From: an uncultured Bacteroidales bacterium
Lineage (GTDB): Bacteria; Bacteroidota; Bacteroidia; Bacteroidales; JAIORY01
Length of the DNA: 64,000 bases
Assembly: GCA_964404485.1 (NCBI GenBank)
Contig: CAYOKJ010000002.1
Coordinates: 70 to 64,069, forward strand
Reading direction: 5' to 3'
This document shows positions 1-64,000 of the stretch, piece by piece; within the stretch, counting starts at the first letter, position 1, and each line of letters starts with the position of its first letter. Under the pieces are notes generated by a model. The model was given only the letters and a program-made list of their open reading frames with translations. It had not been told where the DNA came from and did no database searches. The position numbers and the translations under genes are program-made.

Positions 1-377
1 CACAGCAAAGCGGTTTTGGAACTCCTGCTTTTGAAAATTCTCAGTTTACCAAAGAAGAAGATATTGAAGATCCTGTGAGTGTTTCCCCTGAAATATTCTC
101 ACCAAATGCCGATGGAGTTGATGATGTTTTAAATATTAATTACGAATTTGAAAACCCCGGCTACACAGGAAATATTACAATTTATAACTCTGCCGGAAAG
201 CTGACAAAAACCCTTGTCAGAAACGAACTGCTTGGAACAAAAGGAAGTTTTTCCTGGGATGGCATCAATCAAAATAATGAAAAAGCCAATATCGGAATTT
301 ATATTATTTACTTTGAAATTTTCGACCTGAATGGCACGGTTAAGCGTTACAAAAAGACTTGTGTGGTGGGGAGGTAA
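1..377 (+). CDS. 3' part of a large secreted protein ending in a T9SS type-B (gliding-motility-associated, CHU_C-like) C-terminal sorting domain; 5' end lies outside the window
   Basis: The reading frame is open from nt 3 to the TAA at 375-377, so the track start at 75 is an internal GTG. The tail FSPNADGVDDVLNI...SWDG...GIYIIYFEIFDLNG...CVVGR fits the FSPNGDGxND...WDG...GxY pattern of type-B CTDs. Confidence 0.7.
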   Translation, partial: QQSGFGTPAFENSQFTKEEDIEDPVSVSPEIFSPNADGVDDVLNINYEFENPGYTGNITIYNSAGKLTKTLVRNELLGTKGSFSWDGINQNNEKANIGIYIIYFEIFDLNGTVKRYKKTCVVGR

Positions 378-383
378 TATAGC

Positions 384-410
384 AAACCCTCCCGTACGGG
401 AGGGTTTTTC
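384..410 (+). terminator. Rho-independent terminator hairpin after the T9SS-CTD gene
   Basis: aaaccctcccGTACgggagggttt is a perfect GC-rich stem with a 4-nt loop, followed by a T-run, 7 nt after the stop codon. Confidence 0.75.
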
Positions 411-545
411 TATCTAAATTTTACATTTTTCTCCAAGAATTTAAAATGTAAAAATCTAAATGTAGAATGTAGAATATTTTCTGGTTTTACGTAAAATATT
501 GTGTTACTAAGCTTGCCATAGATTCACAGATTATTATTTTAAAGC

Positions 546-571
546 AAATCCTCCCGTACGGGAGGATTTTT
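546..571. repeat. Second, orphan copy of the same terminator hairpin
   Basis: aaatcctcccGTACgggaggattt plus a T-run is near-identical to 384-410, but no CDS ends in front of it. Confidence 0.6.
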
Positions 572-860
572 CATTTCGTTTTCAATGACAATGTTCATCA
601 TTATAAAAAGTCTTGGGTAGTGAGGAAGTGATATATAAAAATTATGTAAATTTTTATAAGACAGAACTTTAAAATGACTAAATTTATTCTAAACACATTC
701 TAAATAGTAATTTTTTTACATTTCAATAGCTTCGTATTTTGTTGTTTATCTTTATTTTACATGTTTTTTTAACTGAATTCTAAAAAGGTTTAAATAAAAA
801 AAATAGCTAATTTTATTTAAAAACATTCTAAATAGCAATTTCCCAATATTACTTGAAGCA

Positions 861-998
861 ATAGGAGGTTTTTCTTGGGATGGAATTAATCAAAACAATG
901 AAAAAGCCAATATCGGAATTTATATTATTTACTTTGAAATTTTCGACCTGAATGGCAAGTTTCGGCGTTACAAAAAGATTTGTGTGGTGGGAAGGTAA
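861..998 (+). pseudogene. Start-less duplicated 3' fragment of the T9SS type-B CTD gene
   Basis: About 135 nt align by eye to 242-377 with only scattered mismatches. The fragment encodes GGFSWDGINQNNEKANIGIYIIYFEIFDLNGKFRRYKKICVVGR* versus KGSFSWDG...NGTVKRYKKTCVVGR*. An in-frame TAG lies at 804-806 and no ATG follows it. Confidence 0.7.
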
Positions 999-1186
999 TT
1001 TGGTAATTCCTTAAAATTGTTTTATCATGTTAGCTGTCTGCTCCATCAGGGTTGTATTTTATTATAAGTGATTTTAGATTTAGAATTTAAATTTAAAATC
1101 TGTGAATCTGTAGCTTTTTTAAAAGATTCAAATCTCTATCCTAAAAAATATTTCCAAAAAAACTTGACAACCCTATACTAATAAAC

Positions 1187-1194
1187 TATATTTG
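1187..1194 (+). promoter_or_regulatory. Bacteroidota-type -7 promoter box (TAnnTTTG) upstream of the TetR gene
   Basis: TATATTTG lies 75 nt upstream of the ATG at 1269. Confidence 0.4.
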
Positions 1195-1268
1195 TACGAT
1201 AATTGTTGTTTTTTATGTTTTTCGTACAGTTTGTAAAATATGTAAAAAATTATGAGGAGATTTATTAG

Positions 1269-1865
1269 ATGAAGGAAATTAAAAATAAAAAGGTTTTGCA
1301 GATTGTAAGCACAGGCAAATCATTGTTCTGGAAGTATGGAATAAACAGGGTTACAATTGAAGAAATCTGTAAAGATGCTAAAGTCAGTAAAATGACTTTT
1401 TACAAGTTTTTTAAGAATAAAACAGAGCTGGTTAAATATCTTCTTGAAAAGTTAACAAACGATACCTGGGACCAATACTATGCAATAATGGATAAGGAAA
1501 TATCTTATCCTGAAAAAGTGAAACAGACTATTGAATTAAAAATGAATAATGCCAGTAATTTGAGTAGTGAGATTTATAAAAATTTTTATAAAAATGCTGA
1601 CCCTGAACTAAGAAAGTTTTTCAATGAACTATCAGCCGAATCACTCAAGAAAATAAGAAAAGATTATATAAAAGCACAAAAAGAAGGAAATATCCGAAAA
1701 GATATAAATCCTGATTTTATTCTTTATACGCTAAATTTTATGTTAGATAAAATGGCAAAAGATGAAAATTTAATTTCTATGTACCCAACACCCGGAGATC
1801 TTATTTATGAGTTAATTAATTTTTTCTTTTACGGCATAATGCCACGAAATGATGAAAATAAATAA
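1269..1865 (+). CDS. TetR/AcrR family transcriptional regulator
   Basis: N-terminal HTH VTIEEICKDAKVSKMTFYKFFKNKTELV, about 200 aa, first gene of an export cluster. Confidence 0.85.
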   Translation: MKEIKNKKVLQIVSTGKSLFWKYGINRVTIEEICKDAKVSKMTFYKFFKNKTELVKYLLEKLTNDTWDQYYAIMDKEISYPEKVKQTIELKMNNASNLSSEIYKNFYKNADPELRKFFNELSAESLKKIRKDYIKAQKEGNIRKDINPDFILYTLNFMLDKMAKDENLISMYPTPGDLIYELINFFFYGIMPRNDENK

Positions 1866-3015
1866 AAAGTTTTATATTATTTTTTTAATGTTTTTGACAA
1901 TTGTTATTTCTGTCAAAGGACAATCGGGTTTTATGAAAAACATAAAATTTAAAGGACAATTATCTGCTTGGCTATCACCCGACCCGGCAAATTCTTTTCA
2001 AACATTTACAGGCATCAGATATATCCCCGAATTATCCGCAAAAAAAGAACTTTCAAAAAAAGTTTCAATTGATGCTGAGATATCTTTAAATACTTTTGGA
2101 AATGCATTTATTCATTCTTTTGATAATACAGATTTTGATGGAAACATTAAACCTTACAGAATGTGGGTTCGTCTTTCAACAAAACAATTCGAGCTTCGTG
2201 CAGGATTGCAAAAGATTAATTTTGGCTCAGCTACTTTACTGCGTCCATTAATGTGGTTCGACAAAATTGATCCTCGCGATCCTCTTCAATTAACCGATGG
2301 CGTTTATGCTCTTCTGGCAAGGTACTATTTCCAAAATAATACTAATGTTTGGTTGTGGGGTCTTTACGGAAATAGTGGCACAAAAGGTTGGGAAATGATT
2401 CCATCTTTTAATGACAAAGTTGAATATGGTGGAAGATTTCAAATTCCTGTTTTAACCGGTGAACTTGCATTATCTTACCATTACCGAAAGGCAGATCTTT
2501 CAAAAATAAAGCCGGATGAATTATTATCATCAACTGATGTTCTTAATGAAAACAGAATCGCACTTGATGGAAAATGGGATCTTGGAATTGGTTTGTGGTT
2601 TGAATTATCGCTCACACATCAGGATTTTGATATTTCTCATTTGTATTACCGAAAAGCAATAAATCTGGGTGCTGATTATACTTTTGCCCTGGGAAACGGA
2701 TTGAATGTGATGACAGAATTTTTTACTTACGGTGTGTCAGAAGAAGTGTTTTCAAGCTCTGAGAATATATTCTTTTCAACACTATCATTAAATTATCCTC
2801 TCGGAATTGTTGATAATATTTCGACTATGGTTTATTACGATTGGACAAATAAAGATTGGTACAGATTTATTAACTGGCAACGAACTTATGATAACTGGAG
2901 TTTTTACCTGATGGGGTTTTGGAATCCGGATAAATTTCAAATTTATAATAATCAACAAGATTATAGTTTTTTCACAGGAACAGGAATTCAGTTTATGGTA
3001 GTTTTTAATCATTAA
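1849..3015 (+). CDS. Secreted, possibly outer-membrane beta-barrel, protein of the TetR-ABC-LolA-like cluster
   Basis: N-terminal signal peptide (FYIIFLMFLTIVISVKGQ), an aromatic/Gly-rich alternating pattern, and a 17-nt overlap with the TetR stop. The function is inferred from context only. Confidence 0.55.
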   Translation: MMKINKKFYIIFLMFLTIVISVKGQSGFMKNIKFKGQLSAWLSPDPANSFQTFTGIRYIPELSAKKELSKKVSIDAEISLNTFGNAFIHSFDNTDFDGNIKPYRMWVRLSTKQFELRAGLQKINFGSATLLRPLMWFDKIDPRDPLQLTDGVYALLARYYFQNNTNVWLWGLYGNSGTKGWEMIPSFNDKVEYGGRFQIPVLTGELALSYHYRKADLSKIKPDELLSSTDVLNENRIALDGKWDLGIGLWFELSLTHQDFDISHLYYRKAINLGADYTFALGNGLNVMTEFFTYGVSEEVFSSSENIFFSTLSLNYPLGIVDNISTMVYYDWTNKDWYRFINWQRTYDNWSFYLMGFWNPDKFQIYNNQQDYSFFTGTGIQFMVVFNH

Positions 3016-3055
3016 AAAGAAGTACTTAAAGTGACTATGGTTATATCTTAAATCA

Positions 3056-3300
3056 GTGTTCGGAGTTCGATATTCCAAAAGAAAAAGAATAATGAATATT
3101 GATTAACGAATGATGATTTTAGAAGGGAAAAATAAATAACGAATTAAGATTAATGAATACTGATTTTAGAAAAGGATTTGAAATCAAAAATCGTTACCCC
3201 GAAAGCTTTCGGGGGTGTTCGGGGTTCGGAATTCAAAAGAAAAAAATACTGAATAACGATTAACGAATGATGATTTTAGATGGAAAAAATGAATAATGAT
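3056..3300 (+). repeat. Two tandem copies of an ~85-nt intergenic repeat family, separated by a CCCCGAAAGCTTTCGGGG hairpin
   Basis: The copies start at 3056 and 3215 and share the core GTGTTCGGrGTTCG..ATTC..AAAAGAAAAA..GATTAACGAATGATGATTTTAGA. The hairpin is at 3197-3214. Confidence 0.75.
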
Positions 3301-3316
3301 TTAAATCAAAATAAAA

Positions 3317-4015
3317 ATGGAAAACTCAGAAATTATTTCTATTAAAGGCTTGGTCAAACGCTTTCCTATTGGTAAAGGATACTTTACAGCTTTAAATGGT
3401 ATTGACCTCTCTTTTGATAAAGGTCAGTTTGCGGGTGTTGTAGGACCAAGTGGTTCAGGGAAAACAACACTTTTAAATATTATTGGCTCTTTAGACTCGC
3501 CATCAGAAGGTGTAGCCAATGTTCTCGGACAGGATGTTAACAAACTTTCAACAAAAAAGGCTGCGATATTACGAAGAAAACACATGGGTTTTATTTTTCA
3601 AACTTATAATTTGCTCCCCGTATATACAGTTTTTGAGAATATTGAATTTCCTTTGCTTTTACTAAAAATGAGTAATTCGGAACGCAAAAAAGCTGTGATG
3701 GATGCTCTGGATTGGGTTGGAATATCAGACAAAGTTAAATCAAGACCCGCTCAACTTTCGGGTGGAGAATGCCAGAGAGTGGCTATCGCCAGAGCCATGG
3801 TTAAAAAACCCGCGCTTGTTTTAGCTGATGAACCAACTGCAAATCTTGATTCAGAAAATTCCTATAATATTTTGCAGACAATGGTTAATCTCAATAAAGA
3901 ATTGCAGACAACTTTCATCTTTGCCACTCACGACGATAAAGTAATTAAATATTTGAAGAGAAAAATTCTTCTCGAAGATGGTAAAGTTAAATCAGACAAT
4001 ATTATAACTAATTAA
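3317..4015 (+). CDS. ABC transporter ATP-binding protein (LolD/MacB-type)
   Basis: Walker A GPSGSGKTT, signature LSGGECQRVAIARA, Walker B LVLADEPT. Confidence 0.9.
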   Translation: MENSEIISIKGLVKRFPIGKGYFTALNGIDLSFDKGQFAGVVGPSGSGKTTLLNIIGSLDSPSEGVANVLGQDVNKLSTKKAAILRRKHMGFIFQTYNLLPVYTVFENIEFPLLLLKMSNSERKKAVMDALDWVGISDKVKSRPAQLSGGECQRVAIARAMVKKPALVLADEPTANLDSENSYNILQTMVNLNKELQTTFIFATHDDKVIKYLKRKILLEDGKVKSDNIITN

Positions 4016-4024
4016 GGAGGGCAC

Positions 4025-5200
4025 ATGATGTTATCATTAAAATTAGCATATAGAAATTTGGTTGGTGCAGGTCTGCGAACCTGGCTCAACGTATTTGTAT
4101 TGTCTTTTACTTACATTCTTATAATCTGGCATTATGGTATTATTGATGGTTGGAATCTGCAGGCAAAACAAGACATGAAAGACTGGGAGACTGGAAATGG
4201 ACAGTACTGGCAACAAAATTATGATCCTTATGATTTCTTTTCTTTTGAAGAAAGTCATGCCCAAATTCCTCAATCTTTTAATAAGGCAATTTGTGATGGC
4301 ACTATAACCCCTGTTTTAATTTTTCAAGCAACTATTTATCCTGAGGGAAGAATTCAAAATATCCTTTTAAAAGGTATTGATCCAAATCAAAAAATTATTA
4401 GTTTACCAACAGATGAAATGAATGTTGTTTCTGAGGAGATACCTGTAATGATAGGACGCAGAATGGCAAAAAACTGTAAACTAAAAGAAGGTGATATTAC
4501 AACAATGAGATGGAGAGACGTAAATGGAACTTTTGATGCCAAAGAAGTGAAAATTGTAAAAGTGTTTAATTGCAATGTTCCAAATGTGGATGCAGGACAA
4601 ATGTGGATTCCAATTAAAATTCTTCAGGAAATGATGCAAGCAAAAGATGAAGCAAGTATGTTCATCGTTGGAGAAAACCATGAAATTAATTATTCCGTTT
4701 TGGGCTGGGAATTTAAAAGTTACGACTACTTAATGACTGAAGTGGATGAAATGATCAAAATGAAAAAAATTGGTGGGTCGGTGTTTTATTTTATTCTTAT
4801 TCTTTTAGCAATGTTAGCAATATTCGATACACAGGTGCTTTCTATATTTAGAAGGCAAAAAGAAATCGGGACATATATTGCCATGGGTATGACTCGCCGA
4901 CAAGTAGTTGGGCTTTTTACTGTTGAAGGAGCCATGCATGCAATACTTGCAATTATTGTCGGTGCAATTTATGGAATTCCATTTTTATTATGGCAAATGA
5001 AAATTGGATTTACTATGCCTGCCGGTACTGATGATATGGGAATTGCAATAGCAGAAAAAATCTTCCCTGTTTATGGAGGAGGTTTAATTCTATTTACGGT
5101 GCTTTTGGTAATAATTATAACAACTATTGTTAGTTATATGCCGGCACGCAAGATTTCGAAAATGAAACCAACTGATGCAATAAAAGGAAAAATACAATGA
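4025..5200 (+). CDS. ABC transporter permease, FtsX/MacB-like
   Basis: One N-terminal TM helix, a large periplasmic domain and a C-terminal FtsX-type TM bundle. It lies directly after the ATPase gene. Confidence 0.8.
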   Translation: MMLSLKLAYRNLVGAGLRTWLNVFVLSFTYILIIWHYGIIDGWNLQAKQDMKDWETGNGQYWQQNYDPYDFFSFEESHAQIPQSFNKAICDGTITPVLIFQATIYPEGRIQNILLKGIDPNQKIISLPTDEMNVVSEEIPVMIGRRMAKNCKLKEGDITTMRWRDVNGTFDAKEVKIVKVFNCNVPNVDAGQMWIPIKILQEMMQAKDEASMFIVGENHEINYSVLGWEFKSYDYLMTEVDEMIKMKKIGGSVFYFILILLAMLAIFDTQVLSIFRRQKEIGTYIAMGMTRRQVVGLFTVEGAMHAILAIIVGAIYGIPFLLWQMKIGFTMPAGTDDMGIAIAEKIFPVYGGGLILFTVLLVIIITTIVSYMPARKISKMKPTDAIKGKIQ

Positions 5201-6471
5201 TACGATTTTTATTTAAAGGATTATTAAGAGATCGAAACCGCAGCTTGTTGCCTGTTTTGGTCGTAACAGCAGGTGTAGCACTCACCGTTTTCGCCTATTG
5301 TTATATAAATGGTATTTTGGGAGATAGTCTTGAATTTTCTGCAAAATATACTTCTGGGCATGTAAAAATTATGACCAATGCTTATGCTGAAATCAAAAAC
5401 CAAAAACCTAACGATCTTGCTCTTATTGAAATTAACGAACTATCTCAAAAGCTAAAAGTAGAATTTCCAGACATGGAATTTGTTCCTCGTATTAGTTTTG
5501 GGGGATTATTAGATTCTCCTGATGAAAACGGAGAAACCAAAAAACAGGGAATTGTAGCAGGAATGGCGGCTGACATACTCTCAAAAGACTCAAAAGAAAC
5601 TGACAGGCTGAACATAAGAAAATCCCTTAAAAAGGGACGGCTTCCCAAAAAATCAAATGAAGTATTGTTAAGCGATGAGTTTGCAAGCAGTCTCGAAGTT
5701 GAACCCGGAAATCAGGTTACTCTTATTAGCTCGTCGATGTATGGAGGAATGTCTATTCAAAATTTTATTGTTGTAGGGACAATAGAATTTGGCGTTCAGT
5801 TTATGGACAGAAGTGGAATGATTGCAGATATAACAGGAATTCAAAATGCTTTGGATATGAATGACGCCTGTGGTGAAATTTTAGGGTTTTTAGGTTCTAC
5901 AAATTATGATGATGAGCTTGCACTAAATGTTGAAACCACTTTTAATGAGAAATATTCGGATGTTAATGATGAATTTTCTCCTGTGATGAATCGCTTAAAA
6001 AACGATTCGATAATGGCTGGTTATTTTGATTTTATCGATTCGTTTGTTGGAATAATTATTTTCATATTTATTATGGCAATGTCTATTGTTTTGTGGAACA
6101 CCGGTCTGATTGGTGGTTTGCGTCGTTATGGTGAAATTGGTGTTCGACTTGCTATTGGCGAACAAAAAGGTCATATTTACAGATCGATGATTTTCGAAGC
6201 AATTTATATCGGACTTATTGGTTCTATTTTGGGTACAATTGTAGGACTTGTTTTTTCTTATTGGCTTCAGGAGGTTGGAATTGATGTTAGTAATTTTATG
6301 AAAAATTCGAAAATGATGATGCCAAGTGTTTTTAGAGCAAATCTAACAACTCCTGCATATTATATTGGTTTTATCCCTGGTCTGTTTTCAATTGTTTTGG
6401 GAACCATGTTATCTGGAATTGGGATTTATAAACGTAAGACAGCTCAGTTGTTTAAAGAGCTTGAAGCGTAA
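5197..6471 (+). CDS. ABC transporter permease, FtsX/MacB-like (second subunit)
   Basis: Same topology as the preceding permease, with an ATGA start/stop overlap to it. Confidence 0.8.
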   Translation: MIRFLFKGLLRDRNRSLLPVLVVTAGVALTVFAYCYINGILGDSLEFSAKYTSGHVKIMTNAYAEIKNQKPNDLALIEINELSQKLKVEFPDMEFVPRISFGGLLDSPDENGETKKQGIVAGMAADILSKDSKETDRLNIRKSLKKGRLPKKSNEVLLSDEFASSLEVEPGNQVTLISSSMYGGMSIQNFIVVGTIEFGVQFMDRSGMIADITGIQNALDMNDACGEILGFLGSTNYDDELALNVETTFNEKYSDVNDEFSPVMNRLKNDSIMAGYFDFIDSFVGIIIFIFIMAMSIVLWNTGLIGGLRRYGEIGVRLAIGEQKGHIYRSMIFEAIYIGLIGSILGTIVGLVFSYWLQEVGIDVSNFMKNSKMMMPSVFRANLTTPAYYIGFIPGLFSIVLGTMLSGIGIYKRKTAQLFKELEA

Positions 6472-6632
6472 AATTATTTTAGATTTTAGATTTTAGATTT
6501 GAAAAATAAATTCTGCAAAGCACATTCTCCTCCTATTTTTAGGAGGGGTTTGGGGAGGTAAAAATTAAATGAAACTATTCCTTTATAAATTGGGGGAGTT
6601 GGTAGAAAAAAATAAATTTTAAATCATTGCCT

Positions 6633-6750
6633 CGAAAGCTTTCGTGTGTATTCGGAGTTCAATATTCTGTAAAAACAGAAAAACGGAATGTTGAATGTCG
6701 ATTAACGAATAATGATTTGAGATGGAAAAAAATAAATCCCGAAGGGATTG
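6633..6750 (+). repeat. Third copy of the ~85-nt intergenic repeat, preceded by a CGAAAGCTTTCG hairpin
   Basis: GTGTATTCGGAGTTCAATATTC...GATTAACGAATAATGATTTGAGATGG aligns to the copies at 3056 and 3215. The aaatcccGAAgggatt hairpin is at 6734-6749. Confidence 0.65.
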
Positions 6751-6842
6751 AACTATGATTAACCCTGTACGAATTGCAGGGATAAAAATAAGAAAACACA
6801 AAAAACCCTGAAAAGGTTTAACAATTATAAAAAATTATACAA

Positions 6843-7577
6843 ATGAAAAAAATATTAATATTATTATTGTTGATTCCAAATTTTATTTTTGCTCAGTCTC
6901 CGACAGGAAAAGAACTTTTGGAAAAAATAGACCAAAACATGGCTGCGAAAAGTACCATCACTACTTCAAAAATGATAATTCATGGTAGGAGACAAACACG
7001 AATAATTGAAGCTAAAACCTGGGGAATTAGTGATAAAAAATCATATACCGAATATCTGGCACCGGCACGAGAGCAAGGAACAAAAATGTTAAAACTTGAA
7101 AATGAGCTTTGGATTTATTCTCCTTCTTCCGACAGGATAATTAAAATTTCCGGGCATATGTTACGGCAGTCTTTAATGGGTAGCGACCTCTCATACGAAG
7201 ATATGATGGAAAATGCAAAGTTGCTTGAACAATACGATGCAGGAGTTACCGGATCGGAAATTATTCGAGAGAATGATTGTTGGATTGTTGAACTTCAGGC
7301 AAAAACGGCAGAAGTTAATTATCAGGTTCGTAGAATTTGGGTTGATAAAATTAGGAACGTTCCCTTGAAAGAAGAACTATATGCTAAAAGCGGAAAACTC
7401 TTAAAAAAGATTGAATTATTTGATGTTACAAAAATTGGTTCTCGTTGGTATCCACATAAAATTGTTTTTAAAGACATGCTGAGAAAGGGCGATGGAACAG
7501 AGTTTATTGTTGGTGAAATTGAATTTGATAAAAAAATTCCTGAGTATGTTTTTTCAAAGGCTTCTTTAAGAAAGTAA
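6843..7577 (+). CDS. Outer-membrane lipoprotein-sorting (LolA-like) protein
   Basis: Signal peptide plus ...LWIYSPSSDRIIKISGHMLRQSLMGSDLSYEDM..., which is typical of the LolA_like family found next to FtsX/ABC exporters. Confidence 0.7.
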   Translation: MKKILILLLLIPNFIFAQSPTGKELLEKIDQNMAAKSTITTSKMIIHGRRQTRIIEAKTWGISDKKSYTEYLAPAREQGTKMLKLENELWIYSPSSDRIIKISGHMLRQSLMGSDLSYEDMMENAKLLEQYDAGVTGSEIIRENDCWIVELQAKTAEVNYQVRRIWVDKIRNVPLKEELYAKSGKLLKKIELFDVTKIGSRWYPHKIVFKDMLRKGDGTEFIVGEIEFDKKIPEYVFSKASLRK

Positions 7578-7589
7578 TCTTTTGTTTTG

Positions 7590-7700
7590 AATGGGAGCGC
7601 GGATTACACGGACGAACACGGATAATCGCGGAAATTATATTAAAAAACGATCCATGAAAATCTGTGTTAATCCGCGTACTCTGCGTTTCCGTTTCCATTA
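7590..7700. repeat. REP-like element with imperfect inverted arms
   Basis: GCGCGGATTACACGG (7597-7611) pairs with CTGTGTTAATCCGCG (7662-7676). It sits between convergent genes and is relatively GC-rich. Confidence 0.55.
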
Positions 7701-7795
7701 TATTAGCCTAATAACCTGAGTTCGACTACAAACTAATTGATTTTGTGTAACTTATGTCAATATGTGCTTTTTCTTTGTGATGCTTCGTGTCTTTG

Positions 7796-7875
7796 TTCCG
7801 AAAGCTTTCGGAATTGTGGCAAAAAAAGTAGCCACTAAGTCCCAATCCCGAAAGTTTTCGGGACTAAGAATCACT
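7796..7875. repeat. Cluster of short palindromic hairpins of the CGAAAGCTTTCG family
   Basis: TTCCGAAAGCTTTCGGAA (7796-7813), GTGGCaaaaaaagtaGCCAC, and CCCGAAAGTTTTCGGG (7847-7862). Confidence 0.6.
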
Positions 7876-7949
7876 AAGAATAATCATTGTATTTCCTTGA
7901 TTTACAGCATAAGAAAAAATATTAATAATCTAATCCAGGTTAATAAAAC

Positions 7950-8639
7950 CTAATTCACCGACACACCAATAGAAACCACACTGATTTTAATATCTGGGAT
8001 TTTGTGCAACGCCTGGGCGCAAGCTTCTATTGTTGCTCCTGTGGTTATTACATCATCAACCAACAAAACATGTTTGCATTTTAACAGCTCTTTACTATTT
8101 ACGTCGAAAATTTCATTTACATTTTCCCATCTTTTGAAGCGTGATTTTCTAGTCTGTGTTTCCGAAGCTTTTGTTCTAAAAAGAAGATCTGTTTTTATTT
8201 CAACTTTCATACCGGCAGATAATCCTATTCCAAAATACTCACTTTGGTTAAAACCTCTTTTTTTTTGCTTTTTGGGATGCAAAGGCACGGGAATTATCAA
8301 ATCAATTTCATCATATAATTTGGATTTTCTTAATTCATAAGCATAAAGTTTTCCTATTTTTACTCCTATTTGTTTTTTGCCTTTATATTTCAGCTGATGA
8401 ATTAATCGCTGCACTTTACTTCCTTTTGTGAAAAACAGAAAAGATGCAGCATTTTCAATTTTCACTCTTCCCCAGAAAATTTTGCTCACCTTATTTTCTT
8501 TCAGTAAATGAAAATTTGTTTTCGGCAAATGATACTGGCAAGGAGTACAAATTATATCTTCGTTTTGAAACAAAGAATTCCCACAGATTGCACAGGTACT
8601 TGGATAAATCAATGAGACAAAGTCTTGAAAAAAGGACAT
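7950..8639 (-). CDS. comF: ComF family protein (phosphoribosyltransferase-type)
   Basis: N-terminal Cys-rich finger (CAICGN...CTPC) and the C-terminal PRPP-binding motif VLLVDDVITTGATIEA. Confidence 0.8.
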   Translation of the reverse strand: MSFFQDFVSLIYPSTCAICGNSLFQNEDIICTPCQYHLPKTNFHLLKENKVSKIFWGRVKIENAASFLFFTKGSKVQRLIHQLKYKGKKQIGVKIGKLYAYELRKSKLYDEIDLIIPVPLHPKKQKKRGFNQSEYFGIGLSAGMKVEIKTDLLFRTKASETQTRKSRFKRWENVNEIFDVNSKELLKCKHVLLVDDVITTGATIEACAQALHKIPDIKISVVSIGVSVN

Positions 8640-8664
8640 ATTTGATTTTTTTTGAATTAAGAAA

Positions 8665-8850
8665 CTCGAACACTAATTAACGATTTTTGATTTTCATCTT
8701 TTTTAAATCATTATTCATCATTCGTTAATCGTTATTCGTTATTCATTATTTTTTTGAATTCCGAACCTTGAACTCTGATTAACGATTTTTGATTTAAAAT
8801 CCTTTCTTAAATCACCTTTCATCATTCGTTAATCGTTATTCGATATTAAT
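8665..8850 (-). repeat. Two further copies, in inverted orientation, of the ~85-nt intergenic repeat family
   Basis: The reverse complement of 8690-8775 reads GTTCGGAATTCAAAAAAATAATGAATAACGAATAACGATTAACGAATGATGA. The stretch 8776-8850 matches the AAAGGATTTGAAATCAAAAATCGTTA extension seen at 3170-3195. Confidence 0.7.
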
Positions 8851-9024
8851 TATCAACTTGAAAATATCTTTAATTTTTGTATATAGTTACTACTTAATAC
8901 CATTTTCACTTTTTTGTTCTAAAACTTCTTTCCTTTTCGGGATATTATATACTTTTGGTAGAATTTAAAATCACATTTTAACAATGTCAAACACTATTTC
9001 TGTCATAAAAAAGATTCAATATTT

Positions 9025-10761
9025 ATGCCTGATTATCCGATTATAGAAATAAAGAATTTATCGGTCAGTTTTAAAACTGATAATAGCATATTAACGGCTG
9101 TTGATAATATTAGTTTTTCTCTTGAAAAAGGAAAAACACTGGGAATTGTCGGGGAGTCGGGTTCGGGAAAATCGGTTACTTCTTTATCAATTATGCAACT
9201 TGTTGATTGTCCTCCGGGAAAAATAGCAAGTGGAAATATTTTGTTTTCCGATGAAGATGTGAAGCAAACCGATCTTTTAAAACTTCCCGAAAAGGAAATA
9301 AAAAAATACCGCGGAAACAAGATAGGGATGATTTTTCAGGAACCAATGACTTCGCTTAATCCTGTTTATAAATGTGGGAAGCAAATTTCTGAATCTATTC
9401 TGCAACATCAAAAAATTTCTCATAAAAAAGCAAAGCAGAAAAGCATTGATTTACTTACAGAATTGCAACTTCCACGTCCTGAAGACATCTACAATTCTTA
9501 TCCTCATCAACTTTCGGGCGGACAAAAGCAAAGAGTGATGATTGCCATGGCTATTTGTTGTAATCCCTCAGTTTTAATTGCCGACGAGCCAACAACAGCT
9601 CTTGATGTAACTGTTCAAAAATCTATTCTTCAGCTTATCAAAGCTCTTCAAAAAAAACATGGAATGAGTGTGATTTTTATCACTCACGATCTTGGAGTTA
9701 TTGCAGAAATCGCCGATAAATTGTTAATAATGTATGATGGAAAAATTGTTGAACGGGGAGATTTAAAAGAAATTTTTCAACATCCAAAACATCCCTATAC
9801 TAAAGGTTTGCTGGCTTGTCGTCCACCAATGGATGTTCGCTTAAAAAAACTACCCGTAATAAAAGATTTTCTTAATGAAAAAAACAAAATATCTGTTGAA
9901 GCTTTCACAAAAAAACTTATCATTTCTGATGAACAACGCAAAGCAGAACAACAATCTCTTTTTGAAAAAACACCTTTATTAAGACTCAGAAATGTTAAAA
10001 CTTATTTTCCCATAAAGTCAGGGTTATTGAGGAAAACAAAAAGTATTGTAAAGGCAGTTGATGATGTAAGTTTTGATGTTTATCCTTCCGAGACTTTAGG
10101 CTTGGTTGGAGAATCGGGTTGCGGAAAAACTACTCTTGGGCGTACAATTTTAAATCTGATAAATGCTTCGGAAGGTGAAATAATTTATAAAAACAGAAAT
10201 ATTTCACAACTTTCAAAAATAGAATTAAGAAAATTAAGAAAAGATATTCAGATAATTTTTCAGGATCCATATTCTTCGCTAAACCCACGAATGACTGCCG
10301 GTTCAGCTATCATGGAACCACTTAAAGCACATAACATTTATAAAAATTATAAAGAAAGAAAAGAAAAGGTTTTTGATTTGCTTAAAAAAGTTGGCCTCGA
10401 AAAAGCACATTATTATCGTTATCCACATGAATTTTCAGGTGGTCAGCGACAAAGGATTTGCATAGCCCGTGCTTTATCACTCAAGCCTGAATTTATAATT
10501 TGTGACGAATCGGTTTCTGCTTTAGATGTTTCTATTCAAGCTCAAGTATTAAATCTGCTTAACGACCTAAAAAAGGAATTTGGTTTTACTTACATTTTTA
10601 TTTCTCACGACCTTTCTGTTGTCAAGTTTATGTCTGACAGAATGATGGTTATGAAAGACGGTAAAATACAAGAAATTGGTGATGCTGACGAAATTTATTA
10701 TCATCCGAAAACTGAATATACTAAGCAGTTGATTGATGCAATACCTAAAGGAGAATTTTAG
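9025..10761 (+). CDS. ABC transporter ATP-binding protein with two fused cassettes (oligopeptide/dipeptide DppD-DppF / YejF type)
   Basis: Walker A GESGSGKS and GESGCGKT; signatures LSGGQKQRV and FSGGQRQRI. Confidence 0.85.
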   Translation: MPDYPIIEIKNLSVSFKTDNSILTAVDNISFSLEKGKTLGIVGESGSGKSVTSLSIMQLVDCPPGKIASGNILFSDEDVKQTDLLKLPEKEIKKYRGNKIGMIFQEPMTSLNPVYKCGKQISESILQHQKISHKKAKQKSIDLLTELQLPRPEDIYNSYPHQLSGGQKQRVMIAMAICCNPSVLIADEPTTALDVTVQKSILQLIKALQKKHGMSVIFITHDLGVIAEIADKLLIMYDGKIVERGDLKEIFQHPKHPYTKGLLACRPPMDVRLKKLPVIKDFLNEKNKISVEAFTKKLIISDEQRKAEQQSLFEKTPLLRLRNVKTYFPIKSGLLRKTKSIVKAVDDVSFDVYPSETLGLVGESGCGKTTLGRTILNLINASEGEIIYKNRNISQLSKIELRKLRKDIQIIFQDPYSSLNPRMTAGSAIMEPLKAHNIYKNYKERKEKVFDLLKKVGLEKAHYYRYPHEFSGGQRQRICIARALSLKPEFIICDESVSALDVSIQAQVLNLLNDLKKEFGFTYIFISHDLSVVKFMSDRMMVMKDGKIQEIGDADEIYYHPKTEYTKQLIDAIPKGEF

Positions 10762-11010
10762 GCTTTTTTTTAACAGATCTTTCCTTTTATCAATATAAAT
10801 TACTACTATTCAAAAGCTTTGGCAAAATGTGTGTTTAGTAAGGGTTTCATTCTGTCTGTTTAAATATTTTACAAAACATCATTTCGGTATAATCAAAATA
10901 GAATGTGTTTACTCTAAAAAATTAACGGAGTCGAAATCTATTTGGTGAAACTTTTTACCGATTTACTACTTTTATATTCAGGGTTTTAAATTTTTGTTTG
11001 CAAATACAAT

Positions 11011-11018
11011 TACCTTTG
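11011..11018 (+). promoter_or_regulatory. -7 promoter box (TAnnTTTG) for rnr
   Basis: TACCTTTG lies 24 nt upstream of the ATG at 11042. It falls inside the track's TTG-extended ORF, which argues for the shorter start. Confidence 0.45.
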
Positions 11019-11041
11019 TAAAGTTTCTTAATACAAAGATT

Positions 11042-13192
11042 ATGATTAAAAAGAAAAAAAAGGGTGCAAAAAAAAATACTTTCGTAAATAGTATTTTAAG
11101 TATTTTCGGTAACAATCCGTTCAGGGCTTATAACTACAAACAGGTTTCTCAACTTCTCGGTATAAGTGATAAAATAAGCAAAAACCTTGTAAATACTATC
11201 CTCAAAGAGCTTTGTCAAAATGAAGATTTGATAGAATTTAAGCCCGGAAAATATAAGGTCAACCCAGAAAATATTGTTAATTACGCTAATAAAACAGCAA
11301 ATATCACAGGAATTGTTGATATGAAACAAACCGGAAAAGCATATTTAATTTCTGATGAAGGTGGTGATGATATTTTTATTTCTGCAAATAATACCGGACA
11401 TGCACTAAATGGCGACAGAGTAAAAGTTTTGCTTTTTCCTCAACGAAAAGGACGTAAACCCGAAGGACAAATTACAGAAATTATTAAGCGTGCAAAAGAT
11501 CAATTCGTTGGAATTATAGAGGTTTCAAAAAACTTTGCTTTTCTTGTTCCAGACAGTAGTTCTGTTCCTGTTGATATATTTATTTCAAAAAATAATTTAA
11601 AGGGTGTAAAAAATGGAGAAAAGGCAATCGCAAAAATTACCAATTGGCCGGAGAAATCAAAAAATCCTTTTGGAGAAATAGTTGAAATTTTGGGTATGCC
11701 CGGAGATAATGAAGTTGAAATGCAATCTATTCTCGCTGAATATGATTTTCCACTTTCATTCCCGAAAAAAACTGAAAAAGAATTAGAAAAAATTTCTAAT
11801 CAAATATCAAAAGCAGAAATAAAGCTCCGTAAAGATTTCCGAGAAGTTCTTACTATTACAATAGATCCTTTTGATGCAAAAGATTTTGATGATGCTATTT
11901 CAATAAAAAAACTAAAATCAGGTAACTGGCAAATTGGTGTTCATATTGCAGATGTTTCTCATTTTGTAAAACCGGGAACGTCGATTAATAACGAAGCCTT
12001 AAAAAGAGGAACTTCAATTTATCTTGTTGACAGAGTTGTTCCTATGCTTCCCGAAAAGTTATCGAATAACATTTGTTCGTTACAGGCAAATAAAGATAAA
12101 CTTTGTTTTTCCGCAGTTTTCGAAATGGATGAAAATACAAAAGTTATAAACGAGTGGTTTGGAAAAACAATAATTAATTCTAACAGACGATTTAATTACG
12201 AAGAAGTTCAAAAAATACTTGAAACCGGAAAAGGAGAATTATCAGAAGAAATATGCGCTCTGAACAATCTGGCATCAAAACTTCGTAAGAATCGCTTTGA
12301 CAAGGGCTCTATAAATTTCCATTCACAAGAAGTAAAATTTGAGCTTGATGATGATGGAAAACCCTTAAGTATTTCTATAAAAGAATCGAAAGATTCTAAT
12401 AAATTGGTGGAGGATTTTATGCTTCTCGCCAACAGAAAGGTTGCCGAATTTATTGGTAAAAAAAGAGAGAACAAAACCCCAAAAACATTTATTTATCGAA
12501 TTCATGATGTACCCTCGCCGGAAAAGCTTAATACTTTTGTGAGTTTTGTCAGTAAGCTTGGTTATCAAATTAAAATGGATTCCACAAAAAATCTTATAAA
12601 TTCTTTTAATAATTTATTTAAAGAAATTGCCGGAAAGGCTGAAGAAAATATGATTGAAACTATTGCCATCAGAACTATGGCAAAAGCAGTTTATTCTACA
12701 GAAAATATTGGTCATTACGGACTAGCTTTTAAGTACTATTCTCATTTTACTTCGCCCATCAGGCGATATCCTGATTTAATGGTACACCGTTTGCTTGAAG
12801 CTTATTTAGAAAACAAACCTTCGGCAAACAAAAAAGAATATGAAGAATATTGTGAGCAATGTTCGCAATTGGAACGACGTGCAGTTGAAGCCGAACGAAC
12901 ATCAATAAAATACAAACAGGCAGAATATCTTCTCGATAAGATTGGGCAAAGTTTTGACGGTGTAATTTCGGGTGTCAGTAAATGGGGTATTTATGTTGAA
13001 ATTGTTGGAAATAAATGCGAGGGCATGGTTCGTTTAACTGACCTTTACGATGATTTTTATTATCTTGATGAAGATAATTATTGCGTAATTGGGTCGCAAT
13101 CAGGGAATAAATACAAGCTTGGCGATAATGTTATCGTTAAAGTAAAACGTATTGACCTTGCAAAAAAACAAATGGATTTCGAGCTAATGTAA
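11042..13192 (+). CDS. rnr: Ribonuclease R
   Basis: RNB catalytic core (ITIDPFDAKDFDDAIS, HIADVSHFV, FTSPIRRYPDLMVHR) plus a C-terminal S1 domain. The start is moved from the TTG at 10994 to the ATG at 11042. Confidence 0.9.
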   Translation: MIKKKKKGAKKNTFVNSILSIFGNNPFRAYNYKQVSQLLGISDKISKNLVNTILKELCQNEDLIEFKPGKYKVNPENIVNYANKTANITGIVDMKQTGKAYLISDEGGDDIFISANNTGHALNGDRVKVLLFPQRKGRKPEGQITEIIKRAKDQFVGIIEVSKNFAFLVPDSSSVPVDIFISKNNLKGVKNGEKAIAKITNWPEKSKNPFGEIVEILGMPGDNEVEMQSILAEYDFPLSFPKKTEKELEKISNQISKAEIKLRKDFREVLTITIDPFDAKDFDDAISIKKLKSGNWQIGVHIADVSHFVKPGTSINNEALKRGTSIYLVDRVVPMLPEKLSNNICSLQANKDKLCFSAVFEMDENTKVINEWFGKTIINSNRRFNYEEVQKILETGKGELSEEICALNNLASKLRKNRFDKGSINFHSQEVKFELDDDGKPLSISIKESKDSNKLVEDFMLLANRKVAEFIGKKRENKTPKTFIYRIHDVPSPEKLNTFVSFVSKLGYQIKMDSTKNLINSFNNLFKEIAGKAEENMIETIAIRTMAKAVYSTENIGHYGLAFKYYSHFTSPIRRYPDLMVHRLLEAYLENKPSANKKEYEEYCEQCSQLERRAVEAERTSIKYKQAEYLLDKIGQSFDGVISGVSKWGIYVEIVGNKCEGMVRLTDLYDDFYYLDEDNYCVIGSQSGNKYKLGDNVIVKVKRIDLAKKQMDFELM

Positions 13193-13202
13193 TCTTATAA
13201 TC

Positions 13203-13379
13203 TTAGTTTTTTGAAGGATACAAATAGATGATTAATCCTCCTATTACAGGACTAAAAATCATACAAAGAAAAAATGACCATTCTGTACCCGGTTTTTTCT
13301 TTTTTCCTATATTTTCTGAAATTATCAATGACAAAATATACCAAATGGTAAAAACCAATATTATTATAATTTCATTCAT
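13203..13379 (-). CDS. Possible small membrane protein (58 aa), below the track length cutoff
   Basis: My own translation is MNEIIIILVFTIWYILSLIISENIGKKKKPGTEWSFFLCMIFSPVIGGLIIYLYPSKN*, which has two hydrophobic helices. It lies 20 nt downstream of the PepSY-TM gene on the same strand. Confidence 0.35.
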   Translation of the reverse strand: MNEIIIILVFTIWYILSLIISENIGKKKKPGTEWSFFLCMIFSPVIGGLIIYLYPSKN

Positions 13380-13399
13380 TTTAAATTTTATTTAATTCA

Positions 13400-13954
13400 T
13401 TAATGAAATAGAAATAGAAACAATAAAGGGATTATTATTCCCAGAATCGTAAGCCAGGCACCTCTGCCGGTAATTCCTTTTTTCCCTTTAATAATAAATA
13501 ATCCTGTTATGGCAATTAATATTAAAGCTCCGGCAAAAATATCAGAAAATGATGTCCACCACAAACCAGGATTATAATGAAGGTAATTAATTTCTTTAAA
13601 GATTGGTCTTTTTCGTGTTTTTTCAATTGTTCCAATACCTTTTGAAATATTAAAAACAGCAACACCGTTTTTTAAAAATACTTTAAGAGTGTTATCATTG
13701 GGAAAATAATGTTTTTTATAATATCTTCCTTCATTAAATTTATCAAGGAAATTTACAATATCAGTTTTATTCATGTCAGTATTTATTACATTATTAAACT
13801 CAACATTATTTTTAATAATAATATAATTCGGATTCCAATCATCTAAATGATTAATTGCAATTCCTGACAAAGCATAAATTATTGTCATCCCAAAAAACAA
13901 AAAACCAAGATCGCGATGGATCACACGGTTCCATTTTCTCCACTTAAATTTCAT
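13400..13954 (-). CDS. PepSY-associated TM helix domain protein
   Basis: KWRKWNRVIHRDLGFLFFGMTIIYALSGIAINH is the characteristic N-terminal helix motif, and a C-terminal TM pair is present. Confidence 0.6.
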   Translation of the reverse strand: MKFKWRKWNRVIHRDLGFLFFGMTIIYALSGIAINHLDDWNPNYIIIKNNVEFNNVINTDMNKTDIVNFLDKFNEGRYYKKHYFPNDNTLKVFLKNGVAVFNISKGIGTIEKTRKRPIFKEINYLHYNPGLWWTSFSDIFAGALILIAITGLFIIKGKKGITGRGAWLTILGIIIPLLFLFLFH

Positions 13955-14033
13955 TTTATATAATTTTTGTTTTACAAATATAAAAAAAGCCGGAATTATT
14001 AATCCCGACTTTATATATATTTTTTAAATTGCT

Positions 14034-14660
14034 TTATTCCGCTTTTGGTTCCGTTGCAAATTTATATTCTGAACATACAATAGAATAATATACCAAATAC
14101 CCTTTTTCTGTTTCGGCAATTTCTGCTCTAAGATTTTCTATTTGCTTAAATCCATCTATATGTTCACCCTGGTCAGCATTTTTACCTTTAGAAGTTTTAT
14201 GATCTCCTTCGCCTTCTTTTTCTTGTTTATCTAATCCTTTCCCTTTTTCAGATTCTTCATTATTGGCTAATAGTTCATTTTCCCAATCATTAAGGTAATC
14301 TTCATCTATTCTCAGTTCTTCAACAATACCCTCAACTTTAATTGATTTTCCAACCCATTCTGTATTAAAAGCCGGCATATTTTCTCCAACTGTGATTTTA
14401 ACTCTTCCTTTTGAATTATCATCAATAATAAACATTTTGTCGCCACCATGCATACAAACATGATCAACTATTCCTTTAATATAAACAGCTTTTCCTGTCA
14501 GGCTTTCAGCTGTATCGTCAAATTCAGCAATACTAACAACTATTGGACTAACAGCTGTTATTATGCTTTTATCATTATTGTTTTCAGTTTGTTTTTGTTG
14601 ATTTCCACATGAAAATAAAAAACCTGAAATAATTACTAATATTATTAAATTTCGTGTCAT
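14034..14660 (-). CDS. Hypothetical lipoprotein
   Basis: Lipobox LFSCGN after a signal peptide, and an acidic low-complexity C-terminal half. Confidence 0.5.
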   Translation of the reverse strand: MTRNLIILVIISGFLFSCGNQQKQTENNNDKSIITAVSPIVVSIAEFDDTAESLTGKAVYIKGIVDHVCMHGGDKMFIIDDNSKGRVKITVGENMPAFNTEWVGKSIKVEGIVEELRIDEDYLNDWENELLANNEESEKGKGLDKQEKEGEGDHKTSKGKNADQGEHIDGFKQIENLRAEIAETEKGYLVYYSIVCSEYKFATEPKAE

Positions 14661-14720
14661 AATTTTTTTATTATTATTAATTAATGAATTTGTAAAAGTA
14701 TGTAATTAGTTTAATATTTA

Positions 14721-16232
14721 TTAATTAAAATCACTGCCTATTTTTATTCCATCATATTTTTTTTCTACACCATTTTTGTAATAAATTTTCATGAAAACGC
14801 TACCATCATAATTATATTTTATCCACTCCCCGTTTTTTTTACCCATTACATAAAAGCCTTCTTCTTTTTTATTTCCATTATCCCAATAATAAATATGTAT
14901 TCCGTTTGGATTATCATCAATAAATTTTCCTTCAAAACTTTTTTTACCATTATTATAAAAATGCTTCCATATTCCATTGCGCTTTCCATCAATATATTCA
15001 CCTTCTTCTTTATTATCACCAATTTTATATATCCAAAAACCATTTTTTAATCCTTCAAAATATTCGCCTTTAGTAATAATATTTCCGAGTTGGTTAAATT
15101 CGGTTAAAATTCCATTTGCAATGCCTTCCGAAAAATTTTCTTCTCTTAATAATCTTCCCGATTGATAATACCAGCTCCATTTTTCTATTAATTTTCCATT
15201 GTCATTAAATTTTCCTTCCTGTTCTAATTTTCCACTTTTATGATAATATTTCCATTCTCCTGTTTTAATATCTTTTCTATAATTCCCTTTGGCTTTAATA
15301 TTTCCGTTATCAAAATATTCATTCCAAAAACCATCTCTTTCTCCTTTTTGAGTAATAATTCCCTTTCCTATTATTACACCATTTTTAAAAATATATGAAT
15401 TTTCAACAGTTCCATCTTCCGAATATTCACGCCTTATTCCTTCAGGAACACCATCTTTATAACTTGCAACAATTTTTACTTTTCCGTTTTTATAATAATC
15501 CTTTTTTACATCTAATTTTTTTAGTTTAGCAACATTTTCCTGAATTACTCCATCTGTAAATTTTTCAGCTTTTTTTAGATTTCCATCGTTGCTATATTTT
15601 TTAAAAAAACCTTTTTTATTACCATGCTTATATTTCCCGACTAATTTCAATTTTCCATCAGGATAATAATATTTCCAAATGCCGTGTTTTTTATTTTGTT
15701 GATCGAAGCGATTAATATTTTCTTTGTCAACAATAAATCCTTTTTTATAATAAAATAAAGTAATTATTCTTCCATCAGCTGCATATTCCTTACAAATTCC
15801 TTCTTCTAATCCATCAATAAAATTTACACTTCTTTTTATTTTTTCATCAGAATAAAAATTTTGTGTTAAACCATTTTTTATGTCATCAATAAAATTTTCA
15901 CTAATAATTTCTTCTTCCTGATAGATTTTTCTTCTTCCGTTTTTCTTTCCTTTTTTATAATTTATCTCAAGAATAATATCTCCATTATCGTTATAAAATT
16001 TCCATACAGAATCGAGTTTAAAATTTTTACGATTTCCTTCAGATATTAATATTTCATTCAAATTATATGTTTTCCAATATCCGTCCGGTTTTTCACCACG
16101 CATAAATCCTTCGCTTGATTTTTTTCCATTTTTATGATAAAAAATATTATAACCATCGGGGTTAATATCATTTTGCGATATTGCTGAATTAATGATAAAA
16201 AGAAATACAAGTATTATTTTAAATTTAAACAT
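14721..16232 (-). CDS. MORN-repeat-variant (YwqK-like) repeat protein, secreted
   Basis: About 20 tandem G-x-W-x-x-Y/F-x-x-NG-x-K repeats follow a signal peptide. Confidence 0.7.
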   Translation of the reverse strand: MFKFKIILVFLFIINSAISQNDINPDGYNIFYHKNGKKSSEGFMRGEKPDGYWKTYNLNEILISEGNRKNFKLDSVWKFYNDNGDIILEINYKKGKKNGRRKIYQEEEIISENFIDDIKNGLTQNFYSDEKIKRSVNFIDGLEEGICKEYAADGRIITLFYYKKGFIVDKENINRFDQQNKKHGIWKYYYPDGKLKLVGKYKHGNKKGFFKKYSNDGNLKKAEKFTDGVIQENVAKLKKLDVKKDYYKNGKVKIVASYKDGVPEGIRREYSEDGTVENSYIFKNGVIIGKGIITQKGERDGFWNEYFDNGNIKAKGNYRKDIKTGEWKYYHKSGKLEQEGKFNDNGKLIEKWSWYYQSGRLLREENFSEGIANGILTEFNQLGNIITKGEYFEGLKNGFWIYKIGDNKEEGEYIDGKRNGIWKHFYNNGKKSFEGKFIDDNPNGIHIYYWDNGNKKEEGFYVMGKKNGEWIKYNYDGSVFMKIYYKNGVEKKYDGIKIGSDFN

Positions 16233-16236
16233 ATAA

Positions 16237-16764
16237 TTATTTTACTGTTTTTCCTTTAACAACTCTTTGATTAATTTCTTGTCGGTAAATTTCATCTTTT
16301 TTTATCCATAATCTTGTGTTTTCAGCTTTTGAATCTACATTGTAAATTAATGTATCGTAAACTATTCCATAATAACTACCAATATTTTTATTTAATAATA
16401 TTTTATAAAAGTTATCTTGATTTTTTTTATGAAAAGTCACAGTATTATCATTTTCGAAAGAAATAAAAAGTTTGTCATTAGTAAAACTATCGCATGTCCC
16501 CGGAGTATTTTTAGCAATTATTATTTGGTCAATATAATTTCCATTTTCAAACACTATTTCACCTCTTGCTATTTTAGCTTCATTAATAGGCATAACTCTT
16601 TGTAAAATAACAGTATTTGAAATATAAAACTGAACTTTTTTAATATCTAATTTTTTATTTTCTATGTTTTTTCTAAGATTTTGTGTAAAATAAATTCTCT
16701 TAGTACAAGATAATGTAAACATCATTAATGCTATCAGACCGATTAAAATTATTTTATTTTTCAT
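16237..16764 (-). CDS. Hypothetical lipoprotein
   Basis: Signal peptide with a TLSC lipobox. It lies 4 nt downstream of the MORN gene on the same strand. Confidence 0.5.
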   Translation of the reverse strand: MKNKIILIGLIALMMFTLSCTKRIYFTQNLRKNIENKKLDIKKVQFYISNTVILQRVMPINEAKIARGEIVFENGNYIDQIIIAKNTPGTCDSFTNDKLFISFENDNTVTFHKKNQDNFYKILLNKNIGSYYGIVYDTLIYNVDSKAENTRLWIKKDEIYRQEINQRVVKGKTVK

Positions 16765-16806
16765 GATTAAAATTTAATAATTAGCTACTTTCTAAAAATT
16801 ATATTT

Positions 16807-17745
16807 TTATTTTTTATTATTAATAACTTTAGATAATTGAAGCATTTTTTCAATAGATTTTTTTGCTTTTTCAATTTTTATATTATCTAATTTTATTTCC
16901 GGTTTTTCATTAACAAGACAATCATATACTTTTTGTAAAGTATTTTTTTTCATATATTCACAATCATTACAAGAACAGTTTTCATCAGACGGAACAATTA
17001 AAAATTCTTTTTCCGGAGAATCTTTTTTCATTTGATGAAGTAATCCTGTTTCACTTGCAATAATTATTTTTTTAGAGTCAGATGATTTTGCATATTCAAG
17101 CATTTGCGCTGTTGATCCAATAAAATCTGCGAGTTCTAAAACAGCTGCATTACATTCGGGATGAGCTATTAATTTTGCTTTGGGATTTTTAACTTTAATT
17201 TTTATTACAGCTTCATTATTTAATTTATCATGAACTTCACAAACACCATCCCATAAAACCATATTTCTTCCGGTTAAATTATTAATATATCCACCTAAAT
17301 TTTTATCAGGAGCAAAAATAATTTTTTCATCTTTTGGAAAACTTTCTACAATTTTTACAGCATTTCCTGATGTACAAACTACATCTGAAATAGTTTTAAT
17401 ATCAGCTGTACAATTAATATATGAAATAACTATATGATCGGGATATTTTTCTTTAAACTTTTTAAATTCATTTAGAGGGCATGAATCAGCAAGTGAACAT
17501 CCTGCATCCATATCCGGAATAATTACTTTAGTTTTCGGATTAATTATTTTAGCTGTTTCAGCCATAAAATGAACTCCACAAAAAACTATTATCTTTGCTT
17601 CTATTTCAGCAGCTTTTTTAGCTAAAGCTAAACTATCTCCTACATAATCAGCAATATCTTGTATTTCTGGTATTTGATAAAAATGCGCTAATAATACCGC
17701 ATTTTTTTCTACTTTTAATTTTTTAATTTTTTCTGTTAAATTCAT
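16807..17745 (-). CDS. nadA: Quinolinate synthase
   Basis: LLAHFYQ..IQDIADYVGDSLALA, HFMAETAKI, conserved Cys residues, and the typical length of about 310 aa. Confidence 0.9.
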   Translation of the reverse strand: MNLTEKIKKLKVEKNAVLLAHFYQIPEIQDIADYVGDSLALAKKAAEIEAKIIVFCGVHFMAETAKIINPKTKVIIPDMDAGCSLADSCPLNEFKKFKEKYPDHIVISYINCTADIKTISDVVCTSGNAVKIVESFPKDEKIIFAPDKNLGGYINNLTGRNMVLWDGVCEVHDKLNNEAVIKIKVKNPKAKLIAHPECNAAVLELADFIGSTAQMLEYAKSSDSKKIIIASETGLLHQMKKDSPEKEFLIVPSDENCSCNDCEYMKKNTLQKVYDCLVNEKPEIKLDNIKIEKAKKSIEKMLQLSKVINNKK

Positions 17746-18235
17746 TAATTGTTTTTATAATATTTAAGCTATATATTTCAGCACTAAAATTAATATTTTT
17801 ATTTTCTTTAATTTTAAACAGTTTTAATAATATATATAATATATTTATTAATTAAAATTTTAAATGTATTATTATTAGACTTGTTAATAAACTAAATTTT
17901 TAATGATTATTGTAATTAAAATGTATCAAAATTATTATTAAATATTTAATAATTACATTATTAAAATAAATATATTTTTCACCAAATAGCTAATAATTTT
18001 GTTAATAATAGTTTAATAAATTTTGATAATAATTTTAATCATTAAGCTTTATAAACAATTTGTTAATTATTTAAATATTTATTATAAAATTATAACAATT
18101 TTTAAAGGAATAAACATTATTTTGTTTATAACTAATAAAAAATTGATTTTAAGATAATAGCGTAAATATAAACTTTTTTTGATTTAAATAAAATCTTAAT
18201 TTTAAAGTAATTAATAAAGATAATTAATTTTTAAG

Positions 18236-18243
18236 TAATTTTG
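18236..18243 (+). promoter_or_regulatory. -7 promoter box (TAnnTTTG) for rpiB
   Basis: TAATTTTG lies 20 nt upstream of the ATG at 18263. Confidence 0.45.
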
Positions 18244-18262
18244 TATTTAATAAATTATTAAC

Positions 18263-18712
18263 ATGTTTGATAAAAGTAAAAATATATTAATTGGAAGCGA
18301 TCACGGTGGGTTTGAAATGAAGGAATTTATTAAGAAAAACTTATTAAAAGAAGGCTATAAAATAAAGGATTTTGGGACAAATTCTACTGAAAGTGTAGAT
18401 TATCCTGATTTTATTCACCCAGTGGCAAAAATTATTAATGATAGTGAAAATGATTTAGGAATAATACTTTGTGGAAGTGGAAATGGTGCACAGATGACGG
18501 CAAATAAATATATAAATGTAAGAGCTGGATTATGTTGGACGGAAGAACAGGCAAAGCTTATAAGAATGCATAATAATGCAAATATTATTTCTATTCCAGG
18601 AAGATTTGTTGATTTTGAGCTTGGATTAAAAATGGTAAAAGTATTTTTGGAAACCGATTTTGAAGGTGGACGACATAAACAAAGAGTTAATAAAATATCA
18701 CAAATTCGTTAA
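18263..18712 (+). CDS. rpiB: Ribose-5-phosphate isomerase B
   Basis: IGSDHGGFEMKE, ILCGSGNGAQMTANK, 149 aa. Confidence 0.9.
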   Translation: MFDKSKNILIGSDHGGFEMKEFIKKNLLKEGYKIKDFGTNSTESVDYPDFIHPVAKIINDSENDLGIILCGSGNGAQMTANKYINVRAGLCWTEEQAKLIRMHNNANIISIPGRFVDFELGLKMVKVFLETDFEGGRHKQRVNKISQIR

Positions 18713-18721
18713 AAAGCATAA

Positions 18722-20095
18722 ATGACGGAACTACATAAAAAATTTATAAAGGATTCTGAAAAAAAAGCTTTTGATATTAATCATCGCAATACCATAAAGT
18801 TTAATATTTCGAGATATGAAAAGGCTGTTATTAATGGAAAAAAGCAATTCAAAAATCTTGAACTTGCGCGAAATAGAGCTGCAAATATTAAACATAAAGT
18901 TATTAGCGAAACTGAAAATTATTTAAACGAATTTGAGGCTAATTTTATTAAACATGGTGGAAAAGTTATCTGGGCTGAAGACAGTAACGAGGCTATTAAA
19001 GAAATACTTAAAATATTAAAAAAGCATAATACAAAAAAGGTAGTAAAGTCAAAATCTATGACTACCGAAGAAATTGAATTAAATCAATCTCTCGAAAAAA
19101 ACAATATAGAGTCACTTGAAACCGATCTTGGTGAATACATAGTTCAGCTTAATAATGAAAAACCTTATCATATTGTAACTCCGGCAATGCATTTATCTAA
19201 AGAAGATATTGCAAAATTATTTAATAAAAAATTTAAAACACCGAATAATAGTACACCGGAGGAAATAACTGCTTTTGTAAGACAGCTTTTAAGAGAAAAA
19301 TTTACAGAAGCGGATGTAGGAATTACAGGAGCTAATTTTCTTATTTCAGATATTGGAGCTGTTGCATTGACCGAAAATGAAGGAAATGGTGTAATGTCTA
19401 TGGCATTCCCAAAAGTTCATATTGCAATTGCGGGTATAGAAAAATTAATTCCATCATTGGAAGATCTTAATCTTTTTTGGCCATTACTTTCAACATACGG
19501 AACAGGACAAAATATTACAGTTTATAATTCTATTATTACAGGCCCAAAACAAGAAGATGAACTTGATGGTCCCGACGAAATGTATGTTGTTTTATTAGAT
19601 AATAATCGTACTAATTTACTAGCAAAAGAAAAACAACGAAGAGCACTATCTTGTATAAGATGTGGGGCTTGTCTTAATAATTGTCCTGTTTATAAAAATA
19701 TTGGGGGACATTCTTATAACACAACATATAGCGGACCAATAGGAGCGGTTATAACTCCATATTTAAAAAGTATGGATGATTATAAACATTTAAGTTTTGC
19801 TTCGTCGTTATGTGGAAAATGTACAGATAATTGTCCAGTAAAAATACCCTTACATCAATTATTGCTTTACAATAGAAATGATTCTATTAAAGAAAGTAAA
19901 ATAAAATTTTCAGAAAAATTAATGATGTTTGGATGGAAAAAAGTTATGCTTAATCGCTCTTTAATGGATATTGTTGGAGGAAATCTAAAAAATATTGCAA
20001 TTAAAATGTTTTTTAGAAAAGCTTGGGGACCACGACGCGAACTACCAAAGATACAGCCAAAATCTTTTAAGAAGCTTTGGAATATAAGAAGGTGA
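18722..20095 (+). CDS. LutB/LldF-type iron-sulfur protein (LUD domain plus two 4Fe-4S motifs)
   Basis: CIRCGACLNNCPVY and CGKCTDNCPV cluster motifs follow a LUD-like N-terminal domain. Confidence 0.7.
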   Translation: MTELHKKFIKDSEKKAFDINHRNTIKFNISRYEKAVINGKKQFKNLELARNRAANIKHKVISETENYLNEFEANFIKHGGKVIWAEDSNEAIKEILKILKKHNTKKVVKSKSMTTEEIELNQSLEKNNIESLETDLGEYIVQLNNEKPYHIVTPAMHLSKEDIAKLFNKKFKTPNNSTPEEITAFVRQLLREKFTEADVGITGANFLISDIGAVALTENEGNGVMSMAFPKVHIAIAGIEKLIPSLEDLNLFWPLLSTYGTGQNITVYNSIITGPKQEDELDGPDEMYVVLLDNNRTNLLAKEKQRRALSCIRCGACLNNCPVYKNIGGHSYNTTYSGPIGAVITPYLKSMDDYKHLSFASSLCGKCTDNCPVKIPLHQLLLYNRNDSIKESKIKFSEKLMMFGWKKVMLNRSLMDIVGGNLKNIAIKMFFRKAWGPRRELPKIQPKSFKKLWNIRR

Positions 20096-20116
20096 AAAAG
20101 CTAATGGCATATATTT

Positions 20117-21217
20117 TTAGTCAAGTAATTCGGAAATTTTGTTTCGGAGGTCTTCGCCTCGTAAATTTTTAGCAATAATAATTCCGTCAGGGTTAATCAA
20201 AATACTATGAGGGATTGATCGTACACCGTATAATTTTCCGGCTTCACATTTCCAACCTTTTAAATCCGAAACTTGCGTCCATGCAAGACTATCATCAACT
20301 ATTGCTTGTTTCCATTTTTCGCTATTATTATCAAAAGATATTCCAATAATATCAAAACCATTATCTTTGTAATCGTTATAAACAGATACAATATTTGGAT
20401 TTTCCCTTCTACATGGAATACACCAGGCTGCCCAAAAATCCATCAACAAATACTTACCTTTTAATGAAGACAAAGTTATAGGATTTCCTGTTGTATCATT
20501 TAATGTAAAATCAACAATTGGTTGATTAATATCTACTCTTTTCAAGATTTTAACTCTTTCGGTGAGTTTATTATAATAAATTGAGCCATAAACAGATTCA
20601 TCGAAATTGCTTGTAATTGAATCAAGAGTACTTAAATTAAAGTGATATGAATTTCTGTAAATAATATAAGGTGAAACAAAATTGCTGTCATTATTAAAAG
20701 CATAAGATATTAAAAATTCTATTTTTGCATAATCATTTTTTGTAAAAAGAGAATCAGCATAATCAAGCTTTAGTTTATCATTTTCCGCTTTAGCTTCTTT
20801 ATAAATATTTTCATAAATATTTCTATCTATCTCATTAAAACTATCCATTTGATTTTTATAGGAATTATAAATATTTTGCGAAGATGATCCGGTAATAACA
20901 GCATCAATATTTCCGGTAGTATCAATATTCATTTCTATTGTTATTTCTGCCGGTTCAACAAACACAAAAGTATTTAATTTTTTCCCTTCAACAGAAATAT
21001 AATAAACTTCAGCAAAATCAACACGTCCTTTTAAGGTGAAACCACCGTCTTTTATATTTGATGAATCACAAATAATTTTATCCCCGTCAACATAATGAAT
21101 CAAGTATAATTTAGTAGTATCATTTACATTAATTGTTCCTTTTATCGAAAAATTGCTATTGTTTGTACAAGATGACAATAATACAATTGCCACAATAATA
21201 GATAAATATTTTTTCAT
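20117..21217 (-). CDS. TlpA-family thiol:disulfide oxidoreductase lipoprotein
   Basis: Thioredoxin-fold active site FWAAWCIPC, the lipobox LLSSC, and a 4-nt overlap with the mreD stop. Confidence 0.8.
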   Translation of the reverse strand: MKKYLSIIVAIVLLSSCTNNSNFSIKGTINVNDTTKLYLIHYVDGDKIICDSSNIKDGGFTLKGRVDFAEVYYISVEGKKLNTFVFVEPAEITIEMNIDTTGNIDAVITGSSSQNIYNSYKNQMDSFNEIDRNIYENIYKEAKAENDKLKLDYADSLFTKNDYAKIEFLISYAFNNDSNFVSPYIIYRNSYHFNLSTLDSITSNFDESVYGSIYYNKLTERVKILKRVDINQPIVDFTLNDTTGNPITLSSLKGKYLLMDFWAAWCIPCRRENPNIVSVYNDYKDNGFDIIGISFDNNSEKWKQAIVDDSLAWTQVSDLKGWKCEAGKLYGVRSIPHSILINPDGIIIAKNLRGEDLRNKISELLD

Positions 21218-21732
21218 TTTTTCATTTTAATATTATAAAATAAATATTGAATAATAATTACCAAAGATAATGTAATAATAGTACCAAGTAAAATATTGTA
21301 AAAAGTTAACAAAATTTCGTTAAAACTAAATATATCAAGAAAATACAAAACAAAATTATGAACAAAAATTAATATCAGTGAATATAAAAAAAACCATCTG
21401 AAACCAAAACTTTTTATTCCTATTTGCATATTTGGTTCAATATCTTTTCCTGTGGATAAATATTTTATTAAAGATGGTCGAATAAAAGCAACAAGTACAG
21501 TTGCAGCTGCGTTAATACCAATTGATTTCATAAAAATATCAACACCAAAACCCAAGGAAAATGCAGAAACCAACAGCAACCATTTTGGTGTTTCTTTTGG
21601 TAGCAATAGGATAAAAAGTATATAAAAATATGGATTAAGATATCCGTTGAATTTAATATTATTCAACAACAATACTTGTATTAATAATAACACAATAAAA
21701 CGAATAATATTTCTTGTAATAATATTACTCAT
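21214..21732 (-). CDS. mreD: Rod shape-determining protein MreD
   Basis: Polytopic hydrophobic protein of 172 aa that overlaps the end of mreC by 8 nt. Confidence 0.6.
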   Translation of the reverse strand: MSNIITRNIIRFIVLLLIQVLLLNNIKFNGYLNPYFYILFILLLPKETPKWLLLVSAFSLGFGVDIFMKSIGINAAATVLVAFIRPSLIKYLSTGKDIEPNMQIGIKSFGFRWFFLYSLILIFVHNFVLYFLDIFSFNEILLTFYNILLGTIITLSLVIIIQYLFYNIKMKK

Positions 21733-22540
21733 GCTGCGAATCCTTTACTAAATTAATTTCTTCTTTTTTGTTAATATTTTGAATTACATAAACATAATTC
21801 AGGCTATTAAAATCAGTTGAAAAATTTAAAACCGCACTATTTAAACTTTCTCCCATTTTGGTTTTGTATTTATCAAAAGTTCCAATCATTATTTTTTCAG
21901 GAAAAACAAAAGAAAAACCACTTGTAATAATTGTATCGCCTTTTATTAAATTAATATGAGTTGGAATATCTGTAATGGTTCCTTTTTTATAGGAATTTTC
22001 ATTCCAAATTAAATTTACAAGTTGAAGATTTTTTTTAATTTTCGCACTTATTTTTGCGTCTTTATGGATTACCGACATTACTGTACAATAATTTTTTGAA
22101 ACACCAATTACAATTCCCACAATTCCCTCATTACAAACAACACCCATATCTGCTTCAATTCCATTCTTTCTTCCTTTGTTTAGCATAAGATAATTACTAC
22201 TACGGTTAGTGGAGTTGTTAATTACTTTTGCGCTTATGTAATTATAATTTGTGTCTTGATGAGGTATTAATGTGCTATCCATAGCATTTTGATCGAAAGA
22301 AATAGTTTTTAATTTTCCAATTTCCTCCGATAACTCACGATTAACAGATGCAAGATTAAAATACTCTGAAATATTATTTGCACCTGAAAAAAGAGAACCT
22401 GTAAAATGATTTGTTGCGTTTATTATTGCAGAACCTTGAAATCTATTATTATTAATGATTAATATCACTGAGAATATTTCTAATAAAAGAAACAGAAAAA
22501 AGAAATGATATTTTATCAAAAACGAAAAAAAGTATCGCAT
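21725..22540 (-). CDS. mreC: Rod shape-determining protein MreC
   Basis: N-terminal TM helix, a coiled region, then a beta-rich domain (GIVGIV...). It sits directly downstream of mreB. Confidence 0.75.
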   Translation of the reverse strand: MRYFFSFLIKYHFFFLFLLLEIFSVILIINNNRFQGSAIINATNHFTGSLFSGANNISEYFNLASVNRELSEEIGKLKTISFDQNAMDSTLIPHQDTNYNYISAKVINNSTNRSSNYLMLNKGRKNGIEADMGVVCNEGIVGIVIGVSKNYCTVMSVIHKDAKISAKIKKNLQLVNLIWNENSYKKGTITDIPTHINLIKGDTIITSGFSFVFPEKIMIGTFDKYKTKMGESLNSAVLNFSTDFNSLNYVYVIQNINKKEEINLVKDSQHE

Positions 22541-22655
22541 GGTTTAAAATATTAATAACAAAGGTTCTACTTTTGAAGTTGTAAATTTTATTGATTGATT
22601 CAGACATTTAATCATTCTATCATTAATTTTTAATACAACCAAAATAACCCATCAT

Positions 22656-23678
22656 TTACTTAATAAGGAAAGTAAATTTATCAAAATTCTTTAGTGCAAT
22701 TCCTGTTCCTCTTGCCACAGCTCTAAGTGGATCATCAGCAACATGTACAGGAAGTTTAGTTTTAAGATGAAGACGTTTATTTAACCCTCTAAGCATCGAA
22801 CCACCACCTGCAAGATAAATACCTGTTCTGAAAATGTCAGCTGAAAGTTCAGGAGGAGTCATCTCAAGAGCATTTAAAACAGCAGTTTCTATTTTAGAAA
22901 TAGATTTATCAAGAGCTTGTGCAATTTCGGTATAATTAACAGTAATTTCTTTAGGAATTCCGGTTAACATGTCTCTTCCATGAACTGCATAATCATCAGG
23001 CGGATTATCAATTTCTGTCATGGCTGCCCCAACTTCAATTTTAATTCTTTCGGCAGTGCGTTCTCCAATATTAATATTATGTTGTTTACGCATATAATCA
23101 ACGATATCAACAGTAAAATCATCACCTGCAATACGAATAGATTTATTATTAACTATTCCGCCAAGGGCAATTACTGCAATTTCGCTTGTACCACCACCAA
23201 TATCAATAACCATGTTTCCGGTAGGTTCCAGAACATCAATTCCTATTCCAATAGCAGCTGCCATTGGTTCGTGAATAAGCCTAACTTCTTTTGCACCTGC
23301 TTGCTCAGCTGAGTCTTTTACAGCTCTTTCTTCTACTTCGGTTATCCCGGAAGGAATACAAATTACCATTTTTAATGCAGGCGGAAAAATAGATTTTTTT
23401 GTCCCTATCATTTTGATAAATTCACGAATCATATATTCTGACGATTTAAAATCAGCAATAACCCCACTTCTTAAAGGACGAATAGTTTTTATATTTTCGT
23501 GGGTTTTTCCATGCATCATCATGGCTTTTTTACCTACAGCAATAATTTTTCCTGTATTACGCTCAAGTGCAATTATTGATGGTTCGTCAACAACAACCTT
23601 ATCGTTATAAATTATTATAGTGTTTGCAGTGCCTAAGTCCATTGCAATTTCTTTTGTTAAAAATGAAAATAGTCCCAT
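22656..23678 (-). CDS. mreB: Rod shape-determining protein MreB
   Basis: Actin-fold motifs DLGTANT, VIDIGGGTSEIAV, GIYLAGGGSMLRGL. Confidence 0.95.
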   Translation of the reverse strand: MGLFSFLTKEIAMDLGTANTIIIYNDKVVVDEPSIIALERNTGKIIAVGKKAMMMHGKTHENIKTIRPLRSGVIADFKSSEYMIREFIKMIGTKKSIFPPALKMVICIPSGITEVEERAVKDSAEQAGAKEVRLIHEPMAAAIGIGIDVLEPTGNMVIDIGGGTSEIAVIALGGIVNNKSIRIAGDDFTVDIVDYMRKQHNINIGERTAERIKIEVGAAMTEIDNPPDDYAVHGRDMLTGIPKEITVNYTEIAQALDKSISKIETAVLNALEMTPPELSADIFRTGIYLAGGGSMLRGLNKRLHLKTKLPVHVADDPLRAVARGTGIALKNFDKFTFLIK

Positions 23679-23711
23679 TATTTTAAAATTAAAATTAATT
23701 TATAAAGCAAA

Positions 23712-25229
23712 TTAATGCTTAAAATGTCTTGTTCCGGTAAATACCATTGACATACCATTATTATTGCAAAAATCTATAGAGTCTTTATCTCTTATTGATC
23801 CACCCGGTTGAATAACGGCATTAATCCCTTCTTTATTAGCAATTTCTACTGAATCGGCAAAAGGGAAAAAAGCATCGGAAGCCATAACCGCACCATTAAG
23901 ATCAAAACCAAATTCTTTGGCTTTAATAATTGCTTGTTTTAGTGCATCAACCCTGGATGTTTGCCCCACTCCACTTGCGATAAGTTGCTTGTTTTTTGCC
24001 AAAACAATTGTATTTGATTTTGTATGTTTTACAATTTTGTTAGCAAAAACCAAATCTATCTTTTCAGACTCAGTTGGGGCGGTTTTTGTTACTACTTCAA
24101 AATCCTCAACTGATTCGGTTTTTAAATCTTTTACTTGTTGAATTGCTCCGTTTAAAATTGATCTGAATTGCTTATCAGGAAAATCAAACGAATTTTTTTG
24201 TAAAATTATTCTATTTTTCTTTGATTTAAGTATTTCCAAAGCATTATTTTCATATCCTGGTGATAAAATTATTTCACAGAAAAGTTTATTGATTTCTTTT
24301 GCTGTTTTTTCATCAATAATTTTATTACAAATTAATACACCGCCAAAGGCAGAAACAGGATCTCCGGCAAGTGCTTTTTTCCAGGCATCTATCAAATTAT
24401 CTCTACTGGAGATTCCACATGCATTGTTGTGTTTTAAAATTGCAAAAGTAGTTTCATCAAAATCGTTTATCAGATTTATTGCAGCATCAAGGTCAACTAA
24501 ATTATTGTAAGAAATTGTCTTGCCGTGAAATTGTTCAAAGACTTCATCGAGTTTCCCATAAAAAATTCCTTCTTGATGAGGATTTTCACCATATCTTAAA
24601 GTATTAGATTTTGTTATACTTTTCTTAAAAGATTTAATGTCTTCATGTGTATTAAAATAATTAAAAATAGCTATGTCGTAATTTGATGAAATATTATAAG
24701 CATGAGCTGCGAATTTCTTTCTTTCTTCTATAGTAGTAAAACCTTTGTTGTTTTCGAGCAAATTTAACAATTCAGAATATTGGTCGGAAGAAGGAATAAT
24801 CAACACATCCTTAAAATTTTTTGCTGCTGCCCTGATAAGCGAAATACCGCCAATATCAATTTTTTCTACTATTGCCTGTTCTTCAGAAGTCTGTTTTATA
24901 GTTTCTTCAAATGGATAAAGGTCAACAATTACCAAATCAATTTCGGGTATTTTATAATTTTTCATTTCTTCAATGTCACCTTGGTTTTCTCTTCTGCCAA
25001 GAATACCCCCAAAAACTTTTGGATGCAGAGTTTTTACTCTTCCACCTAAAATCGAAGGGTAAGAAGTTAAAGATTCTACAGAAATAGCATTTATTCCTAA
25101 ATCTGCAATAAACTTAAAAGTACCACCCGTTGAGTAAATATTTATTCCTAACTTGTTTAGTTTTTTTACGATCTCTTCTAAGCCATCTTTGTAAAAGACT
25201 GAAACTAATGCATTTTTGATTTTTTTCAA
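23712..25229 (-). CDS. purH: Bifunctional AICAR transformylase / IMP cyclohydrolase
   Basis: ALVSVFYKDG, GGRVKTLHPKVFGGIL, and the C-terminal QPGGSIRD...FTGTRHFKH. Confidence 0.95.
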   Translation of the reverse strand: MKKIKNALVSVFYKDGLEEIVKKLNKLGINIYSTGGTFKFIADLGINAISVESLTSYPSILGGRVKTLHPKVFGGILGRRENQGDIEEMKNYKIPEIDLVIVDLYPFEETIKQTSEEQAIVEKIDIGGISLIRAAAKNFKDVLIIPSSDQYSELLNLLENNKGFTTIEERKKFAAHAYNISSNYDIAIFNYFNTHEDIKSFKKSITKSNTLRYGENPHQEGIFYGKLDEVFEQFHGKTISYNNLVDLDAAINLINDFDETTFAILKHNNACGISSRDNLIDAWKKALAGDPVSAFGGVLICNKIIDEKTAKEINKLFCEIILSPGYENNALEILKSKKNRIILQKNSFDFPDKQFRSILNGAIQQVKDLKTESVEDFEVVTKTAPTESEKIDLVFANKIVKHTKSNTIVLAKNKQLIASGVGQTSRVDALKQAIIKAKEFGFDLNGAVMASDAFFPFADSVEIANKEGINAVIQPGGSIRDKDSIDFCNNNGMSMVFTGTRHFKH

Positions 25230-25377
25230 GATTCTGAGTGTTTGAGTTTTGCGACTGCAATTTTATTAAAAATCAGAACAATAAACAATTAAAATCTTGA
25301 ATTTTTGTTGCGAATTTATTTCATAAGTTTAACAAAATGCTTTATTTTCGTAAACAAAACAAAAAACATATAATCCA

Positions 25378-26634
25378 ATGTTTAAAAAAATGATAATATT
25401 AAAATTGATTCGCGAAAGCTATATTTTTGCATTTCAGTCGATAAAAGCAAATAAAACCCGTACCATTCTTTCTTTAACAGGTATTACAATTGGAATATTT
25501 TCTATTATTTCAATTTTTACTGTTTTCGATTCAATGGAGCGATCAATCCATTCAAGTATTGATTCTTTGGGCGACAATGTAATTTTTGTACAAAAATGGC
25601 CTTGGGCAATGGGGGGTAATTATCCCTGGTGGAAATACTGGCAACGACCAGAACCAAAATTACAGGATTTAAAACAAATTCAAAAACGTAGCAAGACAGC
25701 CAAGGCAAGTTCATTAATGTTGGAAGTAAGCAGAAATATTAAATATCAAAATACTACAATCGAAGATGTTCAAATTTCTGCTGTTACACAAGACTATAAT
25801 AAAACAATGTCATTTGATTTGCAGCAAGGTAGATATTTTACACCAATAGAATCGAATGGTGGTAGTAATGTTGTAATAATTGGAAGCGAAATTGCCCAAA
25901 ATTTATTTGGACGCGCCGATGCTTTGGAAAAAAAGATTAAAATATTTGGACGTAAAATGCTTGTTATCGGGGTGATAAAAAAAGAAGGAAATAATCTCTT
26001 TGGAAACTCATCAGACGAAATTGCAATTATACCATATAATTTTGCCAGAACCGTACTGGATGTAAAAAATATTAGCTCTTCGATTATTGTGGTAGCAAAA
26101 GAAAATATTTCAAACGAAGAATTAAAAGATGAACTAACAGGAGTAATTCGTTCGATTCATAAACTAAAACCATCTGAAGATGATAATTTTTCGATAAACG
26201 AAACAGATATTATTTCGAAAGGTTTTGACGATATGTTTGGATTTATTGCCGGTATTGGTTGGATAATTGGCGCTTTTTCTTTGCTTGTTGGTGGTTTTGG
26301 AATTGCTAATATTATGTTTGTTTCGGTAAAAGAAAGAACAAGTCAAATAGGAATTCAAAAATCCCTTGGCGCAAAAAATTATTTTATTTTATTACAATTC
26401 CTTTTCGAAGCTATTTTTCTTTCATTAATGGGAGGTGTAGGGGGTTTGTTGATAGTTTATTTATTGTCACTTATTGTTTCAAGCTCAATGGATGGATTTT
26501 CACTTGTATTAACAAGCGGTAATATTATTTTAGGAATTAGTGTTTCTGCTGTTATTGGTTTATTGTCGGGAATTATTCCGGCATACATGGCTTCAAAGTT
26601 AAATCCTGTTGAAGCAATGCGTTCAAGTTTTTAA
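25378..26634 (+). CDS. ABC transporter permease, MacB/FtsX-like
   Basis: A MacB-type periplasmic domain lies between TM1 and the C-terminal FtsX bundle (KSLGAKNYFIL...). Confidence 0.8.
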   Translation: MFKKMIILKLIRESYIFAFQSIKANKTRTILSLTGITIGIFSIISIFTVFDSMERSIHSSIDSLGDNVIFVQKWPWAMGGNYPWWKYWQRPEPKLQDLKQIQKRSKTAKASSLMLEVSRNIKYQNTTIEDVQISAVTQDYNKTMSFDLQQGRYFTPIESNGGSNVVIIGSEIAQNLFGRADALEKKIKIFGRKMLVIGVIKKEGNNLFGNSSDEIAIIPYNFARTVLDVKNISSSIIVVAKENISNEELKDELTGVIRSIHKLKPSEDDNFSINETDIISKGFDDMFGFIAGIGWIIGAFSLLVGGFGIANIMFVSVKERTSQIGIQKSLGAKNYFILLQFLFEAIFLSLMGGVGGLLIVYLLSLIVSSSMDGFSLVLTSGNIILGISVSAVIGLLSGIIPAYMASKLNPVEAMRSSF

Positions 26635-26731
26635 AATTAATTTATTAAAGCATAATGGATTACATAATTAAGGTAAAGAAACCTTAAAAAACAGGATAAT
26701 ATTATTACCTTTACGCCACTAAAAAAACATT

Positions 26732-28477
26732 ATGGACAAGCGTTGGGTAATAAAAAAACAAGCTGATAAAAAGGCTGCTGATAAACTTGCCCAAGAGCTG
26801 AAAATATCATATAATTTAGCAAATTTACTAGTTCAGCGCGACGTTAATACATATAGCGAGGCTAGAGCTTTTTTCCGTCCTGAACTTTCTCAACTTCACG
26901 ATCCCTTTCTGATGAAAGATATGGACAAGGCAATCATCAGAATGGAGAAAGCCATCCAAAATAATGAAAAAATTCTTATTTATGGCGATTACGACGTTGA
27001 TGGTACTACAGCCGTTTCTCTTGTTTATACTTTTCTTAAGAAATTTTACAAAGAAATAGATTTTTATATTCCTGATAGATATGGCGAAGGATATGGAATT
27101 TCTACCCGTGGAATTGATTTTGCTTCTGAAAATAATTTTGCTCTCGTTATTGCTCTTGATTGTGGAATTAAAGCTGTTGAAAAAATTGAATATGCGAAAT
27201 CAAAAAATGTTGATTTTATTATTTGTGACCATCATCGCCCCGGAGATACAATTCCTGACGCAAGTGCTGTTTTAGACTCAAAAAGATTAGATTGCAATTA
27301 TCCTTACAAAGAATTATCCGGTTGTGGAGTTGGCTTTAAACTTATTCAGGCATATCAACAAAAAAATGATTTTCCATTTTATGAACTTGAGGAATATCTT
27401 GATCTTGTTGCTGTGAGCATCGCTTCCGATATTGTTGCTATTACCGGAGAAAATAGAATACTGGCACATTTTGGATTAATCCGTATAAATACTAATCCAA
27501 GGCCGGGTATAGAAGCAATTTTACGATATAGTAATATCAGACGAAAACCTTTCAGAAATTTATATAAAAAAAATATTTTTTCAATAGAGCTTACCATTAG
27601 CGATTTAGTGTTTTTGATCGGACCACGAATTAATGCTGCAGGAAGAATAAAAAGTGCAAAAAATTCTGTTGAATTACTTGTTTCAGAAGGCATGAAATAT
27701 GCACAATTACTAAGCGAACAAATAAATGTTTTAAATACTGAGCGTCGTATTCTTGACCATCAAATAACAATTGAAGCTCTTCAAATGATTAAGGATGACG
27801 AGAAACTATTAAAATGTAAAAGCACTGTTGTTTTCAATGAAAACTGGCACAAAGGTGTAATCGGAATTGTAGCTTCTAGGCTAACAGAAACCTATTACCG
27901 TCCAACAATTGTTCTTACAAAATCTGATGGTTTAATAACCGGTTCTGCCCGCTCAGTCAAAAACTTTGACGTTTATAACGCAATAGAATCGTGTCGTGAT
28001 TTGTTGGAGCATTTCGGCGGTCATAAATACGCTGCCGGACTTTCTTTAAAACCAGAAAACCTGGATGCTTTTACAAAGAAATTTAATAAAATAGTTGATT
28101 CAACGATTGAGGAGGAAATGCTTATTCCTGAAATAGAAATTGATTCGAAAATTAGTCTGAACGAAATAAACAATAAATTTTTTAGAATACTTCGGCAGTT
28201 TTCTCCTTTTGGTCCTGGAAATATGGCTCCGATTTTTCTTACCGAAAATGTTGTTGATACAGGAGAAGCTCGCATTGTTGGTAAAAATCATTTAAAACTA
28301 AGTATTGTTCACCCCGATATTACCAGTTTACCAATATCTGCAATTGCTTTTCAGCAAGGACATCAAATTACTAATGTGAAAAAAAATATCCCTCTGAATA
28401 TATGTTACCATATTGAAGAAAACGAGTGGAATAATAATATATCGCTACAGCTTAATATTAAAGATATAAAACAATAA
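26732..28477 (+). CDS. recJ: Single-stranded-DNA-specific exonuclease RecJ
   Basis: DHH motifs (YGDYDVDGTT, LDCG, ICDHHRPGD) and DHHA1 (GGHKYAAG). Confidence 0.9.
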   Translation: MDKRWVIKKQADKKAADKLAQELKISYNLANLLVQRDVNTYSEARAFFRPELSQLHDPFLMKDMDKAIIRMEKAIQNNEKILIYGDYDVDGTTAVSLVYTFLKKFYKEIDFYIPDRYGEGYGISTRGIDFASENNFALVIALDCGIKAVEKIEYAKSKNVDFIICDHHRPGDTIPDASAVLDSKRLDCNYPYKELSGCGVGFKLIQAYQQKNDFPFYELEEYLDLVAVSIASDIVAITGENRILAHFGLIRINTNPRPGIEAILRYSNIRRKPFRNLYKKNIFSIELTISDLVFLIGPRINAAGRIKSAKNSVELLVSEGMKYAQLLSEQINVLNTERRILDHQITIEALQMIKDDEKLLKCKSTVVFNENWHKGVIGIVASRLTETYYRPTIVLTKSDGLITGSARSVKNFDVYNAIESCRDLLEHFGGHKYAAGLSLKPENLDAFTKKFNKIVDSTIEEEMLIPEIEIDSKISLNEINNKFFRILRQFSPFGPGNMAPIFLTENVVDTGEARIVGKNHLKLSIVHPDITSLPISAIAFQQGHQITNVKKNIPLNICYHIEENEWNNNISLQLNIKDIKQ

Positions 28478-28556
28478 AACCGCGTATTTTTAGTTTTTTA
28501 TTTCAGGCATTATTTAATATTCTAACATTGATGTAATCTGAAGATTAGGATTAATA

Positions 28557-28564
28557 TATTTTTG
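28557..28564 (+). promoter_or_regulatory. -7 promoter box (TAnnTTTG)
   Basis: TATTTTTG lies 21 nt upstream of the ATG at 28585. Confidence 0.4.
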
Positions 28565-28584
28565 TATTTGAAAAAACATAAATC

Positions 28585-30933
28585 ATGAGAAATCTAAGAA
28601 AACTTACTTTAATATTTTTACTTAGCTTTTATTTTTTGAATTCATTTTCACAGGGAATCGGAATAGGTGAATGGAGAAACCATTTACCACACAAAAATTG
28701 TATCTCGGTTGCCGAAGCAAATAATAAAATTTATTGTGCTACACCATATAGTTTATTTTATTATGATAAAAATGATAATAGTGTTGAACAACTAAACAAA
28801 ATAAATGGATTATCTGATTTTGGTGTAAGTATTATCGAATCCGACAAAAACAATAATATCCTTTTGATTGCTTATACAAACGCAAATATTGACTTAATAA
28901 AAGATGGAAATATTATTAATATTCCTGACATTAAACGAAAAACAATTATTGGAAAAAAAACAATAAACAATATTTTATTTGTTGATAAGTTGGCTTATCT
29001 TTCTTGTGGATTTGGAATTGTTGTTTTGGATGTTGAAAATGAGGAAATTTTAGATACTTATTTTATTGGACCACAAGGTAATCAAATAGATGTTCTGGAT
29101 TTAACATACAACGACACATCATATTTTGCCGCAACAGAAAACGGTATTTATACAGCTGCAATTGATGAAGCAAACCTTGCAAATTATGCTGTTTGGTCAA
29201 AGCCTGAAAATTTTCCAAATCAAAATACAAAGTTCGATGAGATAGAATATTTTAGTGGCAAACTTATTGCAAACAATTATCAAAGTGGTTATGCTAACGA
29301 CACTTTGTTTGTTTTTGACGGATTGACCTGGGACTATTTTGAGTCTGGATTTTCTGCTGATTTTAGAAGCCTGAAATCTTTTAACGAAAATATATTAATT
29401 GTTTCGAATACAGTAATTAATATTTATAACGAAGACTTTATACTGGAAAACACAATTCATAATCCAAACTCATTTTTTCTTTCTCCAAATGATGCAATTA
29501 TCGATAATAATAATTTTGTTTGGATTGCAGATACATATAATGGACTGGTTAAGGTATTTGCTGAAAATTCAGCAGAAAGAATATTACTTGAAGGGCCGGC
29601 AACTGCAAATGTATTTTCTCTGTCTTCAAAAGGAGATGCTTTATGGGTTGCACCGGGCAGCAGAACCAGCGACTGGGGAGCACTTTATAAAAGAGATGGT
29701 GTTTTTTATTTTAATGATAATGAATGGACAAGATATTATTATAACAACAATCCGGCATTTGAACAAATTCATGATGTAGTTACAATTGCAATTGATCCAA
29801 CAAATTCGCAAAGAGTTTTTGCAGGGGCTTATCGTAACGATAGTGCCATTGTTGAATTTTTAGGAAACGAAGTTGTAAATATTTATACAGAAGAAAACAG
29901 CTCTTTACAAAAATGGCCGGCAGCCGATCAGATTGCAATTACAGGAATGGATTTTGATTCAGAAAATAATTTATGGGTTGCCAATTCCGGTGCGCCAAAT
30001 ATTCTTTCTGTAAGAGTTGCCAATGGTACTCCTGACGGAAAATGGAATTCATTTAATCTGGGTTCTGTTGCTTCTGGTATTGATATTGGTGAATTAATTG
30101 TTGATGATTATAACCAAAAATGGATAATCAAAAGAAAAACAGTAGAAAGCCCGTATTATTTGTTTGTTTTTAGTGAAAATAACACAATTGAAAATACATC
30201 AGATGATAATATTAAAGGAATAACATCTGCTCCCGGACACGGTAACATTTCAGGAAATAAAGTTTATTGTGTTGCAAAAGATCAGGATGGAGAAATTTGG
30301 ATTGGAACAGATGAAGGTATTTCGGTTATTTATTCTCCAGAAAATGTTTTTACAAATAATAATTTTGATGCTCAGCGTATTTTAGTAGAACAAGATGGCT
30401 ATGTGCAGTATCTTCTCGAAACAGAAGTTGTTACAAGTATTTGTGTTGACGGGGATAATAAAAAATGGATAGGTACAGATAATACCGGTGTTTTTTTATT
30501 GTCAGCGGATGGCACCGAAGAAATTCTTCATTTTACTGTTGAAAATAGTCCTTTGCTTTCAAATATGATTAGTGACATAGCTATTAATAATGATGGAGAA
30601 GTTTTTATAGGTACAGCAAATGGAATAATTTCATATAGGGGGACAGCTACCCCGGGAACTCCAACATTTGAAAATGTTTATGCTTTTCCAAATCCGGTGA
30701 GAGAAGGATTTACTGGAAAAATAGGAATTAAAGGATTAGTAAATAGGGCTGATATAAAAATAACGGATATTAACGGAACCCTGATTTATGAAACTAAAGC
30801 AGAAGGCGGACAAGCAATTTGGGACGGAAGAAACTTTAACGGAAGAAAAGCTCAAACAGGTGTCTATCTCGTATTTTCAACTAATGAAGATGGTAGCGAA
30901 ACGATGGTTACTAAGATTCTTATTATTAATTAA
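28585..30933 (+). CDS. Double beta-propeller protein with a T9SS type-A C-terminal domain (PorZ-like)
   Basis: Signal peptide, two-component-regulator-propeller-like repeats (W.GT..G), and a C-terminal FPNPV...GVYLVF...ILII sorting domain. At 782 aa its size is similar to my recollection of PorZ. Confidence 0.5.
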   Translation: MRNLRKLTLIFLLSFYFLNSFSQGIGIGEWRNHLPHKNCISVAEANNKIYCATPYSLFYYDKNDNSVEQLNKINGLSDFGVSIIESDKNNNILLIAYTNANIDLIKDGNIINIPDIKRKTIIGKKTINNILFVDKLAYLSCGFGIVVLDVENEEILDTYFIGPQGNQIDVLDLTYNDTSYFAATENGIYTAAIDEANLANYAVWSKPENFPNQNTKFDEIEYFSGKLIANNYQSGYANDTLFVFDGLTWDYFESGFSADFRSLKSFNENILIVSNTVINIYNEDFILENTIHNPNSFFLSPNDAIIDNNNFVWIADTYNGLVKVFAENSAERILLEGPATANVFSLSSKGDALWVAPGSRTSDWGALYKRDGVFYFNDNEWTRYYYNNNPAFEQIHDVVTIAIDPTNSQRVFAGAYRNDSAIVEFLGNEVVNIYTEENSSLQKWPAADQIAITGMDFDSENNLWVANSGAPNILSVRVANGTPDGKWNSFNLGSVASGIDIGELIVDDYNQKWIIKRKTVESPYYLFVFSENNTIENTSDDNIKGITSAPGHGNISGNKVYCVAKDQDGEIWIGTDEGISVIYSPENVFTNNNFDAQRILVEQDGYVQYLLETEVVTSICVDGDNKKWIGTDNTGVFLLSADGTEEILHFTVENSPLLSNMISDIAINNDGEVFIGTANGIISYRGTATPGTPTFENVYAFPNPVREGFTGKIGIKGLVNRADIKITDINGTLIYETKAEGGQAIWDGRNFNGRKAQTGVYLVFSTNEDGSETMVTKILIIN

Positions 30934-31033
30934 GCATCAAAGGTTAACTTAATTAAAATTAAAAATAAAATTACTTTCCCAAATTTCTAAAATTCACATA
31001 TTGAATCCAATAAAACAATTTAACTACAAACAA

Positions 31034-32104
31034 ATGAAAAACATTTTTACAAAACTATTTTTTGCTTTTGCAATACTTTTATTAATTTCAGCTTGCAGTA
31101 ATAATGAAACAAAAAATAAACATCAAAAACGAATAACTAAAGCTGATACTGTTGATGCAACTAATGATTTTTATGATAATGCCGAATTGTATAATTTAGA
31201 AATGTTTGACATCGAAGTTGTGGGCGAAATCCTAAATCCGGGAAAAGTTGATTTATCAAAATTGCCTCTACATAGTGTTATTGTAAAAGAAACTGTTCTT
31301 TCGGATGATGGTAATAAATTTATCGGAGCTTACCGTTACGATGGTTATTCTTTGTATGACATTTTAAATAACAGAAAATTAAATAAAAAGAATGAAAATC
31401 ATTTCAAGCCAATTATTGATTTATATGTTGAGGTAGAAAATGAGCTTGGCGAAAGTGTGAAAATCAGCTGGGGAGAAATTTTTTACCCCAATCATTTACC
31501 CGAAATTATCATTGCTTCAAGAGTTATGAGAATAGTTCCTTCGAAAACCAATGAATTATGGGAATTACCAAAAAAATCAAAACTAATTATTAAAAACGAT
31601 CTTTTTACTGAACGAAATATTAGCAAACCTCAAAAAATTACCGTTAAGTCGTATGATAAAAAATTTAAAGTAGAAAAAGGTAAAAATCCACTATTTTCAT
31701 CAGAAATAAAAATTTATAATGAGAAAAACAAGCCAACTATAATTTCTACAAACCCTGCGGATATAAAAAACCATACAGTACATACGATTTATTACGGGAG
31801 AGGCAGAGGCATTCACAGTACAGAGCCTTTTACAGGAATATATTTTAAAGATTTGCTTCAGCAATATTTCCCTCTTACAAAAGAGTCAATTATGAATGGA
31901 ATTTTCGTTATTGCTGCTGACGATGGTTACAGAGTAGTTTATACTTTAAGTGAAATTTATAATAGAAATGATCAATCAGAAATTTTGTTAATTTGTGATC
32001 AGAAAGCTATAAACAATGGTATTTTTAAATTATTTCCAAGTTGTGATTTCTTTTCGGATAGAGCCGTGAAAGCAATAACGGAAATACATTATTCGGAAAA
32101 ATAA
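31034..32104 (+). CDS. Hypothetical lipoprotein
   Basis: MKNIFTKLFFAFAILLLISAC lipobox. The track's TTG start at 31001 is probably an over-extension. Confidence 0.5.
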   Translation: MKNIFTKLFFAFAILLLISACSNNETKNKHQKRITKADTVDATNDFYDNAELYNLEMFDIEVVGEILNPGKVDLSKLPLHSVIVKETVLSDDGNKFIGAYRYDGYSLYDILNNRKLNKKNENHFKPIIDLYVEVENELGESVKISWGEIFYPNHLPEIIIASRVMRIVPSKTNELWELPKKSKLIIKNDLFTERNISKPQKITVKSYDKKFKVEKGKNPLFSSEIKIYNEKNKPTIISTNPADIKNHTVHTIYYGRGRGIHSTEPFTGIYFKDLLQQYFPLTKESIMNGIFVIAADDGYRVVYTLSEIYNRNDQSEILLICDQKAINNGIFKLFPSCDFFSDRAVKAITEIHYSEK

Positions 32105-32126
32105 TATCTTTAAAAAAAATTTAAAG

Positions 32127-32852
32127 ATGCTTCACAAAACCCGTGGAATAGTTTTACATCAAATTAATTATTCTGAAACCAGTGTAATTGCTAAGATTTA
32201 TACTGAGCAATTTGGATTGCAATCATACATTATCAGAGGGGTTAGAAAAGCTAAATCCAAAATTAAGAGAAATTTATTACAGCATCTTTCGCCCGTTGAT
32301 ATGATTGTTTATCATAAGGAAAAAAGTAACATTCAAAATATTAAAGAGATAAAAGTAGATTTTCAATTGCAAAGCATTCCTTTTGAAATTACAAAAGGAT
32401 CAATAGCAATTTTTATTAATGAAATTTTATACAAATCGGTAAAAGAAGAAGAAGCTAATCCAAATCTTTTTGAGTTTATTTTTAATTCTGTTAAACTTCT
32501 GGATGAAACAAAAGACAAATACATAAATTTCCATTTGTTGTTTATGATACATCTTACAAAATTCCTTGGCTTTTTTCCAAGAGGGAATTATTCGCCTGTA
32601 AAAACATTTTTTGATATGGAGGAAGGTGTATTTTGTGGTAGTAAACCCTTACACGGAAATTATATTAAGGAACCCATAAGCAGGAAATTTTTCGATTTGC
32701 TGAAAACAGAATTACCTGATCACGCTTCTGTATGCCTCAACCAAAAAGAAAGGCAAGATATTCTTCAAAAGCTAATTGATTATTATTGTCTTCATCTTCC
32801 TGTTTTTAAGGGAATAAAATCACATCATATTTTAAGGGAGGTTTTGGAGTGA
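32127..32852 (+). CDS. recO: DNA repair protein RecO
   Basis: The N-terminal OB-fold region HKTRGIVLHQINYSETSVIAKIYTEQFGLQSY and the length of about 240 aa are typical. Confidence 0.75.
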   Translation: MLHKTRGIVLHQINYSETSVIAKIYTEQFGLQSYIIRGVRKAKSKIKRNLLQHLSPVDMIVYHKEKSNIQNIKEIKVDFQLQSIPFEITKGSIAIFINEILYKSVKEEEANPNLFEFIFNSVKLLDETKDKYINFHLLFMIHLTKFLGFFPRGNYSPVKTFFDMEEGVFCGSKPLHGNYIKEPISRKFFDLLKTELPDHASVCLNQKERQDILQKLIDYYCLHLPVFKGIKSHHILREVLE

Positions 32853-33202
32853 AAGGAGTTATTAATTTTAGTTTTTGGGAAAAGGCAGTAGATGATTTTT
32901 CTACATTTTACATCGAAATCGTAACTCTAAAATCACAAATCTAAAATTTTAAATCAACTTGCTTGTTATATATTTTTTATATATGTTTGTAACTTAATGT
33001 GAAGAAAATAAAAAAGTAAGCTTATTTACTCATATTGAAAAAATAAACGTAAGAGTAACTTTAGTTGGATGTTACCCACAAGCTGAAACCCCACAGCATA
33101 TTTTACACATTTGGTTTTTGCCGACACACTATTCAACCCTGAAAAAACCAAAAGAGTAAAATTCTCCCGACCTTCTTATAGATTTATATATTAAATAATA
33201 AT

Positions 33203-33253
33203 ATACAATTGTATTGTTTGTAAATATTTTAATATATCTTTGCTCTTTACAAA
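33203..33253 (+). promoter_or_regulatory. Candidate operator sites around the promoter of the XRE operon
   Basis: Perfect 12-bp palindrome ATACAATTGTAT (33203-33214). The inverted pair TTTGTAAA (33217-33224) / TTTACAAA (33246-33253) brackets the -7 box. Confidence 0.4.
33235..33242 (+). promoter_or_regulatory. -7 promoter box (TAnnTTTG) of the XRE / PHP-ATPase / AlbA_2 operon
   Basis: TATCTTTG lies 30 nt upstream of the ATG at 33272. Confidence 0.5.
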
Positions 33254-33271
33254 TTTATATCAAAGTCTAAA

Positions 33272-33490
33272 ATGGACTCTATGAATAGGATTAAAATAGT
33301 TTTAAAAGAACAAGGACGAACCCAGACTTGGTTAGCTGAAAAAATTGGAAAAAGTTTTGTTGTTGTGACCAACTATTGTAACAATAACTCCCAGCCAAGT
33401 ATTCAGGTTTTGACTAATATATCTAAAATTTTAGATGTTGATGTCCGAGAATTACTCGTTTCCACAAAAAACAATTTAAAAAATGGATAA
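33272..33490 (+). CDS. XRE/Cro-type helix-turn-helix transcriptional regulator (72 aa)
   Basis: RIKIVLKEQGRTQTWLAEKIGKSFVVVTNYCNNNSQPSIQVLTNISKILDVDVRELL is a canonical HTH_3 layout. Its stop overlaps the next start by 8 nt (ATGGATAA). Confidence 0.85.
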   Translation: MDSMNRIKIVLKEQGRTQTWLAEKIGKSFVVVTNYCNNNSQPSIQVLTNISKILDVDVRELLVSTKNNLKNG

Positions 33491-36125
33491 ACATCTAAAC
33501 ATATTCAAAAATGGAAGTTTTTGGCTAAGAGCCGATTTCCATTTACACACAAAAGCGGATAAAGAGTTTATTTATATTGGTGAAGAAAATTCCTTTATTT
33601 CATCTTATGTTGACAAGCTTGATGAGGAAAAAATCAAAGTTGCATTCATAACAAATCACAATAAATTTGATATAAATGAATATACAGCTTTATCAAAAAA
33701 GGCACTTAAGAAGGAAATATATATAATACCGGGAGTTGAACTTTCTGTAAATGACGGAGCAAATGGTATTCACTGTTTGGTAATTTTTAACCCAACAGAA
33801 TGGTTAGAAAATAATACGGATTTTATTAACCAATTTTTAACTCAAACATTTGCAGGAAAAGCAAATTACGAAAATGAAAATGGAAGGTCAAATGATAATT
33901 TAATTGAAACAATAAAAAAATTAGATGCATTTGAAAAAGACTATTTTATAATTATGGCTCACATTGAACAAACAAGTGGTTTTTTCAATGAATTTAACGG
34001 AGGAAGAATAGAAGAATTAGGGAAACAACCATTATTCCGAAAATCAGTATTAGGCTTTCAAAAAGTGCGGACACGTGATTATATAAAAAATCTCAAATTA
34101 TGGTTAGGGAATGAATTGCCAGCATTTGTTGAAGGTTCAGACCCTAAAAAGATTGATGAAATTGGGAAAGGCGAACCAACGTTTTTAAAACTTGGAGCAT
34201 ATAATTTCGAAGCAATAAAATATGCTTTGTTGGATAAGAATTTTCGTCAATCAAAATTATTAAAAAACCCAACTAATGGATATATAAAATCTATTAGTTT
34301 CAAAGGTGGTAAATTGGATGAAAATACTGTGTATTTGAATCATTCAATGAATAATTTGATAGGAATAAGAGGTAGTGGAAAATCTTCAATTTTAGAAGCC
34401 ATTCGGTACGCCTTAGATATAAGTTTAACAAAAGACCAGAATGTTGATTTTGAATATAAAAATAATTTGGTAAATGCACTTTTAAGTAGTGGTGGAAAGA
34501 TTACTTGTGTTTTGGTTGATGACCAGGGCAATGAATATAAAACAGAAAAAATATTAGGAGACAGAACAAACATATACAAAGATAATGAACTTCAATTAGG
34601 CTTAAAACCTAATGCCATTGTTAAAAAACCAATATACTTTGGGCAAAAAGACCTTTCACAAATTGGAGATTCATTATCAACAGAATACTTAATAAGCAAA
34701 CTCATAGGAGACCGATTAATAAATAAAAAACGAGAAATTGAAAACAAGAATCAAATCATCCTAAACTTATTGAATGAAATTAAAAGGGTTGATGCCAACT
34801 TAGATACTAAATCTGCATATGAAGAAAGATTGGCAGAGTTAAAATTAAAAATTCAAGTTTTTAAAGACAATGAAATTGACAAAAAACTAGAAAAACAAAT
34901 TGCCTTTGATAAAGACATAAACTTTATTAAACGAGTTGACAAATTCGAGGTTAAAATCATTGATGCTTTAGATGAATTTATTCAAGAATATGATGATGGA
35001 TTTGACAACTTTAAAACGTACGTATCTAAAGAAAATATAACGGATATAGAAAAAGTTTCTCAATCGTTAATCTCTTTTGAAAAAATATTTGATGATTTAA
35101 GAAACATCATAATTTCACTTATTACTAAAAATAAAGAACTCACAGAAACCCAAAAAGGTTTTACAAACAAATACAATGAATTAAAAGAAGAGTTTTCAAA
35201 CATTAAAAGAGACATAAAACTTCCAAATATTCAAGCAGATGACTATGTAAAATACACTAAAGAACTCGATTTAACGAAAGCACAACTTTCTGAACTAGAG
35301 AAGCTTTCCAAAAAGAAAAATGAATTACAGACTCAGCTTGAACAATCATTAGTTTCTCTTCAAGGATTATGGCATAACGAATTTGAAATCATTCAGGATG
35401 AAATTAGAAAGGTTAATTATGGTCAACCTCTTGTTGTTATAAATGGACAAGAGATTCCCGTAATCAAGATAAAAGTTGATTTCAAAAAAAATACAGATAA
35501 TTTTAAATCATATTTAAAAGAAAATCTCAGGGGGAGCAATCTTAGGGATAATAATATTCAAACTATAATTGATAACTATTCTGATTTAATTAGCGTCTTC
35601 AATGATTTCTCAATTGAAAATAGCAATATTCAAAATAGTTTATCAGAAACACAACTTCATACCTTTAAGGAGTATTTCAAATCTAATATTGGAGCCTTTT
35701 TAACCTATCGAATTCCTGATAAGTTCGAAATCATATACAGAGGACGCCCTCTAAACGTACATTCACTAGGACAAAGAGCATCAGCTTTAATTATTTTCTT
35801 GCTCACTTTGAAAGATAGTGACTTAATTATTATTGACCAACCAGAAGATGATTTGGATAACCAAACTATTTACAATGATGTTATCAAAGTCTTAAAAGAG
35901 TTAAAGAATACGTCACAGTTTATCTTTGCCACACACAACCCAAACATTCCTGTTTTGGGAGACTGTGAGCAAATCATCTCTTGTAAATATCACTCCAATT
36001 CAATTCAAACTGATTTAGGAAGTATTGATGATGAAACAATACGAAAAAAGATTGTGAATATTATGGAAGGTGGAGAAGAAGCATTTAATAATAGAAAAAT
36101 AATTTACGAATTATGGAAGCATTAG
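33483..36125 (+). CDS. PHP-family phosphoesterase fused to an SMC/Rad50/SbcC-like ABC ATPase with a long coiled-coil insert (Ppl-like candidate defence protein)
   Basis: PHP ligand candidates H20-x-H22 (ADFHLHT), H59 (ITNHN), E86 (GVELS), H97 and H160. Walker A GIRGSGK300SS. About 350 aa of heptad-rich K/E/L sequence. Signature-like S761-LGQR, Walker B LIIID785QPE788DDLD, and H-loop FATHN. Confidence 0.7.
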   Translation: MDKHLNIFKNGSFWLRADFHLHTKADKEFIYIGEENSFISSYVDKLDEEKIKVAFITNHNKFDINEYTALSKKALKKEIYIIPGVELSVNDGANGIHCLVIFNPTEWLENNTDFINQFLTQTFAGKANYENENGRSNDNLIETIKKLDAFEKDYFIIMAHIEQTSGFFNEFNGGRIEELGKQPLFRKSVLGFQKVRTRDYIKNLKLWLGNELPAFVEGSDPKKIDEIGKGEPTFLKLGAYNFEAIKYALLDKNFRQSKLLKNPTNGYIKSISFKGGKLDENTVYLNHSMNNLIGIRGSGKSSILEAIRYALDISLTKDQNVDFEYKNNLVNALLSSGGKITCVLVDDQGNEYKTEKILGDRTNIYKDNELQLGLKPNAIVKKPIYFGQKDLSQIGDSLSTEYLISKLIGDRLINKKREIENKNQIILNLLNEIKRVDANLDTKSAYEERLAELKLKIQVFKDNEIDKKLEKQIAFDKDINFIKRVDKFEVKIIDALDEFIQEYDDGFDNFKTYVSKENITDIEKVSQSLISFEKIFDDLRNIIISLITKNKELTETQKGFTNKYNELKEEFSNIKRDIKLPNIQADDYVKYTKELDLTKAQLSELEKLSKKKNELQTQLEQSLVSLQGLWHNEFEIIQDEIRKVNYGQPLVVINGQEIPVIKIKVDFKKNTDNFKSYLKENLRGSNLRDNNIQTIIDNYSDLISVFNDFSIENSNIQNSLSETQLHTFKEYFKSNIGAFLTYRIPDKFEIIYRGRPLNVHSLGQRASALIIFLLTLKDSDLIIIDQPEDDLDNQTIYNDVIKVLKELKNTSQFIFATHNPNIPVLGDCEQIISCKYHSNSIQTDLGSIDDETIRKKIVNIMEGGEEAFNNRKIIYELWKH

Positions 36126-37270
36126 AATTATTAGACTTAATACATAAAGGAGAATCCAGTGAAGTTCAATTTAAGATACGGGTCAATGATGCGTATAAAA
36201 CAGGAACTGAAATGGTTGCATTTTCAAATACAAAAGGAGGATTATTAATAATCGGAATTGATGATAAAACTGGAGATATAAATGGATTATCTTACGAAGA
36301 ACTTCAGGAAACTAATCAATTATTAGCAAATGCAGCATCAGATAATGTTAAACCTCCCATTTACATTTATACCGAGACAGTTGAAATAAGTGACAAAAAA
36401 GTAGTCGTTGCTCGAATTTCAGAAGGAATTAGTAAACCTCACACGGATAACAAAGGTATTATTTGGGTTAAGAATGGTTCTGACAAAAGAAAAGTTGTTG
36501 CTAGAGAAGAAATGGCAAGGCTATTACAAAGTAGTGGTAATTTATTTGCTGATGAAACAATAGTTAATGGTACCACTATAAACGATATTAATGAAGATTT
36601 TTTTAAAAACTTTATAAAATCAAAAACCAAGAAGTCTATTGATGAATTAGGACTGTCCATTTCGGGAATGTTGTCGAATATGGGAATGCTCAAAGATGGA
36701 AATTTATCTCTTGGGGGGTTACTTCTATTTGGGAAAAACCCGCAACAATATAGACCTGCTTTCACAATACAATGTGTGTCAATTGCTGGGAATGATATTA
36801 GTTCAAATGATTACAGAGATAAAGAAGACCCATTTATAGGAAACCTTCAAGAGCTTTATGATAAAACCCTTTCTTTTATTACCCGAAACTTAAAGAAAAT
36901 ACAAAAAGAAGAAAGTTTTAATTCACCATCAGTTCTCGAATTACCAATTGAAACTATTGAGGAACTCCTTGTTAATGCTTTGGTTCATAGAGATTATTTC
37001 ATTCTTTCAAGCATTAAGGTTTTTATTTTCGACAATCGGGTAGAAATAATAAGCCCCGGAATATTACCTAATACATTGACAATTGAGAATATTAAAGTTG
37101 GCACCTCAATTCAGAGAAACCCAATGTTATATTCAAACTCAAGATATGTTCTTCCATTTTTTGGTGTTGGTAGCGGAATACCCAGAGCATATGAAAATGT
37201 ACCGGATTTAGAATTAATTAATGATATTGATAGAGAACTCTTTATTTCAATAATCAAACGGAATAGTTAA
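36113..37270 (+). CDS. AlbA_2 (Schlafen-like 'divergent AAA') plus HATPase_c_4 domain protein (COG2865-like), lacking a C-terminal wHTH
   Basis: N-terminus GESSEVQFKIRVND...EMVAFSNTKGGLLIIGIDDKTGDINGL fits AlbA_2. C-terminus ELLVNALVHRDYF...RVEIISPGILPN...SIQRNPML...GVGSGIPR fits HATPase_c_4. The start overlaps the upstream stop by 13 nt. Confidence 0.7.
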   Translation: MEALELLDLIHKGESSEVQFKIRVNDAYKTGTEMVAFSNTKGGLLIIGIDDKTGDINGLSYEELQETNQLLANAASDNVKPPIYIYTETVEISDKKVVVARISEGISKPHTDNKGIIWVKNGSDKRKVVAREEMARLLQSSGNLFADETIVNGTTINDINEDFFKNFIKSKTKKSIDELGLSISGMLSNMGMLKDGNLSLGGLLLFGKNPQQYRPAFTIQCVSIAGNDISSNDYRDKEDPFIGNLQELYDKTLSFITRNLKKIQKEESFNSPSVLELPIETIEELLVNALVHRDYFILSSIKVFIFDNRVEIISPGILPNTLTIENIKVGTSIQRNPMLYSNSRYVLPFFGVGSGIPRAYENVPDLELINDIDRELFISIIKRNS

Positions 37271-37579
37271 AAAATGAAACCAACACCAAAAGCCATACAC
37301 ATTGTCAAGTCGCTCGAAAAAGCCAACCGCACTTGCCAAAACTTGTCAATAAGTATGGCTTTGCTAACCACACGAAAAAAAACAGCCAGTGGGTAACAAA
37401 ACCTATACGTAATGCGAGGTTCAGAACTAAATTGAAAGATTATGCAAGCACTGAAATATCGTCATAAAAATATAGTGAAGTGCTTCGGAAACCCGCACTA
37501 CGCATAGCCAAATCATTTGCATATTAATATATTATCTTCTTCCATCTTTACATTTATCATTATTATAAAGAAATAAGAA

Positions 37580-37612
37580 AAATCCTCCAGATTTTTAAAA
37601 TCTGGAGGATTT
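37580..37612. terminator. Perfect bidirectional hairpin terminator about 310 nt downstream of the AlbA_2 gene
   Basis: AAATCCTCCAGATTTT / AAAATCTGGAGGATTT is a perfect inverted repeat flanked by A/T runs. Confidence 0.6.
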
Positions 37613-37651
37613 GCCGAAATAACAAATTTTTCATTTCAAAAAATATTCTTA

Positions 37652-37668
37652 GAATCTGTGGCAATTTT
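37652..37668. repeat. Solo copy of the GAATCTGTGGCAATTTT REP-like motif
   Basis: The 16-mer AATCTGTGGCAATTTT is identical to the right arm at 47470-47485. Related motifs occur at 513-532, 1097-1114 and 54607-54620. Confidence 0.6.
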
Positions 37669-37902
37669 AAAATTTATACTTTCTCTCCAAAAAGAAGAAT
37701 AAAATTTTCTTTCACTAAACATTTCAATTAATTAATATTAATTCATCACTAATGACATTTTGTAAGGTGCAGACAGTAAGGTTAATGAACAGTTTGTTGT
37801 AAAAAAAGCCAAGGTATAACTTTATAAAAGAACAATATATTAAAGTAATACGTTTAAAAAAATTCATTGTTTCCCAAATGGTAATGGCAGACATTCGAGA
37901 AT

Positions 37903-38064
37903 AATGGCAGATATTATTATTGAATCAATTTTTAATAAAGATATATTTACTTGGAATAACTCAAATATGGTGAAACCGGATAAAATACGAAAAAACTATA
38001 TTGTTGCAATTAAAGAGGCTGATAATGGAAATATTAACCCATTGATAGAATTTGCAAGAAATTG
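37903..38064 (+). pseudogene. Short remnant resembling the C-terminal tail of a Fic/DOC-family protein
   Basis: My translation is MADIIIESIFNKDIFTWNNSNMVKPDKIRKNYIVAIKEADNGNINPLIEFARN*. The R..Y..A...AD.G....L..F pattern is the usual end of Fic-type proteins. No Fic core (HPFxxGNGR) lies upstream. TAATGGCAGA is duplicated at 37881 and 37901. Confidence 0.35.
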
Positions 38065-38133
38065 AAAACGTATTAAAAAGAGGAAAATGAATTTCTGTAA
38101 AAAGTAAAATATCGGCTAATCTATTATAAAGTC

Positions 38134-38817
38134 TTATTTTAAACTTTGATTAAACAATCTAAAAAAATTCTCTTTCACCAAGTTTTTCACCTCCCCAAAA
38201 TCAAGTTTTTCACCAAGTTCTTTTTCCATAGAAGTCACACCTTTATCTGTAAAACCGCAAGGATTTATATAATTATAATAATTAAGATCTGTGTTTACAT
38301 TAAATGCAAACCCATGCATTGTAATCCACCTGCTTGCTTTTACACCGATAGCACATATCTTTCGTGCTTTAAGTTTATTGTGGGTGTCAATCCAAACTCC
38401 TGTAGCTCCTTCAAGGCGTTCAGCATTTATATTATAATTTTTTAAAGTCAGAATAATTACTTCTTCAAGTTGAAAAATATATTTTTTAACTCCCAACGAA
38501 AAAGCCTCAAGATTGATAATTGGATAACCAACAATTTGTCCCGGTCCGTGATAAGTAATATCTCCCCCTCTGTTTATTTTAAAAAACGAAACACCTTTTT
38601 TTTGTAATTCAAAATTGTTTAATAAAAGATTATTTTCCGACCCACTTTTGCCAATTGTATAAACATTAGAATGTTCGCAAAACAATAAATAATTTGGAAT
38701 TTCTTTGTTCTGACTTTTCAACTCCAGAGATTCCTTAAACAGTTTTTCCTGAAAATCCCATGCTTTTTTATATTCGATCAAGCCAAGATCCATGAATATT
38801 ATTTCTTTATTTCTCAT
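38134..38817 (-). CDS. lipB: Lipoyl(octanoyl) transferase
   Basis: NRGGDITYHGPGQIVGYPI and KICAIGVKASRWITMHGFAFNV are catalytic-region motifs. Confidence 0.9.
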   Translation of the reverse strand: MRNKEIIFMDLGLIEYKKAWDFQEKLFKESLELKSQNKEIPNYLLFCEHSNVYTIGKSGSENNLLLNNFELQKKGVSFFKINRGGDITYHGPGQIVGYPIINLEAFSLGVKKYIFQLEEVIILTLKNYNINAERLEGATGVWIDTHNKLKARKICAIGVKASRWITMHGFAFNVNTDLNYYNYINPCGFTDKGVTSMEKELGEKLDFGEVKNLVKENFFRLFNQSLK

Positions 38818-38824
38818 TTTGTAA

Positions 38825-38998
38825 GTCTTCTGTTAATTTGCTTCGCGTAATTTGTCCTCCTTCGTCTGACGTAATTTATTGTAATTTGCCCTTCAGGTGT
38901 TAATTATAAAAGCCTATTTAAAATTACCATAAATTACTATCAATTACAACAAATCATAACCAATTACCACAAATTACAATTAATTACAACTAATTATA
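38825..38998. repeat. Low-complexity tract rich in AATTAC / GTAATT hexamers between lipA and lipB
   Basis: The motif recurs about a dozen times (…caattacaacaaatcataaccaattaccacaaattacaattaattacaac…). Confidence 0.6.
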
Positions 38999-39859
38999 TT
39001 AAGTTTTCAAAACGTGTTTCTCTGCCCTGTATGATGATCGAACCAAAGGACTGCTTTCAACAAAAGCAAAACCTTTTTGCAGTCCTGCATTTTCATATTT
39101 CAAAAACTGTTCAGGTGTAACATATTCAAATACCGGCATATGATTTTTTGAAGGTTGCAGGTACTGACCGATTGTAAAAACCTTGCAACCCACATTTAAC
39201 AGATCATCCATAGTTTTAAAAACCTCTTCCTCGGTTTCTCCTATTCCTGCCATTATTCCTGATTTCGAAGTAACTCCTCTTTCAGAAATATATTTTATTA
39301 CATCAAGACTTCTGCGATAATTTGCTACACTTCGTACTTGTGGTGTAATTCTTTCAACTGTTTCAAGATTGTGTGAAATAACTTCGGGTTTTGCGTAAAT
39401 AATAATGTCAAGAAGTTCGTGTTTTCCCATGAAGTCTGGAATTAAAGTTTCAATAGTTGTTTCGGGATTAAGTCTTTTAATAGCTCTGATAGTCTCTGCC
39501 CAGATACTTGCTCCGCCATCGGGTAAATCATCACGGTCTACGGAAGTTAAAACACAATGTTTCAACCCCATCAATTGTACTGAGTTTGCAACACGTTCCG
39601 GTTCTTGGAAGTCAACAGGAAATGGCTTTCCGGTTTTCACTCCACAAAATTTACACGAGCGTGTGCAGATATCACCAAGTATCATTAAAGTTGCCGTGCC
39701 TCTACCCCAGCAGTCCGACATATTCGGGCAACTGCCGGAAGTACAAATTGTATGAAGCTTATTTTTTTCGACAATATCTCGTATTTCCAAATATTTTTTT
39801 CCACCCGGAATTTTCACTTTCAGCCAATCCGGTTTTGTTCTTTTTCTTTTATTTGTCAT
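38999..39859 (-). CDS. lipA: Lipoyl synthase
   Basis: Auxiliary cluster CPNMSDCW and the radical-SAM motif CTRSCKFC. The start is set at MTNKRKR (39859), because CAAAATTA at 39895-39902 (a -7 box on the minus strand) places the transcription start downstream of the track's 39892 ATG. Confidence 0.9.
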   Translation of the reverse strand: MTNKRKRTKPDWLKVKIPGGKKYLEIRDIVEKNKLHTICTSGSCPNMSDCWGRGTATLMILGDICTRSCKFCGVKTGKPFPVDFQEPERVANSVQLMGLKHCVLTSVDRDDLPDGGASIWAETIRAIKRLNPETTIETLIPDFMGKHELLDIIIYAKPEVISHNLETVERITPQVRSVANYRRSLDVIKYISERGVTSKSGIMAGIGETEEEVFKTMDDLLNVGCKVFTIGQYLQPSKNHMPVFEYVTPEQFLKYENAGLQKGFAFVESSPLVRSSYRAEKHVLKT

Positions 39860-40013
39860 TTTTATCAGAATATTAACAATTAAAAAATGCAATGCAAAAT
39901 TAATATACTAAATGCATAAACTAAAAAAATTTCAAAATAATTAACTCTTTGATTTCAAGTTCAAAATTTCTCTTTAAAATAAAAATAAATATTAGTCATT
40001 TTAAATTTACTTC

Positions 40014-40021
40014 TATCTTTG
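40014..40021 (+). promoter_or_regulatory. -7 promoter box (TAnnTTTG) for lysS
   Basis: TATCTTTG lies 17 nt upstream of the ATG at 40038. Confidence 0.5.
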
Positions 40022-40037
40022 CAAAAAACATAAACAG

Positions 40038-41756
40038 ATGTCATTAGAACTAACTGAACAAGAACAAATCAGAAGAAATTCTTTAAAGGAATTATATAAA
40101 TTAGGTATTGACCCATATCCGGCAGAAACCTTTGAAACAAATATTTCTGCTAAAGAAATAAAAGAAAACTTTAAAGAAGGAAGCAATCTTTATCAGAATA
40201 TTTCGATAGCCGGACGTATTATGAGCCGCAGAATAATGGGTGCTGCTTCGTTTGTAGAAATTCAGGATTCTACCGGAAGAATACAATTATATTTTAAAAG
40301 AGACGAAATTTGTCTCGGCGAAGACAAAAGCTTTTACAATATTGTTTTTAAAAGATTACTTGATATTGGTGATATCATTGGAATTAAGGGATATGTTTTT
40401 CTCACTCAGATGGGCGAAATAACTATACACGTTAAAGAATATAAGCTTCTTTCGAAATCGCTCAAACCATTACCAATTGTAAAAGAAAAAGACGGAAAAA
40501 CCTATGATGCATTTACCGATCCTGAGCAAAGATACAGACAAAGATATCTCGATCTGATTGTAAATCCACAGGTGAAAGAAACTTTTGTTCAAAGGTCGAA
40601 ATTGGTAAATTCTATGCGTTCGTTTCTTAACGTGAAAGATTATGTTGAGGTTGAAACCCCCATTTTGCAACCACTTTACGGAGGTGCTGCAGCCCGTCCT
40701 TTCAAAACTTATCATAATACTATGGACATGACCTTGTATTTGAGGATTGCAAATGAGTTATATTTGAAAAGACTTATTGTTGGAGGCTATGATGGCGTTT
40801 ACGAATTTTCGAAAGATTTTAGGAACGAAGGAATGGATCGTTTTCACAATCCTGAATTCACTCAGATGGAACTTTATGTAGCCTATAAAGATTATGAGTG
40901 GATGATGAATCTAGTTGAGGAAATGGTTGAAAAAATATCACAGGATCTTCACGGAACAACAAAAGTTAATGTTGGTGAAAATACAATTGACTTTAAACGA
41001 CCGTGGAAAAGATTTACAATGTACGAAGCAATTGAACATTTTACGGGAATTGATATTTCTGAAATGAGTGAACAAGAAATTGTTAAAGTTGCAGAAAATC
41101 ATGGTGTTGCTGTTGATAAAAGCATGGGAAAAGGAAAACTTATTGATGAAATTTTCGGTGAAACCTGCGAAGCAAAACTTATTCAGCCAACATTTATTAC
41201 TGATTATCCTGTTGAAATGTCGCCTTTGGCAAAAAAACACAGATCAAAAAAAGGTCTTGTTGAACGCTTTGAAGCAATTTGTAATGGTAAAGAAATTTGT
41301 AATGCATTTTCTGAATTAAACGACCCTATCGATCAAAGAAAACGTTTTGAATCTCAGATTGAGCTTGGTAAACGCGGAGATGAAGAATCAATGGTTTTAG
41401 ATGAAGATTTTTTGAGAGCTATTGAATTTGGAATGCCCCCAACCGCAGGACTAGGAATAGGAATCGATCGTCTGGCAATGATAATGACAAACTCACACTC
41501 TATTCAGGATGTATTATTTTTCCCCCAGATGAGATTGGAAAAAAAGGCTTTTGTTTCAACAGATGAAGAATTTATGGAAATGGGAATATCTTCAGACTGG
41601 ATTCCACTTGTCAGAAAAAAAGGAATAAACACAATTGAAGAACTAAAACAATCGAACCCAAATAAATTAATGAACGACCTTAATGGTTTGAGAAAAAAGC
41701 TAAAACTAAAAATTGCAGCATTATCACCTGACGTAATCAACAATTGGTTTAATTAG
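40038..41756 (+). CDS. lysS: Lysine--tRNA ligase (class II) with a ~70-aa C-terminal extension
   Basis: OB anticodon domain followed by class II motifs (FRNEGMDRFHNPEFT, GLGIGIDRLAMI). From memory, the extended C-terminus is usual in Bacteroidota LysS. Confidence 0.95.
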   Translation: MSLELTEQEQIRRNSLKELYKLGIDPYPAETFETNISAKEIKENFKEGSNLYQNISIAGRIMSRRIMGAASFVEIQDSTGRIQLYFKRDEICLGEDKSFYNIVFKRLLDIGDIIGIKGYVFLTQMGEITIHVKEYKLLSKSLKPLPIVKEKDGKTYDAFTDPEQRYRQRYLDLIVNPQVKETFVQRSKLVNSMRSFLNVKDYVEVETPILQPLYGGAAARPFKTYHNTMDMTLYLRIANELYLKRLIVGGYDGVYEFSKDFRNEGMDRFHNPEFTQMELYVAYKDYEWMMNLVEEMVEKISQDLHGTTKVNVGENTIDFKRPWKRFTMYEAIEHFTGIDISEMSEQEIVKVAENHGVAVDKSMGKGKLIDEIFGETCEAKLIQPTFITDYPVEMSPLAKKHRSKKGLVERFEAICNGKEICNAFSELNDPIDQRKRFESQIELGKRGDEESMVLDEDFLRAIEFGMPPTAGLGIGIDRLAMIMTNSHSIQDVLFFPQMRLEKKAFVSTDEEFMEMGISSDWIPLVRKKGINTIEELKQSNPNKLMNDLNGLRKKLKLKIAALSPDVINNWFN

Positions 41757-41815
41757 AAAATAATAAAAATTTTCAAATTATTTTATGTAATATTTTGCAT
41801 GTTTTCAAATCTTTA

Positions 41816-41823
41816 TATATTTG
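41816..41823 (+). promoter_or_regulatory. -7 promoter box (TAnnTTTG)
   Basis: TATATTTG lies 36 nt upstream of the ATG at 41859. Confidence 0.45.
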
Positions 41824-41858
41824 CACCCTAATTATAAATAATTTTAAAAAATATCATC

Positions 41859-42812
41859 ATGAATAAATTTAAAAGACTTTTGACTGTATTGTTTTTCAGT
41901 TTTTCAATAATTACTTTTTCACAAACAATAAACGAAGCCGGAAATACATTAAATGATGGAATAAATTTTAATAAGGGTGGAGATATTAGCTCTGCTATTC
42001 AATCGTATAATGAATGTGTTGATATTTGTAATTTATTAGGAGTAGAAGGCGATGAGCTTAAAGCACAAGCCCAGAAACAATTAGTTTCTCTTCATTATAA
42101 AGAGGGTATTAGTTTTTACATAAGCAAAAAATATGAAGAGGCAATTAATAAATTTAAAATTTCTGCCAAACTTGCAAAAGAAACAGGTGACACAAAAGCT
42201 GTAAAAAAAGCAAATAATATTATTCCAAAAGTATATTGTTCCGAAGGAATGACTCTTTTAAAAGGCAAAAAATATGCTGATGCAAATTTAAGTTTTAATA
42301 AATCAATTAAACTTTCACCTTCCTATACTAAAGCATTTTATGGAAATGTATTGGTTTCTAAATATCAAAAACACGATGACAATATTATTACTGCAGCAAA
42401 AAAAATAATAGATTTAGGTAAAGATGGTGACAAGTATGTAAACAAATCAAAATCTGTTATTAAAAAATATTTTCTTGCTTCAGGAACCGAGTCTCTTAAA
42501 AAAATGGATTATATTAACGCATTTAAAGATTTATCGTTATCAACTAATTATGGTGTCGTTGAAGCAGATACATATTATTATATTGCTCTTTCCAATATTG
42601 GTTTAAAAAAATGGGATGACGCAATTGTATCTTCAAACAAGGCAATTGAATTAGAGAAAGAAGATAAATCAGATTTTTATTTTGTTTTAGGAAAAGCCTA
42701 TGAGGGAAAAGCTGATAATACAGCTGCATGTACCGCTTATAAAAATGTTACCTCAGGGCCAAATGTAAAAGCTGCAAAATATCAAATAGAAATTGTTATT
42801 AAATGTAAATAA
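41859..42812 (+). CDS. TPR-repeat secreted protein
   Basis: Signal peptide plus repeated A..Y/F...A...P-type 34-aa units. Confidence 0.6.
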   Translation: MNKFKRLLTVLFFSFSIITFSQTINEAGNTLNDGINFNKGGDISSAIQSYNECVDICNLLGVEGDELKAQAQKQLVSLHYKEGISFYISKKYEEAINKFKISAKLAKETGDTKAVKKANNIIPKVYCSEGMTLLKGKKYADANLSFNKSIKLSPSYTKAFYGNVLVSKYQKHDDNIITAAKKIIDLGKDGDKYVNKSKSVIKKYFLASGTESLKKMDYINAFKDLSLSTNYGVVEADTYYYIALSNIGLKKWDDAIVSSNKAIELEKEDKSDFYFVLGKAYEGKADNTAACTAYKNVTSGPNVKAAKYQIEIVIKCK

Positions 42813-42855
42813 AAACTGTCTAATATAAGATAAATTTCAAACAAAGCAATTATTT

Positions 42856-42891
42856 AAATGGCATTCTATTTTATTATGAATGCCATTTTTG
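42856..42891 (+). terminator. Rho-independent terminator
   Basis: AAATGGCATTC-(11 nt)-GAATGCCATTT is a perfect stem followed by a T-run. Confidence 0.7.
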
Positions 42892-43170
42892 GTATTATTA
42901 ATATTTTTATTGTAATTGTTTTTGTTTTTATTGACCTGTTATTATTATATTTGTTTTTTAAATCTAAAGGTGTTTATGGAGCAACTTAGCAAAAACGAAA
43001 AAATAATAATTTGGGTAATTACTATTGTTTTAACAGTTATTCTGTCTTTTTGGGTGGTTTAATTTAATAATAATACGAAGATTAATATTCTTTCTACTTT
43101 GTCAGACATCATAATTACCATTCAATATCTTGATATAATAAAAAAATAAAAAAAATCCCTTTTTAATATA

Positions 43171-44787
43171 TTGAAAATGGTTTCAAATAATCAACAAGCG
43201 AAAAATAGTAAAAATCAATCTAAAAATGAAAGGATTGAGGATTTTAGTGTTTTGCAAAATAAATATAATAGTATTAAAAACCTTCTTCTTCTTTCAAACA
43301 AAACAATATGGGAAACCGATTCCGATTTTAAGTTTGTTTTTACTTCAGAAAATAAAACAAGCCTACCAGGCTACAATAGCGAAGAATTAAATGGAAAAAG
43401 TATTTTTGATTATATTCTTCACGAAAACAAAAATCAATTAAAGAAAGAACTTCAGAACAAAATAGAACGGGATAATTCATTTAGCAATTTTGAAATATCA
43501 ATATTGTCGAAAGATGATAAAGTAAACTACATGTTGATAAGTGGAATTATATTGTTTGAGGACGATGGAAAAATAAAAAACTATTTTGGAGTACTTGAAA
43601 ATAACACAAAAGAAAAAAAAGAACATCTGAAATTACAATCACAAAAACAAAAAGCAGAAAAAGATTCAAAATCAAAATCTCTTTTTCTTGCCAAAATGAG
43701 TCATGAAATCAGAAATCCGATGAACGGAATTATTGGAACTGTAAATCTGTTAAAAGACACTAAATTGTCAATTAATCAACGAGATTTTCTTGACATTATT
43801 AAAGTATCAGGAAATAGTCTAATGTCAATTATTAATGATATACTAGACATATCAAAAATCGAAGCAGGAAAAATTGAGCTTGAAAATGAAGATTTTAATG
43901 TTAACATTTTGATTAATGATATAATGAAAATGTTAGGTTATAAAGCTGCTGAAAAAAGATTGATTTTTAGAAAAGAAATAAATGAAAATGTACCCGAAAT
44001 TGTAAAAGGAGATATTTTTAGATTAAAACAAGTAATAATAAATCTTACAAATAATGCTATTAAATTTACTAAACAAGGGTATGTTACTATAGAGGTTGAA
44101 AAACTTCAACAGAACAACAATCAAGTTAAATTAAAATTTAAAGTTGTTGATACTGGTATAGGGATAAGTAAAGAAGGAAAGAGAAAATTATTTCAGGAGT
44201 TTTCTCAAACCGATGCTTCGATATCACGAAAGTATGGTGGTTCGGGATTAGGATTAATAATTTCTAAGAAATTTATTGAATTGATGGATGGAGAGATATT
44301 TGTTGAAAGCAAAAAGGGAGAAGGTTCAACTTTTTGGTTTGTTTTAGAAATGGAAATAGGTACAAAAATAATCTCAGAACAATCCAATTTTAAAAAAGTA
44401 CCAACAGAAATAATGAAGAAAAAATTGTCAATACTGATGGTTGAAGACAATATTATTAATCAAAAAGTTACAATGGCTAATCTTTTTCAGTTTGGTCATG
44501 ATGTTGAAATTGCTGAAAACGGGAAAAAAGCAGTAGAAATGTTTATTAGTGGCGAATATGATATAATTCTTATGGACATTCAAATGCCGGTAATGGATGG
44601 TTATGAAGCAACAAAAGAAATTAGAAAATACGAAGAAAAAAATAATATTTCAGACAAAATAAAAATTGTAGCAATTACAGCAAATGCTATGAAAGAAGAT
44701 CGTTCTAAATGTTTAAAAGCCGGAATGAATGAATACATTACCAAGCCAATAAAACAAGCTGAATTAAAAAGAGTGCTTAAGATTTAG
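43171..44787 (+). CDS. Hybrid sensor histidine kinase / response regulator (PAS-HisKA-HATPase-REC)
   Basis: H-box SHEIRNPMNG, N-box NLTNNAIKFT, DTGIGI, GGSGLGL, and REC ILMDIQMPVMDG...KP. The true start may be the ATG at 43177. Confidence 0.85.
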   Translation: MKMVSNNQQAKNSKNQSKNERIEDFSVLQNKYNSIKNLLLLSNKTIWETDSDFKFVFTSENKTSLPGYNSEELNGKSIFDYILHENKNQLKKELQNKIERDNSFSNFEISILSKDDKVNYMLISGIILFEDDGKIKNYFGVLENNTKEKKEHLKLQSQKQKAEKDSKSKSLFLAKMSHEIRNPMNGIIGTVNLLKDTKLSINQRDFLDIIKVSGNSLMSIINDILDISKIEAGKIELENEDFNVNILINDIMKMLGYKAAEKRLIFRKEINENVPEIVKGDIFRLKQVIINLTNNAIKFTKQGYVTIEVEKLQQNNNQVKLKFKVVDTGIGISKEGKRKLFQEFSQTDASISRKYGGSGLGLIISKKFIELMDGEIFVESKKGEGSTFWFVLEMEIGTKIISEQSNFKKVPTEIMKKKLSILMVEDNIINQKVTMANLFQFGHDVEIAENGKKAVEMFISGEYDIILMDIQMPVMDGYEATKEIRKYEEKNNISDKIKIVAITANAMKEDRSKCLKAGMNEYITKPIKQAELKRVLKI

Positions 44788-44869
44788 TTATATAAAAATG
44801 CCCGGAGCTACTCTGTATTTACAATAACTTTTAACATTCTTAACTTTAGTTCACTTTATTTACTAAAGC

Positions 44870-46933
44870 TTATTTTATCAATATCATTTTCCTGCTAGCT
44901 GAATATTTCCCGGTTTTCATTCTTACAAAATATAAACCACCGGGTACATTTTTTCCTGCTCTGTCTTTTGCTCTCCATTTTACAGAATGATTTCCTGAAG
45001 AAAAAATTCCATCAACAAGAATACAAATTTTTTGTCCTTGAATATCAAAAATTTCAATAGCTACATTAGAAGCTTTCTTAAGAGAAAAATTAATTTGAGT
45101 TTCTGAACTAAACGGATTAGGATAATTATTTCCAAGGAAAGTTGTTAAACCTGCAATATTATTATCTTCACCTTGAACAAGGTCTTCATCAACACAAATA
45201 AATACCTGGTGAGTATTTACATCGGTTTCGATAAACATTGTATCACAAAGTAAATTACCTGTAATATCAATAGGAATGCCAATATGAACTGTTAACACTA
45301 AAGAATCACCAGCAGGTAAAATGTAAGGAAAATCAATTGTCCATGGTTCGACGAACCACCAAAAACCTGCATCAAACCCTTCGTTGTTTATGTTATTAAT
45401 TGTTACATCAACACTATTGAAATTATTTATCGTAACATCTAAACCATCTATCATGCTCATATAATCAAGAAAGATTAAAGAATCGGGGTTAATATTTACG
45501 TCAGGGTTTAATGGATTTCCAACTGTAAAAACATGAGGATCGGGAGAACCAATAAACGGATGGTCTTCGCTTCTTCCCGAATAATCGGCAGCATGAATAT
45601 AATAAGAAATTTTGCTTCCAACAGCTTGTTGAGGAATTGTTGCTTTAAAAGCACTTCCAGATATTGGAGCCATTGTTACAGATGTGTAAGACCCATTGTT
45701 AACTTTATAATAAACGAGTAATGAATCTGAATATAAATCCTCACCACTATATGGAAAGAAACTTGCAATTATGTCAAATTCATTTTCCTGTGGAACTTCT
45801 CCAAGCAAAGGAATATGACGGATGTACAACATTCCTCTATCTGCCATTCCTCTGGTGCGGCAGTGCAAAGCATCGGTGTTTTCCCATCCGTAACCTTCAT
45901 CATCAACTCCTATAATTTCATAACCGGGCATTGCTTCTTCATAAATCTCAAGTGCATCATCATCCCATTGACTTCCTGTAATCGGGATAAAAACCTTTTC
46001 ATTTAATATAAGTGAATTTGTATAAGGAGTTCCCGGATAATTGCCCGGAGTAAAAACCCTGAATACCTGGTATAAATTTCCATAAGAACTTATTTGTTCG
46101 GCAAAATAATTTGCAACATATTCAAAATCTTCATAACGATAGTCAGTAACAGCAACCTGACCAATTAAAACTTTATCAACATCAAGAAATTTTCCCCAGC
46201 AGTCAATATGGTAAATATAATCGTCAAGAGGATCGGGAAGTACATGATAAGTATGAATTCCGAGATAACTTTCAACAAAACTATCAACATCATCGTGAGA
46301 CAAAGAAGGGTTTTCCTCCCAAATCAATTCTGTTGAAGCAGATATACCCATCCCGTCGGTCATATAATTCCCTCCTGTAGAAATAAGGTTCATCCCAAAT
46401 AAATCTATTCCAAGATAATTTGCAACGGCTATTGGAATATTATCGTCATTTGGGCGTGGGCGATTATATGGGAAATTTACTATTCCAACATCATTATTGC
46501 CGTCAACAACATACCAAGGACCATAATCTCTTGTCCAATAAGAATCGGAAGGAGCATGAATAAAATCACAATTATCAAGATTAATTCCTGCAGCTGAATA
46601 TTGATTTTTTATTGAATTTTCCTGATTTTGATTTGTAACTATTGTTGTAACTTGACAATCTTCTGCCATTTCAACAATAAGAGCCATCGGGATACCAAAA
46701 GGATAACGAACAAGAACACTTTCCATTCTTTCGAATTCGGCAGTTTGTCTAACACTTCCTTCCGGAGGATCGGTAGGATAGAAATCTTTACCGATTTCAT
46801 CTTTCCTGAGCATTTCTTCGGGAGTCATGTGGTGAGTTAATTTCTTTTCCTGTGCAAGTAAAGAATTAAATGGCTGAAAAACAAAAAAGAAGATTATTAG
46901 AGAGATTAGATATTTTGATATATTGTATTTCAT
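44870..46933 (-). CDS. Secreted agmatine-deiminase / Porphyromonas-type peptidyl-arginine-deiminase family protein with a T9SS type-A CTD
   Basis: Signal peptide; TGGNYMTDGMG, YHIDCWGKF, the catalytic-Cys region TDALHCRTRGMAD; Ig-like middle region; C-terminal NYPNPFSSETQINF...GLYFVRM sorting domain. Confidence 0.7.
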   Translation of the reverse strand: MKYNISKYLISLIIFFFVFQPFNSLLAQEKKLTHHMTPEEMLRKDEIGKDFYPTDPPEGSVRQTAEFERMESVLVRYPFGIPMALIVEMAEDCQVTTIVTNQNQENSIKNQYSAAGINLDNCDFIHAPSDSYWTRDYGPWYVVDGNNDVGIVNFPYNRPRPNDDNIPIAVANYLGIDLFGMNLISTGGNYMTDGMGISASTELIWEENPSLSHDDVDSFVESYLGIHTYHVLPDPLDDYIYHIDCWGKFLDVDKVLIGQVAVTDYRYEDFEYVANYFAEQISSYGNLYQVFRVFTPGNYPGTPYTNSLILNEKVFIPITGSQWDDDALEIYEEAMPGYEIIGVDDEGYGWENTDALHCRTRGMADRGMLYIRHIPLLGEVPQENEFDIIASFFPYSGEDLYSDSLLVYYKVNNGSYTSVTMAPISGSAFKATIPQQAVGSKISYYIHAADYSGRSEDHPFIGSPDPHVFTVGNPLNPDVNINPDSLIFLDYMSMIDGLDVTINNFNSVDVTINNINNEGFDAGFWWFVEPWTIDFPYILPAGDSLVLTVHIGIPIDITGNLLCDTMFIETDVNTHQVFICVDEDLVQGEDNNIAGLTTFLGNNYPNPFSSETQINFSLKKASNVAIEIFDIQGQKICILVDGIFSSGNHSVKWRAKDRAGKNVPGGLYFVRMKTGKYSASRKMILIK

Positions 46934-47012
46934 TTTTTATAGAATTTAGTTTTTGCAAAAATAAAAAACATAATCAATAAGTCAATAATTAATATAATTG
47001 ATTACAATTATT

Positions 47013-47020
47013 TATATTTG
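47013..47020 (+). promoter_or_regulatory. -7 promoter box (TAnnTTTG) for tatA
   Basis: TATATTTG lies 29 nt upstream of the ATG at 47049. Confidence 0.5.
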
Positions 47021-47048
47021 CAGAGTATAAACTTTTAAAACAGGAAAA

Positions 47049-47255
47049 ATGAAACTATTTGTATTATTAGGAATACCTGGAGTGTGGTCAATTGTCTTAA
47101 TTCTTGTTGTAGTTTTATTGCTTTTTGGAGGGAAAAAAATACCTGAATTAATGAAAGGTGTGGGCAGAGGCATTAAAGAATTTAAAGATGGCGTGAATCC
47201 GAAGGACGAAGACGAAAAAAAGAAAAAGGACGAAGACTCAAAAGAGAAAAAATAA
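47049..47255 (+). CDS. tatA: Twin-arginine translocase subunit TatA/E
   Basis: TM helix followed by [23 protein letters not shown] and a charged tail. Confidence 0.85.
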
Positions 47256-47365
47256 ATCTTATTTTTCGAATAACGGATTTTAGGTGTAATTTCAAATGCA
47301 GTTACTAAAATGGTTTCACCACAAATTTAATGGAAGACATTAAAACTACAATAATTCAATAAAAT

Positions 47366-47484
47366 AAATTGCCACAGATTACTCACGATATTGTTTATTT
47401 TTATTGGTGTTCGTGATATCACTTTGTTAAGTTCACTGATAATTCAAATAATTATCTTCTTAATCAGTGAATCTGTGGCAATTT
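47366..47484. repeat. 119-bp element bounded by perfect 15-bp inverted repeats (MITE- or REP-pair-like, or a structured RNA)
   Basis: AAATTGCCACAGATT (47366-47380) is the exact reverse complement of AATCTGTGGCAATTT (47470-47484). Nested internal inverted repeats are present (ttcactgataa / ttaatcagtgaa). Confidence 0.7.
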
Positions 47485-47559
47485 TGTAATAACATTTTAT
47501 CAAGAGCATTTTTATTAATTAATTACCCTGTAAAATAATATTAGAACTACTAAAATTAA

Positions 47560-47567
47560 TACTTTTG
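47560..47567 (+). promoter_or_regulatory. -7 promoter box (TAnnTTTG) for the lytic transglycosylase gene
   Basis: TACTTTTG lies 68 nt upstream of the ATG at 47635. Confidence 0.4.
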
Positions 47568-47634
47568 CAAACTCTTATAAATACTAAAGTTTACAATTTT
47601 GGAGTTTGTCATTTTATAAAAAGAAATATTAATA

Positions 47635-49341
47635 ATGAACTATAATTTATCAAAATATATACGAATAATTTTATTAGCTGTTTTTTGTTGTTTTGTTTTA
47701 ATTGTTTCTGCACAGGAAGAAATTTCCATACCGGACTCATTAATTTCTAAACCTGATTCTGTAATTATTAAAACTGAACAGATAATTGTTGCAGAAGATA
47801 ATTTACAAATTATTGAAATGCTTGACAGTCTGGTTCATATAAAATATTTTGGAGATTATAATTTTACTACAGATACCTCAATTCTAAATGTTTATAATTA
47901 TTCCAAAGATTCGATACCTGTTTTTCCAGATTCTGTTTTAAAAGCAAGAATTGAATTATTAAACGGAGAAACCCCCTTTGAACTAATCTTTAATAAAAAT
48001 GTAAAAAATTATATCAATCTTTATGCTGTAAAAAAGCGGGCACTAACCTCAAAAATGCTTGGTTTGGCAGAGGTTTACTTTCCGCTTTTCGAAGAACAAT
48101 TAGATAAATACAATATTCCTCTCGAATTAAAATATCTTGCAATTGTTGAGTCTGCATTAAATCCTAGAGCAGGTTCGCGTGTTGGTGCAAAAGGATTGTG
48201 GCAATTTATGTATGGAACGGGAAAAGTTTACGGATTAAAAGTTACTTCATTAATTGACGACAGATACGATCCATTAAAAGCAACTGTGGCAGCTTGCGAG
48301 CATTTGAGAGATTTATATGACATTTACGGAAACTGGTCGCTTGCTTTAGCGGCTTATAATTCGGGTGCAGGAAATGTTAATAAAGCTTTACGAAGATCGG
48401 GAAATGTAAAAAGTTACTGGGCTATTTGGCCATTTCTGCCTCGAGAAACAAGAGGTTATGTTCCTGCTTTTATCGCAGTAAACTATGTTATGAGCTATTC
48501 TACAGAACATAATTTATATCCAATTGATCCGGGAATACTTTTTAATGAAATTGATACTATTAAGGTAAAAGATGTTCTTTCCTTTGGTCAGATTTCGGAA
48601 ATGTTGGGGGTTCCCTATGAAGATGTTAAGTTTTTAAATCCTCAATACAAAAAACAAATTATTCCGCCAAGTAACGGAAAAGAATACTTTTTACGACTTC
48701 CGAAAAAATATATAGGCGATTTTATTGAAAACGAAACTGCTTTATATAATTATAAAACAAAAAAAGGAATACAAAAAGACAAACTTCTGGCTCAGATTGA
48801 AAAAGCAAAAAACAGAAATTTTCATATTGTCAGAAGTGGCGAAAACTTAGGAGTAATTGCAAAAAGATACCGTTGCTATATTAACCAAATTAAACGTTGG
48901 AATAATTTAAGAGGAAATACTATTTATCCCGGACAAAAACTTATTGTATATGGTTCGGCTTATTCATCACAAAAACAAAAAAGCCATAAAACACCTGTTA
49001 AAAGGTCAACACAAGGATCAGCACATATTGTGAAAAATGGTGAAAATTTAGCATTGATTGCAAAAAAATATAATTGTACAACTACCGATCTTAAAGAATG
49101 GAATAATTTGAAAAGTTCTAAAATTTTTCCTAAGCAAAAACTTGTTGTTTACAAACCTGTTAGCAGTACAACAAAATCCGGAAAATTTATGTATCACACA
49201 ATTCGCAAGGGCGACACTTTGTGGGATATTGCCAAAGAATATGATGGAGTTACTGTTGAACAAATCAAACGTCTGAACAAGATCAGAAACTACCGCCGTT
49301 TAAAACCCGGACAAAAAATAAAGATTGCAGTGATTAGCTAA
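47635..49341 (+). CDS. Membrane-bound lytic murein transglycosylase (MltD-like) with three LysM domains
   Basis: SLT active-site region AIVESALNPRAGSRVGAKGLWQFM. Three C-terminal H.V..G..L..IA..Y LysM repeats. Confidence 0.85.
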   Translation: MNYNLSKYIRIILLAVFCCFVLIVSAQEEISIPDSLISKPDSVIIKTEQIIVAEDNLQIIEMLDSLVHIKYFGDYNFTTDTSILNVYNYSKDSIPVFPDSVLKARIELLNGETPFELIFNKNVKNYINLYAVKKRALTSKMLGLAEVYFPLFEEQLDKYNIPLELKYLAIVESALNPRAGSRVGAKGLWQFMYGTGKVYGLKVTSLIDDRYDPLKATVAACEHLRDLYDIYGNWSLALAAYNSGAGNVNKALRRSGNVKSYWAIWPFLPRETRGYVPAFIAVNYVMSYSTEHNLYPIDPGILFNEIDTIKVKDVLSFGQISEMLGVPYEDVKFLNPQYKKQIIPPSNGKEYFLRLPKKYIGDFIENETALYNYKTKKGIQKDKLLAQIEKAKNRNFHIVRSGENLGVIAKRYRCYINQIKRWNNLRGNTIYPGQKLIVYGSAYSSQKQKSHKTPVKRSTQGSAHIVKNGENLALIAKKYNCTTTDLKEWNNLKSSKIFPKQKLVVYKPVSSTTKSGKFMYHTIRKGDTLWDIAKEYDGVTVEQIKRLNKIRNYRRLKPGQKIKIAVIS

Positions 49342-49452
49342 TTTTTCAAGAATAAATTCTTACAAATTATTTTTATTATAGCGAAATTTATAAAATATCG
49401 TTATAAAATAAATATTAATTTAGCAGAGAAGGAAAAAAATTAATTATTAAGC

Positions 49453-50610
49453 ATGAAAAATTTTCAAGGAAGAATAATTTCACAATTACCGCATTATGAC
49501 ACTTCAATATTTTCGGTTATGTCGAAGCTTGCCAACGAGCATAATGCAATAAATCTATCACAGGGATTTCCGGATTTTGATATTTCTGAGGAGCTGATTG
49601 AGCTTGTTAATCATTATATGAAAGAAGGTTATAATCAATATGCACCAATACAGGGAGTGCTTCCTCTTCGTCAAAATATTTCAAAAAAAGTTAAAAAAAC
49701 CTATGATGTTAATTATGATCCTGAAAAGGAAATAAATATTACAGCTGGAGCAACACAGGCTATTTATACGATTATATCTGCATTTATTAAAGATGATGAT
49801 GAAGTAATAATATTTGAACCGGCTTATGACAGTTATGCTCCTGCAGTAGAGCTAAATGGCGGAAGAGTTAAATATGCAAAACTTAAAAGCCCGACTTATG
49901 AAATAGACTGGAATGAACTACCGAAAATGATAACGATACAAACAAAACTGATTATAATCAATTCGCCTCATAATCCTACCGGAGCAATTATTAGTAAGAA
50001 TAATATGATTAGATTGGAGAGCTTGACAAAAAATACAGACATTGTTATTTTAAGTGATGAAGTTTATGAACATTTGATTTTTGATGAAAAAGAACACCAA
50101 AGTGTATGTCGTTTTCCAAAGCTTGCCGAAAGAAGTTTTGTTGTAGGTTCTTTTGGAAAAACTTTTCATGCCACCGGATGGAAAATAGGTTTTGTGCTTG
50201 CCCCTGAAAATTTAATGACTCAATTCCGAAAAGCACATCAGTTTATAGTTTATGCTTGCAATACACCTATACAATATGCCATTGCTGACTTTTTAACACA
50301 CACAAAGAATTATAATAAAATTGGAAAATTCTATCAGAAAAAACGCGATTTTTTTGTAAAAAACATTCAGAAATCACGCTTTAAAATAATTCAGTCTCAT
50401 GGAACATATTTTCAATTACTTGATTATAGTAACATCAGCGATATTAATGAAATGGATTTTGCTTTATGGCTGATAAAAGAACATGGAATTGCAGCTATAC
50501 CTGTTTCGTCTTTTTACCATCGTGTAAACGAAAATAAAATGCTGAGATTTTGTTTTGCCAAAAAAGATGAAACATTGAAAAAAGCTGCTCAAATATTATG
50601 CAAGATCTGA
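49453..50610 (+). CDS. Class I/II PLP-dependent aminotransferase (YbdL / glutamine-transaminase-K-like)
   Basis: NSPHNPTG, and the PLP-lysine region GSFGKTFHATGWKIG. Confidence 0.8.
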   Translation: MKNFQGRIISQLPHYDTSIFSVMSKLANEHNAINLSQGFPDFDISEELIELVNHYMKEGYNQYAPIQGVLPLRQNISKKVKKTYDVNYDPEKEINITAGATQAIYTIISAFIKDDDEVIIFEPAYDSYAPAVELNGGRVKYAKLKSPTYEIDWNELPKMITIQTKLIIINSPHNPTGAIISKNNMIRLESLTKNTDIVILSDEVYEHLIFDEKEHQSVCRFPKLAERSFVVGSFGKTFHATGWKIGFVLAPENLMTQFRKAHQFIVYACNTPIQYAIADFLTHTKNYNKIGKFYQKKRDFFVKNIQKSRFKIIQSHGTYFQLLDYSNISDINEMDFALWLIKEHGIAAIPVSSFYHRVNENKMLRFCFAKKDETLKKAAQILCKI

Positions 50611-51392
50611 AAATATCCATAATTCAATCTGAAATTATTTGGGAAAAGCCTGATAAAAATATTAATCATTTCAACAAAAAGATTGATGAAATAATTGAGG
50701 AAACCGATCTTATTATACTTCCTGAAGTTTTCAGTACCGGTTTTCCTGTTGACCCAAATAATTTTGCTGAAACCCTTAACGGAAAAACGATTAATTGGCT
50801 TAAACAAAAAGCTTCTGAAAAAAACTGTGTAATAACAGGAAGTATTTTAATTGAGGAAAACAAAAAGTTTTATAATTGTTTAATATGGATGCCGGCGGAT
50901 GGAAAATTTAAAATGTATAATAAACGACATGTTTTTCATCTTGGCGAGGAATCGGATTTAATTTCTCCGGGGAAAGAAAAGTTAATAGTTGAATTAAAAG
51001 GATGGAAAATCTGTCCAATGATTTGTTTTGATTTAAGATTTCCTGTCTGGAGTAAAAACCGTTTTATAAATAATACTTTTGAATACGATCTTTTGGTTTA
51101 TGTTGCAAATTGGCCTGCACAAAGAAGTTATCCCTGGAAACAGTTGTTGATTAGCCGCGCAATAGAAAATTTATCATATCTTGTTGGAGTAAACAGAATT
51201 GGTACCGATGGAGAAAATAATAATTATTCAGGTGATTCGGCAGTAATAAATCCAGCAGGAAAGATCATTTCAAATATTAATCCCGGCAAGGAGCAAACAG
51301 AAACTATAAAATTATCATACAAAGACCTTAATCAATTTCGAAATGATTTTAATGTAGGCTGTGACTGGGATAACTTTGAAATAAATGACTAA
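50598..51392 (+). CDS. Nitrilase-superfamily omega-amidase (YafV-like)
   Basis: E-K-C triad contexts LPEVF, YNKRHVF and ICPMICFDLRFP. It overlaps the aminotransferase stop by 13 nt. Confidence 0.8.
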   Translation: MQDLKISIIQSEIIWEKPDKNINHFNKKIDEIIEETDLIILPEVFSTGFPVDPNNFAETLNGKTINWLKQKASEKNCVITGSILIEENKKFYNCLIWMPADGKFKMYNKRHVFHLGEESDLISPGKEKLIVELKGWKICPMICFDLRFPVWSKNRFINNTFEYDLLVYVANWPAQRSYPWKQLLISRAIENLSYLVGVNRIGTDGENNNYSGDSAVINPAGKIISNINPGKEQTETIKLSYKDLNQFRNDFNVGCDWDNFEIND

Positions 51393-51652
51393 TGATAATT
51401 ATGATGTTTAAATCAGTGAGACTTTAATTTTGTGAAGCAAACATTTAGTCGAACTGATCCCGAGCGTAGCCGAGGGATCTCCAGGGTTATATTCCCCGCA
51501 GCTTGCGGCGGAGAGCTTCATTTGTCAGAAAACAACTTTAAGGTACAAACAATTGTCTGTCAATTTGTTATTGTTCATAGCAAATTAAATACTTATTATT
51601 ATCATTATATAAAATTTATGAATTAATTTCGCAGCCGAAAAATATTATTATT

Positions 51653-52993
51653 ATGAATATTATTATCGCAGGAGATGGAGAAGTTGGTTTATACCTTGCA
51701 CAAGAGTTAGCCAACGAAAATCATGATATCACAATTATCGATCAACATGAAGATTTGCTAAAAATGGTTGAATCACATACAGATCTTATGACAGTGATGG
51801 GTAATCCAACTTGTATTTCGGTATTGAAAAATGCCAATGTTAGTAAAGCTGATTTATTAATCTCGGTTGTTCATAATGAAAATATTAATTTGGTAACAGC
51901 AATGCTTGGAAAACAACTGGGTGCAAAAAGTACCATTGCCAGGATTAACAATCTTGAAAATCTTAGCAAAGAGAATTTACAAATATTCAAAAACCTGGGA
52001 ATTGATTCGTTAGTTTGCCCAGAAGATATTGCAGCACAGGAAATTATCAGTCTTCTTAAGCAAACTGCTGCAACAGAAATTTTTGATTTTTCAGATGGAA
52101 AGCTTTCATTGTTTCTTATTAAGATTGAAGAAAATGCTCCTGTTGTTAATAAAACACTAAACCAAATTGCTGAAGAATACCCCAAATTACAATTTCGTTC
52201 TGTTGCTATTCATCGCAATTCTGAAACCATCATCCCAAAAGGTGACGATATAGTAAAAGCAAATGATTTATCATATGTTATTTGCAAACCCAATGGTATA
52301 AATGAACTTTTTAAGCTGAGCGGAAAAGTGCCAATTGAAATTAATAATGTGATGATAATTGGTGGAGGCAGAGTGGGCAGAACTACTGCAAAAAAACTCG
52401 AAAAAGATTTAAATATTAAATTGTTCGAGATTGATAAAGGAAAATGTATTTCTCTTAGCGATTCGCTCGATGAAACTCTAATTATCAATGGTGATGCACG
52501 AGATATTCAATTACTGATTGACGAAGATATTAAAGGAATTGATGCATTTATTGCTGTTACCGATAATTCGGAAACAAATATACTAACTTGTCTTCATGCC
52601 AGAAAATATGGTGTAAAACGTACAATTGCCCTTGTCGAAAATCTTGATTATATTGACATTTCCCAAAATATTGGTATTGACACTATCATTAACAAAAAAC
52701 TAATTACTGCGAGCTATATAGTGCAATTTACCATGGGAGCTGAGGTAACCTCAATCAAATGCCTTAGTGGTATTGATGCTGAGGTTATGGAATTTGTTGC
52801 AAAACCAAACTCACAAGTAACAAAAAAACCCATTTCAAAACTTAAGATTCCTAAGGGAGCAATTATTGGTGGTATTGTCAGGGGTAAAAAAGGTTTTATT
52901 GCAATAGGAGATTTACAAATTATGGAAAACGACAAAGTTGTTATTTTTACTTTACCGGAAGCAATTCATAAAATTGGAAAGCTTTTCAATTAA
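51653..52993 (+). CDS. trkA: Trk system potassium uptake protein TrkA
   Basis: Two Rossmann GxGxxG motifs (IIAGDGEVG, IIGGGRVG), each followed by an RCK_C domain. Confidence 0.9.
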   Translation: MNIIIAGDGEVGLYLAQELANENHDITIIDQHEDLLKMVESHTDLMTVMGNPTCISVLKNANVSKADLLISVVHNENINLVTAMLGKQLGAKSTIARINNLENLSKENLQIFKNLGIDSLVCPEDIAAQEIISLLKQTAATEIFDFSDGKLSLFLIKIEENAPVVNKTLNQIAEEYPKLQFRSVAIHRNSETIIPKGDDIVKANDLSYVICKPNGINELFKLSGKVPIEINNVMIIGGGRVGRTTAKKLEKDLNIKLFEIDKGKCISLSDSLDETLIINGDARDIQLLIDEDIKGIDAFIAVTDNSETNILTCLHARKYGVKRTIALVENLDYIDISQNIGIDTIINKKLITASYIVQFTMGAEVTSIKCLSGIDAEVMEFVAKPNSQVTKKPISKLKIPKGAIIGGIVRGKKGFIAIGDLQIMENDKVVIFTLPEAIHKIGKLFN

Positions 52994-53139
52994 AAAATTT
53001 ACCTCCTTTTTTACTAACACTCCGAGTTTTATATCTGAACTCATTATAAATAACCGAAAATTAATTAGTTTTAAAAAAAGATATTAATTGAAAATATTAA
53101 CTTCGAGGCGTCAAAAATATAAAATAGTTTTTTATAATC

Positions 53140-54606
53140 ATGCGTAGTTGGGCAAATTTCAATATTAAAATAATTATTCGTTTAATTGGGTATCTTTTAA
53201 TATTCGAAGGCTTTTTTATGTTTCTTTGTTTACCTTTTTCATGGTATTACTGTGGAGCTGGGTGTAATTCATTATTGATATCAGGACTTATTACTGCTGG
53301 CACTGGTGCTATTCTTTTCTTTTTTACAAGAAAAAATATTAGAAAAAACATAGGAAAAAGAGAAGGATATATTATTGTTTCGATAACATGGATTATTATT
53401 TCACTTTTTGGAACATTGCCATTTATAATAAGTGGTGCAATTCCAAATTTTACTAATGCTTTTTTTGAAACTATTTCAGGATTTACAACTACAGGAGCTT
53501 CGGTTTTAAGTGATATTGAGTCCTTGCCAAAGGGAATACTTTTTTGGCGTAGTATTACTCACTGGATAGGTGGAATGGGAATAATTGTTTTGTCAGTTGC
53601 AGTTTTACCTGTCTTGGGAATTGGTGGTATGCAGCTTTTTATGGCTGAAATGCCCGGTCCTCAACCCGACAAACTTCATCCACGAATTACAGAAACAGCA
53701 AAACGACTTTGGGCTATTTATGTTCTTCTTACTTTTATAGAAACAGTTTTTCTAATTTTTGGCGGAATGAGCTTTTTCGATGCTCTTTGTCATTCATTCG
53801 GGACGATGGCAACTGGAGGTTTTTCTACACAAAACGATAGTATTGCCGGATATTCACCATACATTCAATATGTTATAATTGTTTTTATGATTTTAGCCGG
53901 AACTAATTTTACTTTGCATTATTATGCCCTTCACGGGAAGCTGAAAAAAGTATGGCAAAACGAGGAGTTCAGATATTATTTCTTTCTTATATTAATTATC
54001 GGGATTATAATTACATTTTTTCTTTTTGTTTTTAATTATGGAGATTTTGAGAAATCATTTCGCGATTCCTTATTTCAGGTAGTTTCTATTATTACAACTA
54101 CCGGATATATCACTTCCGATTACTTGATATGGCCGGGAGGAGTATTATGGGTTATAATCTTTTTGTTGATGTTTATTGGTGGTAGCGCCGGTTCAACAGG
54201 TGGTGGAATGAAAATTATCAGGCAACTATTACTTTTTAAAAACACAATTGCTGAATTCAAACGTGCAATACATCCAAATGCAGTAGTCACAGTAAAATAC
54301 AACAAAAAGTCTGTTCCTCAGCAAATCATTTTTCTAATTATGGCATTCTTTTTTACTTATATTATAATATTCGGTTTTGGTACTTTTGTTATGACATTAT
54401 TTGGTTTGGATTTTGAAACAGCTATAGGTGCAACAATTGCATCTCTGGGAAACATTGGTCCCGGAATTGGTAATGTTGGTCCAACAGGAAATTACGCATT
54501 TATTCCCACAGGTGGTAAATGGTTTCTTTCGTTTTTAATGCTTCTTGGACGACTTGAACTCTTTACAGTTCTTATTATTCTTTCACCTGCTTTTTGGAGA
54601 AAATAA
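53140..54606 (+). CDS. trkH: Trk-type potassium transporter membrane subunit TrkH
   Basis: Polytopic protein with repeated selectivity-filter-like GFTTTGAS, MATGGFST, TTTGY and GNIGPG motifs. Confidence 0.9.
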   Translation: MRSWANFNIKIIIRLIGYLLIFEGFFMFLCLPFSWYYCGAGCNSLLISGLITAGTGAILFFFTRKNIRKNIGKREGYIIVSITWIIISLFGTLPFIISGAIPNFTNAFFETISGFTTTGASVLSDIESLPKGILFWRSITHWIGGMGIIVLSVAVLPVLGIGGMQLFMAEMPGPQPDKLHPRITETAKRLWAIYVLLTFIETVFLIFGGMSFFDALCHSFGTMATGGFSTQNDSIAGYSPYIQYVIIVFMILAGTNFTLHYYALHGKLKKVWQNEEFRYYFFLILIIGIIITFFLFVFNYGDFEKSFRDSLFQVVSIITTTGYITSDYLIWPGGVLWVIIFLLMFIGGSAGSTGGGMKIIRQLLLFKNTIAEFKRAIHPNAVVTVKYNKKSVPQQIIFLIMAFFFTYIIIFGFGTFVMTLFGLDFETAIGATIASLGNIGPGIGNVGPTGNYAFIPTGGKWFLSFLMLLGRLELFTVLIILSPAFWRK

Positions 54607-54728
54607 GTTGCCACGGATTTATACTAATTCTTAACAATTTTGCAAAGCAATTGCATACAGCATTCGCCGAATAATCAATATTTTAGAAAAAAATAAACTA
54701 AAAAAGTTCCTTGAATAATTTAATTTAC

Positions 54729-54736
54729 TACTTTTG
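54729..54736 (+). promoter_or_regulatory. -7 promoter box (TAnnTTTG) at the left edge of the restriction-modification island
   Basis: TACTTTTG lies 23 nt upstream of the ATG at 54759. Confidence 0.4.
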
Positions 54737-54758
54737 GTAATATATAATCAAATACGAT

Positions 54759-54890
54759 ATGAAATTTAAAATGACTCATCTTAATAGTGGTGTTTTACAC
54801 GCCAAATCGGCATGTAAAGAACACCTTTTTCAAGATATAAAAGAGAAATATAAACCATTAACTATATTACAACGTTGTATGCAAGGCTGA
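54759..54890 (+). CDS. Possible 43-aa ORF of unknown function upstream of hsdR
   Basis: My translation is MKFKMTHLNSGVLHAKSACKEHLFQDIKEKYKPLTILQRCMQG*. A good -7 box lies just upstream, but I recognise no family. Confidence 0.25.
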   Translation: MKFKMTHLNSGVLHAKSACKEHLFQDIKEKYKPLTILQRCMQG

Positions 54891-55135
54891 GAAACCCAGT
54901 TACATAAAACAAACTGATTAGAAAATTGCAAAATCGAATAGACAAAATATTAGCACTGATTGAAACTTACTGCAAGAAAAAATTAGTTTTTGCCGACCCG
55001 CTTTTGCCCTTCGGGACAATTAGGGAAGCCTGCCCACAAATAGCACATTTGTTTTTTGCCAACGCTAAAATCCAAACGCAAAAAAACAAAAGAGCTATTT
55101 CTTTCCATCACACAATAAATATGTACTTTTAGAGC

Positions 55136-57532
55136 ATGGTAAAGAAACTTATAATCATAAACCAAGATAGTGAAGCGGATACATGCAGAAAAGAAGTAAC
55201 ACCAAAGCTTTATCATGCTAATTGGAGTGATGAACAAATATTAGAACAAAGAACTTTTACCGATGGAAAAATAGTTGTACTTGGAAGAAAAGCGAGACGA
55301 AAAAAGGGAAAAAGAGCTGATTATATTCTTAGATACAAAACAGATTATCCGATTGCTGTAATTGAAGCAAAAAAGAAATATACCAAAGCAGCCGATGGAC
55401 TACAACAAGCTAAAGATTATGCTGAAATTTTGGGATTAAACTTTGCTTATGCATCAAATGGTGTTGAAATTATTGAATATGATTTTACAACAGGATTAGA
55501 AAGTAAAATAATTAACTTCCCTACACCCGAAGAACTCTGGAAAAGAGAATCAATAAAAGAAAATATTGATGAATCAATACAAGAAACTTTATTAAAACCA
55601 TTTCATTCTTTTGCAAGTAAAAAGCCAAGATATTATCAAACAATTGCAATTAACAGAGCAGTTAAAAAGATTTTAGAAGGCAAAAAAAGATTGTTATTAA
55701 CAATGGCAACAGGGACAGGAAAAACAACTGTTTCATTTCAAATTATTTATAAATTATGGAATAATCGATGGAATCAAAGAAATGACCATCGCAGACCTAA
55801 AATATTATTTATTGCAGACCGAAGCATATTAGTTAATGACCCTCATTCAAAGGATTTTGCAATATTTGGCGATGCAAGATGTTTAGTCCCTGACGAAGGG
55901 ATTGTAACAAGTCGTGAGATATATTTTTCAACTTATCAATCACTTGCTGAATATGAAAGTAAAGAAGGAAATTTTAGGAAATTTCCAAGAGACTTTTTCG
56001 ATATGATTATAATTGATGAGTGTCATAGAGGAAGTGCATCTGATGAAAGCAATTGGAGGAAAATTTTAGACTATTTTACAGAATCAGTTCACTTGGGATT
56101 AACAGCAACGCCACTTAGAGAAGATAATAGAGACACCTACGAATATTTCGGAAATCCGATTTACACATACAGTTTAAAACAAGGAATTGATGACGGATTT
56201 CTTGCTCCTTACATTGTTCACCGAATTGTAACCGAAGCTGATGCAACCGGATGGCGACCAGAAAAAGGACAAGTTGATGCACGAGGAAATGAAATTGCAG
56301 ACGGAATTTACACAACAACTGATTTTGAAAGAACATTATCCTTACTTCCGCGAACAAAAGCGGTTGCCAAACACTTGGCAGATTACATGACTAAAAATGG
56401 CAGATACAGCAAAACAATTGTTTTTTGCGTTGATCAGGAACATGCCGACCATATGCGAAGGGAGTTAAACAACTTAAATTCAGATATTACAAAAGATTAT
56501 CCAAATTACATTGTTCGCATTGTTTCAGAGGAAGGAGACGTAGGAAAAGGTCATTTGAGTGATTTTATGGATATTGACGAGGAATTTCCTGTAATTGTTA
56601 CAACTTCAAAGCTTTTGAGTACTGGAGTATATATTCCAACTTGTGCAAATATAGTTTTATTCAGAAACATAAATTCAATGACTGAATTTAAACAGATTAT
56701 TGGTCGTGGCACAAGAGTAAGAGAAGATAAAGGAAAACTATTTTTTACAATTTTAGATTATACAGGTAGTGCATCAAGAAATTTTGTTGACCCTGATTTT
56801 GATGGTGAACCACCATTGATTACAAATGAAGAAATTGACGAACAAGGACAAACCATTGAAGGTACTTTTGAGGAAGAAATAAACGAAACCGAAGAAATTG
56901 ACAATTGGGATGAACCTACAGAAACAGATTTTGAGAATATTCCAGATAATGAAGAAAACGACAGACCTCGTAAATATTATGTAGAAGAAGGAATCCTGTC
57001 AATTGTTGCTGAAACAGTTCAGATTTTAGATAGTCAGGGGAAACTACAGACAATCCAATATAGAAAATACACTAAAGACAAAATCTCAAATCTTTACCCA
57101 TCAGCAAATGAGTTTAAAAAAGCGTGGTTAGATTTAAACATTAGAAGGAACATAATTTCACAACTTGAAGAACAAGGCATTTTAATTGAAGATTTGAAAA
57201 AAATCACAAAACTTGTTGATGTTGACGCCTTTGATTTATTGCGTTATGTGGCTTTCGATTTGAAACCTTTAACCAGAAAACAACGAGCTAATTTACTTTT
57301 AAAAAATAAAGCTGATTTATTTTCTGAATATTCCGAAGGTGCAAGAGAAATTATCGAAATCATTATCTCAAAATATGTTGATTTTGGCATAGACCAGTTG
57401 AAACCTGAAATTATTCAGGTAGAACCAATTTCAAGCAAGGGAAATATTTTGGAAATTGCCGACAGATTTGGAGGGATTGACAAATTCAAAACACTAATAA
57501 ACGAATTACAAAAACAATTATACGCAGCGTAA
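55136..57532 (+). CDS. hsdR: Type I restriction enzyme R subunit (EcoEI/EcoAI-like, with an EcoEI_R_C-type C-terminal domain)
   Basis: N-terminal PD-(D/E)xK motif (RADYIL...VIEAKK), SF2 motor motifs MATGTGKT and IIDECHRGSA, TATP, QIIGRGTR, and C-terminal LLRYVAFD... Confidence 0.9.
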   Translation: MVKKLIIINQDSEADTCRKEVTPKLYHANWSDEQILEQRTFTDGKIVVLGRKARRKKGKRADYILRYKTDYPIAVIEAKKKYTKAADGLQQAKDYAEILGLNFAYASNGVEIIEYDFTTGLESKIINFPTPEELWKRESIKENIDESIQETLLKPFHSFASKKPRYYQTIAINRAVKKILEGKKRLLLTMATGTGKTTVSFQIIYKLWNNRWNQRNDHRRPKILFIADRSILVNDPHSKDFAIFGDARCLVPDEGIVTSREIYFSTYQSLAEYESKEGNFRKFPRDFFDMIIIDECHRGSASDESNWRKILDYFTESVHLGLTATPLREDNRDTYEYFGNPIYTYSLKQGIDDGFLAPYIVHRIVTEADATGWRPEKGQVDARGNEIADGIYTTTDFERTLSLLPRTKAVAKHLADYMTKNGRYSKTIVFCVDQEHADHMRRELNNLNSDITKDYPNYIVRIVSEEGDVGKGHLSDFMDIDEEFPVIVTTSKLLSTGVYIPTCANIVLFRNINSMTEFKQIIGRGTRVREDKGKLFFTILDYTGSASRNFVDPDFDGEPPLITNEEIDEQGQTIEGTFEEEINETEEIDNWDEPTETDFENIPDNEENDRPRKYYVEEGILSIVAETVQILDSQGKLQTIQYRKYTKDKISNLYPSANEFKKAWLDLNIRRNIISQLEEQGILIEDLKKITKLVDVDAFDLLRYVAFDLKPLTRKQRANLLLKNKADLFSEYSEGAREIIEIIISKYVDFGIDQLKPEIIQVEPISSKGNILEIADRFGGIDKFKTLINELQKQLYAA

Positions 57533-57535
57533 TAA

Positions 57536-59071
57536 ATGGCAAAAAAAGAGACTAAAACAACAGCACAAAGATTATCGGGGATTGTAAAATCGTGCCGGCA
57601 AATAATGAGGAAAGACAAAGGTTTGAATGGTGATGCTGACCGTTTGCCAATTCTTACATGGATAATGTTTTTGAAGTTTTTAGATGACAACGAAAAAATT
57701 CATGAATCGGAAGCATTATTAAAAAGCAAAACTTTTAAACCAACATTAAAAAATCCTTATCGCTGGAGAGATTGGGCAAAAGACACAAACCTAACCGGAG
57801 ATGATTTATTGCCATTCATAAATAATGAAAAAGCCACCTTCCCTGATGGTACAGAGGGAACAGGTTTATTCTACTATTTAAGAAGTTTGCAAAGTGAAAG
57901 CGGAAAAGAAAGAGCCGATGTAATTTCAACCGTTTTCAAAGGAATTAACAATCGAATGATAAATGGTTATTTGCTTCGTGATGTTGTAAATAAAATAGAT
58001 GAAATACAATTTACATCAAACGAAGAGATTTATACACTATCGCATTTGTACGAAAGTATTTTAAAAGAAATGCGTGATGCTTCGGGTGATGCAGGAGAAT
58101 TTTATACACCAAGACCAGTAGTTCAATTCATGGTAAATATGATAAATCCTCAATTGGGCGAAACTGTACTTGACCCCGCATCAGGCACAGGTGGCTTTCT
58201 TGTGGCTGCGTTTGAGCATTTGAAAAAGCAAGCCAAAACTTTAGAACAATTCAAAGTTTTACAAAAACAATCGGTAATTGGTGGAGAAGCAAAGCCGTTA
58301 CCATATTTATTGGTTCAAATGAACCTGCTATTACACGGCTTAGAATATCCACAAATTGACCCTTTAAACTCATTGCGTTTTAAGTTGCAGGAGATTGGCG
58401 ATAGTGAGCGTGTAGATACAATTATTACAAATCCACCATTTGGGGGTGAAGAAGAAAAAGGAATCCTAAATAATTTCCCGAAAGGCAAACAAACCACCGA
58501 AACAGCATTTCTATTTCTTCAACTTATCATGCGAAAGTTAAAACGTAAAAAGGCAGAACAAAAAGGCGGAAGGGCTGCCGTTGTAGTTCCCAATGGAACT
58601 CTGTTTGCTGATGGCGTGGCAAACCGAATAAAAAAGCAATTAGTAGAAGATTTCAATTTACACACAATAGTCCGTTTGGGCGATGGGGTTTTTGCACCAT
58701 ATACCGATATTCCTTCAAATCTATTGTTTTTTGAACATGGAAAGCCAACAAAAGAAATTTGGTATTATGAAATTTCTGTTCCTGAAGATAAAAAGAAATA
58801 CAGTAAAACAAAGCCAATACAAAATGAAGAATTTACTGAGATAAGCCAATGGTGGAACGATAGAAAAGAAACAGAATGGGCTTGGAAAGTAAACATAAAT
58901 GATATTGTAAAAGAGAACGGAAATGGCTCTGTATCTGTAAACCTTGACATAAAAAACCCAAATCGTAAAAGTGAATTTGAATATCAGGAACCATCAAAAC
59001 TGATTTCTTCGATAGTTGAAAGGGAAAAGGAAATTTTAAAACTAATGGAAGAAATACAATCAGGAATATGA
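57536..59071 (+). CDS. hsdM: Type I restriction-modification N6-adenine DNA methyltransferase M subunit
   Basis: Motif I DPASGTGGFL, motif IV NPPFGG, and an HsdM_N-type N-terminus. It starts 4 nt after the hsdR stop. Confidence 0.9.
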   Translation: MAKKETKTTAQRLSGIVKSCRQIMRKDKGLNGDADRLPILTWIMFLKFLDDNEKIHESEALLKSKTFKPTLKNPYRWRDWAKDTNLTGDDLLPFINNEKATFPDGTEGTGLFYYLRSLQSESGKERADVISTVFKGINNRMINGYLLRDVVNKIDEIQFTSNEEIYTLSHLYESILKEMRDASGDAGEFYTPRPVVQFMVNMINPQLGETVLDPASGTGGFLVAAFEHLKKQAKTLEQFKVLQKQSVIGGEAKPLPYLLVQMNLLLHGLEYPQIDPLNSLRFKLQEIGDSERVDTIITNPPFGGEEEKGILNNFPKGKQTTETAFLFLQLIMRKLKRKKAEQKGGRAAVVVPNGTLFADGVANRIKKQLVEDFNLHTIVRLGDGVFAPYTDIPSNLLFFEHGKPTKEIWYYEISVPEDKKKYSKTKPIQNEEFTEISQWWNDRKETEWAWKVNINDIVKENGNGSVSVNLDIKNPNRKSEFEYQEPSKLISSIVEREKEILKLMEEIQSGI

Positions 59072-60066
59072 GTAAATCAAAAATAAACGAAATAGCTATT
59101 TACGAAACCGAAGATGGTCAGGTAAAAGTTGGTGTCCTGTTTGAGCAAGACAATCTTTGGCTTACCCAGAAACTAATGGCAGAACTTTTTGAATGTAGTG
59201 TTGATAATATTTCTTTACACTTAAAAAACATATTTAAAGACAATGAATTGGATAAGAAATCAGTTGTCGAGGATTACTCGGTAACTGCATCCGATGGCAA
59301 ATCATACAAAACAAAGCACTACTCTCTTGAAGCAATTATTGCAGTTGGATACCGTATAAACACTACAAGAGGCACACAGTTTAGAACATGGGCAACAGAC
59401 AAATTAAAAAGTTACATCTTTAAAGGTTTTGCCATAGACAAAGACCGGTTTATAAAAGGAAGCAGATTTGATGCACGGTTTTTTGATGACTTACTAGAAG
59501 AGATAAGAGAAATTCGGGCAAGCGAAAGAATGGTATATCAGAAAATAACTGATATTTACGTAACTTCGGTTGATTACTCTACCGACACATTAGAAACCGA
59601 CCGCTTTTTTGCAACGGTACAAAACAAACTTCATTTTGCCATAACAGGAAATACTGCTGCCGAAATAATATCTGAAAGAGCCAATAGCATTAAAGAGAAT
59701 ATGGGCTTGACCACTTGGCGAAAAGCACCAAAAGGCAAAATTTACAAAAGTGATGTTACCATTGCCAAAAACTATTTGCAGAAAGCAGAAATAAAAAAAC
59801 TGAACCACATTGTAGATATGTATCTTGATTATGCTGAGTTTCAGGCAAGCAAAGCCAAACCAATGTACATGAAAGATTGGGCAGTGAAATTAGATGCCTT
59901 TTTACAATTTAACGAAGAAGAAATACTTAATGATAAAGGAAAAATATCAAAAGTAGTTGCAGCAGAACTTGCTGTAAGAGAATACGAAGCGTTTAGAATA
60001 AAGCAAGACCAAAATTATATTTCCGACTTTGACAAGGCTGTAAAACAATTAAAAAAGAAGTCTTGA
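59068..60066 (+). CDS. RhuM-family protein embedded in the type I R-M operon
   Basis: IAIYETEDGQVKVGVLFEQDNLWLTQKLMAELFECSVDNISLHLKNIF...AVGYRINTTRGTQFRTWAT matches the conserved RhuM N-terminal region. ATGA overlap with hsdM. Confidence 0.7.
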   Translation: MSKSKINEIAIYETEDGQVKVGVLFEQDNLWLTQKLMAELFECSVDNISLHLKNIFKDNELDKKSVVEDYSVTASDGKSYKTKHYSLEAIIAVGYRINTTRGTQFRTWATDKLKSYIFKGFAIDKDRFIKGSRFDARFFDDLLEEIREIRASERMVYQKITDIYVTSVDYSTDTLETDRFFATVQNKLHFAITGNTAAEIISERANSIKENMGLTTWRKAPKGKIYKSDVTIAKNYLQKAEIKKLNHIVDMYLDYAEFQASKAKPMYMKDWAVKLDAFLQFNEEEILNDKGKISKVVAAELAVREYEAFRIKQDQNYISDFDKAVKQLKKKS

Positions 60067-61217
60067 TGAAGAAGGATTGGAATAAATATAAGATTGGTGA
60101 TATTTTATTTCGAGTTAAAGACTCCTTTAATCTTAGTGAGCTTGAAGAATATAAAAGAGTTACAGTAAGAGGAAAGGGTGTTGGTGTTTCCATGCGAGAT
60201 ACAGCAAAAGGTTTAAATATTGGTACAAAAAGACAATTCAGAGTAAGGTCAAATCAATTTTTGATTTCGAAGATTGATGCCATGAATGGTGCTTATGGAA
60301 TAATACCAGATGAATGTGACAATGCTATTATTACAGGAAATTTTTGGACTTATAATTTTGATGGAAATGTATTATTAAAAGAATACTTACATTATTTATC
60401 AATTGCTTGTTTGTTTACGGATTTCAGTAAAAGAGCAAGTTCAGGAACTACAAACAGAAAATATCTTGATGAAGGTAAATTTTACAATCTTGAAATTGAG
60501 TTACCCTCACTTCCCGAACAGAAACGAATTGTAAAAATAATCAAGTCGGTTGAGGCGAAAAGGCAAAACATTAATAAACTGAATAAGGAGCAGGAAAGAG
60601 AGATAAAAAACATATTGTACAGCACTTACATTGATATAATCAAAGATGCTGAATATAAACCAATGGTAGAGGTTGCACCAATAATCAGACGACCTGTTAA
60701 TATTAGTGCAGAAGAAAAATATCCTGAATTGGGAATTAGATGTTTTGGAAATGGAACTTTTCATAAACCTGCTTTAAGCGGAATAGAAGTTGGCACAAAA
60801 AAACTTTTTCAAATAAAAACAGGCGATTTGGTTTTTAGTAATGTGTTTGCATGGGAAGGAGGAATTGCCGTAGCAAAAGAGGAAGATAACGACCGTTACG
60901 GTTCACACCGTTTTATTTCATGCAATTGCAATTTAGAACAGGTAAAACCATTATTTCTAAGCTTTCATTTTCTTGCACCAAAAGGCTTAGAAGAAATTAA
61001 CAACTGTTCACCAGGTGGAGCAGGTAGAAACAAAACATTAGGGCTTAAAAAACTTGAAGCATTAAAAGTTCCTGTTCCAAAAATTGATAAACAAAGAAAA
61101 TTTGAAAACTTATTGAATCAATTCAATCAACTTAAAGAACAAAGAGAAGAAAGAGAAAAGGAATTGACAAAACTAATTCCTAGTTTGTTGGACAAAGCAT
61201 TTAAAGGAGAATTGTAA
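60066..61217 (+). CDS. hsdS: Type I restriction-modification specificity subunit
   Basis: Two target-recognition domains are separated by the conserved helical spacer LPSLPEQKRIVKII...; the C-terminus carries the matching VPVPKIDKQRKFENLL... The ATG overlaps the rhuM TGA by 1 nt. Confidence 0.85.
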   Translation: MKKDWNKYKIGDILFRVKDSFNLSELEEYKRVTVRGKGVGVSMRDTAKGLNIGTKRQFRVRSNQFLISKIDAMNGAYGIIPDECDNAIITGNFWTYNFDGNVLLKEYLHYLSIACLFTDFSKRASSGTTNRKYLDEGKFYNLEIELPSLPEQKRIVKIIKSVEAKRQNINKLNKEQEREIKNILYSTYIDIIKDAEYKPMVEVAPIIRRPVNISAEEKYPELGIRCFGNGTFHKPALSGIEVGTKKLFQIKTGDLVFSNVFAWEGGIAVAKEEDNDRYGSHRFISCNCNLEQVKPLFLSFHFLAPKGLEEINNCSPGGAGRNKTLGLKKLEALKVPVPKIDKQRKFENLLNQFNQLKEQREEREKELTKLIPSLLDKAFKGEL

Positions 61218-61218
61218 A

Positions 61219-63354
61219 ATGGAAGAAAAAGGATATATAACAGCATTAGGAATAGGTTATTCTGGAGCTCTACCAAAAATAAAAAAGAATGATGAAAAAA
61301 TACAACCTGTTTTTGAGGCTTTAACAAATTCACTTGAGGCTATTAAATCGTTGAAAAATGACAATGGAAAAATTACAATCAAGCTATTTTTAGACAAGAC
61401 ACTGCATTCTGATGAAAATAAGGATTATTCTTTCCAAAAAATAGTTGTTGAAGATAATGGTATTGGTTTTAATGAAGAAGAGTTTGCCAGACTGGTTGAC
61501 CTTTATGATGAAGGTAAAGGGTATTTTAATAAAGGTTCTGGACGAATACAGTTCTTGCATTTTTTCAACAAAACAGAAATTACAAGTGTTTATAAAAGTG
61601 AGAAATCAGCTACAGGGTTTAAACAGCGAAATTTCTCATTATCAAAATCTAAAGCTTTTTTACAAAACAATGCTATTATTCGTGTTGATGATATAAAAGA
61701 TATTTCTGCAACAGAACCTTTCACAATTCTTACTTTTAATACTCCATTGCATGATGAGGATACTTTGTATTATAAATCATTGACGGTTGATGATATTAAG
61801 AATCATATTAAAGATCATTACTTAGCATATTTTTGCGAAAATAGAGATACTTTACCAAAAATTGTTATCCAATCATATATTAACGACATTAGTAGTGGTG
61901 AAACAGAAATTGTTGCTAATGATATCCCAAGAGTAGATCAACAAAAAGAAATTGATGTTTACTATAGTAAAATAACTGGAAATAGAATTACAAAAACAGA
62001 TAACAAAGAAGTTTTAAACCTTAAAGCATTCAAGATACCAAAAGATAATTTAGATAAAAATGGATTAAAACTTATTAGTAAGGGTGAGATAGCGATAGAC
62101 TTTACAATAGACTCACTATTAGATACTGATCATATTGAAAATAATCGTTATTTGTTTTTATTATCAGGAGATTATATAAACAATAAGGATAGTGATACAA
62201 GAGGAGAATTACAGATTCCAAAAAAAGCTGATTTTAAGAAAAATGAACTTTCTCTATTTGACGAAGAAGAAATATTGATGGATGATATTGAAGAAAAAGC
62301 AAATGAAGAGATTGAGAAACTATATGAGGAAATTAAATGTAATGCAGAAAAGAAAAAGAAAAATATTGAAGAGCTAAGAAAAATGTTCTTATTAAACGAT
62401 GAAACTATAAAATCTATAAGAATTGGTATTAACGATAGTGATGATAAAATATTAGAGAAAGTATATCAGGCAGATGCAAAAATAATAGCTAAAGGAGATG
62501 CGGAAATAAAACAGCAAATTAAACTGCTTGAAGAATTAAATCCCGCCGAAAAAGACTATGAGGACATATTCAAAACTCAAGTTGATGAATTAGTAAAAGC
62601 TATTCCTTTGCAAAACAGAACAGCTTTAACTCACTACGTTGCAAGACGTAAACTTGTACTGGAATTATTTGATAAAATTTTAGAAAACCAATTAGAAATT
62701 CAAAAAACAAGTTCTCGTAATATAGATGAGAAATTATTACATAATTTAATATTCCAGCAAAGTTCTGATAATACTGAAGATAGTGATTTATGGTTAATTA
62801 ATGAAGATTTTATTTATTTTAAAGGAGTTTCTGAAAGCAAATTGAAAGATGTTAAAATTGATAATGAATTTATCTTTAAAAAAGAATTTGAAAAAGAAGA
62901 AACCGAGTATTTATTATCATTAGGCGAAAATAGAAAAATTAAAAAACCTGACATTTTACTTTTTCCTGATGAGTCTAAATGTATAATAATAGAGTTGAAA
63001 AACCCTGATGTACCTATCAGGACGCATTTAGGACAAATTGATTTTTATGCAGGTCTTATTCGAAATCTTACAAAAGACACTTTTAACCTTGATACATTTT
63101 ATGGTTATTTAATTGGAGAATCTATTGACCCAAGAGATGTAAGGTTAACAGACCAACGTTTTATTCAATCCTACCATTTAGATTATATGTTTCGATCCAG
63201 CACGCCTGTTGCAGGTGACATTTTTCCTAATACGAAAAAAAGCGATGGTTCAATTTATACAGAAGTCATTAAATACTCAACCTTATTAGAACGTTCTTTA
63301 ATGCGAAACAAAATATTTATAGATAAAATAACTAAACCTATAAAATTACATTGA
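61219..63354 (+). CDS. GHKL (Bergerat-fold) ATPase fused to a C-terminal PD-(D/E)xK nuclease-like domain, coupled to hsdS
   Basis: N-box FE33ALTN37SLEA, G1 box D79NGIGF, G2-like GSGRIQF, and a central K/E-rich coiled region. The C-terminal KKPD578ILLFPDESKCIIIE592LK594NP has a D...ExK arrangement. The start lies 1 nt after the hsdS stop. Confidence 0.55.
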   Translation: MEEKGYITALGIGYSGALPKIKKNDEKIQPVFEALTNSLEAIKSLKNDNGKITIKLFLDKTLHSDENKDYSFQKIVVEDNGIGFNEEEFARLVDLYDEGKGYFNKGSGRIQFLHFFNKTEITSVYKSEKSATGFKQRNFSLSKSKAFLQNNAIIRVDDIKDISATEPFTILTFNTPLHDEDTLYYKSLTVDDIKNHIKDHYLAYFCENRDTLPKIVIQSYINDISSGETEIVANDIPRVDQQKEIDVYYSKITGNRITKTDNKEVLNLKAFKIPKDNLDKNGLKLISKGEIAIDFTIDSLLDTDHIENNRYLFLLSGDYINNKDSDTRGELQIPKKADFKKNELSLFDEEEILMDDIEEKANEEIEKLYEEIKCNAEKKKKNIEELRKMFLLNDETIKSIRIGINDSDDKILEKVYQADAKIIAKGDAEIKQQIKLLEELNPAEKDYEDIFKTQVDELVKAIPLQNRTALTHYVARRKLVLELFDKILENQLEIQKTSSRNIDEKLLHNLIFQQSSDNTEDSDLWLINEDFIYFKGVSESKLKDVKIDNEFIFKKEFEKEETEYLLSLGENRKIKKPDILLFPDESKCIIIELKNPDVPIRTHLGQIDFYAGLIRNLTKDTFNLDTFYGYLIGESIDPRDVRLTDQRFIQSYHLDYMFRSSTPVAGDIFPNTKKSDGSIYTEVIKYSTLLERSLMRNKIFIDKITKPIKLH

Positions 63355-63361
63355 ATAAATC

Positions 63362-64000
63362 ATGCTTGGCAAAACCCACCAATTAGTAGCAAACCTTTCT
63401 TTGGCATGTCTTAGTCAAAAAGAGAGGCATATTATGTATCCAAGATGGGGAGGCATTGAATCTGGTGCAACTTTATCGGATGAATTTAGGATTATGTGGG
63501 AAATTGAGGAAGTAGGTTCAGACAAAAAACAACTTGTTCATCGGTGTTATGTGGATAGCAAGGATACTAAAAACCACGGATGTATCACCAGATCATTAAA
63601 CCATGCTGAGGGCTGTATTGGTTTTATAGAAACCTACTCAAAAGAAGATAGTTCTGAAGAGGAATTCTTAGAGAATCTGGGGATGCTTATGGGAATTACA
63701 AGTCACCATATTGCAGATTTATGTACACCGGTTCATGTTGGCCATAGAATAAATTTTAAGAATTTGGGGTACTCTTCACTTTCCAGGTTCCACAATAAAG
63801 TAGAAAGAGATATTTTTCGTTTTCAAAATAAATCTTCTATAAAGTTCTCAAAACCAAAACTTGTTGAATTATCGGATAAGTATTTTTGGACTATTGCAAA
63901 TGATACATATAACAACATCTTTCTAAAGCTTGAAGCTATTTATAAAACAAAGGCTGAACCATCTATGATTGATATTTCCTCTCAGGTAGTTAGTAATGCG
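63362..64000 (+). CDS. S1/P1-nuclease / zinc-phospholipase-C superfamily protein (3' end outside the window; not in the supplied track)
   Basis: My own translation from the ATG at 63362 is open for 213 codons to the window end. Candidate metal ligands are H6 (GKTHQLV), H60, H115-x3-D119-x5-H125 (SHHIADLCTPVH) and H144-x3-E148 (FHNKVE). This reproduces the ligand spacing I recall for P1 nuclease and B. cereus PLC. Confidence 0.55.
   Translation, partial: MLGKTHQLVANLSLACLSQKERHIMYPRWGGIESGATLSDEFRIMWEIEEVGSDKKQLVHRCYVDSKDTKNHGCITRSLNHAEGCIGFIETYSKEDSSEEEFLENLGMLMGITSHHIADLCTPVHVGHRINFKNLGYSSLSRFHNKVERDIFRFQNKSSIKFSKPKLVELSDKYFWTIANDTYNNIFLKLEAIYKTKAEPSMIDISSQVVSNA

What the first reader, a model, noticed from the sequence alone, without database searches (positions are those of the whole stretch)
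61219..63354. GHKL ATPase fused to a PD-(D/E)xK (possibly Shedu/DUF4263-like) nuclease domain
The N-terminus carries Bergerat-fold motifs: ExxxN in FEALTNSLEA, DNGIGF and GSGRIQF. This is the ATPase class of MutL, MORC and Hsp90, which earlier comparative-genomics work linked to R-M loci, as I recall it. After a long charged and coiled central region, the C-terminus shows KKPD578ILLF...IIIE592LK594NP, a textbook D...ExK nuclease core. The preceding LHNLIF...LWLINEDF segment and the 'PD-hydrophobic ... hydrophobic-E-x-K-x-P' layout remind me of the Shedu nuclease domain. I do not recognise an ATP-gated nuclease of this exact architecture as a named system.
Basis: partly seen in the sequence, partly recalled or inferred. 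Interest (0 to 1): 0.75.

Follow-up and report, generated by a model that had tools for sequence, protein, structure and literature searches.

The report
GHKL ATPase–nuclease defence gene in R-M operon
The gene encodes one protein that joins a MutL/Hsp90-type ATPase clamp to a restriction-enzyme-like DNA-cutting domain and sits as the fifth gene of a type I restriction-modification operon; the design is real and conserved, but it was described in 2008 (paraMORC3) and a related design was shown to block phages in 2025, so this is an uncharacterised member of a known kind.

Summary
The catalytic residues are conserved from 98% down to about 22% identity.

**N-terminal half.** It is a confident GHKL ATPase plus transducer module. 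Foldseek against the PDB gave E 1e-9 to 1e-6 to Hsp90, MutL, SMCHD1, Topo VI-B and MORC4.

**C-terminal 214 aa.** This region carries a PD..ExK..QxxxY motif. Its profile matches are to the HsdR N-terminal nuclease (Pfam HSDR_N in 25 of 33 members), never to Shedu DUF4263. Foldseek found no significant fold match for this domain, so the nuclease call rests on profiles and motifs.

**Context.** The gene follows hsdS by 1 nt in a packed hsdR-hsdM-rhuM-hsdS-GHKL operon. In 16 of 80 genomes with a homologue it sits after hsdM-hsdS, usually hsdM-hsdS-GHKL-hsdR. Elsewhere it stands alone among varied defence genes. A distant homologue occupies the same slot in a Vibrio cholerae trmE island.

**Prior art.** The architecture is paraMORC3 (Iyer 2008). 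GHKL-nuclease fusions were filed as Shedu type I-D (2023), and VcSduA was validated as anti-phage (2025).

**Verdict.** A real, probably autonomous ATP-gated defence nuclease, and a new member of a known kind. Interest is moderate.

The parts
61219..63354 (+). Whole ORF, 711 aa: GHKL ATPase - transducer - helical arm - PD-(D/E)xK nuclease
   Evidence: ORF; more than 751 homologues of about 710 aa; 2037 cluster representatives; model with pLDDT 80.
61219..61833 (+). GHKL (Bergerat-fold) ATPase domain, aa 1-205. Motif I E33xxxN37, motif II D79xG81xG83, motif III G106xG108R109.
   Evidence: Pfam HATPase_c_3 E 3e-4 (aa 33-161) and HATPase_c E 6e-4. Motif residues invariant in the family and largely kept in distant relatives. 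Foldseek hits to Hsp90, MutL, GyrB and MORC4.
61834..62223 (+). Beta-rich middle (transducer / S5-like) domain, aa about 206-335. Invariant S287-K288-G289-E290 and D324/D326/R328/G329.
   Evidence: pLDDT above 90. Foldseek alignments of 330-527 columns to MutL LN40, PMS2, Topo VI-B and SMCHD1 extend past the roughly 200-aa GHKL fold. The domain boundary is my inference.
62224..62709 (+). Charged helical arm, aa 336-497, with long helices 408-438 and 447-497
   Evidence: DSSP on the model. No family match. A coiled-coil or lever role is inferred.
62710..63351 (+). C-terminal PD-(D/E)xK nuclease domain, aa 498-711. Candidate motif I E504/H508, D578, E592xK594, Q606xxxY610.
   Evidence: Pfam HSDR_N E 1.4e-3 here and in 25 of 33 members. 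hhalign to HsdR N-termini. Most of these residues kept across the superfamily. Predicted alpha-beta-beta-beta-alpha-beta order. No significant Foldseek support.
55136..57532 (+). hsdR, type I restriction subunit of the EcoEI/EcoAI-like family
   Evidence: ResIII 2.6e-37, EcoEI_R_C 4.7e-24, PADLOC REase_I 2.7e-221.
57536..59071 (+). hsdM, type I methyltransferase
   Evidence: N6_Mtase 1.1e-64; PADLOC MTase_I 2.7e-181.
59068..60066 (+). rhuM-family gene inserted between hsdM and hsdS, with 4-nt overlaps on both sides
   Evidence: Virulence_RhuM 2.4e-101; PADLOC candidate PDC-S05 1.4e-139.
60063..61217 (+). hsdS specificity subunit; its stop is 1 nt before the GHKL gene start
   Evidence: Methylase_S 1.9e-19; PADLOC Specificity_I 1.5e-97.
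63362..64000 (+). Sixth gene of the packed cluster, 7 nt after the GHKL stop. It runs off the window and is 241 aa on longer contigs.
   Evidence: Translation. Only a weak Zn_dep_PLPC match, E 0.021. 241 aa in L087. Not found next to homologues in 80 loci.

Best explanation
The gene encodes a single-polypeptide, ATP-controlled DNA endonuclease of the paraMORC3 / GHKL-nuclease ('Shedu type I-D-like') kind. It acts as an autonomous anti-phage or anti-plasmid defence module and is carried as a passenger inside a type I R-M operon, as rhuM is.

**Proposed mechanism, inferred from the MutL, Topo VI-B, MORC and Hsp90 paradigms and from VcSduA genetics:**
1. The protein is a homodimer.
2. ATP binding (E33/N37, D79xGxG, G106xG108) drives dimerisation of the N-terminal GHKL domains.
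3. The transducer domains and long helical arms then close into a clamp around DNA.
4. Clamp closure positions or unlocks the C-terminal HsdR/RecB-like nuclease (D578, E592xK594, Q606xxxY610), which cuts the captured DNA.
5. Hydrolysis resets the clamp.

**Shown here:** the domain composition, conservation of both active sites, the operon position and the defence-island neighbourhoods.

**Inferred:** dimerisation, DNA clamping, ATP gating, the target, and how self is distinguished from non-self.
For: - **GHKL plus transducer fold.** Foldseek E 1e-9 to 1e-6 to Hsp90, MutL LN40, SMCHD1, Topo VI-B and MORC4, over 330-527 columns, on a model with pLDDT 80.
- **Both catalytic sets are conserved.** They are invariant in the family and largely kept in relatives at 22-28% identity that align over the full length (hhalign probability 98.9-99.2%).
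- **Nuclease profile.** HSDR_N matches 25 of 33 members and distant members.
- **Autonomy.** About 58 of 79 analysable genome loci have no type I genes within four called genes of it. Their neighbours are varied defence genes: type II/III/IIG methyltransferases, GajA/AriA/PtuA-like AAA_15/21 ATPases, AbiTii, HindIII, OLD-TOPRIM and RhuM. No partner is conserved.
- **Horizontal spread.** Besides Bacteroidota, it occurs in Campylobacterota, Spirochaetota, Lentisphaerota, Acidobacteriota, Cloacimonadota and others.
- **Local setting.** The window locus is a small island of type I R-M, RhuM, an rve integrase and an AbiEii pair between trkH and cysS.
- **Literature.** paraMORC3 is GHKL+S5+RE-fold (E-D-ExK) in proteobacteria and bacteroidetes and is often standalone (PMC2292703). 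VcSduA alone protects E. coli and V. cholerae, and E27A and K557A abolish defence (PMC12137116).
Against: - Foldseek gave no significant match for the C-terminal domain in the PDB or BFVD, and profile searches of PDB sequences were empty. Nuclease activity therefore rests on sub-threshold or near-threshold Pfam hits and on motifs.
- PADLOC 2.0 and NCBIfam do not recognise the protein.
- I could not obtain the VcSduA sequence or any DUF4263 sequence. Homology to the validated protein is therefore not shown.
- The tight, recurrent placement directly after hsdS (gaps of -14 to +18 nt in 16 loci, and again in Vibrio) is also what a functional partnership with the R-M enzyme would look like.
Confidence: 0.62

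Rival explanations
1. It is a functional accessory of the type I enzyme. In this view it is an alternative or additional restriction subunit that docks on the HsdM2S1 methyltransferase core, or on HsdR, and supplies a second HsdR-like nuclease driven by a GHKL clamp instead of, or alongside, the SF2 motor. Iyer et al. proposed something similar for paraMORCs, namely looping DNA between recognition and cleavage sites.
For: - In 16 of 79 loci the gene lies directly after hsdS, co-directional, with gaps of -14 to +18 nt. In seven of them hsdR follows within -4 to +13 nt.
- The same slot is used by a relative at about 23% identity in Salinivibrio and V. cholerae.
- The associated HsdR proteins all belong to one family, EcoEI_R_C / EcoAI-like.
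- The nuclease domain's only profile matches are to the HsdR N-terminal nuclease.
Against: - About three quarters of the loci have no type I gene within four called genes of it.
- Type I operons commonly host unrelated passenger defence genes; rhuM sits in this very operon.
- VcSduA works without any R-M partner (PMC12137116).
- No co-variation or interaction evidence was obtained.
Confidence: 0.15
2. It is a PrrC-like back-up sentinel. It would be kept latent while the type I enzyme is functional and released when a phage anti-restriction protein (an Ocr/ArdA-type DNA mimic or another inhibitor) attacks the R-M complex. The Hsp90-like clamp would act as a sensor of protein rather than of DNA.
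For: - It is embedded in R-M operons across phyla.
- The precedent from established knowledge is PrrC/EcoprrI.
- Gu et al. speculate that GHKL N-terminal domains of Shedu-type proteins may sense proteins (10.1101/2023.08.10.552793).
- The GHKL module matches Hsp90 as well as it matches MutL.
Against: - No direct evidence was obtained.
- Most family members lack an adjacent R-M system.
- The best-scoring structural relatives besides Hsp90 are DNA enzymes: MutL, Topo VI-B, SMCHD1 and MORC.
Confidence: 0.08
3. The C-terminal domain is not an active nuclease. On this reading the protein is a GHKL ATPase with a degenerate RE-fold, or with an unrelated DNA- or protein-binding domain, and it acts in DNA repair, chromosome organisation or regulation.
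For: - Foldseek shows no significant RE-fold match.
- Pfam HSDR_N hits are mostly below the gathering score.
- The segment aa 513-539 is strongly conserved but modelled with pLDDT below 50.
Against: - D578, E592, K594 and Y610 are kept in all relatives tested down to 22% identity, and Q606 in all but one.
- The predicted secondary-structure order fits the RE core.
- The distribution is patchy, horizontally transferred and tied to defence islands. It is not a conserved housekeeping locus.
Confidence: 0.07

Closest known systems
paraMORC3 family (Iyer, Abhiman & Aravind 2008, PMC2292703)
   Same: It has an N-terminal GHKL domain with intact ATP motifs, an S5-type transducer and a C-terminal RE-fold domain with E-D-ExK that resembles RecB-type nucleases. 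It is prevalent in Proteobacteria and Bacteroidetes, is often standalone and is otherwise linked to R-M. All of these features are seen here.
   Different: No paraMORC3 reference sequence was available, so sequence-level membership is untested. The passages of that paper that I read describe links to SF2 helicases, methylases and Vsr. They do not mention the hsdS-X-hsdR slot of type I operons found here.
VcSduA / Shedu type I-D with a GHKL N-terminal domain (PMC12137116; 10.1101/2023.08.10.552793)
   Same: It is one polypeptide with a GHKL ATPase, an Hsp90/MORC-like middle domain and a C-terminal PD-(D/E)xK nuclease. VcSduA needs both the motif I glutamate and the ExK lysine for defence, and the equivalent residues here are E33 and K594. 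A Vibrionaceae relative of the window protein has E27 and K556, close to VcSduA's E27 and K557. That agreement is circumstantial.
   Different: Shedu is defined by DUF4263. PF14082, the PADLOC models and NCBIfam gave no hit for this protein or for 48 relatives. The nearest profile is HSDR_N. VcSduA lies in VSP-II next to GrwAB, not in a type I operon. The VcSduA sequence was not obtainable, so homology is unproven.
HsdR N-terminal nuclease domain of type I restriction enzymes (Pfam HSDR_N; the RecB-like QxxxY motif of EcoR124I is recalled from my own knowledge)
   Same: The D..ExK..QxxxY core aligns: KKPDILLF..IIIELK..GQIDFYAG against KRADYILR..AVIEAKK..QQAKDYAE of the window's own HsdR.
   Different: There is no SF2 translocase. 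The motor is a GHKL clamp. hhalign support is modest, with P about 1e-3.
MutL / MORC / Topo VI-B / Hsp90 GHKL-transducer modules
   Same: These are the best structural matches for aa 1 to about 450. They supply the paradigm of ATP-driven N-terminal dimerisation.
   Different: MutL's endonuclease is an unrelated C-terminal metal-binding domain. MORC, Hsp90 and Topo VI-B carry no fused PD-(D/E)xK nuclease. Sequence identity is only 8-14%.

Membership tests
GHKL ATPase superfamily | Bergerat-fold motifs I (ExxxN), II (DxGxG) and III (G-rich lid) | tested here: met
   E33/N37, D79/G81/G83 and G106/G108 are kept in the family and in all relatives tested at 22-28% identity. HATPase_c and HATPase_c_3 match at E 3e-4 to 6e-4 here and above threshold in the Thioclava relative.
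GHKL ATPase superfamily | Bergerat fold recovered by structure comparison | tested here: met
   Foldseek against the PDB gave probability 1.00 and E 1e-9 to 1e-6 to Hsp90, MutL, SMCHD1, Topo VI-B, GyrB/ParE and MORC4.
paraMORC3 | GHKL followed by an S5-type transducer domain | tested here: met
   Alignments of 330-527 columns to MutL LN40, PMS2 and Topo VI-B cover the beta-rich domain at aa 206-335, which has pLDDT above 90. The S5 assignment itself is inferred from those targets.
paraMORC3 | Conserved C-terminal RE-fold domain with an E-D-ExK motif, RecB-like | tested here: inconclusive
   The motif is present and conserved. HSDR_N profile hits occur in 25 of 33 members. Foldseek found no significant RE-fold match.
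paraMORC3 | Sequence homology to reference paraMORC3 proteins | not testable with these tools
Shedu (SduA) | DUF4263 (PF14082) nuclease domain | tested here: not met
   There was no PF14082 hit in 33 family members, 10 distant representatives or 6 proteobacterial relatives, at E<=1 (E<=0.1 for the 10 distant representatives). PADLOC and NCBIfam gave no hit. No Shedu chain appeared in the PDB profile or fold searches.
Shedu (SduA) | PD-(D/E)xK catalytic residues required for defence | not tested
   The residues are present (D578, E592, K594). Their requirement needs mutagenesis.
Shedu (SduA) | Oligomerisation through the nuclease domain, with the N-terminal domain restraining activity | not testable with these tools
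   No multimer prediction was available.
Type I restriction subunit HsdR | SF2 (ResIII/DEAD) translocase fused to the nuclease | tested here: not met
   There is no helicase domain in Pfam or in the Foldseek results. A genuine HsdR lies at 55136-57532.
MutL | C-terminal dimerisation/endonuclease domain of the MutL type | tested here: not met
   Only the N-terminal 40-kDa part matches MutL. No MutL_C or DNA_mis_repair hit appeared in Pfam.

The most novel reading that the evidence does not exclude
The GHKL-nuclease may be mechanistically coupled to the type I (EcoEI/EcoAI-like) enzyme rather than being a mere passenger. It could be a second restriction subunit that docks on the HsdM2S1 core. 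It could instead be a PrrC-like sentinel that fires when phage anti-restriction proteins disable the R-M complex. The hsdS-GHKL junction recurs in Bacteroidota, other phyla and a Vibrio cholerae trmE island with proteins only about 23% identical, so the coupling would be ancient and general.
Probability: 0.15. Interest if true: 0.7.

Novelty: new member of a known kind. Interest (0 to 1): 0.4.

Why it matters
This is a large protein family. The profile search returned 2037 cluster representatives at E<=1e-3, and thousands more relatives exist in Proteobacteria. It is annotated only as 'ATP-binding protein' or 'hypothetical' and is missed by PADLOC 2.0, NCBIfam and Pfam gathering thresholds.

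Recognising it as a paraMORC3-type ATP-gated nuclease would improve defence-system annotation, especially in Bacteroidota. The recurrent slot between hsdS and hsdR offers a concrete test of whether GHKL clamps cooperate with type I enzymes. That idea was proposed in 2008 and, as far as I found, has not been tested. The basic architecture and its anti-phage role are already published, so the advance is incremental.

Tried and rejected
- **PDB sequence searches.** The single protein, the full profile and the C-terminal profile gave only chance hits: JAR1, HMG-CoA reductase and KinB.
- **Foldseek on the isolated C-terminal model.** Neither the PDB nor BFVD gave anything significant. The best PDB hit was UbiD at E 0.05, and SgrAI appeared only at rank 50 with E 1.
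- **PADLOC and NCBIfam.** No hit for the protein, its C-terminal domain or six distant relatives, apart from a Cas4 trace at E 0.025.
- **Obtaining VcSduA or any DUF4263 sequence for a direct profile comparison.** The supplementary table with sequences is truncated. The Shedu preprint has no supplements held. The paraMORC additional file is not held. Two homologue searches seeded with Vibrionaceae and Acinetobacter relatives did not bring VcSduA into the top 120. The apparent E27 match in the Acinetobacter protein reflects a start codon annotated 17 codons short, since the homologues are 675 aa.
- **Promoter and terminator scan.** Counts were at the shuffle level. The consensus is not suited to Bacteroidota.
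- **tRNA scan for an integration site.** None found.
- **Is the downstream gene a conserved partner?** It is absent next to homologues in 80 loci.
- **Rejected identities.** Histidine kinase: no HisKA or DHp domain, and a MutL-like transducer is present. A true MORC: this rests on paraMORC-style features only. A MutL orthologue: no MutL C-terminal domain.
Full report
**1. Observation**

The window has an ATG-to-stop ORF at exactly 61219-63354 on the + strand, 711 aa.
- FEALTNSLEA, with E33 and N37
- EDNGIGF, with D79, G81 and G83
- NKGSGRIQF, with G106, G108 and R109
- LHNLIF...LWLINEDF, aa 507-531
- KKPD578ILLF...IIIE592LK594NP

The word-index search returned more than 751 homologues. Nearly all are 700-740 aa and are named 'ATP-binding protein' or 'hypothetical'. 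In an alignment of 33 of them, 51-68% identical to the query, these residues are invariant: N37, D79, G81, G83, G106, G108, R109, E561, D578, E592, K594, Q606 and Y610.

An exhaustive profile search of 1.84 billion cluster representatives gave 2037 hits at E<=1e-3 and 254 at E<=1e-30. The 150 listed are full-length proteins of about 680-880 aa or fragments of them, and the weaker hits were not inspected. The identical protein occurs on 19 metagenome contigs.

**2. N-terminal half**

Pfam gives HATPase_c_3 (E 3e-4, aa 33-161) and HATPase_c (E 6e-4), both just below the gathering score. Sixteen of 33 members hit each model.

An AlphaFold2 model built on the alignment has mean pLDDT 80, and above 90 over aa 110-330. 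Foldseek against the PDB returns the following at probability 1.00 and E 1e-9 to 1e-6:
- Hsp90
- MutL LN40
- SMCHD1
- PMS1, PMS2 and MLH1
- Topo VI-B
- ParE and GyrB
- MORC4

The alignments span 330-527 columns. The similarity therefore covers the GHKL fold and also the beta-rich domain that follows (aa about 206-335). This is the GHKL-plus-transducer engine of MutL, MORC and the type II topoisomerases.

After it come long helices (aa 336-497, one of 50 residues). These are the 'charged, coiled' region of the finding.

**3. C-terminal domain**

Pfam's only relevant match is HSDR_N, the N-terminal nuclease of type I R subunits. It scores E 1.4e-3 here, hits 25 of 33 members (best 2.9e-6), and appears in distant relatives. 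One distant relative (P0233) reaches the gathering score. Several database homologues also carry a precomputed PF04313 hit. Sporadic single hits go to HSDR_N_2, VRR_NUC, NucS_C, PDDEXK_3 and Cas4, which are all PD-(D/E)xK families.

hhalign of the domain alignment against 13 HsdR N-termini aligns KKPDILLF..IIIELK..GQIDFYAG with KRADYILR..AVIEAKK..QQAKDYAE. This puts D, ExK and QxxxY in register, at P 1.6e-3. With a more diverse query P is 8e-4, against 0.008-0.09 for three control alignments. The predicted order of helices and strands fits the RE core.

The structural test failed. A separate model of aa 498-711 (pLDDT 76) had no Foldseek match with E below 0.03 in the PDB or BFVD. No Shedu, HsdR, NucS or RecB structure appeared, and SgrAI came only at rank 50 with E 1. 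Profile searches of PDB sequences were also empty.

I therefore regard the nuclease assignment as well supported by profiles and by the conservation pattern, but not confirmed by fold comparison. No test supports the specific suggestion of a Shedu/DUF4263 domain. PF14082 did not hit any of 49 superfamily proteins at the E-value limits used (1; 0.1), and PADLOC and NCBIfam were silent.

**4. Wider superfamily**

tblastn against plasmids found full-length relatives at 22-28% identity in Alpha-, Beta- and Gammaproteobacteria. hhalign of the family profile against two of them gives probability 98.9-99.2% over about 570-595 columns, from motif I to the last helix. Each of these relatives heads its own large family of 672-683-aa 'ATP-binding proteins'. 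D578, E592, K594, Y610 and the GHKL motif residues E33, N37, D79, G81, G83, G106 and G108 are kept in all of them. Q606 is D in one and R109 is K in two.

**5. Context**

The window gene is the fifth of six tightly packed co-directional genes:

| Gene | Coordinates | Junction to next gene |
|---|---|---|
| hsdR | 55136-57532 | 3-nt gap |
| hsdM | 57536-59071 | 4-nt overlap |
| rhuM | 59068-60066 | 4-nt overlap |
| hsdS | 60063-61217 | 1-nt gap |
| GHKL-nuclease | 61219-63354 | 7-nt gap |
| unknown gene | 63362 onwards | runs off the window |

On longer contigs the cluster lies between trkA-trkH and cysS. It is followed by an rve integrase and a DUF6088-AbiEii pair, so it is a small defence island.

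I examined 80 genome loci with a homologue:
- About 58 are from Bacteroidota. The rest are from Campylobacterota, Spirochaetota, Lentisphaerota, Acidobacteriota, Cloacimonadota and others.
- In 16 the gene comes directly after hsdS with hsdM upstream, all co-directional. The hsdS-to-GHKL gaps are -14 to +18 nt. In nine of them hsdR lies downstream, in seven as the very next gene at -4 to +13 nt.
- In the remaining loci no neighbour family recurs in more than four loci. The neighbours include type II/III/IIG methyltransferases, DEAD/ResIII helicases, GajA/AriA/PtuA-like ATPases, AbiTii, HindIII, OLD-TOPRIM, YhcG and RhuM.

The 672-aa gammaproteobacterial relative shows a parallel arrangement. 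It sits in hsdR-AAA_15-hsdM-hsdS-GHKL-rhuM-mobI in trmE-integrated islands of Vibrio cholerae, the MGIVchHai6 family. It is also present in Salinivibrio, where rhuM and mobI do not follow (PMC4958241).

**6. What is known**

- Iyer, Abhiman and Aravind (2008, PMC2292703) defined paraMORC3 as GHKL+S5 plus a C-terminal RE-fold domain with E-D-ExK. They found it related to RecB nucleases, prevalent in Proteobacteria and Bacteroidetes, and often standalone.
- Gu et al. (10.1101/2023.08.10.552793) list GHKL plus an Hsp90/MORC-like middle domain among the N-terminal domains of 'type 1D' Shedu.
- Adams et al. (PMC12137116) showed that VcSduA, a GHKL-nuclease protein from V. cholerae VSP-II(WASA), alone protects against T1-like phages and vibriophage X29. 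They showed that E27A and K557A abolish defence, and they equate such proteins with paraMORC3.

I could not retrieve the VcSduA sequence. The only link is circumstantial: the Vibrionaceae relative has E27 and K556.

**7. Mechanism**

The best-supported reading is an autonomous ATP-gated nuclease, with confidence about 0.6. ATP-driven dimerisation of the GHKL domains would close a clamp made of the transducers and helical arms on DNA, and would license the C-terminal HsdR/RecB-like nuclease.

Shown here: the domains, the conserved active sites, the operon position and the defence-island context.

Inferred: dimerisation, clamping, gating and target choice.

The main rival (about 0.15) is functional coupling to the type I enzyme. 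It is suggested by the recurrent hsdS-GHKL junction across phyla and by the HsdR-like nuclease. A PrrC-like sentinel role (about 0.08) and an inactive nuclease (about 0.07) remain possible.

**8. Verdict**

This is a real feature that was correctly read at the domain level. It is a new and so far unannotated member of a known kind, paraMORC3 / GHKL-nuclease defence proteins. It fails the DUF4263 test for Shedu membership but most likely works as VcSduA does. Interest is moderate at 0.4. The most novel surviving reading is mechanistic coupling with type I R-M.

Noticed in passing
window 63362-64000 (runs off the end); L087 12144-12869: A 241-aa gene starts 7 nt after the GHKL stop and is probably co-transcribed. 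Its only match is a weak Zn_dep_PLPC hit (E 0.021), with an HxxxD...PVH-like pattern. It is not found beside GHKL homologues in 80 other loci.
   Followed up: partly
window 59068-60066: A RhuM-family gene (PADLOC candidate PDC-S05) is wedged between hsdM and hsdS with 4-nt overlaps on both sides. RhuM also lies within three called genes of the GHKL gene in four other loci (L017, L020, L044, L078), and immediately after it in the Vibrio cholerae island.
   Followed up: partly
L090 3119-13806 (V. cholerae, GCA_037154475.1); L084 1-6977 (Salinivibrio): A relative of the window protein at about 23% identity (672 aa, E27, E554xK556) occupies the same post-hsdS slot in hsdR-AAA_15-hsdM-hsdS-GHKL-rhuM-mobI. 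This lies inside a trmE-integrated MGIVchHai6-type mobilisable island. Proteins 86-96% identical occur in Vibrio, Aeromonas, Klebsiella, E. coli, Morganella and Proteus.
   Followed up: partly
L087 13313-16240 (just beyond the window's 3' end): The island continues with an rve-family integrase/transposase and a DUF6088-AbiEii pair (an AbiE toxin-antitoxin type) before cysS. The whole trkH-to-cysS interval therefore looks like an inserted defence island.
   Followed up: no
window 62755-62835 (aa 513-539 of the protein): The segment SSDNTEDSDLWLINEDFIYFKG is among the most conserved in the family (S522, L524, W525 and E529 invariant). Both AlphaFold models give it pLDDT below 50. It may fold only in the oligomer or on DNA.
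   Followed up: no
L086 2184-9772 (Paraburkholderia plasmid); L082 5908-9050 (Thioclava plasmid): Distant GHKL-nuclease relatives on plasmids sit beside other defence-type genes. In Paraburkholderia these are an AAA ATPase, a DUF4365 protein and an LA2681-family HEPN protein. In Thioclava it is an Abi family protein.
   Followed up: no
window 14001-18000: G+C falls to 0.23-0.27, against about 0.31 elsewhere, with strongly negative GC skew (-0.45). Minus-strand ORFs of 208, 503 and 312 aa lie here. It may be another acquired segment.
   Followed up: no
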